A DNA stretch of 64,000 bases from Candidatus Latescibacterota bacterium (lineage in GTDB: Bacteria > Latescibacterota > UBA2968 > UBA8231): contig CBDCXV010000010.1 of assembly GCA_965223905.1 (NCBI GenBank), forward strand, positions 2,016,001 to 2,080,000, written 5' to 3'. Below, piece by piece: positions 1-64,000 of the stretch (its first letter is position 1; the number at the start of each line of letters is the position of its first letter). Below the pieces are notes generated by a model. The model was given only the letters and a program-made list of their open reading frames with translations. It did not search any database and was not told the origin of the DNA. A program made the translations under genes and the position numbers.

Positions 1-229
1 CGTTCAAGCAGGTGCGCGGCAACTCGTTTCCGGGCCGCGTCTGAGCCGAATCGCGATGGGTCGCGACGTGACCATCGATCGTACCGGCTCGCCCTTTACA
101 GCAGTCCGAGCTCGAGTTCGCAGCCTGATTCACGACAGGTTGTGATCCCCAGAGTTGCCGAAACCGCCGAGTGGCCGTCGGACACATCCCGCTCTAGCGA
201 TCCCGCAGCGAATCCCGCCCGTCGCGCAC

Positions 230-330
230 ACCGACGCAGACCCAAACCTCATCTGCTGCACGACTCCACCAGCGAGTCGCGCAACCCAGACATCAATCTT
301 GACTGGCTCCTGATAATGCCCTTCCGTACC
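230..330 (+). repeat. ~100-bp upstream segment, copy 1, duplicated ahead of DUF4091 paralogs 1 and 2
   Basis: Closely similar to 5115-5217; contains hairpin CGACTC-N7-GAGTCG (261-279). Confidence 0.8.
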
Positions 331-404
331 TGCGCCGGTCACAGGGCACCCCCTACTCTTTGCATCTCGAGAGGGAGGGATTCATCAGATATGAGGGACA
401 GGCG

Positions 405-3050
405 ATGAAGTGGGCATGGACAGCGGTAGGGTTGTTGATGGCGGGACAGGCGTGGGCGCAGGAATCGGCGCTTTCACCAACTGCACACAGGACGATTCCG
501 ACGGAGCGTCCGAGCGAAAACATCGCGCTCGGGGCGAGCTACACGATGGAGCCGGGGCCGAATTACGGCCTTTGCACCGACCCCGGTGATTACGAGCAGC
601 TGACGGACGGGGTCTATACGGAAGGCTTTTTCTGGGCGCAGAAGTCGACGGTGGGCTACCAGGAAAAGACACCTTCGATCGTGACCCTGGACCTGGGTGC
701 AGTGAAACCGATACGGGGAGTGTCGTACCACACGGCGGGGGGGTTCATGGACTCGACATTTCCGCTGACGATCCGCATCCTCGTGGCAGATGCAGATAAG
801 CAGTTTCATGAAGTTGGCGACCTGGTACAGTTGAGTGAGGAGCAACACGGACCGCTCGCGCCGATGAGGGCGACCGATGCCATGTGGGCGGTGGACACGG
901 TGGGTTTCAGACAGGACCAGATCCACTATCACTACAACCTCAACCGGGATCGCTTCCCGGAGAAAATGACCCCCGAACTACGTGAGCAGGTCCTCAGCGA
1001 TCTCTACAAAACTCGCGCCGAGCAGTATGGGACGTACCGCTACTGGACGGACCGGCTGCGGACGCACGGGCGCTACGTCAGCCTGATTGTGTGGAACGAT
1101 CCGTACACGTTCGTGGACGAGATCGAGGTCTACGCAGGAGAGCCGGAGTGGGTGGATGAGCCGCTGCCGGGACCGGCCATCACGGACGTCAAGGTGTATG
1201 CGGGCCGGCTCGCCATCGAGAAAGGAATTCGGACCCGCCTGACGCAGGACATCGAGGCCTTGCGGCAGACGGCCGAAGAAGAGGGCATCCCGGCGCAGAC
1301 ACAGAGCGCTGTGTTGGGCGAGCTGGCGACTGTGGAGGCGAATATGCGGCAGGCCAGCAGGGCGTTCGGCGATGACTTCGAGGCCGTGCTGCCGCTGAAC
1401 TCGTGGCACGAACGGGTCCTGCAAACTCAAGCCCGACTCTGGCGCGCCAGGGGATTGGAGCACCTCACCTTCTGGCGCTCAAATCTGTGGGATCCCCTAC
1501 CCCTCATCGGCACGCCGGACACGACAGCGGATCTGGCCGTCGACGTGCACCTGATGCGCAAGGAGCACCGGGCGGCCGCGTTCAATGTGAGCAACAGCAG
1601 TGACGAGCCGATGCAGGTCGCCTTCCGCTTGAGCGGGCTTCCCGGGGGCGACAATCCGGAGTACGTGACCGTTCACGAGGTGATCTGGACGGACACGCGC
1701 AGCGGTGTGCCGGTGGCGGCGGCGTTACCAGAGATTACTGTTGACAACGGTCTGTATGCGGTTTCCGTACCGTCAGGTATGACCCGACAGGTGTGGCTGA
1801 CCTTCAATCCGGTCGACGTGAAGCCGGGCGTGTACGAGGGAGAGGTCGTCGTAGAGTCGACGCCCGGGGGCAAGCGATTTCCACTGCGCATGCACCTGTA
1901 TCCCCTGGATTTCCCTGAGCAGCAGACCCTTCACATGGGCGGGTGGGACTACACCGACCGGATCGGTCATTTCCCCTACATAACAGCGCAGAACCGGTCG
2001 GCCATCGTCGAACATTTGCGCGAACATCGCGTCGACTCGCCATGGGCTCTCAAGCTGGCACTGCCGCGCGGCACCCACGATGCGACCGGGGCGATGACGG
2101 CACCCCCCTCCACCGACTACCTCGACGCGTGGATCGAGCTGTGGCCGGATGCCGCTCAGTACATGGTGTTCGCGAAGGTGGGTGACAACTTCGAGTCGTT
2201 GCCCATGGGCACCCCGGAATTCGAAACCGCGGTAAAGGCGTGGGTCCAGTTCTGGGAAGGCTATATCAAGTCAAAAGGTTTACGGCCGGAGCAGTTCGCG
2301 CTGCTGCTGGTGGATGAGCCTAACGAACCGTACCAGGACGCGCGCATCCTGGCGTGGGCGAGGCCGATCCGCGCGGCGGAAACGACAATGCGCATCTGGG
2401 AGGATGTGACCCATGAAGACATGAACGAAGCCGATGAAAACATGATCGACGCCTGCCACGTGTTGAGCCCGAACTACAACGCCTTCCTGTTCAAGGACCA
2501 GGACTATCGCGACTACTTCCTGAGCAAACGCGATCAGGGGATCGCCCTGGAGTACTACACGGCCTGGCTGAGTCGAGTTTTCGATCCGTACGCAGGCCGG
2601 ATCATGGCGTGGACGTGCTGGCGTTATGAGGCGGGGGCGTTCTACCTGTGGTCGCTGACGGACACGGGCCACGCGTCATCGTGGAACGAATATCTGACGA
2701 TCAAGAGCGCCTACTCCCCCATCTTCATCGACGAGGACTCGGTGACTGCGGGCAAACACCTCGAGGCGGCTAGGGAAGGAGTCCAGGACTACGAGTACTT
2801 CGCCATGCTGAACCGGGCGATCCATAGTGCCTCAGCTCGGGGGGTCAGCGGTCCGGAATTGGAGAATGCCCGTGAGTTGCTGGAGAGCCTGCCGGCCAGT
2901 GTCTGTGATGCGGCCGGCCACCGGGAAGGGCTCGACGGCGACCTGCCGTTGAGCGGTTTCCACTGGCTGAATGACAACGTCGACCGGACACTGGCGGACG
3001 AGGCGCGGATTCAGGTGCTGGTGGCGTTGACGGAGCTGGCCGGGCGCTAG
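405..3050 (+). CDS. Secreted discoidin-like + DUF4091/GH123-like glycoside hydrolase, paralog 1
   Basis: Signal peptide MKWAWTAVGLLMAGQAWA; N-terminal NIALG...LTDG...LDLG discoidin-type motifs; central LVDEP; C-terminal REGVQDYEY DUF4091-like motif. ATG 405 follows GAGGGA. Confidence 0.7.
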   Translation: MKWAWTAVGLLMAGQAWAQESALSPTAHRTIPTERPSENIALGASYTMEPGPNYGLCTDPGDYEQLTDGVYTEGFFWAQKSTVGYQEKTPSIVTLDLGAVKPIRGVSYHTAGGFMDSTFPLTIRILVADADKQFHEVGDLVQLSEEQHGPLAPMRATDAMWAVDTVGFRQDQIHYHYNLNRDRFPEKMTPELREQVLSDLYKTRAEQYGTYRYWTDRLRTHGRYVSLIVWNDPYTFVDEIEVYAGEPEWVDEPLPGPAITDVKVYAGRLAIEKGIRTRLTQDIEALRQTAEEEGIPAQTQSAVLGELATVEANMRQASRAFGDDFEAVLPLNSWHERVLQTQARLWRARGLEHLTFWRSNLWDPLPLIGTPDTTADLAVDVHLMRKEHRAAAFNVSNSSDEPMQVAFRLSGLPGGDNPEYVTVHEVIWTDTRSGVPVAAALPEITVDNGLYAVSVPSGMTRQVWLTFNPVDVKPGVYEGEVVVESTPGGKRFPLRMHLYPLDFPEQQTLHMGGWDYTDRIGHFPYITAQNRSAIVEHLREHRVDSPWALKLALPRGTHDATGAMTAPPSTDYLDAWIELWPDAAQYMVFAKVGDNFESLPMGTPEFETAVKAWVQFWEGYIKSKGLRPEQFALLLVDEPNEPYQDARILAWARPIRAAETTMRIWEDVTHEDMNEADENMIDACHVLSPNYNAFLFKDQDYRDYFLSKRDQGIALEYYTAWLSRVFDPYAGRIMAWTCWRYEAGAFYLWSLTDTGHASSWNEYLTIKSAYSPIFIDEDSVTAGKHLEAAREGVQDYEYFAMLNRAIHSASARGVSGPELENARELLESLPASVCDAAGHREGLDGDLPLSGFHWLNDNVDRTLADEARIQVLVALTELAGR

Positions 3051-3247
3051 CTGGCGATTCGTTTTCAACCCAACACGCAGAACATCTGGCCGTTGCTGAG
3101 TGGCGAGAGCCCGGAGCCTGATGTGCGTCGGCTGTTTTGGAACTTCATGGGAGACAGGCAGCTCGCATGCATCGGATTCGCTCAGTCCAGCCGGCACGAC
3201 CTTGTCGCGGTGAGCAAGTCGCCCAGGCGGCCGCCGAATGAACGCAT

Positions 3248-4612
3248 CTACTGATTCCCTTCTACTTCGCCGCCGGTCGCAGGCAAGCCCACTGCGTATT
3301 CAGCTGCGGTGACTTCCGCCATGCCGTACAGGTCGCCGCTGCGCTCGAGGAGCACACCCGCCGAGCTATCCGGAAACCTGAAGAACCGAGGTTCTGGTCT
3401 GCCCACCACCAGCTCTGTGAGACTCGTCGGTTGCAGGGCGTCGTCCAGGAGATTGACCCGGAGCACGTCCGGGGGAATGCCAGCCGTTGTGTCCCTAACC
3501 GCGTAGACGGTGCCGGAGATCAGATCGCCGAAGAGGATATCGATCGACCTGAAGGACACGGAGCTGCCAACCGGCCCCGTAGCAGCTACATAAGCTTGAG
3601 TCTCGCGTCCCCACTGCGCGAGCGGTTGAATGAACCCCGCTTCGCCGACAGGAGCCTCATCCACCGCATTGCCGCTCGAATCGATATAGAACATCCCCTC
3701 CCTGACCCGTCCGTCCGCAGCATTCCGACCCCAGCCGAAATTCTCGATCGTAGCGGTATCCAACAGATCAGACAGCAGGACTCGGTTCAACTCTTCGGCG
3801 ATGTCCTTGCCAATGTCTACGAACTCTACATACGAATTCCCATCCCGCTGAGAGACTTCAAGCCTCTGCACATTTCGTATACCCTTGGCCAGAATAGTCC
3901 AGTCTCCGGTTTGAGAGTCAATCCGAACGATCTTGCCCAGATGTGAGATATCGTCCTGGGGGAACGTGCGCCCAACCTCAAAAGGGGCAGCGTTGTCGCC
4001 AACGGCCAGCAGGATCGAACCATCGTCCAGTACGGCAAGTCCCCCACTCTTGTGACCGTTGGGATTGAGCTCAAAAGCTCGAATGGGCAGCGGATCGGAA
4101 AGGCTCGTGCCATCAAAGTCGTAGCAGTAAATGACCTGGTAGGAGGAGCCATGGGCTCTTGGCGAAACGGCCACGGGTGTCCCCCCGGGCGTCGTGGAAG
4201 AGGTGAAGACTACATAGAGGAGGTCACCCGCATGGTTCGGGGCGGCATTGAGAATCCGCTCAGTGGCCCGCGATGGTTTCGCAGGTGCATCTTCAGGGGT
4301 CAGCAGCGTGTGGATGGTGCCGTTCGCATCCCGCCGATAAAGGAAGCCCGCCTGGTCGATCAGGATGAGGTCACCGCCAACCGCGACCGGCGACGTGGCG
4401 TTCGTTTTCTTCGCCCAGGCACTGCTCGCGGGCATGGTGCCCGAGTATGTCAGGCGGATGTAGATATCTGAATCACTGACGGCCGCCGGTTTCGGAGCTG
4501 GTGTCTGATCAGCCTTCACCAGACCACCCGACTTCTCCCCTGTGGCACAAGACGGAAGGCCTGCGAGTAGTGCAATGACAGAGATAAAGGCCAGTAGTCG
4601 TGTTTTCATCAT
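3248..4612 (-). CDS. Glucose/sorbosone (PQQ-dependent) dehydrogenase-family beta-propeller, probable lipoprotein
   Basis: Lipobox-like LAGLPSC; GHKSGGL..DDG.ILLAVGD, HLGKIVRID, GIRN and NFGWG motifs of the GSDH family. Confidence 0.7.
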   Translation of the reverse strand: MMKTRLLAFISVIALLAGLPSCATGEKSGGLVKADQTPAPKPAAVSDSDIYIRLTYSGTMPASSAWAKKTNATSPVAVGGDLILIDQAGFLYRRDANGTIHTLLTPEDAPAKPSRATERILNAAPNHAGDLLYVVFTSSTTPGGTPVAVSPRAHGSSYQVIYCYDFDGTSLSDPLPIRAFELNPNGHKSGGLAVLDDGSILLAVGDNAAPFEVGRTFPQDDISHLGKIVRIDSQTGDWTILAKGIRNVQRLEVSQRDGNSYVEFVDIGKDIAEELNRVLLSDLLDTATIENFGWGRNAADGRVREGMFYIDSSGNAVDEAPVGEAGFIQPLAQWGRETQAYVAATGPVGSSVSFRSIDILFGDLISGTVYAVRDTTAGIPPDVLRVNLLDDALQPTSLTELVVGRPEPRFFRFPDSSAGVLLERSGDLYGMAEVTAAEYAVGLPATGGEVEGNQ

Positions 4613-4789
4613 TTGAACTATGGTGCTATTGAGAATGGCCCGGCGCTCCGAGTGTCATCAACCCAGTATCAACATGCACGCCTATTGCCGGACACTCTCC
4701 GGGCTGCGCCGAAATTCGCTCGGCGCTACGTCAAGATCAAGGTGTGCGGGGACAACGTGAGGTGGTCCTCGAGGAAATAGTAGTTGGGT

Positions 4790-4990
4790 TAGCCAGCAAG
4801 GGCTCTTCGTCGGCGAGCCGGTCGGCTTGCACGTCGTCAAGCAGACCGCGTTTCGCACACAGGCGGATGATCCGGTGCGCGCTCGTCTCCACGATCTGTT
4901 GCACATCGTCATCCCGCAAGCGCCGCACCGGTACGAACTGCGGCCTTTCGTCGGGGGCTACAGTGCCATCGGTCAGCAGGACCCAAACAA
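4790..4990 (-). pseudogene. Remnant of an IS91-like (Y2) transposase
   Basis: VLLTDG...DDDVQQIVETSAHRIIRLCAKRGLL...DEEPLLA resembles the middle of IS91-family transposases; no full ORF. Confidence 0.5.
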
Positions 4991-5114
4991 CGCCGCCGCC
5001 CAATTGCGCCTGGTCAACGAGAGATATCGTTTCCATAAGGTCAGCTACTCGACAGCCTCAGCGTCGCCATGCTCAGACTGCAGGGGGCATCTCCGCCGGG
5101 CTGTGAGGGACTTA

Positions 5115-5217
5115 ACCGACGCAGAACCCCAAACCTCACCTACTGCGCGACTCCACCAAAGAGTCGCGCTACCCCGACATCAATCTTGACCGGCTCCCGA
5201 TAATGCCCTTCCGTACC
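5115..5217 (+). repeat. Upstream segment, copy 2
   Basis: Matches 230-330; perfect 9-bp hairpin GCGCGACTC-caccaaa-GAGTCGCGC (5145-5169). Confidence 0.8.
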
Positions 5218-5284
5218 AGCTCCGATTACAAGGCACCCCTAACCCCTATCCCGGGAGAGTACTCGAGAGGAAAAGGATTCATTG

Positions 5285-7970
5285 ATGATGAAGAGGATGT
5301 GGACAGCGGTAGCATTGTTGATAGCGGGACAGGCGTGGGCGCAGGAATCGGCGCTTTCACCAACGGCACACCGGACGGTTCCGACGGAGCGTCCGAGCGA
5401 AAACATCGCCCTCGGGGCGAGCTACACGATGGAGCCGGGGCCGAATTACAGCCTGTGCAGCGATCCCGGTGATGCCGAGCAACTTACGGATGGCGTCTAC
5501 ACGGACGGTTTTTTCTGGGTACAGAAGTCGACGGTCGGCTACCAGGAAAAAACGCCCTCCACGGTGACGATCGACCTGGGCGAGGTGAAGCCGATACGGG
5601 GGGTGTCCTACCACACCGCTGCGGGATTTGCCGATGTGCACTGGCCGCAGACGATCCGCATCCTCGTTGCGGGTGAAAATGGGGAGTTTCATGAGATCGG
5701 CGACCTGGTCCAATTGAGTGAGGCGCAACACGGACCGCTGGCGCCGATGAGGGCGACTGATGCCATGTGGGCCCTCGACGAGATGGTTTTCAGTCAGGCC
5801 GAAGTACACTTTCACTACGACAAAAACCGGGATCGCTTCCCGGAGCAAATGACTCCTGAGGTTCGTGAGCGGGTCATCAAGGATGCCTACAAAACTCGAG
5901 CCGAGCAGTATGGGACGTACCGCTACTGGACAGACCGGCTGCGGACACACGGGCGTTACGTCAGCCTGGTCGTATGGAACGAGCCGTACACCTTCGCGGA
6001 CGAGATCGAGGTCTACGCCGGAGAGCCAGAGTGGGTGGATGAGCCGCTGCCGGGACGGACCTTCCCGGACGTCAAGACGTATGCGGTCAGGCTCTCTATC
6101 GAGAGAGGAATCCGGACGCGCCTGACCCAGGACATCGAGGCCTTGCGGCAGATGGCTGAAGACGGCATCCCCTCGCGGACACAGAGCGCAGTGCTGGGCG
6201 AGCTGGCGACGGTGGAGGCGAGTATGGGACAGGCCACCAGGGAGTTCGGGAATGACTTCGAGGCCGTACTGCCGCTGAACTCGTGGCACGAACAGGTCCT
6301 GCAAACGCAAGCCCGGCTCTGGCGCGCCAGGGGATTTAAGCCGCTCACGTTCTGGCGCTCGAACCTGTGGGATCCCCTACCCCTCATCGGCACACCGGAT
6401 ACTGCGGCGGTACTAATCGCCGCGGCGGAACCAATCGCCGAGACCGAGCTGGCCGTCGACGTGCACCTGATGCGCAAGGAGCACCGGGCGGCCGCGTTCA
6501 ATGTCAGCAACAGCAGCGACGAGTCGATGCAGGTCGCCTTCCGCTTGAGCGGGCTTCCGGGGGGCGACAATCCGGAATACGTGACCGTGCACGAGGTGAT
6601 CTGGACGGACACGCGCTTCGGTGTGCCGGTTGCGGCGGCGTTACCGGAGATCGCCGTTGACAATGGTCTGTATGCGGTCTCCGTACCGTCGGGCATGACC
6701 CGACAGGTGTGGCTGACCTTCAATCCTATGGACATCGAGCCGGGTACCTACGAGGGTGCGGTGGTCGTGGAATCGACGCCCGGGGACGAGCGCTTTCCGT
6801 TGCGCATGCACCTTGTATCCCCTGGATTTCCCGGAGCAGCAGACCCTGCACATGGGCGGGTATGACTACACCAACCGGATCGGTCGTTTCCCCTATGTGA
6901 CAGCGCAGAATCAGTCGGCCATCGTCGAACACCTGCGCGAACATCGCGTCGATTCACCGTGGGGCGCGGGGCCAGTGCTGGCAAAGGGCACACACGACGA
7001 GACGGAAGCGATGACGGCGCCACCCGCCACCGACCACTTCGATGCGTGGATCGAACTGTGGCCAGATGCCGCCCAGTACATGGTGGGCACGGGCGCCGGC
7101 CACCACCTCTCGTCGTTGCCCGTCGGCACGCCGGAATTCGATACCGCGGTCAAGGCCTGGGTCGAGTTCTGGGACGGCTACATCAAGTCAAAGGGTTTAC
7201 GGCCAGAGCAGTTCGCGCTGAATCTGGCCGATGAGCCTGACGAACCGCATCAGGACGCGCGCATTCTGGCATGGGCGAAGTCGATCCGCGCAGCGGACAC
7301 GAAAATGCGCATCTGGGAGAACCCGGCGCACGGCGTCATGAGCGAGGCGGATCCGAACATGATCAACGCCTGCCACGTGTTGAGCCCGAACTACAATTCC
7401 TTCGTCGTCATCGAGGACCAGGACTACCGCGACTACTTCCTGGGCAAACGCGATCAGGGGATCGTCTTGGAGTATTACACCGTGTGGCCGAGTCGGATTT
7501 TCGATCCGTACGCCGGCCGGGTCATGGCGTGGTCCTGCTGGCGATACGGGGCGGAGGCGTTCTACTTCTGGTCGCTGATGGACACGGGCTACGCGTCATC
7601 GTGGAACGAATACCTGACTACCCGGTGGGCCTACTCCCCCGTCTTCCTCGACGAGGACTCGATAACGGCGGGCAAACACCTCGAGGCGGCGAGGGAAGGG
7701 GTCCAGGACTACGAGTACTTCGCCATGCTGGACCAGGCGATCCAGCAGGCCTCCGCTCGGGGGATCACAGGTCCGGAATTGGACAACGCCCGCCAGCTGC
7801 TGGACAGCCTGCCGGCCACTGTCTGTGATGCGGCCGGCCACCGGGAAAAACCCGGAGACGAAGGCTCGTGGACCGGTTTTCACTGGTCGAACGAGAACGT
7901 CGACCGCACGCTGGCAGACAAGGCGCGGATTCAGGTGCTGGCGGCGTTGACGGAGCTGTCCGATCGCTGA
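5285..7970 (+). pseudogene. DUF4091/GH123-like paralog 2 with a +1 frameshift
   Basis: Collinear with paralog 1; CACCTTGTAT at 6809-6818 versus CACCTGTAT in paralogs 1 and 3 (extra T) splits it into ORFs 5282-6865 and 6756-7970. Could be a sequencing error. Confidence 0.75.
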
Positions 7971-8044
7971 TACCCGATCGGCGGGGACAACTCCTGTCCA
8001 GAGGTTCTCATCGAACTCACTCATCAGATAGCGAGGGCAAAACG

Positions 8045-10681
8045 ATGAAATGGATGTTGGCAGCAGTGGCGTTGTTGGTGGCAGGGATTTCGTGGGCGCA
8101 GGACACGGCGCTTTCTCCAACCGCACACCGAACGGTTCCGACGGAGCGACCGAGCGAGAATATCGCCCTCGGAGCTGGTTACACGATGGAGCCCGGGCCG
8201 AGTTACGAGCTGTGCAGCGACCCCGGTGACGCCGAGCAGCTGACGGACGGCGTCTACTCGGATGGCTATTTCTGGACGCAGAAGTCGACGGTGGGCTGGG
8301 TCAGGGCCAAGCCCGTGATCCTGACGCTGGATCTGGGTACTGTGAAACCGATACGAGGGGTGTCGTTCCACACGGCGGGGGGGTTTGCGCATGTGGGGTG
8401 GCCGGAGGCCATCTACATCTTCACGGCGGGTGAGGACGGGGAATTCCATGAGATCGGGGAGCTGGTGGAGTTGAGCGCGGCCCAGCACGGCCCGCTCGCA
8501 CCGATGCAGGCGACCGATGCCATGTGGGCGAAGGACGACATGAGCTTCAACAACGCCGAGATCCATGAGCACTACGATCTGCACCGGGATCGCTACCCCG
8601 AAGAGATGACCCCTGAGCTGCGTGAGCGGGTCCGCCGTGATCTCCACGAATATCGCGCCGCGCATTACGGATCGTATCGCTACTGGACAGACCGGCTGCG
8701 GACGCACGGCCGCTATGTCTGCCTGGTTGTGTGGCCCGTGGGGAAGTACTCGTTCGTGGACGAGATCGAGGTCTACGCGGGAGAGCCGGAGTGGGTGAAT
8801 GAGGCGCTGCCGGGCCGGGGCTTCACGGACGTGAGGGCCTATGCGGACCGGCTCGCCATCCGGGCGGGGATTCGGACGCGCGTGGTGCAGGACATTGCGG
8901 CCTTACGACAAGCGGCCCAAGAAGAGGATATCCCGGCCCAGACGCGGCAAGACGTTCTTGGCGAGTTGACGGCCGTGGAAGGGGAGCTGGGGCAGGCCTC
9001 CAGGGCGTACGGGGATGATTTCCAGGCCGTGCTGCCGCTGAATTCATGGCATGAACGGGTGTTGCGCACACAGGCGTGGCTGTGGCGCGCCAGGGGGTTG
9101 GAGCCGCTCACATTCTCGCGGTCAAATCTATGGGACCCCCTACCTCTCATTGGCACCCCGGACACGGAGGCGCAGCCGGAGGTCGACGTGCACCTGATGC
9201 GAAAGGAACACCGCGCGGCGGCCTTCAATGTCAGCAACAGCAACGATGAGCTGATGAAGGTTTCGTTCCGGTTGAGCGGGCTACCGGGGGGCGACAATCC
9301 GGACTACGTGACCGTTCACGAGGTAGCCTGGACAGACACTTATGACGGAGTGCCGGTGGCGGCGGCTCTCCCAGAGATCGGTCCCGAGAACGATCTGTAC
9401 ACCGTCTCCGTGCCCGCGGGCATGACGCGGCAGGTGTGGCTGACGTTCAATCCGGTGAACATCGAGCCGGGTGCCTACGAGGGTGCGGTTGTCGTTGAAT
9501 CGACGCCGGGCGGTGAGCGGTTTCCCTTGCGCATGCACCTGTATCCGCTCGATTTCCCGGAGAAGCAGACGTTGCATTTCGGTGGATGGGACTACACGGA
9601 CCTGATCGGTCATCACGCCTTTATAACAGAGCAGAACCTGTCGGCGTTCATCGAGCATCTGCGCGAACACCGCGTCGACTCGCCGTGGGCTCACCCGCTG
9701 GCGTTGCCGCGCGGCACGCACGATGAGACGGGAGCGATGACGGCGCCACCCGCCACCGACCACTTCGATGCCTGGATCGAACGGTGGCCGAATGCAGCCC
9801 AGTACATGGTATTTGCAGAGGCGACCGAGAATTTCGAGTCGTGGCCCAAGGGGACACCGGAATTCAATACCGCGGTGAAGGCGTGGGTGACCTTCTGGGC
9901 CGAGCACATCAGGTCCAAGGGAATATCACCGGAGCAGGTCGCGCTGCTGCTGGGGGATACTCCCAGTGCGCCGCACCAGGACGCGCGCATCCTGGCCTGG
10001 GCGAAACCGATCCGCGAGGCCGGCACGGGAATCCGCGTCTGGGAGAATGTGATCCACGGCAGTATGGACGACGCGAATCAGGACATGATCGACGCCTGCC
10101 ATGTTCTGACTCCCCACTATGGATCCTTCCTGAAACAGGGCGAGGCGTATCGCAACTATTTCCGGAACAAGCGGGATCAGGGGATCGCCCTCGAGTACTG
10201 GAGTGCTTGGATGGGTCGGACCAAGGATCCGTACATGGGCCGGCTTATGCCGTGGACGTGCTGGCGTTACGGGGCGGAGGCCATCCACATGTGGTCATTC
10301 GGCGACACGGGCGGCGCGTCATCGTGGAACGAATATGTGACTACCAGGCTGCCTTACACCCCCATCTTCATCGACGAGGTCTCGGTGACGGCGGGCAAAC
10401 ACCTCGTGGCGACGCGGGAAGGGATCCAGGACTACGAGTACTTCGTCATGCTGGACCGCGCGATCAAGGAAGCCTCTGCGCGGGGGGTCGCAGGTCCGGA
10501 ACTGGAGAACGCACGTCGGTTGCTGGAGACTCTACCGGCCCGCGTCTGTGAAGCAGGGGGTCATGGGGATGACATCGATAACGACGACTTCTACTGGCAG
10601 AACGAGAATGTCGACCGCACGCAGGCGGACAAGGCGCGCGTACAGGTGTTGGCGGCGTTGACGAAGCTCGCCGGGATCTGA
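8045..10681 (+). CDS. DUF4091/GH123-like paralog 3
   Basis: Signal peptide MKWMLAAVALLVAGISWA; collinear with paralog 1; REGIQDYEY; LGDTP where the other copies have DEP. Confidence 0.7.
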   Translation: MKWMLAAVALLVAGISWAQDTALSPTAHRTVPTERPSENIALGAGYTMEPGPSYELCSDPGDAEQLTDGVYSDGYFWTQKSTVGWVRAKPVILTLDLGTVKPIRGVSFHTAGGFAHVGWPEAIYIFTAGEDGEFHEIGELVELSAAQHGPLAPMQATDAMWAKDDMSFNNAEIHEHYDLHRDRYPEEMTPELRERVRRDLHEYRAAHYGSYRYWTDRLRTHGRYVCLVVWPVGKYSFVDEIEVYAGEPEWVNEALPGRGFTDVRAYADRLAIRAGIRTRVVQDIAALRQAAQEEDIPAQTRQDVLGELTAVEGELGQASRAYGDDFQAVLPLNSWHERVLRTQAWLWRARGLEPLTFSRSNLWDPLPLIGTPDTEAQPEVDVHLMRKEHRAAAFNVSNSNDELMKVSFRLSGLPGGDNPDYVTVHEVAWTDTYDGVPVAAALPEIGPENDLYTVSVPAGMTRQVWLTFNPVNIEPGAYEGAVVVESTPGGERFPLRMHLYPLDFPEKQTLHFGGWDYTDLIGHHAFITEQNLSAFIEHLREHRVDSPWAHPLALPRGTHDETGAMTAPPATDHFDAWIERWPNAAQYMVFAEATENFESWPKGTPEFNTAVKAWVTFWAEHIRSKGISPEQVALLLGDTPSAPHQDARILAWAKPIREAGTGIRVWENVIHGSMDDANQDMIDACHVLTPHYGSFLKQGEAYRNYFRNKRDQGIALEYWSAWMGRTKDPYMGRLMPWTCWRYGAEAIHMWSFGDTGGASSWNEYVTTRLPYTPIFIDEVSVTAGKHLVATREGIQDYEYFVMLDRAIKEASARGVAGPELENARRLLETLPARVCEAGGHGDDIDNDDFYWQNENVDRTQADKARVQVLAALTKLAGI

Positions 10682-10698
10682 GGTCAGGAGGTCGTCCC

Positions 10699-12468
10699 AT
10701 GCGTATCTGGCGGTCCCTCGTCTTTGTGCTGCTTTGCGCAACGTCCGTCGCGGCCCAGGACCTGTCGAATAACCCGGCCGGCGTGCCGTGGCTGAACACG
10801 AACGACGAATGGGGCCGGGCGTGGGGCGATGCGGCCAACCAGTTCTACAAGAATCTCGAAGCACATCGGAACGTGCACGGGGGCGACCAGATGCAGTTCG
10901 CGGTCGGCACAGAGATCGCACTGCGAAAAGTGTTTCGGCCCAAGGTGTGGTTCAAGGGCAACTTCAGCGGGTCGGTGTCGATCATGGCGGCGCGCGGGGA
11001 GTACGAGGCGTTTCAACTGGTCATTTGTCCGATCACCGACGAGGAGCGCGGGCTGGGGTATCTGTCGGACGGGCGCGCCCAAGGAAACGGCAGCCTTGTG
11101 CCCAAGACGGTGGTGATTCACGCGATCGACGTGTCGCCGTTACACCACGCGGACGTGGACTACCAGATCGAGTCAGCGGCGTCGACGCTCTACCGGGTTG
11201 GCTACATCCCGACGCAGCCGGGGCAGTACCCGGTGATGCACGTGGGCGATTGGCCGGACCCGTTGCTACCATTGGGGCCGTTGGAGGTCAGCAATCCGTA
11301 TTGTCAGCCGGTGTGGGTCGAAATCCGGGTGCCGCGCGAGGCGCCGGCCGGTGAATACAGCGGCCACGTCACCGTGCACGGGCCGCACGACGTGCGCATC
11401 GAGATCGAGCTGACGGTCTGGGATTTCACACTGCCGAACCCGCCCCGGACGGTCAGCAACGGCTGGGTGTTGCACGAGTGGTTCCGGCGCGACGGCACCG
11501 ACAGACTCCTGGAACGGCTCGACGTCTTGCTGGACCACCGCCTCATCGCCTGGCACACCGCCGTGGACACGCGCGGCGACCTCGAAGCGCATGATCGCGT
11601 CATGGAGCTGTTGCTGTCGCGCGGTGTCCAGCTCCAGGCAATCGGCGGCAAACCCGACGCGGCGTACATCGAGCACCTGCACAGCAGGGGTTGGCTCGAG
11701 CATTTCGTGTCGCTCTGGGGCGACGAGCCGCACGAACGCGACTACCCGCGGTACCGCGAGCAGAGCGACGTAATCCACAACGAGTTTCCCGGCCTTGCAG
11801 TGGCAATGACGGAGGAGCCGACGCCGACGAATGTGGGACTGTTCGACGTGTGGATCGCGGAGCCGTCCGCCCAGCGCGACGCGTGGGTGCAGGACGCCTT
11901 GAATCGCGGCGATCGCGTTTGGTGGTACCTCTGCCAGTTGCCCATCAACGCTGAGTACCCCGGCCCGATCCACCGCGCCCCCGGCATGGTCGTGGATCGA
12001 CCCGCCATCGATCACCGCATCACCTACTGGCTCGCGTTCGAGCAACACATCGACGGTGTGTCCTACTGGGCTGTTTCGCAGTGGCCTGAAGGTTGGGACA
12101 AATGGAACGGGGGCGCCGAGCCGTGGCCTACCAACCCGCGCGTCCCGTTCCCCTACAGCGGCCAGCACAACGCCAACGGATTCCTCTGCTACCCCGGATC
12201 CGACGGCATGCCCTGGCCTTCGATTCGTCTAAAAACCATGCGCGATGGCCTCGAGGATCACGACTACCTGAGCCTCCTGCGCGAGCGGGCTGGCGACACC
12301 CTCTGGTCCGCGATAGAAGACCAGGCCGTCCCCCACGAGTTGGCCGTGGGGCTGCGCTACTACAACAAGGACCCGCACGTCCTGTTGAAGGTGCGCCGCC
12401 AGGTCGCGGAGCGAATCATCCAGCTGCCCCAAGCAAACCCCGATCGACACTATCTCTCAGCCGACTAG
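10699..12468 (+). CDS. Secreted DUF4091/GH123-like glycoside hydrolase
   Basis: Signal peptide; ARGEYEAFQL, WPDPLLP, LTVWDFTLP, WGDEP, SIRLKTMRDGLEDHDYL motifs. Confidence 0.75.
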   Translation: MRIWRSLVFVLLCATSVAAQDLSNNPAGVPWLNTNDEWGRAWGDAANQFYKNLEAHRNVHGGDQMQFAVGTEIALRKVFRPKVWFKGNFSGSVSIMAARGEYEAFQLVICPITDEERGLGYLSDGRAQGNGSLVPKTVVIHAIDVSPLHHADVDYQIESAASTLYRVGYIPTQPGQYPVMHVGDWPDPLLPLGPLEVSNPYCQPVWVEIRVPREAPAGEYSGHVTVHGPHDVRIEIELTVWDFTLPNPPRTVSNGWVLHEWFRRDGTDRLLERLDVLLDHRLIAWHTAVDTRGDLEAHDRVMELLLSRGVQLQAIGGKPDAAYIEHLHSRGWLEHFVSLWGDEPHERDYPRYREQSDVIHNEFPGLAVAMTEEPTPTNVGLFDVWIAEPSAQRDAWVQDALNRGDRVWWYLCQLPINAEYPGPIHRAPGMVVDRPAIDHRITYWLAFEQHIDGVSYWAVSQWPEGWDKWNGGAEPWPTNPRVPFPYSGQHNANGFLCYPGSDGMPWPSIRLKTMRDGLEDHDYLSLLRERAGDTLWSAIEDQAVPHELAVGLRYYNKDPHVLLKVRRQVAERIIQLPQANPDRHYLSAD

Positions 12469-12499
12469 ACTACCAATGACGGGGCCTTAGACACCGACT

Positions 12500-14089
12500 T
12501 CAGCGGTTGCCGCGAGCGGCCGTGACGGCGCCGGCGGCGGCGGCTTCGGCGGCGCATCGTCGCAGCCAGTCCTGCCAATCACCTTCGAGACTGGAGGCGA
12601 TGTCCGGGTGGAGGTCACCGAGCTCCGTACCTTCGCAGCGGTCGGCGTGGATGTCGTACAGCTCCCAGCGGTCGGCGGCGACATCGATCGTCATCCCTCC
12701 GTGTTGGCGCGGCGCGCCCTGGCTCACCAGCTTCCAGCGCCCGTGGCGAATGGCCCGGCAGCCGCCGTATTCCCAGCACAGGACGCGATCTTCATCGGCC
12801 AGCTCGGTTGATGGGCGCTGGCCGGTGAGCTGCGTCGCCAGGCTCCGACCCTCGGGGCCCAGCACCGGATGGCCGTCGAACTCGGTAGGCACGTCGACGC
12901 CGGCCAGCTCGGCGAAGGTCGGTAAGACGTCCAGCACGTGCCCCACAGTGCGGTCGATCGCCCCACCCTGGGCTAGCATCCGTGGCCAACTGGCGATCAG
13001 CGGCGTCGAGATGCCGCCCTCGTGGTCGAACACTTTGTACAGTCGGAACGGCGTGTTGCTGGCGTTGGCCCACGGCGCATCGATGGTGTGATAGGAGTCG
13101 ACCGGGCCGGGCGGCACGTCGGGCGTGTTGTGAATGGCCTGTGCGGCGGCGCCGTTGTCGGACAGGAACAGCACAAGCGTATCCTGCTCTTTGCCGAGCG
13201 CGCGGATCTTGTCCAAGACCCGCCCGATGGCGAAGTCCATGCGCTCCACCATCGCTGCATACACGGCCATGGCGTAGGCTCGCCCCGCCTGATCCGGCTC
13301 GTCGTCCCACGCCGGAGCGCGATCGTCCCGCGGTGAGACACCCCAGCGCGGCTCGACTAGCCCCTCCTCCTGCAGGCGCGCAGCGCGCCGGCGGCGCAGC
13401 TCGTCCCACCCGATCCGGTAGCGGTCGCCAACCCGTGCAATGTCCTCGGGCCATGCATGCATCGGGGAGTGCGGCGCGCATTCGGCCAGATACAGAAAAA
13501 ACGGCTGCTCGCTGGTGCCTTGCTCATCGAGAAAGGCGATGGCCTTGTCGCTGAACACGTCGGTGCTGTAGAAATCGCGCTCCTCGGGAGTGTACGGAAA
13601 CATCACCCGATCCTGATCGCCCCAACGACGCATGTCGTCGGGGAACTTGTGCGCCGGCGCCGGTTCCCCAGGCCGCTGCTCACCGGGATTGAAGTAGTTG
13701 CTGCACCCGGACAGCAGCCCCCAGTAGCGGTCGAAGCCGCGGGCCACCGGCGTCGCGTCCGGCCAGTACCCGTTGTGCCACTTGCCGGCCATCAGCGTTC
13801 GATAGCCGGCATCGCGCAGCAGCTCGGCGATGGTGACGTTGTTGCTAGTGAGCAGCCGGCCCCCCTGCCCGGAGAGCACCTGGTGCGGATAGAGACCGGT
13901 CAGCAGCGATGCCCGCGTCGGCACGCACACGGCGTTGTTGTAGAAGTTGGTGAACCGGACGCCCCCGGCCGCGAGCCGATCCAGGTTCGGCGTCTGGATC
14001 TCACTGCCGAAGCAACCGATGTCGGAGTAGCCCAGGTCGTCGGCCATGATCAGAACGATGTTGGGGCGCGAACCGCGCGGACTTTGCAT
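12500..14089 (-). CDS. Arylsulfatase (formylglycine-dependent)
   Basis: RPNIVLIMADDLG, CVPTR (CxPxR), LLTG, GKWH, SDNG. Confidence 0.9.
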   Translation of the reverse strand: MQSPRGSRPNIVLIMADDLGYSDIGCFGSEIQTPNLDRLAAGGVRFTNFYNNAVCVPTRASLLTGLYPHQVLSGQGGRLLTSNNVTIAELLRDAGYRTLMAGKWHNGYWPDATPVARGFDRYWGLLSGCSNYFNPGEQRPGEPAPAHKFPDDMRRWGDQDRVMFPYTPEERDFYSTDVFSDKAIAFLDEQGTSEQPFFLYLAECAPHSPMHAWPEDIARVGDRYRIGWDELRRRRAARLQEEGLVEPRWGVSPRDDRAPAWDDEPDQAGRAYAMAVYAAMVERMDFAIGRVLDKIRALGKEQDTLVLFLSDNGAAAQAIHNTPDVPPGPVDSYHTIDAPWANASNTPFRLYKVFDHEGGISTPLIASWPRMLAQGGAIDRTVGHVLDVLPTFAELAGVDVPTEFDGHPVLGPEGRSLATQLTGQRPSTELADEDRVLCWEYGGCRAIRHGRWKLVSQGAPRQHGGMTIDVAADRWELYDIHADRCEGTELGDLHPDIASSLEGDWQDWLRRCAAEAAAAGAVTAARGNR

Positions 14090-14291
14090 AGCGCTATTGT
14101 ACCGAATACGGCGTGAGGTGCTGCGAACGGCTAGTGGCGGCTGGCACTCTCACTGCGCGCTCGCTGCGTGCACACTGCGCGCCCGTGCCTCGCCATGTGA
14201 GCCTCGTTCGCCCCCCAGCCATGGTCCGGAGCATAGGACAAATAAAACGTCAAGATCAAACACCCGTGAGAGGATCCTGCTTGTCACTCCT

Positions 14292-15782
14292 TCATCCGGC
14301 GAAAGGGTTTGCCGAAACCTCGACTGAATCCCCGGTGCGCCGCTGCCACTGGACAATCTGTTCGACCAGCTCGAACACGACCTCCCTGGTTTCGTCCGCG
14401 CCGAAAAGATTCCGCGTTTCGCCGGGATCTTCGAACAACTGATACAATTCGTGCTCACCGAGCGGGCTGTAGTTCAGTTTCCAGCCTGCCGGCGTGATGA
14501 CCGTGCGCACCGGATCGGCCAGGGACGCTCTCAGCGCATCGCTGGAGACCCCCTCCACGCCCGGTGGCATCCTTATCTCGCCCTCCCCCGAACCGTCGAT
14601 GATGCTGGAACCGGAGGCTCCGGTCCACTCGATGAAGGCGCTCTTCCGGCTGGTCGCCACCCGCGATTCGAGCAGCGGGCGCAGAGATTCGCCCTGAAGC
14701 TCCTGGGGAATGGGTCGACGGAGCAGATCCAGTAGAGTGGGTACGAGGTCTATCTGGCTCACCGGCCCGTCGATCCGCTTCCCCTCCGACTGACCTGGTA
14801 GCCGGATGAGCAGAGGCACCCTGACCGCCTCCTCGAACATCACGCACTTGGCGAGCAGCCGGTGGCTACCCATCATGTCGCCATGGTCGGAGGTGAACAC
14901 GACTATGGTGCTGTCCTCCAGGCCGCATTCCTGGAGGGTGTCCAGTATGGTACCTGCGTGGGTATCGACGAGGCTGCACAGGCCCCAGTAATTGGCGATC
15001 AGCCGCTGCCAGTCCGCCGACGTGCGCAGGGGAAGGTCGCTGTGGCCCCATTCCCGGAACGCCGCAGCCGTCACCCGCGCCTTGAGCGGCTGCGAAGCGT
15101 CCGGCCAGGCATCGAAGTTGGGGGGCAGCGGTACACGTTCGGGGTCGTATTGTTCGTCCCGCGGGCCGAAAAACGGCATGTGCGGTTCCAAGAAGTTGAC
15201 GTACAGGATGAACGGTTCCTCGCGGTGCTCGCGGATGAAGCGGGCGCTCTCCCGGGCAAGGAACGCGGGTTTGCCGAACTGCTCGGGAAGCCTGGCCGCC
15301 TCCCTGCCACTGAACAGATCTCCCGCTTGCGGTCTGAATCCGCTTTCGATGAGGAAGTTCCGGTAGTCGGAGGTTACGGTCTTGTCCCGCCCCGCGGTGA
15401 AAAACCGCGTGTAGCCGTCCTCGAGGCTCACCCACTCGCGAAAGCCGTGTTGGGCGAACAGCTCATCCCCGAGGTGCCATTTCCCGATATGGGCCGTGGC
15501 GTACTCTGGCTGTCCAGCGAGCATCTCCGGCAGACACCGAACCTCTTGCGGCAGCGGAACATTGTTATCCGTGCACCCGTTGGTGTGGGCGTACAGCCCG
15601 GTCAACAGGGCCGAGCGAGAGGCCGTGCATACTGGCTGCGTCACGTAGGCCCGATCGAAAACATGGCTCTGCTCCGCCAGCCTGTTGAGATTCGGCATCT
15701 CGATCTGTTCGTTTCCGTAGGCCGCCAGCGTGTTAAACGCCTGCTCGTCGGTGTAGATGAACAGTAGATTGGGGGGCTTCAT
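14292..15782 (-). CDS. Sulfatase
   Basis: PNLLFIYTDEQ, CTASR (CxAxR), GKWHLG, TSDHGD. Confidence 0.9.
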   Translation of the reverse strand: MKPPNLLFIYTDEQAFNTLAAYGNEQIEMPNLNRLAEQSHVFDRAYVTQPVCTASRSALLTGLYAHTNGCTDNNVPLPQEVRCLPEMLAGQPEYATAHIGKWHLGDELFAQHGFREWVSLEDGYTRFFTAGRDKTVTSDYRNFLIESGFRPQAGDLFSGREAARLPEQFGKPAFLARESARFIREHREEPFILYVNFLEPHMPFFGPRDEQYDPERVPLPPNFDAWPDASQPLKARVTAAAFREWGHSDLPLRTSADWQRLIANYWGLCSLVDTHAGTILDTLQECGLEDSTIVVFTSDHGDMMGSHRLLAKCVMFEEAVRVPLLIRLPGQSEGKRIDGPVSQIDLVPTLLDLLRRPIPQELQGESLRPLLESRVATSRKSAFIEWTGASGSSIIDGSGEGEIRMPPGVEGVSSDALRASLADPVRTVITPAGWKLNYSPLGEHELYQLFEDPGETRNLFGADETREVVFELVEQIVQWQRRTGDSVEVSANPFAG

Positions 15783-15822
15783 GTCGACCTCGGCTCACGT
15801 CTCGGGCGCTCGCGCCCATTCA

Positions 15823-17358
15823 TCAGCTGACATCCACAAACTGGAACGCGTAGAGCTTGGCCGAACGCATCTTGATCTTCATCCGGACAGGCCGGCCGCT
15901 CAGCGAGCCGACGCCGGGACCGTTCCGCCACCAGACCTCCTGCGCGACGCCGTTGCGATCGACGGACACGGCGTCCTCGAGCGTGTAGCCGGGTAACGGC
16001 TTACCGGCTTCGTCCTGGAGCTCGATCCACGCCTCGCCCATGGCGCCGCAGTCGATGTTCAGCAACAGACGGTTGCCTTCGAACTCGATCGGCGGCGTCA
16101 CGAACCACCCCCCGTCGGGCCCAGCATCGACCGAGACGAAACCGTCCAGACGCTGTTTGGCCCGCCAGTAACGCACGTCGCGCTCGTAGACGCCGTGGGT
16201 GGACGCTCCCTCGGCGTAGTACTGGTAGATGTAGTTCCCGCGCCGGACCAGCCCTACGCCCATGTAGCCCATTCCCCCCAGCTGCGGCTCGTCCATCAGA
16301 CCAAGGCCAACGTAGGGCGTACGGAACCGCTCGAACGCGACGCCGTCCCGGCTCACGGCAAGCTGCACCTCTACTGGACCGTCGTTGGTGATCTGCCCCC
16401 GCTGGTCCCGCCCATGGCTGTCGTGTCCCTCGTATTGACGGTACACCGCCGGGAACGCAAAGACGGCGCCGTCGGCCCATTCGTAGGGGTTGACGCAGGG
16501 CGTGTAGACGTCCGTGGCAGGCGGGTCACGCTCGTCACCCTCCATGATGAAGGGGGCGCATTGCGGCGGCAGCCGGTCGTGTAACCCCACCGGGCTTACG
16601 GGCAATGTCGGGTCCTCTCGGTAGTCGAACGGCAACTGCGTGAGCGTGGGCGAGGTCAAACGAGCGACCGTCCGCCTTCTTCCCGGCACCGGCGACGCGC
16701 CGCGCACATAGGCGACGTAGGCGCCGGCGCCCGCATCATACAGAACCTGGTTCTGCGAGTCGCAACGAAAAGGAACGATGACGCCGCTGCGCTGCCGGCG
16801 CCACGATAGGCCATCCTCGGAATGGAGCAGGTACAACCCGGCGTGGACTGGCCGGCTGCCGTCGGGGGCGTCGTAGCCGCCGAAGTACGTATCCCGCGCT
16901 TCGTCCCAGATCGGCGGCTCGGTGCGCTCGCCCAGTATCCCCGCAAACCAGAATCTGCAGCCGCTCGTCTCCTGGGGGTCGAGGAACGGCGTGCCGAGCG
17001 CTCCGGGCATGACCACGTTGTTCCGCGTCGATCCCTCCACCTCGAACTGGTCCACGGGCGCCAGCTCCCAGTCGATGCCGTCGTCCGAGTAGGCCAGGCA
17101 GCACATGCCGTTCACGCAATCACGTTCGCGCGTCTCGTCAGGCCTCAGGTGGTAGTACATCCAGAGACGACCGTCGACGTCGAGGACGGTCAGGAAGTGA
17201 CGGACGTGCAGACCGCGGAGAGGTGGTAGATCGACGGGTGTGCACTCAAGCGGGGGATTGACCGTGAACTGTAGACCCATCGAAGAATCGACGAAGCGAC
17301 GGTCAAACAGCAACTGCTTGCGTGTCTCGACAGGCCATACCCGAGTTGTGTCTGCCAC
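15823..17358 (-). CDS. Putative five-bladed beta-propeller glycoside hydrolase-like protein
   Basis: Repeated SDDGIDW/SEDGLSW/SRDGVAF motifs; C-terminal RLDGFVS...LYAFQF module. Confidence 0.6.
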   Translation of the reverse strand: MADTTRVWPVETRKQLLFDRRFVDSSMGLQFTVNPPLECTPVDLPPLRGLHVRHFLTVLDVDGRLWMYYHLRPDETRERDCVNGMCCLAYSDDGIDWELAPVDQFEVEGSTRNNVVMPGALGTPFLDPQETSGCRFWFAGILGERTEPPIWDEARDTYFGGYDAPDGSRPVHAGLYLLHSEDGLSWRRQRSGVIVPFRCDSQNQVLYDAGAGAYVAYVRGASPVPGRRRTVARLTSPTLTQLPFDYREDPTLPVSPVGLHDRLPPQCAPFIMEGDERDPPATDVYTPCVNPYEWADGAVFAFPAVYRQYEGHDSHGRDQRGQITNDGPVEVQLAVSRDGVAFERFRTPYVGLGLMDEPQLGGMGYMGVGLVRRGNYIYQYYAEGASTHGVYERDVRYWRAKQRLDGFVSVDAGPDGGWFVTPPIEFEGNRLLLNIDCGAMGEAWIELQDEAGKPLPGYTLEDAVSVDRNGVAQEVWWRNGPGVGSLSGRPVRMKIKMRSAKLYAFQFVDVS

Positions 17359-17777
17359 CGTTTCCTCCGCGATTTCCCTTCCACATGACCGCCGTCACCG
17401 CGGACGGCGTGCCGTTCGGATGTGTATGGTAGGCGCTCGGCGGGCACTGTCAATGACCATCGAAAGGAGCGCGTAACCAGTCAGTTGCCGGACGATGCCG
17501 TCGTTTGCTGCACCTCACTCCGGCCACGTGAGCTTGATATCGCTCAGGTAGAACCGGAGCGTGCCCGCCTCGATGGTCTCCTCCAGGGGCGGGGTCGCGC
17601 AAGCGACGACGCCGACAATCCAGCCACCGGCCAGGTGTGACAAGTCGCATGCGCGGCGATGGCGGCATTGACGGAACTGTCCGAGCGCTGATCTTTGTCC
17701 GACTCTCGGGGGGGCGTAGTGCTCGAATACCCTTTTCGTTGTCGCCACACGATCGGAAGGAGGAAGGTCGGACGGCC

Positions 17778-18445
17778 ATGGGACAGGAGCGAAAGCAAAA
17801 CATCACCCAGGACGACCTATTCAGGTTCAACTACCTGTTGGGAGCACAGCTGTCTCCTGATGGCAGGAGTGCCGTCTACGCGGTCGGCCACGAGGGCGTG
17901 GATGAAGACCGGGAGTACGCCTCGATCTGGCTGCTGACGCTCGAAACAGGCGCGACGCGCCGTCTGACCGATGGACGGGCGCATGATTCGAATCCACAGT
18001 GGTCACCTGACGGCACGCGCATCGCTTTCCTGTCCTCCCGGGATGATGTGACCCAGCTGTACCGCATGGCCGCGGAAGGTGGCGAGCCGCAGGCTCTGAC
18101 CTCGATGAAGCAGGGAGTCGGCACCGGTCCGGCCTGGTCACCCGACGGCACGCGCCTCGCTTTTACCGCCGGTCCGGATGTCGATCCTCCCGTACTGGAC
18201 AAGCCCTACCGCGTCACCCGCCACGTCTATCGCTTCTACCTGATGGGGTACCTGGACGGCACCCTGCAGGATGTGTTCGTGATCGCTGCGGAGGGGGGGG
18301 AACCCACGCGGCTGACGGATGACGACTGGCACAACACGGGCCCACAGTGGTCGCCGGATGGACGCGAGATCCTGTTCAGCGCGACGATGGCCCCCGCGCT
18401 CAGAACGAGGCCCTCCTGGACTGGATGAACCGCTACGTACCATAA
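17778..18445 (+). pseudogene. S9-family peptidase with the catalytic domain deleted
   Basis: PD40-type WSPDG repeats to ~18390, joined out of frame to a C-terminal-like AQNEALLDWMNRYVP* (TAA 18443-18445); no GxSxG. Confidence 0.7.
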
Positions 18446-18971
18446 GATCCACTAGTGGATAGGACGTACAAGGGCCCTTTTGGAGAGAGGGGGTCGGCAC
18501 GGCTTCCTGTTGCTAACCCGGCGCTTAGTTCCCATGACCACTACTAAGCCGATCGACTTGCTCCCGCAGCTTCACGATGTCCTCGTTCATGTCGTGAACT
18601 CTCGCGTAGAGAAGTTTGCACAGGTTCAGGAGCATCTTATGGCCCAGCTCAGGCTCGGCATCAATGAGCTTCTCCAGCTGGGCGGCCTTCAATTCCAGCA
18701 CGGACGAGCGGTCCTCGGCCACGACTCTCGAGGTGCGAGATTGTCCCGTCAGCACGCCCATCTCACCGATCACGCGAATCTCGGTAACCTCTGCCAACTC
18801 CACGCCATCCGCCGACTCCAAGCGTAGCTTCCCGTCCACGAAGATCAATAGTCGTTCATCGATCGTGAGCGGCTCGCATAGAACTGTTCCAGGCTCAACG
18901 TTTCGTTGGTTGCATGCCTGATGGATGTTCGAAATCTGGTTGAAATCCAAGCCCTCGAACAATGACAGTTT

Positions 18972-20640
18972 CCTGAATCCGTGAAGTCGAGAGCCTGATT
19001 TTTGGTTGCTTTCCGAGGGGAATCCAGGGTATAGTAAAGGAGGATTTTGACTCACCTTGGAGGTGAAGAATTGAGACCGGTTTCGTTTCAAATTACGCAG
19101 GGCGAAGAAGCGCTGACGTCGCATTCGGGCTTGGCCTTGATCGGGGCCTTGATGGGACGCACGCGCCTGGCAGCGCGGGTGGATGAGATCATCTTGCCGG
19201 AACGACCCCATCCCGAGGTTTCTCACGGTGACGTGATGACGTCGATGATCGGCTTGCTGGCGCTGGGCAAGCCGGATTTCGAGGCCGTGGAAGGGTTTCG
19301 TGCGGACCCCTTTTTCTGCCAGGCGCTGGGCCTGGAAGCGGTGCCGTCGGCGGCCACCCTGCGGCAGCGGCTCGATGGCTTGTCCGGACCGGTGGAAGCC
19401 GCGATTCGAGAGGAGTCGGCCGACATGGTGGCCCGTCACGCGCCGCCGATCACCCCCTGTTACGAAGTCGCCGACGGGCGCTGCGGTCCCTGGATCGCGC
19501 TCGATATCGACGTGTCGGTGTTCGACAACTCCCACACCAAAAAACAAGGGGTGTCGTGGACCTACAAGAAGGTCGACGGCTTTGCCCCGATCTTCGCCTA
19601 CCTGGGCCAGGAAGGGTACCTGATCAACTGCCAGCTGCGGCAGGGTAGCCAGCACTCCCAGCAAGGAGCCCCGGACTTTCTTCGAGAGACGCTGCGGCTG
19701 GCGCGCCGTATCACCGGCGAAAAGCTGCTGGTGCGCATGGACAGCGCCCACGACGACATCGCCACCGTACGGCAGCTGCGGCGCACGCCCAAGACCGACT
19801 TCATCGTCAAGCGCAACCTGCGCCACGAATCGAAGCAGACGTGGCTGGAGGAGGCCCAGGCCCTGGGCCAGCGCACCTGTCCGCGGCCCGGCAAGGAACT
19901 CTTCACCGGGGCGCTGGTAGCGGAGCGACAGGGGATCTTCGAACGGGTCGTTTTCGAGGTCGTGCGGCGCACGATCAGCGCCGAGGGTCAGGCGCTGCTG
20001 ATCCCCGACCTCGAGGTGCAGACCTGGTGGACGAACCTGGCAGCGCCGCCCGAGGACGTGATCCGGCTCTACCGCGAGCACGGCACCTGCGAGCAATTCC
20101 ACTCCGAGCTGAAAACGGACATGGACCTCGAGCCTGCCGTCGGGCAAGTTCGCCACCAACGCCCTGGTGTTGCTGCTGGCCATGATGGCCTACAACACCC
20201 TGCGCCTGTGCGGCCAGACCAGCCTGCGCGAGGCGCGCCGCCTGCCCCCCGAAAAGCACGTGACTTTTCGTAAAAAGGCCGGCCGTCGTCGGCTCCGCAC
20301 GGTCATTCTGGATCTCATGTACCAAGCCGCTCGCTGGGTCCGGCATGGGCGCCGTTTCGGCCTCAGCTTCGGGTGTTTCAACCCCTGGTTCGATGTCTGG
20401 AGACGGACCTACCTGAGAGTGTGTGCCTGAAGGCGACGACTTCCCCCGCCCTCGACTTCCCGGAGCACTCAAGGCACGCGTATGCGCGCTCTTGCGACTC
20501 CTATCGACTTGGAGAGCCATCGGTAGCGGAATCCGACGTAATGGCCTGTCGTTGACACCCAAATCCGCTGTTGACAAGTACATGACCCAGCTTAAATATC
20601 AAATTTGATCACTCGCTATAAAAGCGATCACGGATTCAGG
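18972..20640 (+). mobile_element. IS1380-family insertion sequence (1669 bp)
   Basis: Inverted repeats CCTGAATCCGTGA/TCACGGATTCAGG; 5-bp target duplication AGTTT (18967-18971 and 20641-20645). Confidence 0.9.
19047..20430 (+). pseudogene. IS1380 transposase, frameshifted
   Basis: LTSHSGL, LDIDVS, RMDSAHD, EQFHSELKTDMDLE; the expected ERLPSGKF is broken near 20131 and continues in the 20167-20430 frame. Confidence 0.8.
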
Positions 20641-20908
20641 AGTTTCATCAGAGCATTGACCAGCTCGACCTCTTCCATCATCTCACCCTTTCTGAGTGCC
20701 AACCGCCTGATTCCAGCATGTCTGTCTCGCTTTGACAGGCAACCTCATCGGTTGTCAGGACTCGTCTCTCATCCATGCGATAGTCAATGTCACTGACGAC
20801 CTGCGCCGTGTCCAATGCGGCAAGCTGCGTATCCCGCAAGGAGATGCTGTGATCCGCCCTTGACATATAAGCATCCTGACAGGAGGCAGGAGCGACGGAA
20901 ACGCACCA

Positions 20909-22138
20909 TTGTGTAAATCAATGTTTTCTCTAAGATTATGTCGATCGACAAGCGTTGGAAGAGGCGCTCGCTATAGCCCGTTTAGGAAGGCAGGCGAAGA
21001 CTATTTGCTCTATGGATACGCCGAGGATCTTGGTGCAGAGGAAGACCTCGTGGCGCTTGTCCCGGATGGTCTTGCCGATAACCTCCAAGTGAAATACGTC
21101 CTGCTTCTTAGTTTCCAGGCGCTGGTATTTTGCCGCCAGACCGCTGCAGAAGGCGTCGGGGCCGATTCGACGGCTGCCCGCTCATTTCGGCAGCAGGTTC
21201 TGTCGGGGCTGGGTGAGCAGCTCTTGCAGCCCGAACCGCTGCGCACGCGGGCATTCAACCGCTACCTAATGAAGCAGACCGGGGTGGGTGGTTCGGATGT
21301 GCGGAAAGGTATGCTGGCCCTGCTCGATTCGCTCGAGGCCGAGCGCAAGGGCAAATCGGAAAAGTGGCAACGGATACGGACGTCGGGGGGGACGCATGTC
21401 AAACCCAGACAGGTCGACAAGCTGCTAAAAGAGCTGACGAAACGGACCCGCAAGGTGCTGGAGAATAACGAGGACGAGACGCTCGGCTCGCTGTTGCAGC
21501 ACGGGGCCAAGAAAGCCGATGTGCCCGATTATCGGGCGCGGGCTGTGCTGTTGCGGGCCCTGGAGGTCCCCACGGACAGCGCGGCCGTCTTTCTCGGTTT
21601 TCCGGCTAAGGTGACCATATTGCTGGAAATGACGACGCTGGAAATGACGAGGGGAATGACGACGAGCGGTTACTTGAGCCAGAGGCTGTTCCCGGTCAGC
21701 GACGACCTTCTCAACGAGGTGAAGCGGGACATTCTTCCCTCTTTAGAGCGGCGGCTGAAAGAGTCGGAGAGCGTTGTCTCGGACTCGATCGCGTCGACGA
21801 AGTCGATGAAGCCAGACTGTCGGCTGGTCTTCGAGATCCGCAAATTCGGTCGGATATCCAGACCATGGATTCCTGAACCTAGAGAGACAGAGGTTGGATC
21901 ATTTACCCCAGCGCCATTTTTCGGCGTATGGTTCTACATGGAGGCCCAGTTGACGATTGAGGATATCGCTACCGGCATAGAAGTACACAGGGACGAAATC
22001 GTCATCCAGTCTTTGTACGGTGTTGGTGAGGCTTACTTAGTAGAAGACATCCATCCCGCACAGGCGTTGATAGGCAAGTTTTACCAAGAGGCAGCCCTGG
22101 CGGTCAGCGAGATCGTGGACGCCTATCTGGCCAAGTAG
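20909..22138 (+). CDS. Hypothetical protein (start uncertain)
   Basis: 409-codon ORF filling the gap between genes; no motif recognised. Confidence 0.55.
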   Translation: MCKSMFSLRLCRSTSVGRGARYSPFRKAGEDYLLYGYAEDLGAEEDLVALVPDGLADNLQVKYVLLLSFQALVFCRQTAAEGVGADSTAARSFRQQVLSGLGEQLLQPEPLRTRAFNRYLMKQTGVGGSDVRKGMLALLDSLEAERKGKSEKWQRIRTSGGTHVKPRQVDKLLKELTKRTRKVLENNEDETLGSLLQHGAKKADVPDYRARAVLLRALEVPTDSAAVFLGFPAKVTILLEMTTLEMTRGMTTSGYLSQRLFPVSDDLLNEVKRDILPSLERRLKESESVVSDSIASTKSMKPDCRLVFEIRKFGRISRPWIPEPRETEVGSFTPAPFFGVWFYMEAQLTIEDIATGIEVHRDEIVIQSLYGVGEAYLVEDIHPAQALIGKFYQEAALAVSEIVDAYLAK

Positions 22139-22360
22139 AGCTGCCTAACCGGCTCCCCTTTTGGCGGGATTATTTGTATCCGTACATGTCACGGGAGAGC
22201 TCGCGCTGCGGTGATGGTCGGTCACGGTGGCCGTCAACGGACATACCCTAGAGGCGGACAGCATCCTCATCGCCACCCGTTCACTCCCGTCCGCTGTACG
22301 CTGCCCAATTCGCGCAGCATAGACCTCGACACGGCATCTCTTTCGTGAGACATTTGTCCG

Positions 22361-22627
22361 ATGACCTCGCGACCGATACAGGACCTCCTCTACCTGCACG
22401 CCAGCACCTTTTCGCCGGCGAGCGAAGTCATCGCGATGACCTTGATGGAAGGTGGCGAGCAGAAGCCGGTGCCGGAAAACGCTGACGACTGGCCCTACCA
22501 GACTGTGCTTGAAGCCGTCGCTGACGGCTGGCGCATCGTCTGTTTTCCCGAGATGTCACTCGTCACCACCAACGACGACGATCTCCATGGTCTGGGCCAC
22601 TTGTTCGTCCTCGAACGGTATGGGTGA
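22361..22627 (+). CDS. Small hypothetical protein upstream of a PhyH gene
   Basis: 88 aa with protein-like composition (WPYQTVLEAVADGWRIV); ends 21 bp before the PhyH start. Confidence 0.65.
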   Translation: MTSRPIQDLLYLHASTFSPASEVIAMTLMEGGEQKPVPENADDWPYQTVLEAVADGWRIVCFPEMSLVTTNDDDLHGLGHLFVLERYG

Positions 22628-22647
22628 GATTCCTATATTCCTGTGAT

Positions 22648-23529
22648 ATGAAAACTCACGATTGCGACCCCACCCTCACAGACTCGCAAGTCCTCGACTT
22701 CTGCCGCAACGGCTTCATCATCCTCAAAGATGTCGTCGAAGAGGACGTCAATCGCCAGGCGACGGAATTCTGCGACCGGGACGACCACTACGAGCCCACC
22801 GGTATTCTGGACGAAGACTGGTTTGTCGAGGGGGTCATTCTCAACAAAGAGGCCGCCGGCGCCGTCCGCTGCCTCCTTGGCGCCAACTTCCATGTGCCGG
22901 TGCTGATGAGCAATCATCGCACACACGGTATCCTCGACGGACTCGCTGGGTGGCACGTGGACGCCAACTCCAGATTTTCACCGGCCGTGAACTACCTCTA
23001 GGTATTTTACTATCCTCAGGACACCCCTCTGGAGTTAGGCCCGACCGCCGTTGTCCCCGGCTCTCACCTCGTGCACAACAAAGCCCGCTTTATGAATCAC
23101 CTGAGCGCCATCCGCGGAGCTGAGCCACTGGTGTCACCAGCTGGCACCATATTCATCACCGACTACTCGATCTGGCACCGCCGCAGCGCCAAAACGAAAG
23201 AGGGTGTGCGCAACATGCTCAAGTACTTCTACTGGCGCACGCAGCCGCCGGCGCGCGACTGGATCGCGGAACCGGATTTCGATTTTTCAGCCGTCGATTA
23301 CAGTAGTCCCATGAGCCGCTTCACCGAACAGTTCCGCGATCACGGCAAGGTGGCGGAAAAGTTTCTCTGGTTGTGCGGTGAGCACGGCGCTTTCCAGAAT
23401 CTCGGCGGTCAGAGCTGGCCTCTGCCGGCGCACCGCAACGACATCCCATACGGCTATCCTGAGGACTTGCCGGTCATCGCCGGCAGACCTTCGCCACACG
23501 CGTTGCGCGTCGCCGACAAGAAGACCTGA
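22648..23529 (+). pseudogene. Phytanoyl-CoA dioxygenase (PhyH) family protein with an in-frame amber stop
   Basis: WHVD motif; NYL*VFYYPQDT..GPT..PGSH continues in frame through TAG 22999-23001; WHR motif follows. Confidence 0.8.
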
Positions 23530-23938
23530 CGACGCAGTATCCGTCGCGCGCCGATCCTCTGCGCCTGTAGCGCCAGCGTTGACCCGCTGATCAACTCCCT
23601 GAGTTAGCACACCGGCAGAAACTGCGGTCTCATACCCAGACTGCCGTCCCCACTACAGCAATCCGACCCACTAGCACGCCTCGAAACTCCTCTCGACAAG
23701 GTCCGGCCCTCCCACGATACTACTGATAACCCCTCTTATCGGCCTATCCTCCTACGGCACTGATTATAGTTTCCACTAGAAAGGAATTAAGGATGACACA
23801 TAAGTATTCGGTAATTCTCTGCACCCTCGCTGCCAGTGGTGGAAACGTTTGGGAGGACCCGCGCACGGTGCTTGAGACGATTGCCACCGCGGGTTATGAC
23901 GGTGTCGATCTCGATGCGGAACCGGACAGGATTGACCC

Positions 23939-24793
23939 GAACCTATCTCAAAATTGAAATTGTTTAAGTAAAATCAAAATGGATGCAAGTTGGACGAAGC
24001 CAAGGAAATTCTCCGGATACAATTCCCAGCGAGTGATCACTCGACGCTGCCATTGAAGCCAAGCAAAGAATCTCTCAACCATCCAACGCCGCACATAACG
24101 CCGCAATCGCCGTCCATCCTGAGTCTTTTTCTTGGTCCGATTCTGGCGATGCGGGGCGATCATCTCGATCCCGTCTTTCTTAAGTTCTTCATCCAACGAA
24201 TCGCTGTCGTACGCTTTGTCACCGATCAAGTTGTCAGGTTTGTCTTCGATCAGGTAAAAGTCAAAGGTCAACTGAACCAGCGTCACTTCATGATGGTTCG
24301 CTGCATGCGTGCTCACCGACAAGGGAAGCCCATTGCCGTCCACGATCCCCATGACCCGCACCCCCTTACCTCGCTTGCTGTGGCCGACATCGGCACCTCC
24401 ACCCTTGGCCGCCGAGAACATGCCGTCGATGAAAGCTTCCGATTCGTCCAGGTCCCCTTGCTCGTGAAGGGTATTGGCCAAGTCCATGAGAACATCGCGC
24501 AGCACCTCGTTGCGACACCAATTTTGAAAGCGACGATGCACCGTTTTGTAGTTCGGATAGCCCTGCGGCAGCATGTGCCATTGGGCACCGGTATTGAGAA
24601 TCCAAAGGACGGCTTCAAGAACCTCACGTGTGGCAACTGGTTTGCGGCCCGGATGGCTTTTGGGACGATGTTCTTCAGGAAAGTGATGACGGATTCGCTC
24701 CCATTGCTTGTCGGTCAAAGTAACCATATAAATAATGATACATTATCATCAATCAGAACTCAAGATTAAATTTTGTGATTTTGAGATAGGTTC
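23939..24793 (-). mobile_element. IS5-family IS, copy 1 (855 bp)
   Basis: IRs GAACCTATCTCAAAAT/ATTTTGAGATAGGTTC; 2-bp duplication CC. Confidence 0.92.
23948..24727 (-). CDS. IS5-family transposase
   Basis: LTDKQWERI, TGAQWHMLP, IDG, GDKAYDS, RWMVERFFAWL. Confidence 0.92.
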   Translation of the reverse strand: MVTLTDKQWERIRHHFPEEHRPKSHPGRKPVATREVLEAVLWILNTGAQWHMLPQGYPNYKTVHRRFQNWCRNEVLRDVLMDLANTLHEQGDLDESEAFIDGMFSAAKGGGADVGHSKRGKGVRVMGIVDGNGLPLSVSTHAANHHEVTLVQLTFDFYLIEDKPDNLIGDKAYDSDSLDEELKKDGIEMIAPHRQNRTKKKTQDGRRLRRYVRRWMVERFFAWLQWQRRVITRWELYPENFLGFVQLASILILLKQFQF

Positions 24794-25071
24794 CCAAAAC
24801 TGTTTGCCGAAGTCGCCGACATGGCGATATCGCTCGGTCTGAAAATCCCGGCATTAATCGGTGCCTGGGCGCTTTGGCACGCCGGGGAGGCAAGAGACCT
24901 AGCGTCAAGCGACGAATCAGTCAGAGACCATGCGGTAAACTATGCCAAAAAAAGCATCGACCTGGCCGCTACCTTCGATGAACCACCCGTTTTTGAAATC
25001 GTCGCATGCCCAGTCCAGGCTGAGTATCCCGCTACCAGCATGCCCTTCGATATCCTCAGACGGAACTTCAT

Positions 25072-25924
25072 GAACCTATCTCAAAATTGAAATTGTTTAA
25101 GTAAAATCAAAATGGATGCAAGTTGGACGAAGCCAAGGAAATTCTCCGGATACAATTCCCAGCGCGTGATCACTCGACGCTGCCATTGAAGCCAAGCAAA
25201 GAATCTCTCAACCATCCAACGCCGCACATAACGCCGCAATCGCCGTCCATCCTGAGTCTTTTTCTTGGTCCGATTCTGGCGATGCGGGGCGATCATCTCG
25301 ATCCCGTCTTTCTTAAGTTCTTCATCCAACGAATCGCTGTCGTACGCTTTGTCACCGATCAAGTTGTCAGGTTTGTCTTCGGTCAGGTAAAAGTCAAAGG
25401 TCAACTGAACCAGCGTCACTTCATGATGGTTCGCTGCATGCGTGCTCACCGACAAGGGAAGCCCATTGCCGTCCACGATCCCCATGACCCGCACCCCCTT
25501 ACCTCGCTTGCTGTGGCCGATATCGGCACCTCCACCCTTGGCCGCCGAGAACATGCCATCGATGAAAGCCTCCGATTCGTCCAGGTCCCCTTGCTCGTGA
25601 AGGGTATTGGCCAAGTCCATGAGAACATCGCGTACCACCCCTTGACGACACCAGTTTTGAAAACGGCGATGCACGGTTTTGTAGTTCGGATAGCACGGCG
25701 GCAACATATGCCATTGAGCCCCGGTGTTTAGAATCCAAAGGACGGCTTCAAAACATCACGGGTGCAAACCGGTTTGCGACCCGGATGGCTCTTGGGACGA
25801 AGTTCTTCAGGAAAGTGATGCCGGATTCGTTGCCATTGCATGTCGGTCAGATTGACCATACACCAATGATACATCACTGTCATTTCGAAAACAAGTTTAA
25901 GTTTGCCTATTTTGAGATAGGTTC
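25072..25924 (-). mobile_element. IS5-family IS, copy 2 (853 bp, mosaic, transposase frameshifted near 25750)
   Basis: Same IRs; 2-bp duplication AT; near-identical to copy 1 up to ~25630, then diverged. Confidence 0.9.
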
Positions 25925-26403
25925 ATAAAATCAGCAAAGGAGATTGCAGCGTACGGCGGCGATCGAGGAGTCTCGGTGGCCATCGAGCCTATCAACCGGT
26001 TTGAGGGCTATGCCGGCTTTTTGAACAGTATCATCGAAGCCAAAAGCATCGTCGACGAGGTGGACGTCGACAACCTCGGTCTGCTGGCCGATTTCTTCCA
26101 TGTCAATATCGAAGATGGGGCACTGGGCGAAACGCTGAGGTTAGCCGGCGACAGGCTGATGCACGTCCATCTTGCCGACAGCAACAGGCAGACGCCCGGT
26201 ACCGGACATATCGATTTTCTCCAAGTGATCAGGACGCTCAACGCCATCGGTTTCAGCGGCTACCTGTCCCTTGACACGGTTCCGGCCCGACCCGATTGGA
26301 AGACGGTGGTGGAGGTGTCGATTCAATTCATGAAGCAAATGGAGAGTACCGCGGAGCTGCAAGAGAGAATCACCAAAAGAGATTGACATAAAGGAGACTT
26401 TCA

Positions 26404-26700
26404 ATGGCTGGATTCGATGTCGACGGACACGTAGCCCAACTGGAAAGGGAAGGCTACACTATTATTCGCGACGTGTTGCCGCAGGAAGAGATCGAGAAGT
26501 CGAAGGGGGCGATCGACGAAGTACTGGAAGCCGAGCGCGAGATCGCCACCCAGTACGGCCTCCAGAGCGAAGATCTGAAGATGTGTTTCAACGCCCAGGG
26601 AAAGCACCCGTATTTCTACGGTCTCGCTCTGCGCTACCCTGAGCCGGTGCAAGTAATCCGTCGGCTCCTTGGCGACGACATGTTCGCCCACAACGCGCAC
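26404..26700 (+). pseudogene. N-terminal fragment of a PhyH-family dioxygenase
   Basis: AAGGAG RBS; QLEREGYTIIRDVL motif; ends before the HxD motif. Confidence 0.7.
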
Positions 26701-27090
26701 TTGAATGGCAGGTAAATGCCGGTGTAGTTCGTTCACCGTCAACACCGGCGCTGATTCCAAATCAAGTCCAAGAGTAGCCTGGTCCAACCCCCGCTCTCGA
26801 AGCACCACCACCAGCCTTTCCACCGCTTCAGAGGTTCGCCAACCTCCTTGATAGACCTCCTTCATCCACCAAGGACGGCGTGGACCCTCTAACCATTTAG
26901 CACTACCCATTACGGCAAACGGATCCCCGACCCGGGGGAACACGGCAAAGCTGGGTAATTCCTGGTCCTGCCAATGCATCGATAATGGATTATGGGCGTC
27001 GGTAGCATAGACTGCCGTCTGCAGGTTTGTTGGGATGAGCGCGTCCAAACCCTCATTCCCCATGTATGCACGAATCCGGTCAAGATTCAT
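26700..27090 (-). pseudogene. N-terminal fragment of an Xaa-Pro peptidase/creatinase-like protein
   Basis: LDRIRAYMGNEGLDALI...LGLDLE; runs into the antisense of the PhyH fragment. Confidence 0.6.
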
Positions 27091-27851
27091 TTTCTCGTTC
27101 CTCGATCGACAGCGTCGAGCTGCTCTTCTTCCCCAAGCTGGCGGGTGAAGTCAGCAATGAGTTCCTCGGTGGTACAAACCTGTCCTATGCTATGAAAGCG
27201 CTCCCAGGCAGACTTTTGCCTCTCTAGTGGCGCGGGGGAATCAACTGCATCCGATAGGGCAACAATACCGTATCCGCGTTCCGAACCCTCAAAGGCCGTT
27301 GCCCAGACACACCCCCCGGTACCATTGCCGGTCATCACCATAGCTTTTATCCCCCAACTGTGCAGCATCCAGTCGATATCCGAGGTGGCAAACGCGGACG
27401 AGCCTCGCTTGCGGACGATAGCCTCACCTGCCTGCGGCGTAAGCTCATCGACAATTTGCGTATCCCAGGTGCCGAAATAGTAGTTGAGACTCATGCCGGC
27501 TCGCTGTTCGATGTCCAGGATGCAGGCTCTGAAATTGGGAGGAAATTCCCGATAATCAGGCCCCCAGCAGCCGGTCATCACGTGAATGACGGGTAGGTTG
27601 TGTTTGCGGTAGAAGGCAAGCAGCCGCTGGGTGTTAGGCAACTGTAACTGGGCAACCCGATCTAAATACGCCAAAATCGCCTCTCTACGTTCGCTACTTC
27701 CTATTTTCAGATGCGACCGCATCATAGCGCCTTCAGGCTTGCAAAACATGTTCTGATTATCAATCATGGTCAGGGCTGCTGGCCTGATCCTGATGGGAAT
27801 CCGGTTACGAGACCACACTTCTTGGGGCTGCGGTTGTGTGTCAAGTTTCAT
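27087..27851 (-). CDS. Isochorismatase-family cysteine hydrolase
   Basis: IDNQNMF, KRGSSAF, TGNGTGGCVWATA. Confidence 0.85.
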   Translation of the reverse strand: MKLDTQPQPQEVWSRNRIPIRIRPAALTMIDNQNMFCKPEGAMMRSHLKIGSSERREAILAYLDRVAQLQLPNTQRLLAFYRKHNLPVIHVMTGCWGPDYREFPPNFRACILDIEQRAGMSLNYYFGTWDTQIVDELTPQAGEAIVRKRGSSAFATSDIDWMLHSWGIKAMVMTGNGTGGCVWATAFEGSERGYGIVALSDAVDSPAPLERQKSAWERFHSIGQVCTTEELIADFTRQLGEEEQLDAVDRGTRK

Positions 27852-28376
27852 TCTAATTGCGCTCTCCTTTCGCGACAGTCCTTTCGCGACAATAGTGGGT
27901 AGCTGATCCTTTCCAGAATGAATTCATTGCCGACCCGTGTGTGATGGAATCGTCCATCATCAGAGCTCGGCCGTCAGATCGCTGCGCTCGAGGAGATCGA
28001 TGCACTCATCGATCTGTCTGTCGATCTCTGGAACTGCCATCGCAATGCGCTCCACTGTTGGATTGGTTTTGGTCGGTCGCGATCGGCGAATCTCACGAAC
28101 TGATGAGCGGGGGTCAAGAAGACGCGCTCAGACCCCTTTTTGACTCTCTGAGCCGGCAAATCTATGCTTGCCCCCGTTCACCGTCCCGACCGATCAGCAT
28201 CCGCTTCCAGTTCAGCAACGCCAGCTACGGCGCGCATCAAGACGCCGCCTTGCTTTGGAACGGGCCCTCGATGGCTCCGCCGCGCAATTCGAACGAACCG
28301 GCACGATATGGGAGTTCTACCATCCGCAGGGGGGAAGACCGGAAGGATCTCCAGCGCAAGCCGGACACAGAGTTCA

Positions 28377-29922
28377 CCCTCTGGTTGCATAAAAACAGGG
28401 CATTTTTCATCTCTGAGCTGCCACACTTCACTTGCGGCGCCTCTGAAAATGGGGTATTGATGATGTCGCCCAAGACATTTATCGACCCCTTCCAGGAGGA
28501 CACCGCAAGTGAAGTGTAGCAAACAGCCATTTTAGCCCGTTTTCACAAGCTCCCGCGTCTTCGCTTCGAGGATCAACAGCTTACCTCCTTTGCAGGAACG
28601 ATTGTTTTTCAACTCCTCTTCCAGCGCCTGGATCTCAAGGCTCGACTGAAGCCATGCTTCCCCGCCAAGAGCTCAGCGATCTTTGGTCCCCATCTCATTG
28701 TAATGTGGCTCATCTTGCATCTGCTGCTGGGCTTCCGGCGGCTGCGCGACGTCGATTATTACCGGGACGATCCCGTGGTCTTGCGCTTGTTGGGCGTACG
28801 TCGCCTGCCGGATGTGGCCACCGTCAGTCGCACGCTGGCGAAAATGGGCCATTCCAGTGTCGAAAAAGTGCGCCACCTGTCTTCGACCTTGGTGGTGCAA
28901 GCGCTCCGGCGCGAACGCTGTCCTCGCCTGACCCTCGACTTCGACGGCTCGGTGTCCTCCACTTGTGGTCATGCCGAAGGTACCGCGGTCGGCTACAATC
29001 CCAAGAAAAAAGGGGCGCGCAGCTACTACAACCTGTTTTGCACGGTGGCCCAAACCGGTCAATTTTTCGATGTCCTTCACCGGCCCGGCAACGTCCATGA
29101 CAGCAAGGACGCTCATGAATTCATGATGAACGTTTTCGATCGCGTGGGCGACGAACTGGCGCACCCCGTGCTCGAGTCCCGACTGGACAGCGCCTTCTTC
29201 AGCCACCACACGCTTACCCTCATGGACCTGTATGGCGTCGAATGCACGATCAGTGTCCCTTTCGAACGCTTTGCGCTACTCAAGGACAAAATCGAGGCGC
29301 GTCAGCGCTGGTGCTATCTCGATGAGCAATGCTCCTATTTCGAGAGTGACTGGAAACCCAAAAGCTGGCCGGCCTCGTACCGGTTTCTCTTCGTGCGCCG
29401 TAGGGTACGGCGCCAGACCAAGGAAGCGCTGCAACTGGATCTGTTCGAACCCCGAGCATTCGATCACGAGTACCGCGTTGTGGTTACCAACAAGCCGAGC
29501 TCGGCACGTAGCGTGCTCCTCTTCCACTATGGCCGCGGCGCTCAGGAAGGGATCTTCGCCGAGGCCAAGCAACATGCCGGGCTGGATCTGATCCCCACCC
29601 GACGGCTGCTCGGCAACCGAATGGTTACTTTGTGTGCGATGATGGCCCACAACCTGGGGCGCGAAATGCAGATGCTGGCGCAGGCGCGATCCAACTATTC
29701 GCGTGCCAAACGGCCGGCGGCGTGGACCTTCCAGACCCTGGGCACCTTGCGTCAGCGCTTCCTGCATCGCGCCGGGCGTCTCACTCAGCCCAAGGGCGAG
29801 TTGACCCTGACCATGAACTCGAATCCAAAAATCGAAAAGGATCTGTTGCATTTTCTCGATACACTGAAGGATGCGGCCTGACCACAACCACCTCCTTCAA
29901 GCTGATTTATGCAACGTTAGGG
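28377..29922 (+). mobile_element. IS1380-family IS, second type (~1546 bp)
   Basis: Imperfect IRs CCCTCTGGTTGCATAAA/TTTATGCAACGTTAGGG; flanking TTCA duplication. Confidence 0.85.
28509..29881 (+). pseudogene. IS1380 transposase with a probable N-terminal 1-bp frameshift
   Basis: Frame open from ~28526 (QQLTSFAG, LDFDGS, RLDSAF, RGAQEGIFAEAK); the GTG at 28509 is out of frame. Confidence 0.75.
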
Positions 29923-31218
29923 TTCAATCGCCCGTGCAGTGATTATCTGGGACACAATCCTTTGCTGGCCATGGCCCGACTCTACGAGCAGGCCAAGATC
30001 GGAGGGCATTAGCGGTAGTGCTGGGCACTTTGTGCCCGATGAAGGCTTGAGCGGATGAGGCGCGTTTATTGCCGCTCCCACGTCTCAACGAAGCCAGTAT
30101 CGTCGATGATGACTGTCAGCCGGTCGCCCGTGATCGTGTAATCACCAGATGGATAGGACGTACAAGGACCCTTTTTGCGAAGGGAGTCGATTGTTCGATC
30201 GAAGATATCTGCCCGAGGCGGATCGCGAATTCGTCGTCATCTCAGACACGCACTACATGCTCGACGTCGGAGATGCGCCGCTCGAGTTCGAGTCACGTCG
30301 GAAGCAGACACCCCGGGCCGGGGTCGCACTCCGTCTGGTCGCGGCCTTGGGCGTGGATCCCGTCGTGCATCTCGGCGACCTGGTCCAGGAGTATCCTGAG
30401 ACGGGCGACTTCGACCGGGCGGTCCACGAGGCGCTTCGGCAGATCAGCGACACCGGCCTCGCGCCGCACTACGTCGCCGGGAATCACGACGTGGGCGACA
30501 AGCCGGACCCGACGATGCCGACCCACAACGTCACCCGCGAAACACTCGGAAAATTCCACAGCCGGTGCGGTCCCTCCTGGAAGCGCATCGACCTCGGTCC
30601 GCACCGCATCCTGCTCCTGAATTCCCAAATCCTCAACACGGACCTGCCCGACGCCGCGCAGCAGCGTACGTGGATCACCGAGCAGCTATCAGAACGAACC
30701 GACGGGCGCACGTTCGTGTGTCTTCACCTGCCCCTCTACCTGTTCGACGGGAAAGAGCAGGGCTTCGGTCACTACGATGTGATCGACGAGCCCGACCGGA
30801 CCTGGCTTCTCGACCTGATCCAGAGGAGCGACGTCGACACGATCTTCGCCGGCCACGTCCACTTCGCGTTTGCCGACCGGATCGGATCCACGGACTACCG
30901 CGTCCTGCCGTCGCCCTCTTTCGTGCGACCCGGTTTCTCGCACCTGTTCTCGTCATGCGCGCCGCCCGAGCAGGGACGTGACGACACGCCCAAACTCGGG
31001 TTCACCTTCGTACGAACGGTCGGTGAACGAACGGACCTCCACACGATTCGAACTGGCGGCGCCGAAACCGTCGACGGGCGATCGCGCCTGCTCACGCGAA
31101 CGAGCGCGGCCCTCCCCGACTCCCCCGTCGGCGTCACGCTGAGGGGGCCTGTCTCCCCGGCCAGCAAGGTCCCCGTCGCCTACCCGTCCGTCATCGAGCA
31201 GCCGGTCCGCAACAACTA

Positions 31219-32073
31219 GAACCTATCTCAAAATTGAAATTGTTTAAGTAAAATCAAAATGGAGGCAAGTTGGACGAAGCCAAGAAAATTCTCCGGATAC
31301 AATTCCCAGCGAGTGATCACTCGACGCTGCCATTGAAGCCAAGCAAAGAATCTCTCAACCATCCAACGCCGCACATAACGCCGCAATCGCCGTCCATCCT
31401 GAGTCTTTTTCTTGGTCCGATTCTGGCGATGCGGGGCGATCATCTCGATCCCGTCTTTCTTAAGTTCTTCATCCAACGAATCGCTGTCGTACGCTTTGTC
31501 ACCGATCAAGTTGTCAGGTTTGTCTTCGATCAGGTAAAAGTCAAAGGTCAACTGAACCAGCGTCACTTCATGATGGTTCGCTGCATGCGTGCTCACCGAC
31601 AAGGGAAGCCCATTGCCGTCCACGATCCCCATGACCCGCACCCCCTTACCTCGCTTGCTGTGGCCGATATCGGCACCTCCACCCTTGGCCGCCGAGAACA
31701 TGCCGTCGATGAAAGCTTCCGATTCGTCCAGGTCCCCTTGCTCGTGAAGGGTATTGGCCAAGTCCATGAGAACATCGCGCAGCACCTCGTTGCGACACCA
31801 ATTTTGAAAGCGACGATGCACCGTTTTGTAGTTCGGATAGCCCTGCGGCAGCATGTGCCATTGGGCACCGGTATTGAGAATCCAAAGGACGGCTTCAAGA
31901 ACCTCACGTGTGGCAACTGGTTTGCGGCCCGGATGGCTTTTGGGACGATGTTCTTCAGGAAAGTGATGACGGATTCGCTCCCATTGCTTGTCGGTCAAAG
32001 TAACCATATAAATAATGATACATTATCATCAATCAGAACTCAAGATTAAATTTTGTGATTTTGAGATAGGTTC
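31219..32073 (-). mobile_element. IS5-family IS, copy 3 (855 bp)
   Basis: Same IRs; 2-bp duplication TA; nearly identical to copy 1. Confidence 0.92.
31228..32007 (-). CDS. IS5-family transposase
   Basis: Differs from 23948-24727 only by one V/I substitution that I can see. Confidence 0.92.
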   Translation of the reverse strand: MVTLTDKQWERIRHHFPEEHRPKSHPGRKPVATREVLEAVLWILNTGAQWHMLPQGYPNYKTVHRRFQNWCRNEVLRDVLMDLANTLHEQGDLDESEAFIDGMFSAAKGGGADIGHSKRGKGVRVMGIVDGNGLPLSVSTHAANHHEVTLVQLTFDFYLIEDKPDNLIGDKAYDSDSLDEELKKDGIEMIAPHRQNRTKKKTQDGRRLRRYVRRWMVERFFAWLQWQRRVITRWELYPENFLGFVQLASILILLKQFQF

Positions 32074-33013
32074 TACCCACTCCTGTCGTGCCTGGAGATG
32101 GGCGTCCGCCACGTCCGCGTTCCCCTGGAAGAGGCGCTGGACCCGGTCCGAGGGATTGACATTCTCAGGTCGAAGGGCATCTCCATCACGGCCTACCACC
32201 TTTTCCCCACGGCGGGCGACGTCGCAGGTGCCGTGTCGGCCCTCGACGGCCGATGTGACGCCCTCGAAGTCCAGTTCGCGGCCCGGGATGCAGCCACATT
32301 CGAACCGATGGACGAGATGGACCTGCCGCTGATCCTCTGTCCCGTCGCACCTGGCGTCGTTGTCGCAGGCAAGCAGCATCCTCGCACGCGCGTCGGCTGG
32401 AGCCTCGATGGGGAAACTGAAAATTGGTCCCGGGGTCGCAACCTCTGCCGCGTGGCGCCGGGCGATTCGCTCCTTGACTGGCGGAACTCCGCGGCGGCCA
32501 CCTCGGGGCGCGTCGACTTCGCCATTGACCTGCCCGGCGTCAGCGACGACGACAACGCCCGACGCGCGGCCCAGGCCCTCCTCGCCCTCTCGACCGTCCC
32601 CGGCGCGCGATTGTTCATCGACCCGCTGACGGATTTCGACCGCACGATCGACGTCACGCACGGCCTGATCGATACCCGGTGTAACCCACGTCTGGCGATG
32701 ACGGTGGTCCGCGCTCTCGGGACCATCCTGTTCTCCCACGGGGAGCGCTGGTCGCTGGCGTCGCACGACCCCTGGACGATCGTGTCGGGAAGACGACGAC
32801 TGGTTCTAGCGGATGATGTGCCGGGCGCCGAATCGTACTACGGACTGACGTCGGGAACTGTGGGCAAGCGCGGATCGGAGTTGGATAATGGGTTGGTTCT
32901 GGGAGAGGTCCCGACGTGAAGCAATCGCTGGGCTGGTGCCACGGACGCGCGCGGCGAAGCTCCGGCAGCTATGTAGGAAAGGGGAGGAGAGTGCGGTGCT
33001 CGGTGTGCGGTCG

Positions 33014-36000
33014 TCATCGGGCTTCAACCCGTTTTGTCGACGTCTCGTCTGGCAGCGAAGCGATCACCTGCAGGGCGCCGCGCATCGGCGAGCATATGCT
33101 CTTACCCACGCCCCGGTGAGGCCGCATTCGGGTGCCACCGATCGCCGTCTCGACGCCAGCGAGCAGTATGCGCTTGAAGCGCTCTTCACCGGTAAACTGG
33201 TACGCCGCAGCGACCCCTTTGAGAATCCGCATATCGGCGGCACCGTCCACGATCGACTTCGGGCAGCAGGTGTAACGAAAGGAGCAGCTTTCCGGCACCC
33301 ACATGGTTTCGATGCAGTAGTCGGCTGCCCTGATGATCGCACCGGTCACTCTGGCATCTCCGGTGGCCTCGTGAAAGCGCTTGAGCCCGACCATCAGGAC
33401 GCCAACCATGAAGCCCGCGTTGCCGGTGTGCCGGGGCGGATCGCAGAAGCAGTGACCGGGGACCATAAGCCGGTCCCAGCCACCCGACGAACGCTGCCTC
33501 TCAAGCACGCGGTCGACGATAATGCGCCCCGCGTTCAGGAACACGCGCCGTCCGGTGGCGCGGTAGGCGGCGGACAGGTGAATCAGGTGCCAGCCGCACT
33601 CGCGACAGTTGGTGAAGTCGTAATCGTTTACCATGTCGCCGATCAGGGTTTCAGAGACGGCGATAGCGCTGTCGCGGATTCTGCGGTCGCCGGTCAGCAG
33701 GGAGTGGAGGAACGGGCCTTCGACCCAGGTGTGCGAAGGCATCGTAAGCCCCGAGAACATGGCCGATTCCCTGTAACCGTCGGGGTAATACCCGCCGACG
33801 TGACCGACGCAATGCAGGTACTGTGCATCCTTCGGTATCGGACCGCCATCGGCGTGGCACGTGTCGACGTCGACGAGGTGGCTCGCCGCTTCGTCTGCCC
33901 AGCGAAAGAACGACACGTCACCTCCGCGAATGAACTCCTGCAGGAAACACCACGGGGTATCGTACTCCATGTTGCCCCAGTTGTATTTTCGCTCTCCGAA
34001 CCAGTCTCCGAAGTTGAGCATGCCGTACGCGCGCGTAGTCTGCCTGTCCTCTTCGTAGGCGTCGCGGGCCGCTGCCACCCACTCCTCGTATTCCGGATAG
34101 GGAGACGGGTTCTTGGGCGGGAAACGGGTCCAGGCGTCGCTGTCGTTGAAGTGCGACAGGGGGGCGCGGTAGATGGGAGGAGAGGCCACGGCGTCGGCGA
34201 GGTCTGCAGCCTCGTCCTGTCCGTAGGAGATCCAAAACTCGGAGGTGCGAGAGATCCCCTTGCGAAGCTTGTAATGGCCGTCGAGCAGGTAGTAGTAAAG
34301 CCGGTCTTCCAGCTCACCGCCTCGCGGGTAGCGCGATGAATCCAAGGACGGAAGTACCTCGACGACGATCGAATTGGCCGCGAGAGTCAGCGCCTTGGGG
34401 TAATTCTGCCAGAAATCGCGGATGGCTACTGACACGCTCCCTCGATCACCGGTGACGGATGCAGCCCCGTTGCTCCTGCGGCCGCCAGCTACCCTCTGCG
34501 CGCGCCTGCGCGCGCCGCTCGCCTCGTACGAATCGAAGCGGTTGTCGTCGAGCTGTTCGATTCGTGCACAGGCAGCGCGCGAGTGCCTTCCCTTGCTCTG
34601 TAATACCGGCGCGTTGCCGACCTCGACGGGGATGCAGAGCGACAGCGACTGGACCCGCTCGAAGTCGAGATCGGACACGTCGTTCACGACAGTGTGCTCA
34701 ACACGAACGCGGCGGCTGCCGGAGAAGAAATGCAGCCGGAAGACCGACCGGAGGCAAACGCGACTCCCGCGACTCCGGTGAGTCACTTCCAGGCGGATGG
34801 TAGCCCTCTGCGGGCCACTGGTTTCAACCGTCAGCGAATCGGGAGCGCCGCTGCGATAGGCGCGTCCAACGGCGTCGACGGCAGTGACCGCTGTCGCATC
34901 CCCCATCGAGCGGCTCGAGCCGTCCTGCCGTACTTCGACCAGCCCGGGGATCACGGTCCGATCGCGCGGAATGCGAACCCGGAGCGGTCCCGTCACGACC
35001 TCGACATGTCTCCTCGACGAGCGCACTCGCACTTTCCCATCGGTCTCGTTGCGCACGGACTTCCCGAATTCGACCGCGCAGTCTGAAACCCCGTCGCCCT
35101 CGTAGTCGAGCAGCGCCCACTGGATCGACCCATCGTCCCAACGGCTCTGCGCCGCCACTTGGGTCGGCACCGGGCGATTCGATGAGTCGACGACGCGAAT
35201 CGAGCCGATGTTCGAGACCGCCCCTTTTTTGAAGGGCACTCCCACGGTCACCGGCCAGGCGCGCTCACAGCTCTGGGCCACTTCGAGGGCGAAGCGGCCC
35301 TTCTCAATCTCCGAGTGTTTTCTGGATGGACGCACGCGAAAGGCACCTGAATACTGAGCCTCGAGCCGCCGCGAGCGGTCCGCGAGATCGACGTCGTACA
35401 CATAGTCGCCAGCCGCCAGATTCTCGAGCACGACCTCGTGGTTCGACAACGCGGTCCGGAGGAGCACCGTCTTCTTCTTCCCCCCCTTCAGCCCCCAGCG
35501 CAAGCGGCCCGATGCCGGGCGATTCGAGCGCCACGTGACGTAGGCGATTGGCCTCTCTCCATCGATGCGGACATCCACAGAGGGAGACGCGATTTTCAGC
35601 CTGTCGGCGGCACCACGGGGCTTCCTGTCGAGCAAAACCACGTTCTCGATTCTGCACGGACCCGAAGTTGCATTCGTCACCAACCGGATCGGCTCGCCAC
35701 CCTTGAAGGCAAACTTCTCGGGCGCGAGCAACAGGTGTAACCGGTTGTCGGGGTCCGACAGCGCAGTGCGGGCCACACACCGGTGCCCGATCCAGATGTC
35801 AACGGCTTCATCGGCGCCGGCGGCAGCGTACATCGTGAACCCGAGATAGTACCTGCCCCGCCGGTGGATGACGTCGCCAAGCTCACTCACGAGACCGGCC
35901 CGGCACACCGACGGCGGCCTGATCACGGACGCATTCGCGTATTCAGTGACCGTGTCGTTCATGAAGCCGTCCAGCCGGCAGGCGAAGGCCGGGATGACCA

Positions 36001-36073
36001 CGGCGTTTTCGAGTATTTTCTCGATCCGCCCATCACCGGACAGAGACAGCGCTTTGGGGACTTCATCCTTCAC
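33014..36073 (-). CDS. Large YetA/exo-rhamnogalacturonan-lyase-like protein
   Basis: PVTVGVPF..RWDDGSIQWALLD, RDFWQNYPK, YGMLNFGDW, helical C-terminal domain. Confidence 0.6.
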   Translation of the reverse strand: MKDEVPKALSLSGDGRIEKILENAVVIPAFACRLDGFMNDTVTEYANASVIRPPSVCRAGLVSELGDVIHRRGRYYLGFTMYAAAGADEAVDIWIGHRCVARTALSDPDNRLHLLLAPEKFAFKGGEPIRLVTNATSGPCRIENVVLLDRKPRGAADRLKIASPSVDVRIDGERPIAYVTWRSNRPASGRLRWGLKGGKKKTVLLRTALSNHEVVLENLAAGDYVYDVDLADRSRRLEAQYSGAFRVRPSRKHSEIEKGRFALEVAQSCERAWPVTVGVPFKKGAVSNIGSIRVVDSSNRPVPTQVAAQSRWDDGSIQWALLDYEGDGVSDCAVEFGKSVRNETDGKVRVRSSRRHVEVVTGPLRVRIPRDRTVIPGLVEVRQDGSSRSMGDATAVTAVDAVGRAYRSGAPDSLTVETSGPQRATIRLEVTHRSRGSRVCLRSVFRLHFFSGSRRVRVEHTVVNDVSDLDFERVQSLSLCIPVEVGNAPVLQSKGRHSRAACARIEQLDDNRFDSYEASGARRRAQRVAGGRRSNGAASVTGDRGSVSVAIRDFWQNYPKALTLAANSIVVEVLPSLDSSRYPRGGELEDRLYYYLLDGHYKLRKGISRTSEFWISYGQDEAADLADAVASPPIYRAPLSHFNDSDAWTRFPPKNPSPYPEYEEWVAAARDAYEEDRQTTRAYGMLNFGDWFGERKYNWGNMEYDTPWCFLQEFIRGGDVSFFRWADEAASHLVDVDTCHADGGPIPKDAQYLHCVGHVGGYYPDGYRESAMFSGLTMPSHTWVEGPFLHSLLTGDRRIRDSAIAVSETLIGDMVNDYDFTNCRECGWHLIHLSAAYRATGRRVFLNAGRIIVDRVLERQRSSGGWDRLMVPGHCFCDPPRHTGNAGFMVGVLMVGLKRFHEATGDARVTGAIIRAADYCIETMWVPESCSFRYTCCPKSIVDGAADMRILKGVAAAYQFTGEERFKRILLAGVETAIGGTRMRPHRGVGKSICSPMRGALQVIASLPDETSTKRVEAR

Positions 36074-36357
36074 TGACGGTAGTGTCCTTGCTCATGGCAC
36101 AATGCGATCGACAAGATGCGGGCGATAACATAGGGAAACGAGCGGGCATTTCGCGACACCAATCCAGTCCCCATCACAAGCGGAGACTCGATCACCTGAC
36201 GGGTCCTGTCCTGGTTGGAAGGCGACCGTCTGATTCGCCCAGGAGTGAATCCCTTGCTGCGGCGCTGAACTCCGTGTCTCATGGGCTCCAGGTTTCCAAC
36301 TCCTGCCACGTCGAGTTTGAGAAGTTGGTCGAAGCACCACCCCGAAACGAGGTCTCG

Positions 36358-36386
36358 TTGACGAGGTCGCCGGCGACAGCTACATT
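36358..36386 (+). promoter_or_regulatory. Sigma70-like promoter of the leader/tRNA-Gln unit
   Basis: TTGACG (36358-36363), 17-bp spacer, TACATT (36381-36386); predicted +1 at or next to the A of ATG 36394. Confidence 0.75.
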
Positions 36387-36393
36387 GCATGGC

Positions 36394-36486
36394 ATGAGAA
36401 CGATGTATTCCTCGACCAGCACGCAGCCTCAGCGACAGCAACAGCGAATCCAGATTTCGCCGGGGCAGAGGGTGTTCTCTATCTGA
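36394..36486 (+). CDS. Gln-rich leader peptide MRTMYSSTSTQPQRQQQRIQISPGQRVFSI
   Basis: 30 codons with 7 Gln (6 CAG, 1 CAA), five of them in 36424-36444; lies between the promoter and the terminator. Confidence 0.75.
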   Translation: MRTMYSSTSTQPQRQQQRIQISPGQRVFSI

Positions 36487-36521
36487 TAAACAGACCGAAG
36501 ACCTGATAGTAAGGCCCCGGC
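36459..36521 (+). promoter_or_regulatory. Predicted antiterminator helix
   Basis: GCCGGGGC (36459-36466) is exactly complementary to GCCCCGGC (36514-36521), the terminator 5' arm. Confidence 0.7.
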
Positions 36522-36547
36522 AGCTGATACCTGCTGGGGCTTTTTCT
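36511..36547 (+). terminator. Intrinsic terminator (attenuator) just upstream of the tRNAs
   Basis: AAGGCCCCGGCAG-ctgatac-CTGCTGGGGC followed by TTTTTCT. Confidence 0.85.
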
Positions 36548-36557
36548 ATGTACAGTT

Positions 36558-36632
36558 TGCGGCGTCGTCTAATTGGCAGGACAGCAGGCCCTGACCCTGC
36601 AGATCGAGGTTCGAATCCTCGCGCCGCAGCCA
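36558..36632 (+). tRNA. tRNA-Gln(CUG)
   Basis: Acceptor stem TGCGGCG/CGCCGCA, G73, encoded CCA; anticodon arm GCAGG-ccCTGac-CCTGC; T arm CGAGG-TTCGAAT-CCTCG. Confidence 0.92.
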
Positions 36633-36636
36633 GTTT

Positions 36637-36711
36637 TGGAGTGTCGTCTAATCGGCAGGACGCCGGGTTTTGGACCCGGAAATCGGGGTTCGAATCCCTG
36701 CACTCCAGCCA
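36637..36711 (+). tRNA. tRNA-Gln(UUG)
   Basis: Acceptor stem TGGAGTG/CACTCCA, G73, CCA; anticodon arm CCGGG-ttTTGga-CCCGG; TTCGAAT loop. Confidence 0.95.
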
Positions 36712-36763
36712 CTCCACCTCGATGGGCGCAGGCCACAAGTAACCATGTCCTCAGCGGGCCGGC

Positions 36764-36895
36764 AACCTGCTCGATTTCGACGGCAAGGAGCTCGGCCTGG
36801 GCGTGGTCAACCCGTGCACTGAACGCGTCGAAAAGGCAAGGGATATCCGCGAGCGGGTCGAGCGTGCGCTCGAGCGCTACCCCGGAGAAAGGCTA
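36764..36895 (+). pseudogene. Fragment resembling the cobalamin-independent methionine synthase II C-terminal region
   Basis: DGKELGLGVVNPCTERVE..DIRERVERALERYPGERL; no start codon and no NPDCG motif. Confidence 0.45.
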
Positions 36896-37002
36896 CGACA
36901 ACTCACCCGCTCGACATTCTCCCCCCGGTACTTGCCTGGACCATTCCAATGCCCTTTATCTCACCAACCGTAGACACCTCAAACGCCGGGTTAGGTAAGC
37001 GA

Positions 37003-38427
37003 ATGAGCGAGATCGATCACCTGTTCGACGACGAGGGCATGAGGCGGTTTCTGGTCGACGGCTACGTCGTCGTCAAGGCCGCTATGCCGGCCGACTTCCA
37101 CGCCGGCGTTCACCGCCGTGTGGAGGAGATGTTCGAGATCCACGGCAACCTCGGCAACAACATCCTGCCACTGATCCCCGAGATTCAGCAGGTCTTCGAC
37201 CATCCCGCGGTGCACGGCGCCATGACCAGCATCCTGGGGCCGGGCTACGTCATGCACCCGCACCGCTATTGCCACCGCAACCAGCCGGGTAGCGAGGCCC
37301 AGAGCTTCCACAAGGACACCTACGAGGGAGACGAGCAGGTGAAGCACCACCGCTGTCGCTGGGCGGTGGCCTTCTACTACCCCCAGGATACCACCTTCGA
37401 CATGGGCCCCTCGGCGATTCTTCCCGGCAGCCAGTATTACGACAGCTCGGAGGCCGCCCACAAGCAGCCGGACCTGCCGTTGTGCGGCGAAGCCGGTACG
37501 GTGACGATCATCCACTTCGATCTCTGGCACCGCGCCTCGCCGAACAGCAGCGAACGGCAGCGCTACATGCTCAAGTTTCTGTTCGAGCGCCTAGGGGAGC
37601 CGACGCGGCCCTCGTGGCGCAATGCCAACCCGGATTGGGTTGCCCCCGCGGGGGATCCCGGCCAGCACCAGGGTATGTATGAGAAGTTGTGGCGGTGGAA
37701 CCGCGGCGCCTCAACGCAGAACGGCTCGCCCCGCGACGGAAATGCCATCGATGCGCTGGCGGAGGAGCTCTGCCGCGGCAAGGGGGAGCGGGAGAAACTG
37801 GATGCCGCCTATGAGCTCGGGGCCCGGGGCGCCGCCGCTCTGCCGCCGCTCGTTGAGGCGCTACAAGCCGAATCCGAGGAGGTCAGCCGCCATGCCGCTT
37901 ATGGGCTGAGCGCCGCCGGCGTGACCGCGGTACCGCAACTGATCGAAGCTCTCGGCGAGGGTGGCGACTTGGCGCGCGTCCACGCCGCCTATGCCCTGGC
38001 CGACAGCGGTCCGGCAACCTGGCAGGATCTCCTCCACGCCGACCCTTCCGCTTGCCGCGCCGCCGCCGAGGCCTTGACCGCCGCCCTCGGGGACGAATCG
38101 AGCTGGGTCAGGCGCAACGCAGCCGAGGCGCTGGGAACGATCGGCGAACCGCTGCCGGAGGCGGTGACGGCATTGGGCGACCTGCTCGGCGACGGCGAAT
38201 TCTGGATTCGCGACAATGCCGCCCGCGCCCTGGCCAAGATGGGAGCGCGTGCCGAAGGGGCTGTCGACGCCCTGGCGGCGAGATTGAACGACGACAACCG
38301 TTATGTCCGCTTCCACGCCGCGATGGCCTTGCGTCGGATCGGCACCCCGGCCGCGGAGCGGGCGCTGTTCGACAACCTGCTGACGGCGCGCTGGTGCCCG
38401 CTGACCACGGCCGAAACCCCGTACTAA
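37003..38427 (+). CDS. PhyH-family dioxygenase fused to HEAT repeats
   Basis: FHKD, YYPQDT, WHR; C-terminal VRRNAAEALG / IRDNAARALA repeats. Confidence 0.85.
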   Translation: MSEIDHLFDDEGMRRFLVDGYVVVKAAMPADFHAGVHRRVEEMFEIHGNLGNNILPLIPEIQQVFDHPAVHGAMTSILGPGYVMHPHRYCHRNQPGSEAQSFHKDTYEGDEQVKHHRCRWAVAFYYPQDTTFDMGPSAILPGSQYYDSSEAAHKQPDLPLCGEAGTVTIIHFDLWHRASPNSSERQRYMLKFLFERLGEPTRPSWRNANPDWVAPAGDPGQHQGMYEKLWRWNRGASTQNGSPRDGNAIDALAEELCRGKGEREKLDAAYELGARGAAALPPLVEALQAESEEVSRHAAYGLSAAGVTAVPQLIEALGEGGDLARVHAAYALADSGPATWQDLLHADPSACRAAAEALTAALGDESSWVRRNAAEALGTIGEPLPEAVTALGDLLGDGEFWIRDNAARALAKMGARAEGAVDALAARLNDDNRYVRFHAAMALRRIGTPAAERALFDNLLTARWCPLTTAETPY

Positions 38428-38441
38428 GAGGCGAATACCCC

Positions 38442-39167
38442 ATGCCGTTCCTGCAGCACGAGAGAGTGCTCGTTTTCAGCGCCCACGCCGCTGATTTCTG
38501 TTCCCGTGCCGGTGGCACCATCGCCCGTCTCGTCGACGAAGGGGCGGCCGTTCACATCCACGACCTGACCTACGGCGAACGCTGCGAGGCGCCGGCCCTG
38601 TACGCTCGCGACCCGGTCCCCTCGCTCGACGAGATCAAGGCGATCCGCAAGGAGGAGATCGAAGCGGCCGCCGCCACTCTAGGCGCCACTATCGACTGCT
38701 TCGACTTCGGCGACAGCCCGCTGCTCGTCGGTCCGCAGCGGCGGCTCGAGATCCTCGACGCCATCCGCGCCTTCGAGCCGGAAGTCGTGCTCTGCCACTG
38801 GATCGACGACATCCTGCACCCCGACCACGTCGAGACCGCCCAGGCGGTGCTGTGGGCGAAGAGCTACTGCGGAATTCCGGGAATCGAAACCCGGCACGCC
38901 CCCTGCGCAACCCCCCAATACATCTGCTACGAGGCGCAGCTGGCGACGTCGTCGGTCACCAAATTCCTGCCCGATTTCTACGTCAATATCGATTCGACGA
39001 TGGAGCGCAAAATCGAGGCAATGGCGAAGCTCGCCGCCCAGCCATCACTCGTGGAGCAGTACACGAAGCTCGCCCTCTACAGGGGACTCGAAGCCCAGAT
39101 CATCGCCGCTATGCAAGAGTGCACCCACGCCGAAGGGTTCGTGCGCATGGGCAAAGAAGCTATGTAA
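38442..39167 (+). CDS. PIG-L-family protein, GalB (4-oxalomesaconate hydratase)-like
   Basis: SAHAADFCSRAGG, TYGER, HPDH. Confidence 0.75.
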   Translation: MPFLQHERVLVFSAHAADFCSRAGGTIARLVDEGAAVHIHDLTYGERCEAPALYARDPVPSLDEIKAIRKEEIEAAAATLGATIDCFDFGDSPLLVGPQRRLEILDAIRAFEPEVVLCHWIDDILHPDHVETAQAVLWAKSYCGIPGIETRHAPCATPQYICYEAQLATSSVTKFLPDFYVNIDSTMERKIEAMAKLAAQPSLVEQYTKLALYRGLEAQIIAAMQECTHAEGFVRMGKEAM

Positions 39168-39326
39168 TCGTCCGGACCCCGGGCGTGTTCGTTTGCCGCA
39201 GCGCCTTGCCGGCTCGTCATAAGCTGTCCTCCACCGCTGGGATCATCGCCTTGTGTATCCGGGCCGGAGCTTTGGGTTTGGACAGCGCTCAACAGAAGCC
39301 AAAGGCTTCTGCGAAGGATGGCTTCG

Positions 39327-40314
39327 TTAGAAGCCGTCCTCCACTGCCTGGATCATCGCCTTGATGTAACCGAATTCGTAGGCGAACGCTTGGCGGTGGG
39401 CGCCCGGTTCGCGATGCCCCGGGGCGTGATCCGGCACGCACATGTGCGGGTACTCCACCTCTTTCAGGGCGTGCATGTTGCGGTGCATGTTCATCACCCC
39501 CTCGTCGGGCCACACCTCCTGAAACTTGTTGCGCCCGCCGACGATATTGCGGAAGTGGCAGAGGAAGATTTTGTTGCGGCTGCCGAAGTAGCGGATGATC
39601 TCGGGCACTTCGTTGCACGGATCGGTCGAGGGCCTCGGCCATACACCCCAAGCACAGATTCACCCCGCAGTAGTCGCTCGGCGCGATTCCGATGAAGCGC
39701 TTGAACCCCTCGGGCCCGCCCAGCACCCGGTCGACTCCCCGGTACCCGGGTGGCAGCCAGGGATCGCACGGGTGACAGGCCATGCGCACCTGACACTCCT
39801 CGGCAACCGGAATCACCCGCTCGAGGAAGTAGGTGATCCGCTCCCAGTTCACCTCCGCCGTAACCGGCTCGTCGAAGCGCTGCTCGCGGTCCTCGGCCCG
39901 TTCGAGATCCCAGGTGCTGTACACCGAATTGCCGCGCCCGGGCGGGGTGCTCTCGGTGCGCTGATTCTCCATGGCGCACAGGTAGTACTTGACCGCCGGG
40001 ATGCCAGCCTCGGCTGCCTGGCGGAGAATGTTGCAGACCAGGGCGATCTCCCGGTCCCCCTCTTCCCGGTTGCCGAGCATGTAGTTGGGGATCTCGCCGC
40101 CGTTGGCGTTGAGCTGGCTGATCGGGATCGCCACCATCTCCATGTCGATGCCGAAGCGGGCGCACTTTTGCTTCTTCTCCTTCAATTCGGCGACATCCCA
40201 ACCGTATTCGCGGTGGAAGGTGATGAAGTTCTCGTTCTTGTTGAACACCCCGTGGCGCGCGAGGTATTCGAGATCTTCATCAGAGGTGTTGAACTGTTGT
40301 GTGCCGACATGCAT
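39327..40314 (-). pseudogene. Mannonate dehydratase (UxuA-like) with a frameshift near 39625
   Basis: YFLERVIPVAEE..ACHPCDP; downstream frame has HFRNI..DEG..PDH. Confidence 0.75.
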
Positions 40315-40465
40315 CGGTGCATCCTCCTATGGTAGTAGTCCGCGGTGAGAGTCGCCTTGGTGGCGAGGCCGTAAAGGACGGGTGCAACCCAGTGCCCCTC
40401 GGCACAATGCTTGCCAGTAAGTCCGCCGAGAAGCACTACATTTTTGCCACGGGCTCCAACTCCGA

Positions 40466-40935
40466 TCACTCGCCGAGTTTCCGGCCGACGAGCTCCCGGT
40501 GCCGCTGCACGGCTCGCTCTATCAGCTCTCTCACCGGGGTCTGGTATTCGCGGCCCATGAGCCTTCTGCTCGCCAGCCAGCCCGCCAGGAACAACAACTG
40601 AACCCCCGCCAGGTACCAGTGCGTCGCTTCGACGATACTCGAACCGAGCTCCAGCGTCGATAGCCAGTCGAACAGCACGCCTCCCACCAAACCGCCGAGC
40701 CCGGCTGCCCAGGCGAGAACGAAGGTAGGTACGGCAAACCCCTCTCCCTGGTACTGCTGCGGCACCGCATCTATCATCGCCCGTGTCTGGCCGAAGGTTT
40801 AGCCGGCGTGCAACATGCCCCTTACCAGGAAAAAAGCGACCGCCCACACGGTCAGCGCCGCCGTTTCAGACGGCAGCATCAGCCATGCCGGCCCCAGCAG
40901 GGCGCAACCGTCCCGCCCACCACACTGAGGTTCCC
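40466..40935 (-). pseudogene. C-terminal fragment of an MFS-type transporter
   Basis: Hydrophobic helices (AWAAGLGGLVGGVLFD) spread across broken frames; no 5' part. Confidence 0.55.
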
Positions 40936-41821
40936 CCACTGGTATTCGTTGGTCGAGCCAAACTCGCTTTCCTCCGTCAGCAGCACCCGCTGCTCCGGCG
41001 AAGCCAGCACGCGAAACTGGCGAAAGGGATCCCCCTCGGCCTCGTCGACAAAGTGCAGCACCACCTTTTCGACCACTACCACCCGACCCAGGTCGATCTC
41101 CACCCACCAGTTGTCCGAGGTGTCCGCCAGGTCCGGTTCCCAATACGTCGACGGCTTCCCATCGAAGATGTAGGCCGCAGAATCCACATTCGAACCCGCC
41201 CGGCTGATCCCCGGACGAACGGAGTAGGCGTACTCGGGAAACTGCTCCTTGGATTTGGTCTCAAACGTCTTCCGCGAGCGAGAACCGGTGCGCTCGTTGC
41301 GCAAAGACAGCCTCACTTCCTTGTCGCCATTCATCGTCGTGTCGGTGATGATGAACACCTCCTTGTCCTCGTCCTTGCCCAGCACGATCCGGGTGACATC
41401 GCTCGGAATGCGGCCGAAATCCTTATCTCAGGTACTTGCCGATTTTCTTCTCCTCCAGCTTGAGCTTCCCCTCCCGGTTAAAAACCGGCGTGCGTTCCAC
41501 CGTCCGGATGGTCCGGTCTGCGCCGCGGATCCTGGGCGCGTCGATGGGGCGCCGGAAGCCGGCCCCGTCCTCGTCCAGGATATTGTAGACGTGCCGGAAA
41601 TAGTGGGGCCGGACCTGCCCATCGACAATATCAAAGACGTGCTCGGCCCGGCTCCACTGGGCCCAGTGCTCCTGGGTATCGACGATGATCTGAGTGTCAG
41701 AGAGCCGGTGCCCGCGCGAGGACTCGGCCTGCGTCTGGGAAATGCTGATCCCCACGATTGCCACCCACGCCAGTCCGATCCAATGACACCTCGTCCAGGA
41801 ATTGACCTCTGTCCGCTGCAT
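40935..41821 (-). pseudogene. N-terminal part of a secreted discoidin-domain protein, frameshifted and truncated
   Basis: GGAGG RBS, signal peptide, FDGKPSTYWEP..WWVEIDLGR; frameshift near 41430. Confidence 0.6.
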
Positions 41822-41860
41822 GTGAAACCTCCTCAATCCGTATTTAATCCTCATATTCAG

Positions 41861-41910
41861 CCGGAGATTCTTGATCGATACAGCACCGGAGATTCTTGAT
41901 CGATACAGCA
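41861..41910. repeat. Perfect 25-bp tandem duplication
   Basis: CCGGAGATTCTTGATCGATACAGCA occurs twice in tandem. Confidence 0.9.
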
Positions 41911-42648
41911 GTGGTTACTCCAGCTGCAAATATAACCTACTGACTGCCGTTTTCCGACCGCCAGCAGATCGTTCAGACGAGTGCGCGCCGAATCGCAGGG
42001 CGCACGGGCCCGTGCTTCTCACCCGCCTGACGGATTGTCGATACTGAACCTTATAATTCCTACTCCTTCGCCATTCATTCAATGAGTAAGCGTCCATGTA
42101 TCGAGGAAGCCGTGGGTAAGACCCTCACTGAGTTCAACCAGTCTCACGGCGAGGAGCCCTACCGCGCCGTGGAGAGAACGAAGTGGTGAAAACGACCTGA
42201 CCAAACGACAGTCGTCCTGCATGTCAACGACAGTCACGTGGGCACACCGCGCTCAAACCGAATTCGTGCGGCAATCAACCAGCCCTCTGGGCGGCCATCA
42301 AACGCCAGGTAGCGCAAATCGACGCATTCGGTCGTCTCATGCAACCTCACAAAATTCCAAGTAATTTCTGCGCAGCCTCCTGAACGGGAGCGCGACGGTA
42401 CAAAATCGAAGCGTCACCAACGTAACAACCGAGAACACCCAGGACGAGGCACCAGAGTATTACCGGCCTTGACTGCTCCAGTGTATCCGGACGCCAAACA
42501 TAGAGAGTGTACGGGACACGGCTCCGGCGTCGATAGCTCCTAAACTGAGCATTCTTGACGGCCGTGGAGCACTGGGATAGGTTTGCGCGTCGGGCAGCAG
42601 TAGTTCCCCCGAATTGAAGCGGGGAACGTGAGTGCCTTGGAGGAGTGA

Positions 42649-43833
42649 TTGCAGATGAACGAGAGCGGGCGTGGCCTTTTCATCCTGATCGGCGGGTTCG
42701 CGCTGTTCGTGACCGCTCACACCATGCAGCTGAGTGTCGCCAGCCTGATCGGCGCTCAGTACGCCCCCGACAAATCGATGGCCACGCTGCCGCTGTTCAC
42801 GGTTATGCTGGGTACGGCTCTGGCTACCGTACCGGCCTCCATGTTGATGAAGTACGTCACCCGTCGGACAGGCTTCATCTGCGGGTCCGTGCTGGCTATC
42901 CTGGGTGCAGGTACAGCCGTCTACGCGGTGCGAGCGGAGAGCTTCTGGCTCTTCATCGTGGGGACGGGACTCATCGGCATGTTCAACGCCTTCTGCCAGC
43001 TCTACCGTTTCGCGGGCGCCGAGCTGGTTCCACCAGAGCGCAAGGGCAAGGCCATCTCCTTCGTGCTCGCAGGCGGCATCCTCGGAGGACTGCTGGGCCC
43101 CAACCTGGAGGCGTTCTCCAGAGGCTGGTTCGAGATCTCCTTTATGGGCCCGTACGTCGTCATCGTCTGCATCGGGTTTCTCAACATCATACTCATGAGC
43201 TTCCTCGACACGGGCAAGCCGCCCGGCCAGCTGGAGGAGCAACCCCAGCGGCCGCTGGGAGAGATCGTCCGGCAGCCCGTCTTCATCGTGGCGGCGATGA
43301 GCGCGATGGTGGCCTTCGGGGTCATGGCCAGCTTCATGGCAGGATCACCGATGATCATCCAGAAGTTCCACCACAGCCACCACCAGGCTACCTCCGCCAT
43401 ATCCATCCACACAATGTTGATGTATACGCCCGCACTCTTCGTCGCAGCCCTCATTGCCCGTTTCGGCGTTCTCAACATCATCGGAACCGGAATCGCCTTC
43501 CAGGCGGCCGGGTTTGTCGTCCTTTATGCGGGCAAGAGCTACACACACTTCATGGTGTTCATGATCCTGCTGGCACTCGGCTGGTCCTTCATGTTCATCG
43601 GCGGCACCGCCCTCGCGACCCGGGCCTACACACCGGTGGAGCGCCCCAAGACGCAGGCCCTCCACGATTGCATGCTCTTCACCTGGGTCGCTGTGTGCGC
43701 CTTGTCCAGCGGCTGGCTGGATCACGCCTTCGGCACCAACGCACTGCCGGTAGCGGCTATCAGCCTCCTGCTACTGACCACCCTGGTCATCTTGCTGTTG
43801 AGGAAACGGGCGGCTGTTGCTACGCCGGCCTGA
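42649..43833 (+). CDS. MFS transporter
   Basis: About 12 hydrophobic segments; YRFAGAE..KGKAISFVLAGG; GGAG RBS. Confidence 0.85.
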   Translation: MQMNESGRGLFILIGGFALFVTAHTMQLSVASLIGAQYAPDKSMATLPLFTVMLGTALATVPASMLMKYVTRRTGFICGSVLAILGAGTAVYAVRAESFWLFIVGTGLIGMFNAFCQLYRFAGAELVPPERKGKAISFVLAGGILGGLLGPNLEAFSRGWFEISFMGPYVVIVCIGFLNIILMSFLDTGKPPGQLEEQPQRPLGEIVRQPVFIVAAMSAMVAFGVMASFMAGSPMIIQKFHHSHHQATSAISIHTMLMYTPALFVAALIARFGVLNIIGTGIAFQAAGFVVLYAGKSYTHFMVFMILLALGWSFMFIGGTALATRAYTPVERPKTQALHDCMLFTWVAVCALSSGWLDHAFGTNALPVAAISLLLLTTLVILLLRKRAAVATPA

Positions 43834-43905
43834 GTGGATCTGCTCGACTCGCCGATCAAGAGCGCGGCCATCGGCTTGTGACCGCGGACACACAGGGTTT
43901 CTGAG

Positions 43906-45210
43906 TCAGCCTATTGCCCCCGGCGTCGACGGCCTGTCCCACAGAGGCTGGTGATGTTGCGCGTCGCCGCCAATGTCGATGGCTTCTTCCACCTGCTGCT
44001 CGCTGAAACGAGACAGGAGGAAGGGTTCGATCGGCACCGGTGGCTCTTTGCCAACAATCAACGCGGTGAGAATTTCGGCTGTAATCGGCGCGTTCAGGAT
44101 GCCCGTCCGGAAGTGCCCGGTGGCATTGAGGTAGCCCCCGCAGCCGTCGACCGGTCCCAGGATGGGCAGCTCGTCCGGGCTGCCGGGCCGGAACCCCGCC
44201 CACACACGCTTAACTCCCACATCATGTAGGAAAGGCAGGCAGCGTACCGCGCCCCGCACCAGGTCGATCATGGCCGAGTATGTGATGCCGTATTCGAATC
44301 CCACGTCCTCGGTGGTGCTGCCGACGATGATCTCGCCGTTACCCTTCTGCGCCAAGTAGCAGTCGCTGGTGGAAACACTGGCCCCCAACACATCGGTGGG
44401 CAGGGTCTCCGTGCAGACGATCTGACCGCGCACGGGATACACGGGAATTCTCAAGCCTGCCGACCTGGAGATTTGATCCGCCCACGCACCGGCCGCATTC
44501 ACTACCCAGTCAGCGTGCAGATGCCCGGCGGGCGTCTCGACTCCTACCACTCTTTCTCCATGGCGGATCAGTCCGGTCACCTCGGTGTGCGTCAGGATCC
44601 TGGCCCCCAATTTGCCAGCTCCGACACGCAAGGCATCGGCGAACTTGTAAGGGTTGAGCTGATTGTCACCGATCATGCGCAGGGCACCGCGGCTGTCCCG
44701 GTTTATCGCCGGCTCCAGTGCCGCGAGGTCGCTGGCTGAGAGCAACTGCATGGACTCCGCCGTGCTGTCATTGCCGGACATCAGCGTCCGGGCAAACATC
44801 TCGTCGGCCTCGTCGAACATGACGAACAATAGGGAGTTTTCTTCGTACTCCACATCGATTCCCGTCACCTGCTCGAGCTCTGCTGCCAGCGGCTTCAACC
44901 GGGCGTTGCTCTCGAGAGAAAAATCCAGGAAGCATTGCGGCAGCGGATCGAGGCCGTGCAGACCATCGCGCTCGATCTTGCCCTCGGCGACGAGGGTTTT
45001 GAAGAAGATCACTCCGCAGCCGAGTCCCATCGACTCGCCCACGGGCCACAGACCGCCGGCCGAGGCCGAGGTGGCGCGGCCGCGCCTGGGTTGGTCCACC
45101 AGCGTTACGGCCAGCCCCCGACGGGCGGCGTAGTAGGCTACGGCGCTGCCGATGACGCCTCCCCCCACGACGAGGAGGCTCGGCGAGTCCTTCACGGACA
45201 TCCCTGTCAT
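43906..45210 (-). CDS. hcnC: FAD-dependent glycine oxidase/DAO family protein, HcnC-like
   Basis: GGGVIG; ASAGGLWPVGESMGLGCGVIFF resembles the HcnC segment as I recall it; GHFRTGIL. Confidence 0.6.
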   Translation of the reverse strand: MTGMSVKDSPSLLVVGGGVIGSAVAYYAARRGLAVTLVDQPRRGRATSASAGGLWPVGESMGLGCGVIFFKTLVAEGKIERDGLHGLDPLPQCFLDFSLESNARLKPLAAELEQVTGIDVEYEENSLLFVMFDEADEMFARTLMSGNDSTAESMQLLSASDLAALEPAINRDSRGALRMIGDNQLNPYKFADALRVGAGKLGARILTHTEVTGLIRHGERVVGVETPAGHLHADWVVNAAGAWADQISRSAGLRIPVYPVRGQIVCTETLPTDVLGASVSTSDCYLAQKGNGEIIVGSTTEDVGFEYGITYSAMIDLVRGAVRCLPFLHDVGVKRVWAGFRPGSPDELPILGPVDGCGGYLNATGHFRTGILNAPITAEILTALIVGKEPPVPIEPFLLSRFSEQQVEEAIDIGGDAQHHQPLWDRPSTPGAIG

Positions 45211-45214
45211 CTCC

Positions 45215-47044
45215 TTATTCAGCGGGAGAACGCGAGGCAGCGTCGCCGAGCTCGATCGGCGGCAGTCGACATCGGGCCAGTGCCCCCATGGTCACCGGCT
45301 TGACCGGGGGTTGCGGGTTGGCGCGCCCGCAAGTTTCAGGGGGACTGGATAGCTTGGCGCTCATGTAGAGGGCGCAGGCAGGCCCGCAGTAGCGTCCCTG
45401 GCAGGGCCCCATGCCAAGACGGGTCGCCAGTTTGACCGACTGCAGATCGCGTGCGCCTCTGCCATCCACGGCCTCATCCACATCGCTGCGACCTACCTCC
45501 TCGCAGCGGCACATGACGGTCTCCTCGTCGGCCAGCTTGGCCAATCCAAGACGCAACCGGGACAGCTCGTCCAGGTAGCGCCTGGGTCGAGCGAGCGAGC
45601 GAAGCTTCTTCATTGGCTTCGCAAGGCGAGCGGCGGCCTCCGCATGTTCGAGCGCGCCCAGTTGTTCAGCTGCGATGATGCCGGCCACGCGTCCCTCCTG
45701 CTCGGCTACCAGCGACCCGGCAACGCCGCTGCTGTCGCCAGCCGCCAGAACACCAGGCACCGTCGTACACATCGACTCATCTCTGACCGGAACCCACCCG
45801 CCCAGCGCTTCGTCGTAGCGGTGCTGGCAGCCCGCGAGAGTGGTTAGCTCGGTGTTGGGTACGAAGCCATAGCCGACGACGAGAAGGTCCACGTCAACGC
45901 GGTTGGATTGCTCGAAGTCTGGCGTCCAATCGGGCAAGTTGACCGGACCGTAAGCGACGCTTTCGACCGCCCCGGCCCCATCGGCTTTGAAGACGACGTG
46001 GTTGTACAACAATGGGATACCGTGGCGGCGCAGACCACTGAAGTAGCCCCAGGCGTCTCTCATTAGATTGCCGTGGCCGAGCAAGGCCCCCGCAGCCCTC
46101 ACCTTGCCGGGCCGTCGACCAGCTTCCAGGACGGCCACGACTTCCACGCCGGAATCCGCGAGCTGGTTGGCGACCACCAGGAGCAATGGACCGGTCCCGG
46201 CAACAAGGGCGCGCTTGCCCGGACGGATCCCCATGGTCTTGACGAGGCTCTGCACACCGCCTGCCGCCATCACCCCCGGTAGTGTCCAGCCTGGAAAGGC
46301 CACCGGTCGGTCATACGCTCCCGTGGCGATGATCAACTTGCTCGTAGCGAGAATCTCGCAGCCGTCGTCGCCGCCGCCACACAGAATCCTCGGAGTTGGA
46401 TCGATCCACACCCCGAGCACCGCTGTGTTCGACATGCGTTCCACCCGGTCGGCACTGGCCTCGAATTCATCGCGCAGGGCCTCGCCTCTGACGAAGTCCT
46501 TGCTTTCTCGGTGTTTTTCCCCAGGGCTGAATTCGCCGGGCATGCAGCGATAGATCTGTCCTCCAAGCGCCGGGGCCTCGTCGACGAGTGTGCATTCCCG
46601 CACACCGGACTTCGCTGCTTCTACTGCCGCGCACATTCCCGCAGGACCGCCGCCGACGATGACGAGCTGTCTCTCGCGGGACGCGGGACCCATCCCGGAC
46701 GGCTCCTCTTGGTCGCCGCTCATGCGGCTGCCGGTGCCGAGCCCAGATACCTCGTTGTTGTCGTTACGGAGTGCCATGCCGTCTCGCACCGGAAGATTGC
46801 ATGTACGCACGTTGGGCCGGCCGTCCACCGTGAGGACGCAATCGAAGCAGTTGCCGATACCGCAGTACGGGCCGCGGGCTTCACCCAGCCGGCTCTTCCT
46901 GAAAGCTCTGACCCCGGCTGCCATAAGCGCCGCGGCGACGCTCTCGCCGCTGAAAGCGCGTATCGGCCTGTCGTCGAGATAGATCGTCATCTCAACACCG
47001 CGAGTTGCGTACCCGTGGATTCGGCTGTTGCGATCCTCATTCAC
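45215..47044 (-). CDS. HcnA-like 2Fe-2S domain fused to an HcnB-like FAD/NAD oxidoreductase
   Basis: CGIGNCFDC..TC, GGGPAG, ATGAYDRP, CRCEE..GMGPCQGRYC. Confidence 0.8.
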   Translation of the reverse strand: MNEDRNSRIHGYATRGVEMTIYLDDRPIRAFSGESVAAALMAAGVRAFRKSRLGEARGPYCGIGNCFDCVLTVDGRPNVRTCNLPVRDGMALRNDNNEVSGLGTGSRMSGDQEEPSGMGPASRERQLVIVGGGPAGMCAAVEAAKSGVRECTLVDEAPALGGQIYRCMPGEFSPGEKHRESKDFVRGEALRDEFEASADRVERMSNTAVLGVWIDPTPRILCGGGDDGCEILATSKLIIATGAYDRPVAFPGWTLPGVMAAGGVQSLVKTMGIRPGKRALVAGTGPLLLVVANQLADSGVEVVAVLEAGRRPGKVRAAGALLGHGNLMRDAWGYFSGLRRHGIPLLYNHVVFKADGAGAVESVAYGPVNLPDWTPDFEQSNRVDVDLLVVGYGFVPNTELTTLAGCQHRYDEALGGWVPVRDESMCTTVPGVLAAGDSSGVAGSLVAEQEGRVAGIIAAEQLGALEHAEAAARLAKPMKKLRSLARPRRYLDELSRLRLGLAKLADEETVMCRCEEVGRSDVDEAVDGRGARDLQSVKLATRLGMGPCQGRYCGPACALYMSAKLSSPPETCGRANPQPPVKPVTMGALARCRLPPIELGDAASRSPAE

Positions 47045-47385
47045 CGCTCGGTGCGACTCCCGCCTGCCTGCCGGCTTTGAAAGGGGATGTAACCAGAACT
47101 CGGTCGATCTCCGAGTGGCGGCAACATCCCGTGGTTACTGTGGTGGCGATCGGGAACGCATACGCGCCATGGCATCGCCTCATTTTCCTTCAACAGGATA
47201 ACTCATGGCACCGTGGGAAGTCCAGAAATTGGGGACCGCGCATTGCCGGCAAATTCGGAGCGGAAACGCGGGGCAACTGCCGGCGCTCCAATTGAGACCG
47301 GCTGCCAACGTTGGTATTATGGTTGTATGCCTGAGCTTTACCTCAAAGTCCATCAGGGTCGTTGTCGATCGCGAGGGATGAGCCT

Positions 47386-49089
47386 GTGAAATTATTAAGC
47401 GGCTGTTTTACCCTGTCTGTATTCGCGTTTAGCGGATGCGGCGAACCGCCGGATGCCATCGTTGCCGATGTGGGTGAGGAAGTCATCAGGGCGTCCTCTC
47501 TTCTCGACTTGGTGGCCGCTCTGCTGCCCGGGCAGCGGACGGACAAAACCGGGGACGAGGCCCGGCGGCACTATCTGCAGATTCTGGTAGACGGTCGCCT
47601 GCTCATTCTGGAGGCACGCAATCGCGGGATCGACACGACACAGGCCGTGGAGAAGGCGGTGAGAGAAGCGGTCGACGAAAAGGTTCGCGCCCTGTACCGT
47701 TCGAAAATGCCGGCCGGTGCCCCGGTAACCGAGGCAGAGATGCGCCAATTTTTCGAGCGCGAGGAATTCGACAAGGAGCGGGAACTGAGCAGGATCGTGG
47801 CGCCGGACCGCGCAAGCATGGACAGGTTGGTCGAGAAGCTCAAGTCCGGAGAGCCTTTCGAGGAGGTCGCCCGGTTCCATTCCATCGACCGACAAACGGC
47901 GCAGCAGGGGGGGAAGCTGGGATACGTCACGCGCCCCGCGCTTGACATGCACCCCGTCCTGGCCAAGCTGCGAATTCCGCCCGACCTGTTCCAGTCGCTG
48001 GCCGAAGGCGAGGTGTCCGTGCCGGTACCGACTACCGGGGGAACCTGGCAGGTGGTTCGCTTCACGGATAGCAGGCCCGCCGAGTTCGAGAAATTCGCAG
48101 GGTTGATCAAAAAGCAAATGAGTAAGCAGCGGCGACTCTGGGCCTACGAGGAACACCTGGAGGTGCTCGAAAACACTTACCGTGTGCGCCTGGACTGGAC
48201 CGGTCTGACGGAACTGATGGAGAGCTACCGTGCGCGGAATCCCGGCGCCCTGGCGGCCAGTTCCACTCCCTTGTACCACTACGATCGAGGGATGGTCACC
48301 GTGGCCGAGGCCAATGAGGCCCTGCGGGCTTTCAACCTCAGAGGGGCCTTCGCTGACACCGCAGAAGCCGAGCACGTGGTTCGGAGCTATGTCATGGGTC
48401 CGCGCCTCATCGAGCTTGCGGCGATGGATGAGGGGCTGTATGAAACCCCGGATATCCGCAGGTTCCGAAAGCAGAAGCGGGAAGCGGTACTGGCCGAACA
48501 AATAAGGAGCCTTGCCATAGCCGACATCGAGGTAACCGAGGAGGAAATCCGGCAGTACTACGACGCCAACCCCGAACTGTTCCGCGACGAGGGATATGCT
48601 CATGTAGAGGAATTGCTGCTGCCGTCCAAAGCCGCAGCCGCGAAAATTCGGGCCCGGATCGCGTCAGGAGAAACATTCACCGATCTTGCAGCCAACGGCC
48701 TGCGCCCCGACCCGCATGGCGACGCCAAGTTTCACCTCCACCCGAAGCACAGGCGGGTCTATCCCAAGTTATGGGCCGCAATCGAGGCAGCGACCGACGG
48801 CGAGTTGACGGGGCCTGTCGAGGTAAAGGGCGGGTACACCCTCTTCCGTGTACTGGAGCGAGTGCCCGAAAGCAAGCAGCCGTATGCCCAGGCGCACCCC
48901 AGAGCGCGCACCCTGCAGCTGCGGCTGCGGCAGGGCGAAGAGTTTGAGGAGCTGATCTCCCGGCTGCGGGAGAAGTACAGGACGCAGGTGGTGGTGCATG
49001 TGGAAAGGCTGACCGTGGCGCTGCCGGACAGCTTGCTTCAGGTTTGGTCGGGGAAGGGAAGCGTGACAATCAGGGGCAATCAGCCATAA
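47386..49089 (+). CDS. PpiC/SurA-type peptidylprolyl isomerase, probable lipoprotein
   Basis: FAFSGC lipobox; FEEVARFHSID..GGKLG; second rotamase-like domain. Start uncertain. Confidence 0.8.
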   Translation: MKLLSGCFTLSVFAFSGCGEPPDAIVADVGEEVIRASSLLDLVAALLPGQRTDKTGDEARRHYLQILVDGRLLILEARNRGIDTTQAVEKAVREAVDEKVRALYRSKMPAGAPVTEAEMRQFFEREEFDKERELSRIVAPDRASMDRLVEKLKSGEPFEEVARFHSIDRQTAQQGGKLGYVTRPALDMHPVLAKLRIPPDLFQSLAEGEVSVPVPTTGGTWQVVRFTDSRPAEFEKFAGLIKKQMSKQRRLWAYEEHLEVLENTYRVRLDWTGLTELMESYRARNPGALAASSTPLYHYDRGMVTVAEANEALRAFNLRGAFADTAEAEHVVRSYVMGPRLIELAAMDEGLYETPDIRRFRKQKREAVLAEQIRSLAIADIEVTEEEIRQYYDANPELFRDEGYAHVEELLLPSKAAAAKIRARIASGETFTDLAANGLRPDPHGDAKFHLHPKHRRVYPKLWAAIEAATDGELTGPVEVKGGYTLFRVLERVPESKQPYAQAHPRARTLQLRLRQGEEFEELISRLREKYRTQVVVHVERLTVALPDSLLQVWSGKGSVTIRGNQP

Positions 49090-49195
49090 CGGGTGAGCCT
49101 CCGGCCAGTCAACCCGAGTTGGGCGGCGGTGCCCGGGGGAACCCCGAGGAAGGCCGAACGAGAACACACCCGCAGGAAAGGATTCATCTGAATCG

Positions 49196-50041
49196 ATGCT
49201 GATCTCACTTACCAAGAAGGAAACGACTTCCTGGCGCATAAGTAACAGACACGTCAAACAGGCGGTGGAGGCGATCGGGCGGGACGGATATGTCGTCATC
49301 GAAAACGCGGTTCCCCATGAGCCCCTCGATATGCTCCGGGAAAAGATGGATGAAGATTCGAAGGTCCTGATCGATCTGAAGCTGTGGGGCGGCGCCGGAG
49401 GTCTCAAAGGTCACCTCCAACAGGGACCGCCTCCGTTCGCTCCCTTTGTTTTTCGCGAGATTGTGGCCAATCCCATGGTAATCCAGGTCAACACCGCGCT
49501 CCTGGGCGAGGGGATCTTCAACAGCTTTTACAACGGCAATACCAATTGTCCCGGAAGCGGGACCCAGCCGTTGCACCGGGACGGACCCCATCTGTGGCCG
49601 GGTCACGAGCCCGCCCACCCAACCGCGTGCGTGGCAGTGAATATCTCTCCGCTCGATGTGACGGAGGAGAACGGGGCAGTGGAGCTGTGGCCGGGCACGC
49701 ATCTGCACAGCTTCCCGGAAACCGTGATCGACAAGGAAACCGAAAAGACGCAAAGGAAGGTCTCTCCCCCGGTAAGCGGGTGCGCGAAAAAAGGAAGCGT
49801 GCTCATCCGGGATGTGCGGCTCTGGCATAGAGGGGTGCCGAATCGTTCGGATCGGCCGCGGCATATGATCGCCCTGGTCCACTGCATCTCCTGGTACCGG
49901 AATCGCGGACCGCTGAGGTTCAATACCGGGTGTGAAGCTGCCTTTCCCGATGATTGCGGCTTGAATCACAATGCGGAATTCACTGAGGATTCGATCGACT
50001 ATCTGTTTCTGAATCGGGCTGAAAGTGGAAAGAAAAGGTGA
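49196..50041 (+). CDS. PhyH-family dioxygenase
   Basis: QPLHRD, WPGTH, RLWHRG. Confidence 0.88.
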   Translation: MLISLTKKETTSWRISNRHVKQAVEAIGRDGYVVIENAVPHEPLDMLREKMDEDSKVLIDLKLWGGAGGLKGHLQQGPPPFAPFVFREIVANPMVIQVNTALLGEGIFNSFYNGNTNCPGSGTQPLHRDGPHLWPGHEPAHPTACVAVNISPLDVTEENGAVELWPGTHLHSFPETVIDKETEKTQRKVSPPVSGCAKKGSVLIRDVRLWHRGVPNRSDRPRHMIALVHCISWYRNRGPLRFNTGCEAAFPDDCGLNHNAEFTEDSIDYLFLNRAESGKKR

Positions 50042-50083
50042 AGGGTTGAGGGCGATGGACTCACGGGAAATGGAAACTGAAGG

Positions 50084-50914
50084 ATGACGGCGCCCAAGGG
50101 GTGGATTCCCGCCGAGGGCAGTCTGACAGGGATTTCGGAAAAATTCCCACGGCCTCTCGAGGCGCTGGTGGCGGGCGAGACACCCGGAATCGTACTGCGC
50201 GAGGCCTTCGATCCGGATCACTGCGCCGGACTCGTGAAGCGGCTCTACGAACGCGGCCTGGCATACGACCCCCGGCCAGCCGGGGACGGAGAGCGCCCCG
50301 TTTACGTCGGTCCCCATCTGGCGGGGCTGAATGCCGACCCGGAGAAGTTCTTCGCCTGTGCCGCCGACACTCACCGGCTGTTCAAGAGCCTGTTCGACGG
50401 GTGCGACGATCCGGTGAAGACCTTTTACGATGCCCTGTCAGGCCTGGCGCCCGACAAGCGGGTGATGACCGCCCGCGAGCCGGATGGACGCCTCTACGGA
50501 CCGGCGGTCTTCCGCATCTACTATTCCGGCGCCGGACACGGACCGCACTTCGACTCCGTGGCCAAGCGGCAGAAGTTGTTCAACTATCAGGTGTCGAGGT
50601 TCCGGAACCAGTTGGCAGGCGTGATGTGCTTTCAGAACTCCGAGCAGGAAGGGGAGTGCGGAGAGCCTTTCCTCTACAACTGCCCTTGGACTCCCGCGGT
50701 GCAGAGATACATAACTGAAGGCATGTTCGGGAAGTACGCCGCCGAGCGGAGCATCCCCCGGGTTCAGATTGAGCTCGAGCCGGGCGACCTGTACTTCTTC
50801 TTCTCCGAAAACATCCACGAAGTACCTGCCGTTACGGGAGAGAGACCGCGTATTGTGCTTGCGGCTTTCTTCGGCATGTCCCCCGACGACGAGGAGATTT
50901 TCGTCTGGTCGTGA
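50084..50914 (+). CDS. 2OG-Fe(II) oxygenase-like protein
   Basis: HFD...GDLYFF..HEV...RI. Confidence 0.7.
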   Translation: MTAPKGWIPAEGSLTGISEKFPRPLEALVAGETPGIVLREAFDPDHCAGLVKRLYERGLAYDPRPAGDGERPVYVGPHLAGLNADPEKFFACAADTHRLFKSLFDGCDDPVKTFYDALSGLAPDKRVMTAREPDGRLYGPAVFRIYYSGAGHGPHFDSVAKRQKLFNYQVSRFRNQLAGVMCFQNSEQEGECGEPFLYNCPWTPAVQRYITEGMFGKYAAERSIPRVQIELEPGDLYFFFSENIHEVPAVTGERPRIVLAAFFGMSPDDEEIFVWS

Positions 50915-50961
50915 TCGGGCAGCTGTCGCGTTGAGGCAAAACCCTCACCAAGGAAAGACAC

Positions 50962-52059
50962 ATGAGGATCAAGAAAGTCGAGACCTTCCAGATCGAAACC
51001 CCGCGCTATTACCAGGAACACCCGGTCAAAACGGGGGAATCGACAGGCCACGTCGTTGTCAAGCTTCAGGTCGATGACGGGCTCGTGGGACTGGGGGAGG
51101 CGCCGGACAGCCGGGCGGATGACCTGGGCGCCATCGCAGGGCGCTACAACGAACTGCTGGTCGGACGCGACGCCACCCGGATTACGGAGATCAACGAATT
51201 CCTGCGGACGCAGGACTTCGCAAGCACGGTCAGCAATTCACACCTGACCGCGGCCATCGACCTGGCTCTCTACGACCTCAACGGCAAACTGCAGGGAGTG
51301 CCGGCCTATCATTTACTGGGCGGAAAAATGCGGGAAAATGTGTACTTCTGTTATCCGATCATCGGGGAACACCTGCAGGGAGGGTTCGAGCGGAACGCCA
51401 GCTACCTGCAGCGGCTGGTCGACCTGGGGCATCACCTTTTTCGCTACTACATCTCGGGCGACAGCGACCTGGACGACCGTTTTTTAAGCGAGATGAAAGC
51501 ACGCTTCGGTGAGAAAATCCGGCTCAAAGCCATCGATTTCAGCGGGAGTTTCCCCGATTGGGAGACCGCCCTGCGCTACGCCGACGCGTTGCGTCACCAC
51601 GATCCCTACAACTTCGAGCAGCCGTCGAACGACCTGCGGGTGTGCGCCGATTTCGTCAAGCGGGTGGACGTGCCGGTGAGTCAGCATATCCGCAGCCTGG
51701 AGGAAGGCTACGAGGCGATCGAGCGGGGCGCCTGCACCGTCCTCAACCTGGCGTGGATCTGGTGGGGGCCGACCTACGTTCGCCGCATGTTCGCGCTGGC
51801 GGAAGCCGCTGGTTTCAAGACGTTCCTTTCCACCGATCAGGATTCCACCGTCGGGACGGCCGGGGCCGTTCACCTCGGGGTTTCGGTTCCCAACCTCGAC
51901 CTCCCTTCCGATCCGGCCGGCCCCCTGCTGTATACGGTTTCGCCGGCCAGGGAGCGCATCCGCACCGAGAACAGCCACCTGTATCCGCCGCAAGGCCCCG
52001 GGCTTGGAGTCGAGCTGGACGAGGACAGGATGAGAGAGCTGACGGTGGCCTCTGCGTGA
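50962..52059 (+). CDS. Mandelate racemase/muconate lactonizing enzyme family protein
   Basis: GLGEA, AAIDLALYDL.GK..GVP..LLGG, EQP, GPGLGVELD. Confidence 0.85.
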   Translation: MRIKKVETFQIETPRYYQEHPVKTGESTGHVVVKLQVDDGLVGLGEAPDSRADDLGAIAGRYNELLVGRDATRITEINEFLRTQDFASTVSNSHLTAAIDLALYDLNGKLQGVPAYHLLGGKMRENVYFCYPIIGEHLQGGFERNASYLQRLVDLGHHLFRYYISGDSDLDDRFLSEMKARFGEKIRLKAIDFSGSFPDWETALRYADALRHHDPYNFEQPSNDLRVCADFVKRVDVPVSQHIRSLEEGYEAIERGACTVLNLAWIWWGPTYVRRMFALAEAAGFKTFLSTDQDSTVGTAGAVHLGVSVPNLDLPSDPAGPLLYTVSPARERIRTENSHLYPPQGPGLGVELDEDRMRELTVASA

Positions 52060-52727
52060 CTTCTCGATGGACGGTTTTCCGGCGCTTCGGCGGATCTGAA
52101 GGTACGACTCTTCCAGCCTGAAGCGAAAGCGTTTTAACGGGGGAATCGATCCGCCCTCTTCCCGGCGGAGGGGGCAGTGCCCGCCATGCGCATGGTCACC
52201 GGCCTGTGGTATGCTGCGGCGGTTTCCGGCGGCGTAACGGACCGGCATCCCCCCCCTGCGGAGAGAAAATGAAGCCGAGTACACCCCTCAAACGGGCCGC
52301 TGGGGTTACGGCAGTCCTGGTCGGCCTTCCCGTGGCCGGTGCAGAGATCCCGCTCCTCGGCAGTCCCCCGAGGCGGTGGGACCGCCGGTCGAGGCGGATC
52401 TCTGCGGTACGGAGCAGCAGGTTGCCGGGCAGTTGGTGGACTCTTAGGGGCGGACCGGGAAACCCCCGGGGACGCGCGGGCGCGGGCGGCGCGGGCGGCG
52501 GGCTACGAAGCATACGGCGTGGTGCGTTCGGCGCGTCTCAGCTACGCCCAGGCGGCGCCCGCCTCTATTGGTGGAACCGAACTCCATCCTCCCGGCCAGC
52601 TTGCAAAGCAACCCGGAGGGAAAGAGTGCGAGGAGGTAGCGGGGAAGAGCGAGCTGTCGACCTCGAAGACCTTGTCTTCAAGGCCCGCCCTCAGCGAGGC
52701 GATCCCCAATGGCGCCCGTTTCGAGGA

Positions 52728-53565
52728 TCAAAGTTCGATTCCGGCCAAAATCTCCAGGGCCTCGTCCACGGGCACCTCGTCCCGCCCGGCGGTGAGCTCG
52801 AGATATCTCCGCGTTCTGCCATTGAGAACGCCATAGAATCCACGCACTTCTTCGTCAGGATGGTCCCGCCACAATCGAGTGGGTATGTACGAATCCTCGC
52901 TGAGGTAGTCGCGGTGCCGGTGGCCGTAGTAGATCTGCACGGTTTTGCGTTCGGACTTCGTCGGGCGCACGGTAACCGTGTGTAATCGAGTGACATCGAA
53001 CAGTATCGCCGTGCCAGCACAACCGTGGAGTTCGCGGACTCCGCCGCGTTCGAGTTGGGCCTCGGTATCCAGCATTTCCTGGTCGATCGATTGGGGCGAA
53101 ACGGCGAAGCTGTGGGTGGTGTCGCTCACGTCGGACAGGTAGACCATCATCTGGACGTAGCCGAGGTTCAGCGGGTGTTCCCGCCCACATGAGACGTGTC
53201 CCTCCGTCGCGATGCCAGCGGCGCCCTACGGGCCCTTCCCACGACCTCATCGCCGCAATCGGCTCCCCCTCGTAGGGGCCCATGTGCCTGAGGCAGACTT
53301 CCGAGAAGCACACCTCGCCTCCCATCAGGACCCGGAGGGACTCCATCGCCTCTGGATGGCGGATGATTTCGTCGAACTGGGGCGCCGTCAGGAGCGCGTT
53401 GCAATTCTGGGTCTGCCAGATGCCGTTTTCATTCCAGTAACGGCCGTAGTCCCGTCGGTCCCGGTCGAAAGCTTCCACAAAGCGGGCGACCTCGTCGTCT
53501 CTCAAGATCCTGCCAAGCGGCAGGTAGCCGTTCTCCTTGAAGAAATCGTAATCTTCCTGTCTCAT
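52728..53565 (-). pseudogene. PhyH-family dioxygenase with a +1 frameshift near 53181
   Basis: FFKENGY, WHRD, then YVQMMVYLSD..RLHT in the next frame. Confidence 0.75.
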
Positions 53566-53933
53566 TGGGGATTCCCTCCCAGCGAAGACCTGGGTTTCCA
53601 TTGACGCCTGAAGCAGTCCAGACTGGAGACGCCGAATCAGACATTCTTTTTTCATTTCCAATGCGGATCTCTACCTGGACGGGCTGCTGCTGCCTGCCAC
53701 CCCGACAGGTCCTCAAGAAGACACCGCAACAGGGTCAGTCACCCTGGGAGCCGCATCAAAGCGGCGTTGGACGTGGAGTAGCGGGAGGGCACGCCAGTTT
53801 GCGCGGGGAATCTTGGCATCTCACCCCCCCCCCCCCCTCCCGGTCGGAAAACGCGGCCACCGGGGATGTCTAAGCGGGAGGGGCGCTCCTCGGTTTGAGA
53901 ACAGGATCGCCCTTAAGTGTTCCGGGTCCTGCG

Positions 53934-55043
53934 CTATTCGATGGTGAATTCGTGAAACGTCGCCGATTTCATCTGATCCCAGTCGACCTCCAGGCCGAGT
54001 CCAGGTTTCTGCGGGGCGTGGACGTACCCGTCCTGGTCCGAGCGAATGACGTCGACCATCCCGTACTCGTACGGCTTCTGAGGAACGGAGTGCTCGTAGA
54101 AGGAGCAGTTGTCGTGGGCGAGCATAAGGTGAAGGTTGGCCGCGGAGTTCAGGCTGTATCCCCAGGACATGATCTCGCAGTTGATGCCTGCCGCTTCGGT
54201 CAGGGCGATCGCCTTCTGCGTCTGCGTGATGCCGCCCATCATGTGAACGTCGGTGCGGGCCGATCGCCAGGCCTTGGTCTCGATCGCCTCCCTGAAGCTC
54301 ATCAGGTCCATGAACCAGTTGCCCGACGGCAGTACCGGGATGGAGGTCCTGCGGGTCAGCTCCCGGTAGCCGTCGAGATCCCAGTCCGGCAAGGGTGCCT
54401 CGAACCAAGTGAAGCCGAGCTCCTCGATCTCCCTGGCGACCTTCAGGGAGCTGCCTCGGTCGTAGTTGTTCTCGGCGTCGAGCATGAAGTCGGTCTTCGA
54501 GGTGTCGAACTCCCGCGCCACCTCCCGGGACAGCTCGAGGTCCCTGTCCGGTATGCACCAGGTGTGGAACTTGACCGCGGTGTACCCCTCGCCGAGCAGA
54601 TCCTCGACGAACTTCAGGTAGGCCGGGATATCCTCGAGCAGCGGTGTGCTCGCGTAGGACCGGATCCGCTCTCGCGCAGCCCCCAGCATTCGGTAGATCG
54701 GCATCCCTGCAGCTTTTCCGGCCAGGTCCCAGAGCGCGATGTCGATGGATGCGAGCACCTGCGGCGGCAGCGGAAATACGCGGGGCCGGATGTCGTGCCA
54801 GAGAGCTTCCCGCTGCAGGGGGTCGCGTCCGATGAGGATGGGGACAATGTGACGGATCGCCTCCGCGGTGTATTTTTCGAACCCGTACGAGGTCGCGTTC
54901 CAGACACCGGAGACCGCCTCGATTCCCTCCGCGAACAGGCGCAGCACCGTGTTGGTCGCAAACTGCGCCGGGAGATCGTCGGACCAGGTGAACTGCTCCG
55001 TCGGGGGAGCGACCGATCTTACTTCAATCCGTTCTATCTTCAT
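53934..55043 (-). CDS. Mandelate racemase/muconate lactonizing enzyme family protein
   Basis: IDIALWDLAGK, KFH, MLDAE, WFEAP, PGLG. Confidence 0.88.
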   Translation of the reverse strand: MKIERIEVRSVAPPTEQFTWSDDLPAQFATNTVLRLFAEGIEAVSGVWNATSYGFEKYTAEAIRHIVPILIGRDPLQREALWHDIRPRVFPLPPQVLASIDIALWDLAGKAAGMPIYRMLGAARERIRSYASTPLLEDIPAYLKFVEDLLGEGYTAVKFHTWCIPDRDLELSREVAREFDTSKTDFMLDAENNYDRGSSLKVAREIEELGFTWFEAPLPDWDLDGYRELTRRTSIPVLPSGNWFMDLMSFREAIETKAWRSARTDVHMMGGITQTQKAIALTEAAGINCEIMSWGYSLNSAANLHLMLAHDNCSFYEHSVPQKPYEYGMVDVIRSDQDGYVHAPQKPGLGLEVDWDQMKSATFHEFTIE

Positions 55044-55461
55044 GGGCCAGCCCTACCGTCTCACTGTATTCGCGGAGAGAACTGCGAATCGACGCGGAAG
55101 CGCGTGAAATGGGTTGGAGGTTTCAGGTGTCACAAGTAAAGAAATCCCGATACTACTGCAAAAACGAGCCGGTGGGACGCTGGATGCATGCCGGCTCCAG
55201 GCTGCGTCACACGGCAGACTTCTGCTCCGGGAGGGCGCCCGATCAGCATGTCGTGGAGGGCAGCTGTGTCCATCAAACCATTTCCGGCGGTAGCAACGGC
55301 GTAAAGGCATGTCATGGAAGGACGAGAAGAAAGGCGCCAAGTTGGGCGTCGATGGGCACAGGCGTGCGGAAATCGGGCTGGCGAGGCGACCCCCTTTCGT
55401 TTGGGCCATGTCACGACCATGCCGCCGGTACGGTAGTTATCTACCAGGAAGGTTCGGGGTG

Positions 55462-56358
55462 ATGGAAAAGCTGGCTCGAGGTATCTGGCCGGCCCTCTGC
55501 ACGGCGTTCGACGACAGTGGAATGGGCGTCGACGCCGATCGTCAAAGGGCCCTGGTCAGGGCGCTGATCGACACCGGGATCCAGGGATTCTTCGTCTGCG
55601 GTGGAACCGGCGAGGGCAGGGCGATGTCCTTGCCGGAGCGCAAGGAAGTGGCCGAGGTCGTCGCCCGTGAAGTGGCCGGCGAGGTGAGAATCATCCTGCA
55701 GGCAGGCGGCACGTCCACGGATAACGCCGTCGATCTGGCGCGGCACGCCGCGCGCCTGAAGGGAGTCGATGCGGTCGCCTCGGTGGCGCCGGTGGATGCG
55801 CCCAACGACCTCGGCGCCGCGGTCTCCCACTACGCCGCCGTCGGAGCAGCGACCGACCTGCCATTCTACGTGTATTGGCTGAGGCGCGAGGCGGACCCCA
55901 ACGCCACGGCCGACAGCTTTCTCGATGCGATGCAGGCGGTCCCGAACTTTGCGGGCCTGAAGTTCACCGACCACAACCTGTACCTCTTCGGCCAGCTCAT
56001 CGACCGCTCCAGCGCTGAGGTCAACGCCATTTCGGGACCGGACGAACTGGCGTTGCCGGCGATGGTGATGGGCGCGGACGCCGCCATCGGAACGACCTAC
56101 AACGTCATGCCGGAGATCTTTCTGCAAATGCGCCGCGCCTTCGATTCAGGGGACCTCGCCGCCGCCAGGTGCCGCCAGGTGGAGGCGAATCGCGTGATCC
56201 GCCTGCTGATCGAGGTCGGTGTGCTGCCCGGGATAAAGCAGATGCTCGCAGACCGCGGCACCCCGGTGGGACCGACGCGGATCGTTCCGCCGCTGGACCG
56301 CGCCGCGAAGATCGCGCTGCGTGCCTGTCTCGAGCAGCTGGACATCGATATTCGCTGA
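55462..56358 (+). CDS. DHDPS/N-acetylneuraminate lyase family aldolase
   Basis: CGGTGEG, GLKFT (Schiff-base Lys), SGPDE, IGTTYN. Confidence 0.88.
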   Translation: MEKLARGIWPALCTAFDDSGMGVDADRQRALVRALIDTGIQGFFVCGGTGEGRAMSLPERKEVAEVVAREVAGEVRIILQAGGTSTDNAVDLARHAARLKGVDAVASVAPVDAPNDLGAAVSHYAAVGAATDLPFYVYWLRREADPNATADSFLDAMQAVPNFAGLKFTDHNLYLFGQLIDRSSAEVNAISGPDELALPAMVMGADAAIGTTYNVMPEIFLQMRRAFDSGDLAAARCRQVEANRVIRLLIEVGVLPGIKQMLADRGTPVGPTRIVPPLDRAAKIALRACLEQLDIDIR

Positions 56359-56515
56359 ACCACGCAGGGGCCGCTGACGGCGCGGCAACTCGAGGTTCTG
56401 CCTGTCGACGGGCTAACACCCCGGATACGGTCCGGTCTTCAGCAGTACTCGAACTGTCGGACGCCGAGATCGACGGAGAAACGAGAGCAGTGGAACTTAG
56501 AACTGGAGGGACAAA

Positions 56516-58456
56516 ATGGCGGATGCAGGCTCTTCAAAGCAGGTGACTGTTCCCGGGTTGGTCGAGGTCGTAGCGACGCAGGTTTCCCCTCCTCCGGGAT
56601 GGGCGCTCCTGGAACGCCGGTTGATGGCAATCATGGAGAAAGCCGTTCGGCCCATGGTCGACAAGTATGCGGAAAAGGGCGGCGCCTTCTACTTCGCCGA
56701 CGATGTGGACGACCTCTACGAACGGGTATACAACTGGGGCCTGTTCTACGCCATGGGGGCGGACAGACAGGTGCTCGACCTGGCGCTCCAGCAGTGGAAT
56801 GCAACCACCCGTTTCTTCGCCGACGATATCGTCAGCAGGGTGCACTCCCGCTTCAGTCCCCAGATTCACAACGAGTACTACAACCAGGGTTCTCCCGGTG
56901 CGAACGAGTGGCACCACCAGGGCGAGGGCAACATGGCGTTCTACCATTTCGGCCTGGCCGATCCCACCATTTCGGAGAACGTGCGCCGCTCCAGACGATT
57001 TGCGGCGATGTTCCTCAACGAAGATCCCGAGGCCCCCAACTACGATCCCCGGCACAAGATCTTCCGCAGCCCCATGCAGACCAGCGTCGGCCCCATGCGC
57101 CACGCCAGTGTCGACAATGCCATCATGTGGCTTCAGGGGGGAATAGCGAGCATCGGGGAGGTATCCCGCTATTACGGCGTGCGGGCCACCCTGTATCCGG
57201 TGGTCGAAAACCTGGAGCCGGACTGGTTCGAAAACCCCGAGCGCAGGGACGGGATTCTCAAGCTGTTCGACGACATCGTCCTCAACGGCGACGTGGCCAA
57301 CAGCCTGGGTGCCACCGCCCTCGTCACCAACGCCTACCTCTACACCGGCGAGGACAAGTACAGGCAGTGGGTGCTGGAGTACACGGAAGCCTGGATGGAA
57401 CGGATGCGGCGCAACGGCGGCATCATGCCCGACAACGTCGGACCGACGGGAAAGATCGGCGAAAACCGCCGGGGCCAGTGGTGGGGCGGGCTCTACGGCT
57501 GGAACAGCTTCGTCGGCTACAACATCATGTTCAACTCGCTGACCATCGCCGCCGAATGCGCCGTCCTGCTCACCGGCGACTTCGGCTACCTGGAGTTGCT
57601 GCGCTCGCAGATCAGGGTCCTCATGGAGAATGCCATCACGCGGGAGGACGGCCAGCTCCTGCTTCCGGCCCGCTACGGCCCCGGCGGCTGGGAGTACGCC
57701 ATGGGAGATCCCGGCAAGCGAAGGCCGGGTCCGTTCCGCATGCAGGAACTCGCCCACCTCTACCACGTCTCCATGGCCGCCGAGGACTACGACCTCATCG
57801 CCAGAATACGGGAGACCGACAAAGAGCGCGATTGGAACCACGTGCCTGTCGTCGGAGAAAAGAACTACGGCGACACCGAGCTGGCCCGCTTCCAGTACTA
57901 CGACGGCAAGAACCCCGACTGGCCCACCAGGATCCTGCGGGCCGAGTACGAGAACGCCCAGTCCGCTTTCGAGTCGATCCGGAACGAAACCCGCGGTGCC
58001 CGGGCCCTGATCGCCGACAACTACTGCCCTCCCAATCCGGTTTTCACCAAGGGGTTGACGCAGGTGACCATGGGGGCGCCGCACTCCGTGTACACCGGCG
58101 GCCTCTTGCGCGCGACCCTGCGCTACTTCGATTCGGACCGCGCCCGTCCAGGACTGCCGCCGGACGTCGCCGCCCTGGTCGACAAGCTGGGGGCTGGGAA
58201 TGCAGGGGTTCATCTGGTCAACCTGAATACCAGCGAGACGCGAAACCTGATCGTGCAGGCCGGGGCCTTCGCCGAGCACCGGTTCGTCGAGCTGACCTGC
58301 GGGGATCGGACCATCCCCGTGGAGTCGAAATACTTCGCGGTCCGGCTCCCTCCCGCTGCATCCATCCGGCTGGACATGGTCATGCGGCGTTTTGCGCATC
58401 GTCCCACTTATGCCTTTCCCTGGCACGGGGAGGAGATCCCGGTGCCCTACCACTGA
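56516..58456 (+). CDS. Hypothetical protein, possibly an (alpha/alpha)-barrel enzyme
   Basis: 646 aa, GGAGG RBS, strong GC3 bias; DDLYE, WHHQGEG, PDNVG motifs. Confidence 0.7.
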   Translation: MADAGSSKQVTVPGLVEVVATQVSPPPGWALLERRLMAIMEKAVRPMVDKYAEKGGAFYFADDVDDLYERVYNWGLFYAMGADRQVLDLALQQWNATTRFFADDIVSRVHSRFSPQIHNEYYNQGSPGANEWHHQGEGNMAFYHFGLADPTISENVRRSRRFAAMFLNEDPEAPNYDPRHKIFRSPMQTSVGPMRHASVDNAIMWLQGGIASIGEVSRYYGVRATLYPVVENLEPDWFENPERRDGILKLFDDIVLNGDVANSLGATALVTNAYLYTGEDKYRQWVLEYTEAWMERMRRNGGIMPDNVGPTGKIGENRRGQWWGGLYGWNSFVGYNIMFNSLTIAAECAVLLTGDFGYLELLRSQIRVLMENAITREDGQLLLPARYGPGGWEYAMGDPGKRRPGPFRMQELAHLYHVSMAAEDYDLIARIRETDKERDWNHVPVVGEKNYGDTELARFQYYDGKNPDWPTRILRAEYENAQSAFESIRNETRGARALIADNYCPPNPVFTKGLTQVTMGAPHSVYTGGLLRATLRYFDSDRARPGLPPDVAALVDKLGAGNAGVHLVNLNTSETRNLIVQAGAFAEHRFVELTCGDRTIPVESKYFAVRLPPAASIRLDMVMRRFAHRPTYAFPWHGEEIPVPYH

Positions 58457-58716
58457 CCGCAAGGCAATGATGACGCCGGCACGAAAGCCTGGCCGCCCGC
58501 CATCCAGTCAACGTGTTGAGTGTTCGCCTGCATGAACCGAAACGAAACCAGCTTTTCGCTGTGGATCCCTGAAACGTGGCGAGGTTGAACCGGGTTTGGC
58601 CAGGCGAGTCCATTTCCGAACAGAGTGATCCGAGGCTATATGCAGCACATCCAGGAAGGCCATCATGTTACGGCGAGGCCGGGAAATCCCGGGGCGCGGC
58701 CTGACGGTGAAAACCC

Positions 58717-60312
58717 GTGAGCCCCTCAGGAGAGCTCGAGCACTATACCTCCTCCGTCGACGGCGAGTCGATTCCGTATGCCGTCTGCGCTACCAGCGCA
58801 TCCGACGAACCCAAACCACTCATCCTCGAAGTCAGCCCCGGCGCCATCCGGGATCTCGACGGCAGCCTCCGCCTGACCGAGGAGATCGCCGGCATTGCCG
58901 CGAGGAATGGGCGCGACTGCGTCGTCCTGCGTCCCACCGGACGCGGACCGGGTTCGGTCTACCAGAACTACGGCGAAGTCGACGTGCTCGAAGCGATCGA
59001 AGCAGTGGCGAGGCGCTACGCCATCGATCGCGATCGCATCACCATCACCGGCGCGTCGATGGGTGGCGCCGCCACGTGGTACCTGATCTCCCACTACCCC
59101 GAACTCTTCGCCGCCGCCGCCCCTTTCTGTGGCTACTGCGACTACCGGCTCTGGGAGAAACCGGGAGGGCTCACCTTTCACTCGCACGACTGGGAGGAGC
59201 CTTCATGGCGGGCCCGGTCGGCGGCCTTTCTGGTCGAGAACCTGCGCCATACGCCGGTCTGGATCGTGCACGGCGAGTGGGACCGCGGCGTGGGTGGCGG
59301 GGTACCGGTAGCGCATTCCCGGCAGATGGCGGAACGACTCGACGCGCTGGGCTTCGAGTTCGAATACACCGAAGTGCCCGCGACCGGCCACGGCTGCCGT
59401 CTCGACGATATCTGGGAGCAGGTGATCCTGTGGCTGCTCGCCCGGCGCAAAAAGCGCCATCCCGACATCGTTTCCCTCGTCACCTGCGATCTGCGGCACA
59501 ACCGCTCGCACTGGGTGGCCATCGAGCAGCTGGATCAATACGGGCGGTGCGGCTCCGTCGACGCCAGACTGGGCGAAGGGGAGATCTCGGTGACGGCAGA
59601 AGGTGTGCGCACCTTGACGCTGGGTCCCTTGCCGCGGGGCGGCTCCGTGCTGTTAACGGGCAAGCCTGCGGGAAACCTGCCGGCGGGGGAAACGCGGACC
59701 TTTCGACGGGACACGAACGGCAACTGGAACCCGACCCTTCCCGATGATCTCGCGGGGGAAAAACGGCACGGCTGTTCCGGGCCGGTTGGCGACCTGTTCC
59801 ACGATCCGCTGCTTCTCGTGACCGGCACCGGCGGCACCCAGGAGGAAACCTTCTTCAACAGCTGGGTCGCCTCGGATGCTCGCGGCTACTATCGAAGCCG
59901 CAACGGCGGCGTCCATCGCGGCGGTATTATGGGGGAAAACAGCGTCGACCTGCGCCTGGCCAACGATGTCGATGTCGACGAGGAATCGGTGCGAGCGAAC
60001 AATCTCCTGCTGTACGGAACGCCCTCTACCAACGGCCTGCTCGCGCGCTATTGCGACCGCGTCCCCGTGGCTTTTGACCGCAATGAGATTCGACTGGCCG
60101 GCGAATCGTTCAGCGCCGACGGAGTGGCCGTGTTCGCAATCTTTCCGCACCCGGAGAACTCGAACAGGTGCATTGCCGTTCATGGAGGCTCGACGCCCGA
60201 TGCCATCTGCTGGGGCAGCCATCTCGACATGCATCTCCTGCCGGATTACCTGGTCTACGCCAGAGGAGAGGTGTTGGAGTGGGGATTCTGGAATAATGAG
60301 TGGAAGCGCTGA
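58717..60312 (+). CDS. Alpha/beta hydrolase (esterase/S9-like)
   Basis: GASMGG nucleophile elbow, HGEWD, GH. Confidence 0.8.
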   Translation: MSPSGELEHYTSSVDGESIPYAVCATSASDEPKPLILEVSPGAIRDLDGSLRLTEEIAGIAARNGRDCVVLRPTGRGPGSVYQNYGEVDVLEAIEAVARRYAIDRDRITITGASMGGAATWYLISHYPELFAAAAPFCGYCDYRLWEKPGGLTFHSHDWEEPSWRARSAAFLVENLRHTPVWIVHGEWDRGVGGGVPVAHSRQMAERLDALGFEFEYTEVPATGHGCRLDDIWEQVILWLLARRKKRHPDIVSLVTCDLRHNRSHWVAIEQLDQYGRCGSVDARLGEGEISVTAEGVRTLTLGPLPRGGSVLLTGKPAGNLPAGETRTFRRDTNGNWNPTLPDDLAGEKRHGCSGPVGDLFHDPLLLVTGTGGTQEETFFNSWVASDARGYYRSRNGGVHRGGIMGENSVDLRLANDVDVDEESVRANNLLLYGTPSTNGLLARYCDRVPVAFDRNEIRLAGESFSADGVAVFAIFPHPENSNRCIAVHGGSTPDAICWGSHLDMHLLPDYLVYARGEVLEWGFWNNEWKR

Positions 60313-60377
60313 CTCGCCATCGGAACATCGACTAGCTCGCAAGGGATAGGGCAGTTACTGAGGAGCCAGAAAAAGGA

Positions 60378-60500
60378 TTGCCGCTACGCTGCCCGGTTTT
60401 TGATCAACTCCTCGATGTATTCCACATCCATGGCTTTGTGGTCCTGGAGGATCTCATACCCCTGGACAGGATTGAGCAGATCTACACGCAGCCGCTTCTC
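60378..60500 (+). pseudogene. N-terminal fragment of a PhyH-like gene
   Basis: LDVFHIHGFVVLEDLIP; abuts the 3' end of the convergent oxidoreductase. Confidence 0.4.
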
Positions 60501-60505
60501 GTGTG

Positions 60506-61603
60506 CTATCCCTCGTACTTGGGGAACAGCGGGTCCTCCAGGGCTTCCATGCCGGTTTGGGGTCGTCCCGACTGATCGCCGCCGAGCCATCGATAGGCAC
60601 TGGGGTAGAGGGTCAGCGAGCGGTCCTCCAGCGGAAGCTTCAGGGGAACGCTGCCCCACAGGGCCGAGTACTTGGCGGCGATCGCCACTTCGAGCGACTG
60701 CCGCAGGTCGTGTCCGGATACGAAGAGTTCGCCTCCGTTCGCCACGACGTCGAGGAAGGACAGGATCGAGGTCCCCAGATAGGAGAACCTGGGATACTGT
60801 ATCGGTTTGTACGGCCGGTCCACCTTGAGGCGGGCGCCGCCGCGGTCGAAGCCCCGGTAGATTTCGGGAGTCGCCCAGTTCCAGCGGACCAGCGCGTCGC
60901 CGGTCCATACTTCGACGCCGCGAAAAGGGGTTTCCCATCCGAAGACCGGGCAGACGAGGCCGTTGCTCAAACGGAACTGTCCGTTGATGATCAGGCCCTC
61001 GTCGCTGTCGCTTCGCAGAGCTTCTTCCGGAGTGCCCCAGGCGATGACCTCGGTCACCTCGGCCTCGGCGAGGAGCCGCAGCACGGCGATATGCTGGCAG
61101 CCCCCACCGGAGATCTCGCCGCCCCCCCATCGGTGGACACTGGCGCCGCGCAACTCCCCGTAGTCGCCGGCGCGCAGCCAACCGGCGACCTCCTGGATGT
61201 CGGAAAGCGCCCTCTTGAGGTTGCCGCCGGCAAAGACGACGCCGCGCTCGGCGCACACGTCGACCATCTCGTCGGCATCGGCTAGGCAAGCCTCTATCGG
61301 CTTGTCGGTGGAGACTCCCCTGACCCCAGCCTGCGCGCTGGCGATCACCGCCTCCTTTATGTATTTGCCGGGCAGCACGACAGCGGCGATGTCTGGCACG
61401 ATTTCCCGGTACATGGCCGCGGCATCCGGGTAGAGCGCCTCGATGCCGAAGCGTTCCCCCACCGCCCGCCGCCGCTCCGGGTTGTATTCCGCGATAGCGA
61501 CCAACTCGGTCTCGGGAAGTGTCCGGTACACCTCGGCGTAGTGCTGGCCGAGGCGTCCGCAGCCGATGATCGCGACGGTATACCTGGACTCATTCTCGCT
61601 CAT
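60506..61603 (-). CDS. Gfo/Idh/MocA oxidoreductase
   Basis: IIGCGRLG, TDKP; GGAGG RBS before ATG 61603. Confidence 0.85.
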   Translation of the reverse strand: MSENESRYTVAIIGCGRLGQHYAEVYRTLPETELVAIAEYNPERRRAVGERFGIEALYPDAAAMYREIVPDIAAVVLPGKYIKEAVIASAQAGVRGVSTDKPIEACLADADEMVDVCAERGVVFAGGNLKRALSDIQEVAGWLRAGDYGELRGASVHRWGGGEISGGGCQHIAVLRLLAEAEVTEVIAWGTPEEALRSDSDEGLIINGQFRLSNGLVCPVFGWETPFRGVEVWTGDALVRWNWATPEIYRGFDRGGARLKVDRPYKPIQYPRFSYLGTSILSFLDVVANGGELFVSGHDLRQSLEVAIAAKYSALWGSVPLKLPLEDRSLTLYPSAYRWLGGDQSGRPQTGMEALEDPLFPKYEG

Positions 61604-61984
61604 GAGTGACTCCTCCTCCGTTGGCAAAGAACCGCCTGCTGTACACCGGCTCTGTCCACAGACCCCTGCTTCGCTGTGTGCCCGAACCCGCAAATCCACC
61701 GTATTGCTCCTCGTCCTCGACATCCCCGACGTCGTTCATCGCTCCCTCGGTACGGCGCCGGACCGTCCCGGACGGTATCAGCACCGCGAAGTGGTCGCTG
61801 GTCTCCTTGCATCATTCCCGAAGACGGGAACGCATGCTCGCCAGGACCGGCGCGAAGCGCGAGCCGATTCGTCACCAATCGATGATCGACAGCATGTGCT
61901 CGGGGCCTGTGCGTGCCGATGGTCGCCACCCACCATTCGATTCAGCCGTAAACGTAAAATGGTTTTGAGGACGATCTTGGTGTG

Positions 61985-64000
61985 TTACTGCTCAGATCTG
62001 ATTCTCTTGGCTCGTGCTGCCAACTTTTCCGCTTCTTTTGTATCTCCCATCTCTTTGTAACACCTTGCCATATTTTCCAGCAAAGCCGCCACATAGGGAT
62101 GATCCGGTCCAAATGCTTTTTGCCGCAATTCAAGTGATCGCCTGAAAAGGGGCTCAGCATCCGCATACTTGCCCTGGGCCTGGCAAACCATAGCCAGGTT
62201 GCTCAAGGTTTCCGCCACACCGTCGTGCTCTGGCCCGAAGGCCCTCTCCAGCATTTCCAGTACTTGCCTGTAAAGGGGCACCGCCTCGGCATACCTGCCC
62301 TGGCCGCGGAGACGCAGCGCCTGCTGGTTCAGGCTCCTCACGGTACAAAAAGTCTCGTGATCCGGCAGCTTGCCATCCGGGAATCCCCGGGACAGGAAAT
62401 ATCGCACATTGCCGTTTCCGGGCATCAGGCAATACGCCCTGAACAGGTCCTGCTGCGTCCGGTAGAATCCGTACCTGGCCAGCAGTTGCGCCACCATCTG
62501 TTCCGTCCGGATGGCGTCGCGCAGCGTGTCCTCTGCTCGCATGAAGTAGGGAAGAGCAGAAACCTGGAATCGCGGCAAGCGCAACTGCGGCGGTGCCGGC
62601 TCCAGGGCGGACTGCTTGTCGAAGTAGTGGAGATCATCGGTATTGACCCGTGTCTCATCGCCGATCATCCTCACCATGGCCTCGCCGTCCAACCAGAAAA
62701 AGCCGGCGATACGTTCGACCGTGTCGATCTGGTACTCCCCCGCGCGAAACCATTCGGGCAAGCGGTCCAGCTGTTCCTGCAGGTATTCGACATCGAGCGT
62801 GAAGGGTTCGGGGGTTGCCAGGAGAAACGCCTGGTCGGAACCGTAGACATACCAGAAAGTGGAGTTGGGAAACACGCTACGGAACGTGTTCAGGTGTATC
62901 CTGAACAGATCACCCTGCATATTTCCGAGAACCGGCACCCACTGCGCAAAGATGCCGCCGGGAAGCAGACGCGCGGCGACGGCCCTGTAGAACTCTTCCG
63001 TGTACAGGACCCAACTGTCGTAGGCGCGCGGATGAGTCGAATCGCTGATGATCACGTCGTAGCGCTTGCTGCCGGTAACCAAGTAGTTGCGGCCGTCGTC
63101 ATGGTGAAAATGGAATCCCGGCCTGTGAAACACATCCCCGTTCACATCCGCAAACAGGTCGTTGATGCCTTCCACATCGGGATTCAGGTCGACGACATCG
63201 AGGTAGGAGACCCGGTCCGAAGCCAGTACCGAGCCCGCCGTGATACCGGCCCCGAATGCGATCACCAACACCTTTTTGGGTTCCTCCCCCTCATGGATCA
63301 GCACCGGAAAACTTCCCAGCAGCTTGAACAACTGGGTGTGCCAGTAGCGGGTTGACGCTTCCTCGACCCCGTTGAGGTACATGTCGCGGTACGTGCCTCT
63401 TTTGGGATCCACCTGGTCGAGGACGGTAACGGTGGCGACTCGTCCCTCCTGAATGAGTCGAACTTCGGTCGACCGCGCCTCGGTAAACTCCCCGATCTTC
63501 CCGGCGTACAGGTCCATCATCCTCGGGAGCGCCGCGGCAAGCGCAACGGCCAGCGCCGCGACGCCTAGTACAGTGGCTGGCCAACGCCGGAAGCCCCGGT
63601 CCGGAGGAAGCAGATTGAAGACGCCCACAGCCGCGCATGCCGATGCCAGGCCGATGAGAACGCCCTGCACCCCGATCAGGGGGACTAGATAGTGGTTCGC
63701 CAGGCCGGCGCCCAGCAGACCTCCACCCGTATTGAGCGCATACAGGGTGGCGGCATCCCGGGTCGCCGCGCCGCGCTCCTCCGGCTGGAGCATCCTGATC
63801 GCCAGCGGCAACAGCGCCCCGATCAGAATCGTCGGAGCGATGATGATCGCGATGACAGGTATTAAAATCCCGAAACTGGCCGGGCCGAACTGCGCCGACT
63901 GGTCCGTTCCGAGCACCCAATCGGTCAGCAGGAGATACGGAGTCAGCAGCACGAAGGCCCCCGCGGCAAGCGCGGTGAAACCGAAGAGGTGATCGCTTCG
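61985..64000 (-). CDS. Membrane-fused spermidine-synthase-like protein with C-terminal TPRs (5' end outside the window)
   Basis: LYALNTGG transmembrane region, AFGAGIT, DGRNYL..YDVIISD; FGPEH/FGPDHP TPR repeats. Confidence 0.8.
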   Translation of the reverse strand, partial: RSDHLFGFTALAAGAFVLLTPYLLLTDWVLGTDQSAQFGPASFGILIPVIAIIIAPTILIGALLPLAIRMLQPEERGAATRDAATLYALNTGGGLLGAGLANHYLVPLIGVQGVLIGLASACAAVGVFNLLPPDRGFRRWPATVLGVAALAVALAAALPRMMDLYAGKIGEFTEARSTEVRLIQEGRVATVTVLDQVDPKRGTYRDMYLNGVEEASTRYWHTQLFKLLGSFPVLIHEGEEPKKVLVIAFGAGITAGSVLASDRVSYLDVVDLNPDVEGINDLFADVNGDVFHRPGFHFHHDDGRNYLVTGSKRYDVIISDSTHPRAYDSWVLYTEEFYRAVAARLLPGGIFAQWVPVLGNMQGDLFRIHLNTFRSVFPNSTFWYVYGSDQAFLLATPEPFTLDVEYLQEQLDRLPEWFRAGEYQIDTVERIAGFFWLDGEAMVRMIGDETRVNTDDLHYFDKQSALEPAPPQLRLPRFQVSALPYFMRAEDTLRDAIRTEQMVAQLLARYGFYRTQQDLFRAYCLMPGNGNVRYFLSRGFPDGKLPDHETFCTVRSLNQQALRLRGQGRYAEAVPLYRQVLEMLERAFGPEHDGVAETLSNLAMVCQAQGKYADAEPLFRRSLELRQKAFGPDHPYVAALLENMARCYKEMGDTKEAEKLAARAKRIRSEQ

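Follow-up and report, generated by a model that had tools for sequence, protein, structure and literature searches.

Leader-peptide attenuators are described with biosynthetic, transport or synthetase genes as their outputs. In the E. coli pheST attenuator, with its pheM leader, the output is a synthetase, and an attenuator-like region may lie near the E. coli tRNA-Phe gene pheW, on which a literature search returned no relevant match. The T-box also senses the charging of a specific tRNA and places a terminator/antiterminator switch before genes of the same amino acid, but it binds the tRNA directly, without translation, and controls synthetase, biosynthesis and transport genes. The locus considered here, which lies in a window of 64,000 nucleotides (the whole stretch of DNA analysed) from a Candidatus Latescibacterota bacterium, would instead employ a translating ribosome. 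Its closest relatives in this respect are the classical attenuators (trpL, hisL, pheL, leuL, thrL and the ilv leaders), in which a ribosome stall selects the antiterminator (PMC5314783, PMC1183508). The window has in common with them a short reading frame that bears a run of the regulatory codon, the exclusive helices 2:3 and 3:4 with a putative 1:2, and an intrinsic terminator. It differs from them in that Gln would be sensed, in that the output consists of two tRNA genes and no protein-coding gene, in that the mRNA is apparently leaderless, and in the position of segment 2, inside the ORF and 6 codons before its stop. The mycobacterial leaderless polycysteine sORF attenuators are amino-acid-responsive and control downstream genes (bioRxiv 10.1101/834739); as far as their abstract goes, they resemble the window in being leaderless short ORFs with a run of a single codon type that act as attenuators, and differ from it in sensing Cys and serving protein-coding operons, the abstract describing no intrinsic-terminator switch before tRNA genes. 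The preliminary description of this locus knew of no attenuator with its cognate tRNAs as sole output, and our literature search agrees: in the accessible parts of the sources (including PMC2659441, PMC2965389, PMC3082878, PMC4833913 and PMC5314783), neither a leader-peptide attenuator with a tRNA output nor a Gln leader was found. Among the Rfam leader families, His_leader reached 20 bits in positions 35900-37100, against a gathering threshold of 49 (E=1.5), no other family appeared there at E<=10, and the same region gave no covariance-model match to the T-box or the glutamine riboswitch (glnA RNA) at E<=10. We consider it likely, with good confidence, that the mechanism is a known one, the ribosome-dependent attenuator, and that the output class, tRNA genes, is new.

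The features of the locus are collected in Table 1. The promoter, the Gln-rich ORF using both Gln codons, the perfect antiterminator complement and the U-tailed terminator shortly before the tRNA-Gln pair, all claimed in the preliminary description, were found in place. The promoter is the sole promoter-like site in a scan of positions 35800-37200, in which shuffled sequences average 0.3, and the separate tRNA promoter that had been named as possible counter-evidence is not predicted anywhere from the leader to the first tRNA. Promoters of the TTGACA type are also present at other tRNA genes of the same genome. Since the -10 hexamer ends only 7 nt 5' of the ATG, the leader mRNA is probably leaderless or nearly so; a Shine-Dalgarno sequence is absent, and translation would need leaderless initiation, which is putative in this organism. 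The leader ORF contains 7 Gln codons, 6 CAG and 1 CAA (at 36424, 36430, 36436, 36439, 36442, 36451 and 36466), with a density of 5 Gln in 7 codons at the cluster. In the ORF lists it appears only as the 3' portion of longer GTG- or TTG-started ORFs, such as 36082-36486. This in-frame ORF of 134 aa was considered as a real protein and rejected, as it has no Pfam match and the similarity of the related genome G016 begins only at the promoter. The minimum free energy (MFE) fold surrounds helix 1:2 with an outer helix. The window's candidate anti-antiterminator is short, with 5 bp and a 5-bp outer helix, and the 5' strands of both helices lie within or adjoin Gln codons. The antiterminator helix 2:3 and the terminator 3:4 are mutually exclusive, segment 3 being common to both. 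When contigs from 4 sequencing runs were compared with the window, one DNA contig displayed a 'joint' from 36466 to 36557, which we read as a relative's terminator 3' arm aligned to the look-alike segment 2. An exact-match contig from an RNA run (1 of 16 runs listed, with a 0.11 share of words) covers 36781-36900, outside the leader, and the other pieces from this run are tRNA-like fragments of other organisms, one of them over the 3' part of a tRNA.

Table 1. Features of the Gln leader and tRNA-Gln locus (positions in the window)
Feature	Position	Strand	Details
Sigma-70-type promoter	36358..36386	+	-35 TTGACG (36358-36363), N17, -10 TACATT (36381-36386)
Leader ORF	36394..36486	+	30 codons + TGA; ATG 36394, TGA 36484-36486; peptide MRTMYSSTSTQPQRQQQRIQISPGQRVFSI
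Regulatory Gln codon cluster	36424..36444	+	CAG CCT CAG CGA CAG CAA CAG; CAG also at 36451-36453 and 36466-36468
Outer helix around 1:2	36426..36466		GCCTC 36426-36430 with GGGGC 36462-36466
Helix 1:2 (anti-antiterminator)	36444..36460	+	GCGAA 36444-36448 with TTCGC 36456-36460
Segment 2, antiterminator strand	36459..36466	+	GCCGGGGC; starts 14 nt past the last clustered Gln codon; perfectly complementary to segment 3, 8 bp
Segment 3, in terminator 5' arm	36514..36521		GCCCCGGC
Intrinsic terminator	36511..36547	+	13-bp stem 36511-36523 / 36531-36543, loop CTGATAC, U-tract TTTTTCT 36541-36547
tRNA-Gln(CUG)	36558..36632	+	encoded CCA, U1-A72, G73; 57 bits against Rfam tRNA
tRNA-Gln(UUG)	36637..36711	+	encoded CCA, U1-A72, G73; 62.9 bits against Rfam tRNA

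We propose, with considerable confidence and on the basis of sequence, that the locus is a ribosome-dependent leader-peptide attenuator which senses Gln-tRNA(Gln) and gates an accessory tRNA-Gln(CUG)/tRNA-Gln(UUG) operon. The mechanism is drawn from anatomy and comparison. Transcription would start at or beside the ATG of the leader ORF, and a shortage of charged tRNA-Gln would make the first ribosome stall on the Gln cluster and cover segment 1, leaving segment 2 free. The latter could then pair with the terminator 5' arm, no terminator would form, and polymerase would read into the tRNAs, which would subsequently be processed out. With fast decoding of CAG and CAA, the ribosome would continue over segment 2 as far as the stop codon. 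Either covered or re-paired with segment 1, segment 2 would be unavailable, the 13-bp terminator would form and transcription would end 10 nt ahead of the tRNAs. The window's tRNA-Gln pair is probably made only while ribosomes stall for want of tRNA-Gln, the baseline supply presumably coming from constitutive genes elsewhere, and the separate housekeeping tRNA-Gln genes that the preliminary description suggested looking for are indeed present, on contig C1; their tRNAs and the leader-controlled ones differ in sequence at numerous positions. Because the output tRNAs are the very molecules read by the sensor, the arrangement would be a direct negative feedback that acts on the capacity to decode Gln. 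It should be borne in mind that a shortage of glutamine itself would not be eased by extra tRNA, which makes the rationale less obvious here than at glnS, the gene of glutaminyl-tRNA synthetase.

The comparison of related tRNA-type loci covered the window's genome (G000), a genome of the same genus (G001), one of another genus of the family (G016) and a closely related metagenome contig (L148). The module of a Gln-rich ORF and a terminator before tRNA-Gln genes, for which the preliminary description advised a search of related genomes, is present in all three relatives: G016 has MRNSRLQRQQQQQQRIQSSLGQRPSMY, followed by tRNA-Gln CTG and TTG, G001 has MRTREAHSGQRQQRQRVVSPPGWVCPRSLC, followed by a single tRNA-Gln TTG, and L148 has MEATWHTFALQQQQQQQRATGPLGREVLCL, followed by tRNA-Gln CTG. 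The ATG, the frame and the Gln run persist although indels occur and DNA identity is about 77%, and the -35/-10/ATG spacing of the window's promoter is repeated in each. The peptide varies at its N- and C-terminal ends; what is conserved is the Gln run, together with segment 2, the terminator and the promoter. The gap between T-tract and tRNA is 10 nt in the window and ranges from 0 nt in G001 to 14 nt in L148. The trp/his-type architecture originally proposed is thus supported by a Gln-rich ORF and alternative helices that are kept in all four loci.

Covariation, which had also been called for, is seen in helices 1:2, 2:3 and 3:4. In an alignment of the four related sequences, which the model fitted to helices 1:2 and 3:4, these two helices together have 94.2% of 86 cells paired and 8 pairs changed on both sides, a level attained by 0 of 500 shuffles. 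The compensatory changes of helix 1:2 over the four loci are AA:UU, GG:CC and CA:UG, and the terminator helix has 98.1% of cells paired, with 6 pairs showing changes on both sides. Helix 2:3 has 92.1% of its 38 cells paired and 2 compensatory pairs; 9 of 500 shuffles attained this level, and slid controls gave 28-51%. The duplex between segment 2 and the terminator arm in the window amounts to -21.2 kcal/mol and was matched by 1 of 300 and then by 0 of 500 dinucleotide shuffles; in each of the four loci, it was better than 500 out of 500 shuffles.

In the folding analysis suggested in the preliminary description, the terminator is part of the full-length MFE structure in seven of the eight tRNA-type leaders, the window included, with segment 2 paired to the terminator arm instead in the metagenome contig L154. 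When a ribosome is set on the final codon of the Gln cluster and the RNA is ended ahead of segment 4, G000, G016, G001 and L148 all form helix 2:3. The OFF state was not reproduced: in transcripts ended at the same place without a ribosome, 2:3 still forms in G000, G016 and L148, and 1:2 is kept only in G001. Since ribosome-free equilibrium folds favour 2:3, the OFF state must rest on ribosome coverage or on kinetics, and a ribosome of standard footprint at the stop codon (36484) would leave segment 2 uncovered.

The attenuator reading gains support from the sister genera g14 and g16, in which a related Gln leader, with a terminator and an antiterminator of its own, lies ahead of glnS. It was present in 9 of the 30 glnS upstream regions examined in sister genomes (G026, G015, G073, G065, G063, G017, G062, G061 and G027). 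Genes such as glnS are among the classical targets of attenuators; these leaders support the same interpretation for the tRNA type, and the output matches the sensed amino acid in both, with tRNA-Gln CUG and UUG in the window and glnS in the nine sister genomes. They have the four-segment architecture in common with the window, the G026 leader reading QQQRQQQRI where the window has QRQQQRI, and the stretch CAGCGACAGCAACAGCG is identical in the two. They are unlike the window in that a protein gene lies downstream, 34-110 nt past the terminator, in that segment 2 often adjoins the stop codon, and in that some loci have a 5'UTR. The pheST/pheM attenuator is a direct analogue of the glnS type, its output likewise belonging to the translation apparatus of the same amino acid, but it differs from the window in having a synthetase rather than a tRNA as output, and the window's genome is without a glnS leader. 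The leader is in fact absent at glnS in G000, G001, G002 and G016, which include all three genomes with the tRNA version; a Thr leader is similarly absent at thrS of G000 and present in G013. No publication on the glnS Gln leader of g14 and g16 was found. A predicted terminator/attenuator is listed for the Shewanella glnS 5'UTR in the part of PMC2659441 consulted (Table 3). It appears from these sequences that a glnS attenuator was re-targeted to an accessory tRNA-Gln operon in the window's lineage.

Beyond the family, the wiring may have arisen or spread repeatedly, being found in at least three unrelated metagenomic lineages in addition to two genera of the window's own family. The metagenome contigs L124, L129 and L154 carry modules of dissimilar sequence, whose leaders have only the Gln run in common with the window's type and are without the Arg pattern, and a Syntrophaceae MAG (L091) possibly does so; in one case, the Gln leader precedes five tandem tRNA-Gln genes within an array of 19 tRNAs. 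Segment 2 starts 10-17 nt past the last clustered Gln codon in seven of the eight tRNA-type loci, the exception being L129, whose best duplex begins at the stop codon, 22 nt past the last Gln codon. The L091 antiterminator has 6 bp and was equalled by 6 of 500 shuffles. Among relatives of this MAG, the pattern occurs in 5 of 201 genomes, the Gln run, judged from the matched strings alone, being confined to G168, so L091 remains a 'possible' instance. A scan of genome contigs for tRNA-Gln genes of this type with a T-run ahead of them produced 34 loci, with a Gln sORF only at L091; several of its Bacteroidota loci have a terminator before tRNA-Gln without a Gln ORF. The metagenome pattern scan produced 37 loci, 7 of them with an ARAGORN tRNA at the tRNA-like part of the pattern, namely six tRNA-Gln (L131 and L136 being identical) and one of no assigned type (L151). 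Four of the five distinct tRNA-Gln loci have a Gln leader ORF and hairpin, which L131/L136 lacks. Covariance model R1 matched in 10 of 76 genomes at E<=0.1, down to 18.8 bits (E=0.099) for L044, and 4 are genuine. On reading, L033 and L039 proved to be terminators only; L040-L043, judged from match extents, correspond to the terminator part of the model alone (about positions 100-154), and L036-L038 were scanned for tRNAs only. Covariance model R2, applied class-wide at E<=0.01, matched in 26 of 132 genomes. It gave 11 new matches outside the family, of which 10 were dismissed as terminators or coding sequence and one (L070 of G042) is doubtful. Two pattern scans of viral contigs gave 0 and 1 match, the latter in coding sequence without a tRNA.

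Three other explanations have to be weighed against the attenuator. The locus could be an independent small gene or sRNA unit, its Gln richness serving the peptide or being incidental, and the tRNAs being expressed by leak-through or from a promoter overlapping the terminator; we regard this as quite improbable. A terminated leader RNA of about 150 nt is expected whichever model is right. By eye, the sequence CTGATA-N17-TATGTA (36524-36552) can be taken for a weak -35/-10-like pair, but it fails the scan criteria and has no counterpart in G016 and G001, whose T8-T9 tracts adjoin the tRNA. The sub-threshold Rfam match to the sRNA NsiR1 (RF02399; 31.2 bits against a gathering threshold of 39), which might also speak for such a unit, derives from the terminator hairpin plus a stretch CCUGAUA, and is essentially the hairpin itself. 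Against such a unit, the peptide varies outside the Gln run among G000, G016, G001 and L148, the antiterminator complementarity is kept with compensation, and the glnS leaders of nine genomes would be left unexplained. It is highly improbable that the Gln-rich frame, the hairpin and the tRNA genes stand together by chance, or as a relic without regulatory role. The module is indeed patchy, being found in 3 of 168 genomes of the phylum and missing from the same-genus genome G002, and the L091 instance is not common to 200 other genomes sampled from its order. However, the 61 Gln clusters (at least 5 Gln in 7 codons) in six frames of the 7.92-Mb genome correspond to an expectation of 0.0023 for the three 200-nt stretches that lie ahead of the tRNA-Gln units on the same strand, the module is kept across two genera with compensatory changes, and it recurs in unrelated contigs.

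It could also be envisaged that the attenuator reads something other than Gln supply, such as ribosome availability, translation stress or a nascent poly-Gln/Arg arrest peptide, which we judge unlikely. The structural effect would be equal whatever slowed the ribosome on segment 1, and Arg within the recurring QRQQQR(I) motif of the tRNA-type and several glnS-type leaders could reflect a constraint on peptide or RNA beyond the codons. Against this, the outputs are Gln-specific in every case, whether tRNA-Gln or glnS, and the Gln run occurs without the Arg pattern in L124, L129 and L154. The CGN codons also provide the segment-1 strand (CAGCG), which offers a structural explanation of the Arg codons.

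Returning to the proposed Gln-sensing attenuator, starvation, limited GatCAB transamidation and tRNA cleavage, named in the preliminary description, are putative triggers; the genome in which it is found encodes both GlnRS and GatB. Among its 57 ARAGORN tRNA predictions no cognate-rich leader was found before the other tRNAs; 7 of the 57 rows passed the flagging limit of at least four cognate residues per 10 codons, a count of 6 being reached by the two Gln rows alone. The anticodon loop of tRNA-Gln(CUG), CCCUGAC, has an unusual C at position 33, a hint that this isodecoder may be functionally distinct and conditionally expressed, perhaps as a reserve for when tRNA-Gln is lost to damage or nucleases. 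A broader proposition, on which our confidence is evenly balanced, is that tRNA genes as the direct output of attenuators reading their own codons act as a homeostat of decoding capacity that has arisen or spread repeatedly, the glnS attenuator having apparently been re-targeted and C33 offering a hint. These would be the first candidate Gln-specific leader peptides, of a tRNA type and a glnS type, one sensor having apparently changed its target between synthetase and tRNA in the course of evolution. The search rule that follows from them (a sORF rich in codon X, a terminator and tRNA-X) could reveal conditional tRNA isodecoders in other lineages, and the element itself, compact at about 190 nt, could act as a sensor of Gln decoding capacity. 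An attenuator with its cognate tRNA as sole product is the shortest possible feedback loop, the tRNA being both signal and product. If this holds true, bacterial tRNA supply would be tunable gene by gene through translation, beyond growth-rate control.

Judged from its sequence, the tRNA-Gln pair in the window is probably controlled by a Gln-sensing attenuator of the trp/his type, with the tRNA genes as its sole output. The promoter, the 30-aa ORF with seven Gln codons (both CAG and CAA), the complementarity between leader and terminator, the U-tailed terminator and the tRNA-Gln pair are all present as in the preliminary description (see table). That description had regarded a separate downstream tRNA promoter as evidence against control by the leader; a scan of 35800-37200 predicted no such site from the terminator up to the tRNA pair. 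The genes downstream of the tRNAs (PhyH+HEAT, PIG-L, UxuA-like) have no link to translation and the upstream gene lies on the opposite strand, so that the promoter, leader, terminator and tRNA genes form a separate unit. Many other tRNA genes of this genome have TTGACA-type promoters 10-40 nt upstream, and the organism therefore uses the promoter type seen at the leader.

Features of the leader and tRNA-Gln locus (window coordinates)
Feature	Position	Remarks
Sigma-70-type promoter TTGACG-N17-TACATT	36358-36386	sole promoter-like site in 35800-37200; shuffles mean 0.3
Leader ORF, 30 codons, MRTMYSSTSTQPQRQQQRIQISPGQRVFSI	ATG 36394 to TGA 36484-36486	ATG seven bases 3' of -10 hexamer
Gln codon cluster CAG CCT CAG CGA CAG CAA CAG	36424-36444	5 Gln within 7 codons
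Segment 2, GCCGGGGC	36459-36466	perfect complement of segment 3 GCCCCGGC, 36514-36521, in hairpin 5' arm
Terminator hairpin, 13 bp, then TTTTTCT	36511-36543	
tRNA-Gln(CTG)	36558-36632	57 bits vs Rfam tRNA; starts ten bases beyond terminator T-tract
tRNA-Gln(TTG)	36637-36711	62.9 bits vs Rfam tRNA
PcRGLX-like upstream neighbour	33014-36073	opposite strand

The 7.92-Mb assembly (G000) carries 57 tRNAs according to ARAGORN, including four tRNA-Gln: the window pair and, on contig C1, one gene each for UUG and CUG, the latter within a Ser-Ser-Gln cluster. The C1 copies differ from those of the window at many positions, with U1-A72 and G73 common to all. Separate housekeeping tRNA-Gln genes, a question raised in the preliminary description, thus exist, and the window pair is an accessory set beside them. 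At least four cognate residues within 10 upstream codons were found for 7 of the 57 ARAGORN rows, and six were reached by Gln rows alone (n=2); among these predictions, a cognate-rich upstream ORF occurs at the Gln pair only. Clusters of at least five Gln in seven codons number 61 genome-wide in six frames, and 0.0023 would be expected by chance in three 200-nt same-strand windows upstream of tRNA-Gln units.

The Gln-rich ORF and the complementarity are retained at homologous loci in G016 (a different genus of the same family), G001 (same genus) and the metagenomic locus L148. Among 61 related genomes, blastn matched the leader part in G016 alone, with 77% identity over window 36424-36711. Its promoter (TTGACA-N17-GATATT, 7 nt, ATG) precedes an ORF with nine Gln, MRNSRLQRQQQQQQRIQSSLGQRPSMY, which contains a segment identical to the terminator 3' arm, followed by a T8 tract and tRNA-Gln CTG and TTG. 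Conservation between the window and G016 covers the -35 and -10 hexamers, the start codon, segment 2 together with the Gln run, and both arms of the terminator; it does not extend to the N-terminal codons or the spacer from stop codon to terminator. The G001 module, found by the covariance model R1, comprises TTGACG-N16-TACATT, 8 nt, ATG and the ORF MRTREAHSGQRQQRQRVVSPPGWVCPRSLC; CCGCCGGG complements the terminator arm, and the T-tract reaches straight into the first base of a single tRNA-Gln(TTG) (T9 including that base). L148, with a tRNA almost identical to the window's, has TTGACA-N17-TATGCT, 7 nt, ATG and the ORF MEATWHTFALQQQQQQQRATGPLGREVLCL. The modules of G000 and G016 have different neighbouring genes, G001 has just a weak PhyH-family neighbour in common, and the module is absent from G002, of the window's genus. 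Position 33 of tRNAs is near-universally U; C33 replaces it in the putatively leader-controlled tRNA-Gln(CUG) (window 36558-36632, L002 1635-1708, L148 2007-2081), the anticodon loops being CCCUGAC in G000, UCCUGAC in G016 and CCCUGGA in L148. It is also found in the G016 UUG copy (CCUUGGA), while the housekeeping C1 CUG copy has U33.

Across the phylum, the pattern 'CAGCAR, 75-115 nt, T5, 0-20 nt, tRNA-like start' matched 3 of 168 genomes (G000, G001, G016), against two matches for the reversed control pattern. A T-run before this tRNA-Gln type was found at 34 loci of scanned genome contigs. One of them, L091, from a MAG assigned to uncultured Syntrophaceae, is a possible further instance: the Gln sORF MMTKTMNVLQHFQQQRNGHITPGGAVLP and a strong terminator precede tRNA-Gln(CTG), but the antiterminator is of 6 bp only, and none of 200 sampled relatives of its order shares the module. 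The metagenome scan returned 37 loci, six at real tRNA-Gln genes (five distinct), and four of these five (L124, L129, L148, L154) combine an in-frame ATG-started Gln-run ORF with a hairpin terminator. In L124 (GC 0.36) the ORF MNKIINIAVQQQQQQSSREDSPGIA precedes five tRNA-Gln genes within a 19-tRNA array, in L129 MFHHTNLTRNFQQQQSQQMEVFTRV precedes tRNA-Gln TTG and CTG, and in L154 MVIFNQQQQTRPSQLADC precedes CTG and TTG. These three leaders resemble the window in design alone; the design therefore recurs. The L124 array (1-6916, 6.9 kb, one strand; Leu, Val, Arg, Phe and five Gln) has a cognate leader before the Gln block only; the contig also holds a class-I synthetase-like fragment with a KMSKS motif. 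Two pattern scans of viral contigs gave no real match. Six Bacteroidota MAG contigs (L092, L093, L095, L102, L105, L109) have a conserved strong terminator hairpin 15-20 nt before tRNA-Gln(UUG), and five (all except L092) a conserved 18-aa sORF, MKHSISMPTVSFFQTNYV, ~135 nt upstream; with one Gln only, it was rejected as a Gln leader.

Both R1 and R2, a model built from four sequences, further match a Gln-rich sORF with a terminator upstream of glnS, the glutaminyl-tRNA synthetase gene, as in G026 (MNALYQQQRQQQRIYDNARRRFLHW), G015, G073, G065, G027, G062 and G063. glnS was located in 72 of 76 family genomes; among the best-scoring 30, whose upstream regions were read and which all belong to the sister genera g14 or g16, nine have a Gln leader and terminator (eight flagged by script; G065, with an interrupted T-tract, added by reading). 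The stretch CAGCGACAGCAACAGCG occurs unchanged in both the window and G026, as does the peptide motif QRQQQRI, and the two leader types therefore look homologous. In another genus of the family, L047 (G013:C120, ~1501-1688) has a leader ORF rich in Thr, MRMRRSVSETATTWTTTTPPTGTPTGPTVGVGPATVDHSS, with a terminator before a ThrRS gene starting at 1702, with a TTGACA-type promoter upstream and the ORF start ATGAGAA, as in Gln leaders; thrS of G000 has no Thr leader. In another family of the class, L070 (G042:C2, 1501-1642, minus strand) has a TTG-started ORF with FQQQQVQ, then a terminator like the glnS type (ACCCGCTG...CAGCGGGTTTTTT) and a gene whose N-terminus appears class-I synthetase-like by eye; it is a doubtful Gln leader. 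Adjoining glnS in G000 (C9, 533900-549700), the GluRS gene gltX is present in two near-identical copies plus a fragment, interspersed over 16 kb with an ORF resembling a transposase and reflecting either duplication or an assembly effect; GatB is present on contig C11.

The preliminary description had proposed mutually exclusive helices, and compensatory changes were found in each. In A4, a model-fitted alignment of only four related sequences (G000, G016, G001, G026), the anti-antiterminator (1:2) and terminator (3:4), to which it was fitted, have 94.2% of 86 cells paired and eight pairs altered on both sides; no column shuffle in 500 scored as high, and slid controls gave 30-52%. Helix 1:2 displays the series AA:UU, GG:CC, CA:UG. 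The antiterminator (2:3), not used in building A4, keeps a single register in all four sequences, with 92.1% of 38 cells paired and two compensatory pairs (9/500 shuffles as high; slid controls 28-51%). The duplex of terminator 5' arm and upstream leader was better than 500 of 500 dinucleotide shuffles in G000, G016, G001 and L148; for glnS-type duplexes, the fraction of 300 shuffles reaching the observed energy was 0 (G026, G073), 0.02 (G015), 0.04 (G065), 0.057 (G063), 0.08 (G027) and 0.27 (G062). Segment 2 starts 10-17 nt past the last clustered Gln codon in seven of eight tRNA-type loci (22 nt in L129), about the reach of a ribosome with its A site on that codon.

The full-leader MFE fold contains the terminator in 7/8 tRNA-type loci, L154 instead pairing segment 2 with the terminator arm. 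For transcripts truncated ahead of segment 4, with the last clustered Gln codon covered by a 28-nt ribosome mask, the predicted folds of G000, G016, G001 and L148 contained helix 2:3, which is the ON state required by the attenuator model. Unmasked transcripts of G000, G016 and L148 fold into 2:3 as well, and G001 alone holds segment 2 in 1:2, so that the OFF state is not derivable from equilibrium folding. Segment 2 of the window lies within the ORF, six codons upstream of the stop. A ribosome parked at that stop would leave it uncovered. In several glnS-type leaders segment 2 adjoins the stop codon, the arrangement of the trp model. We hypothesise that the OFF state would arise either because a translating ribosome covers segment 2 just as segment 3 emerges, or because 1:2 quickly re-pairs locally behind it. 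The -10-to-ATG distance is 6-8 nt in G000, G016, G001, L148, L154 and probably L091, which points to leaderless mRNAs; such a start would leave the polymerase and the first ribosome tightly coupled. In L129, by contrast, the 5'UTR is 33 nt long and contains AGGA. In run X8, one metagenome DNA contig aligned with a 'joint' 36466/36557, skipping 36467-36556; a relative whose terminator 3' arm aligned on the look-alike segment 2 is the probable cause, and not a real deletion form.

The window leader is outside every curated family: no Rfam family matched it (His_leader, 20 bits vs 49), nor did Rfam give a T-box or glutamine riboswitch match at the locus. NsiR1, a cyanobacterial nitrogen-stress sRNA, scored 31.2 bits at 36484-36548, below its gathering score of 39 (E=6e-4); resting on the terminator hairpin and CCUGAUA, the match is probably fortuitous. 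In the full-text literature, most subscription journals being outside its scope, no leader-peptide attenuator with tRNA-gene output and no Gln-codon leader was found. A terminator/attenuator is predicted in the Shewanella glnS 5'UTR (PMC2659441, Table 3), and leaderless poly-Cys sORF attenuators are described in mycobacteria (bioRxiv 10.1101/834739).

The locus would work like trp/his-type attenuators and has most of the structural hallmarks of that class, but differs in the sensed amino acid, the apparently leaderless start and, chiefly, the tRNA-only output. The pheM-pheST attenuator is among the nearest known comparisons. The attenuator interpretation put forward earlier is supported by conservation, by covariation and by the glnS-type leaders of the same family. 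In G000, G001 and G002, glnS begins ~25 nt after the preceding gene and has no leader, and the G016 glnS 5' region has neither a Gln ORF nor a terminator. In one and the same family, the putative Gln attenuator therefore stands before either the synthetase or accessory tRNA-Gln genes.
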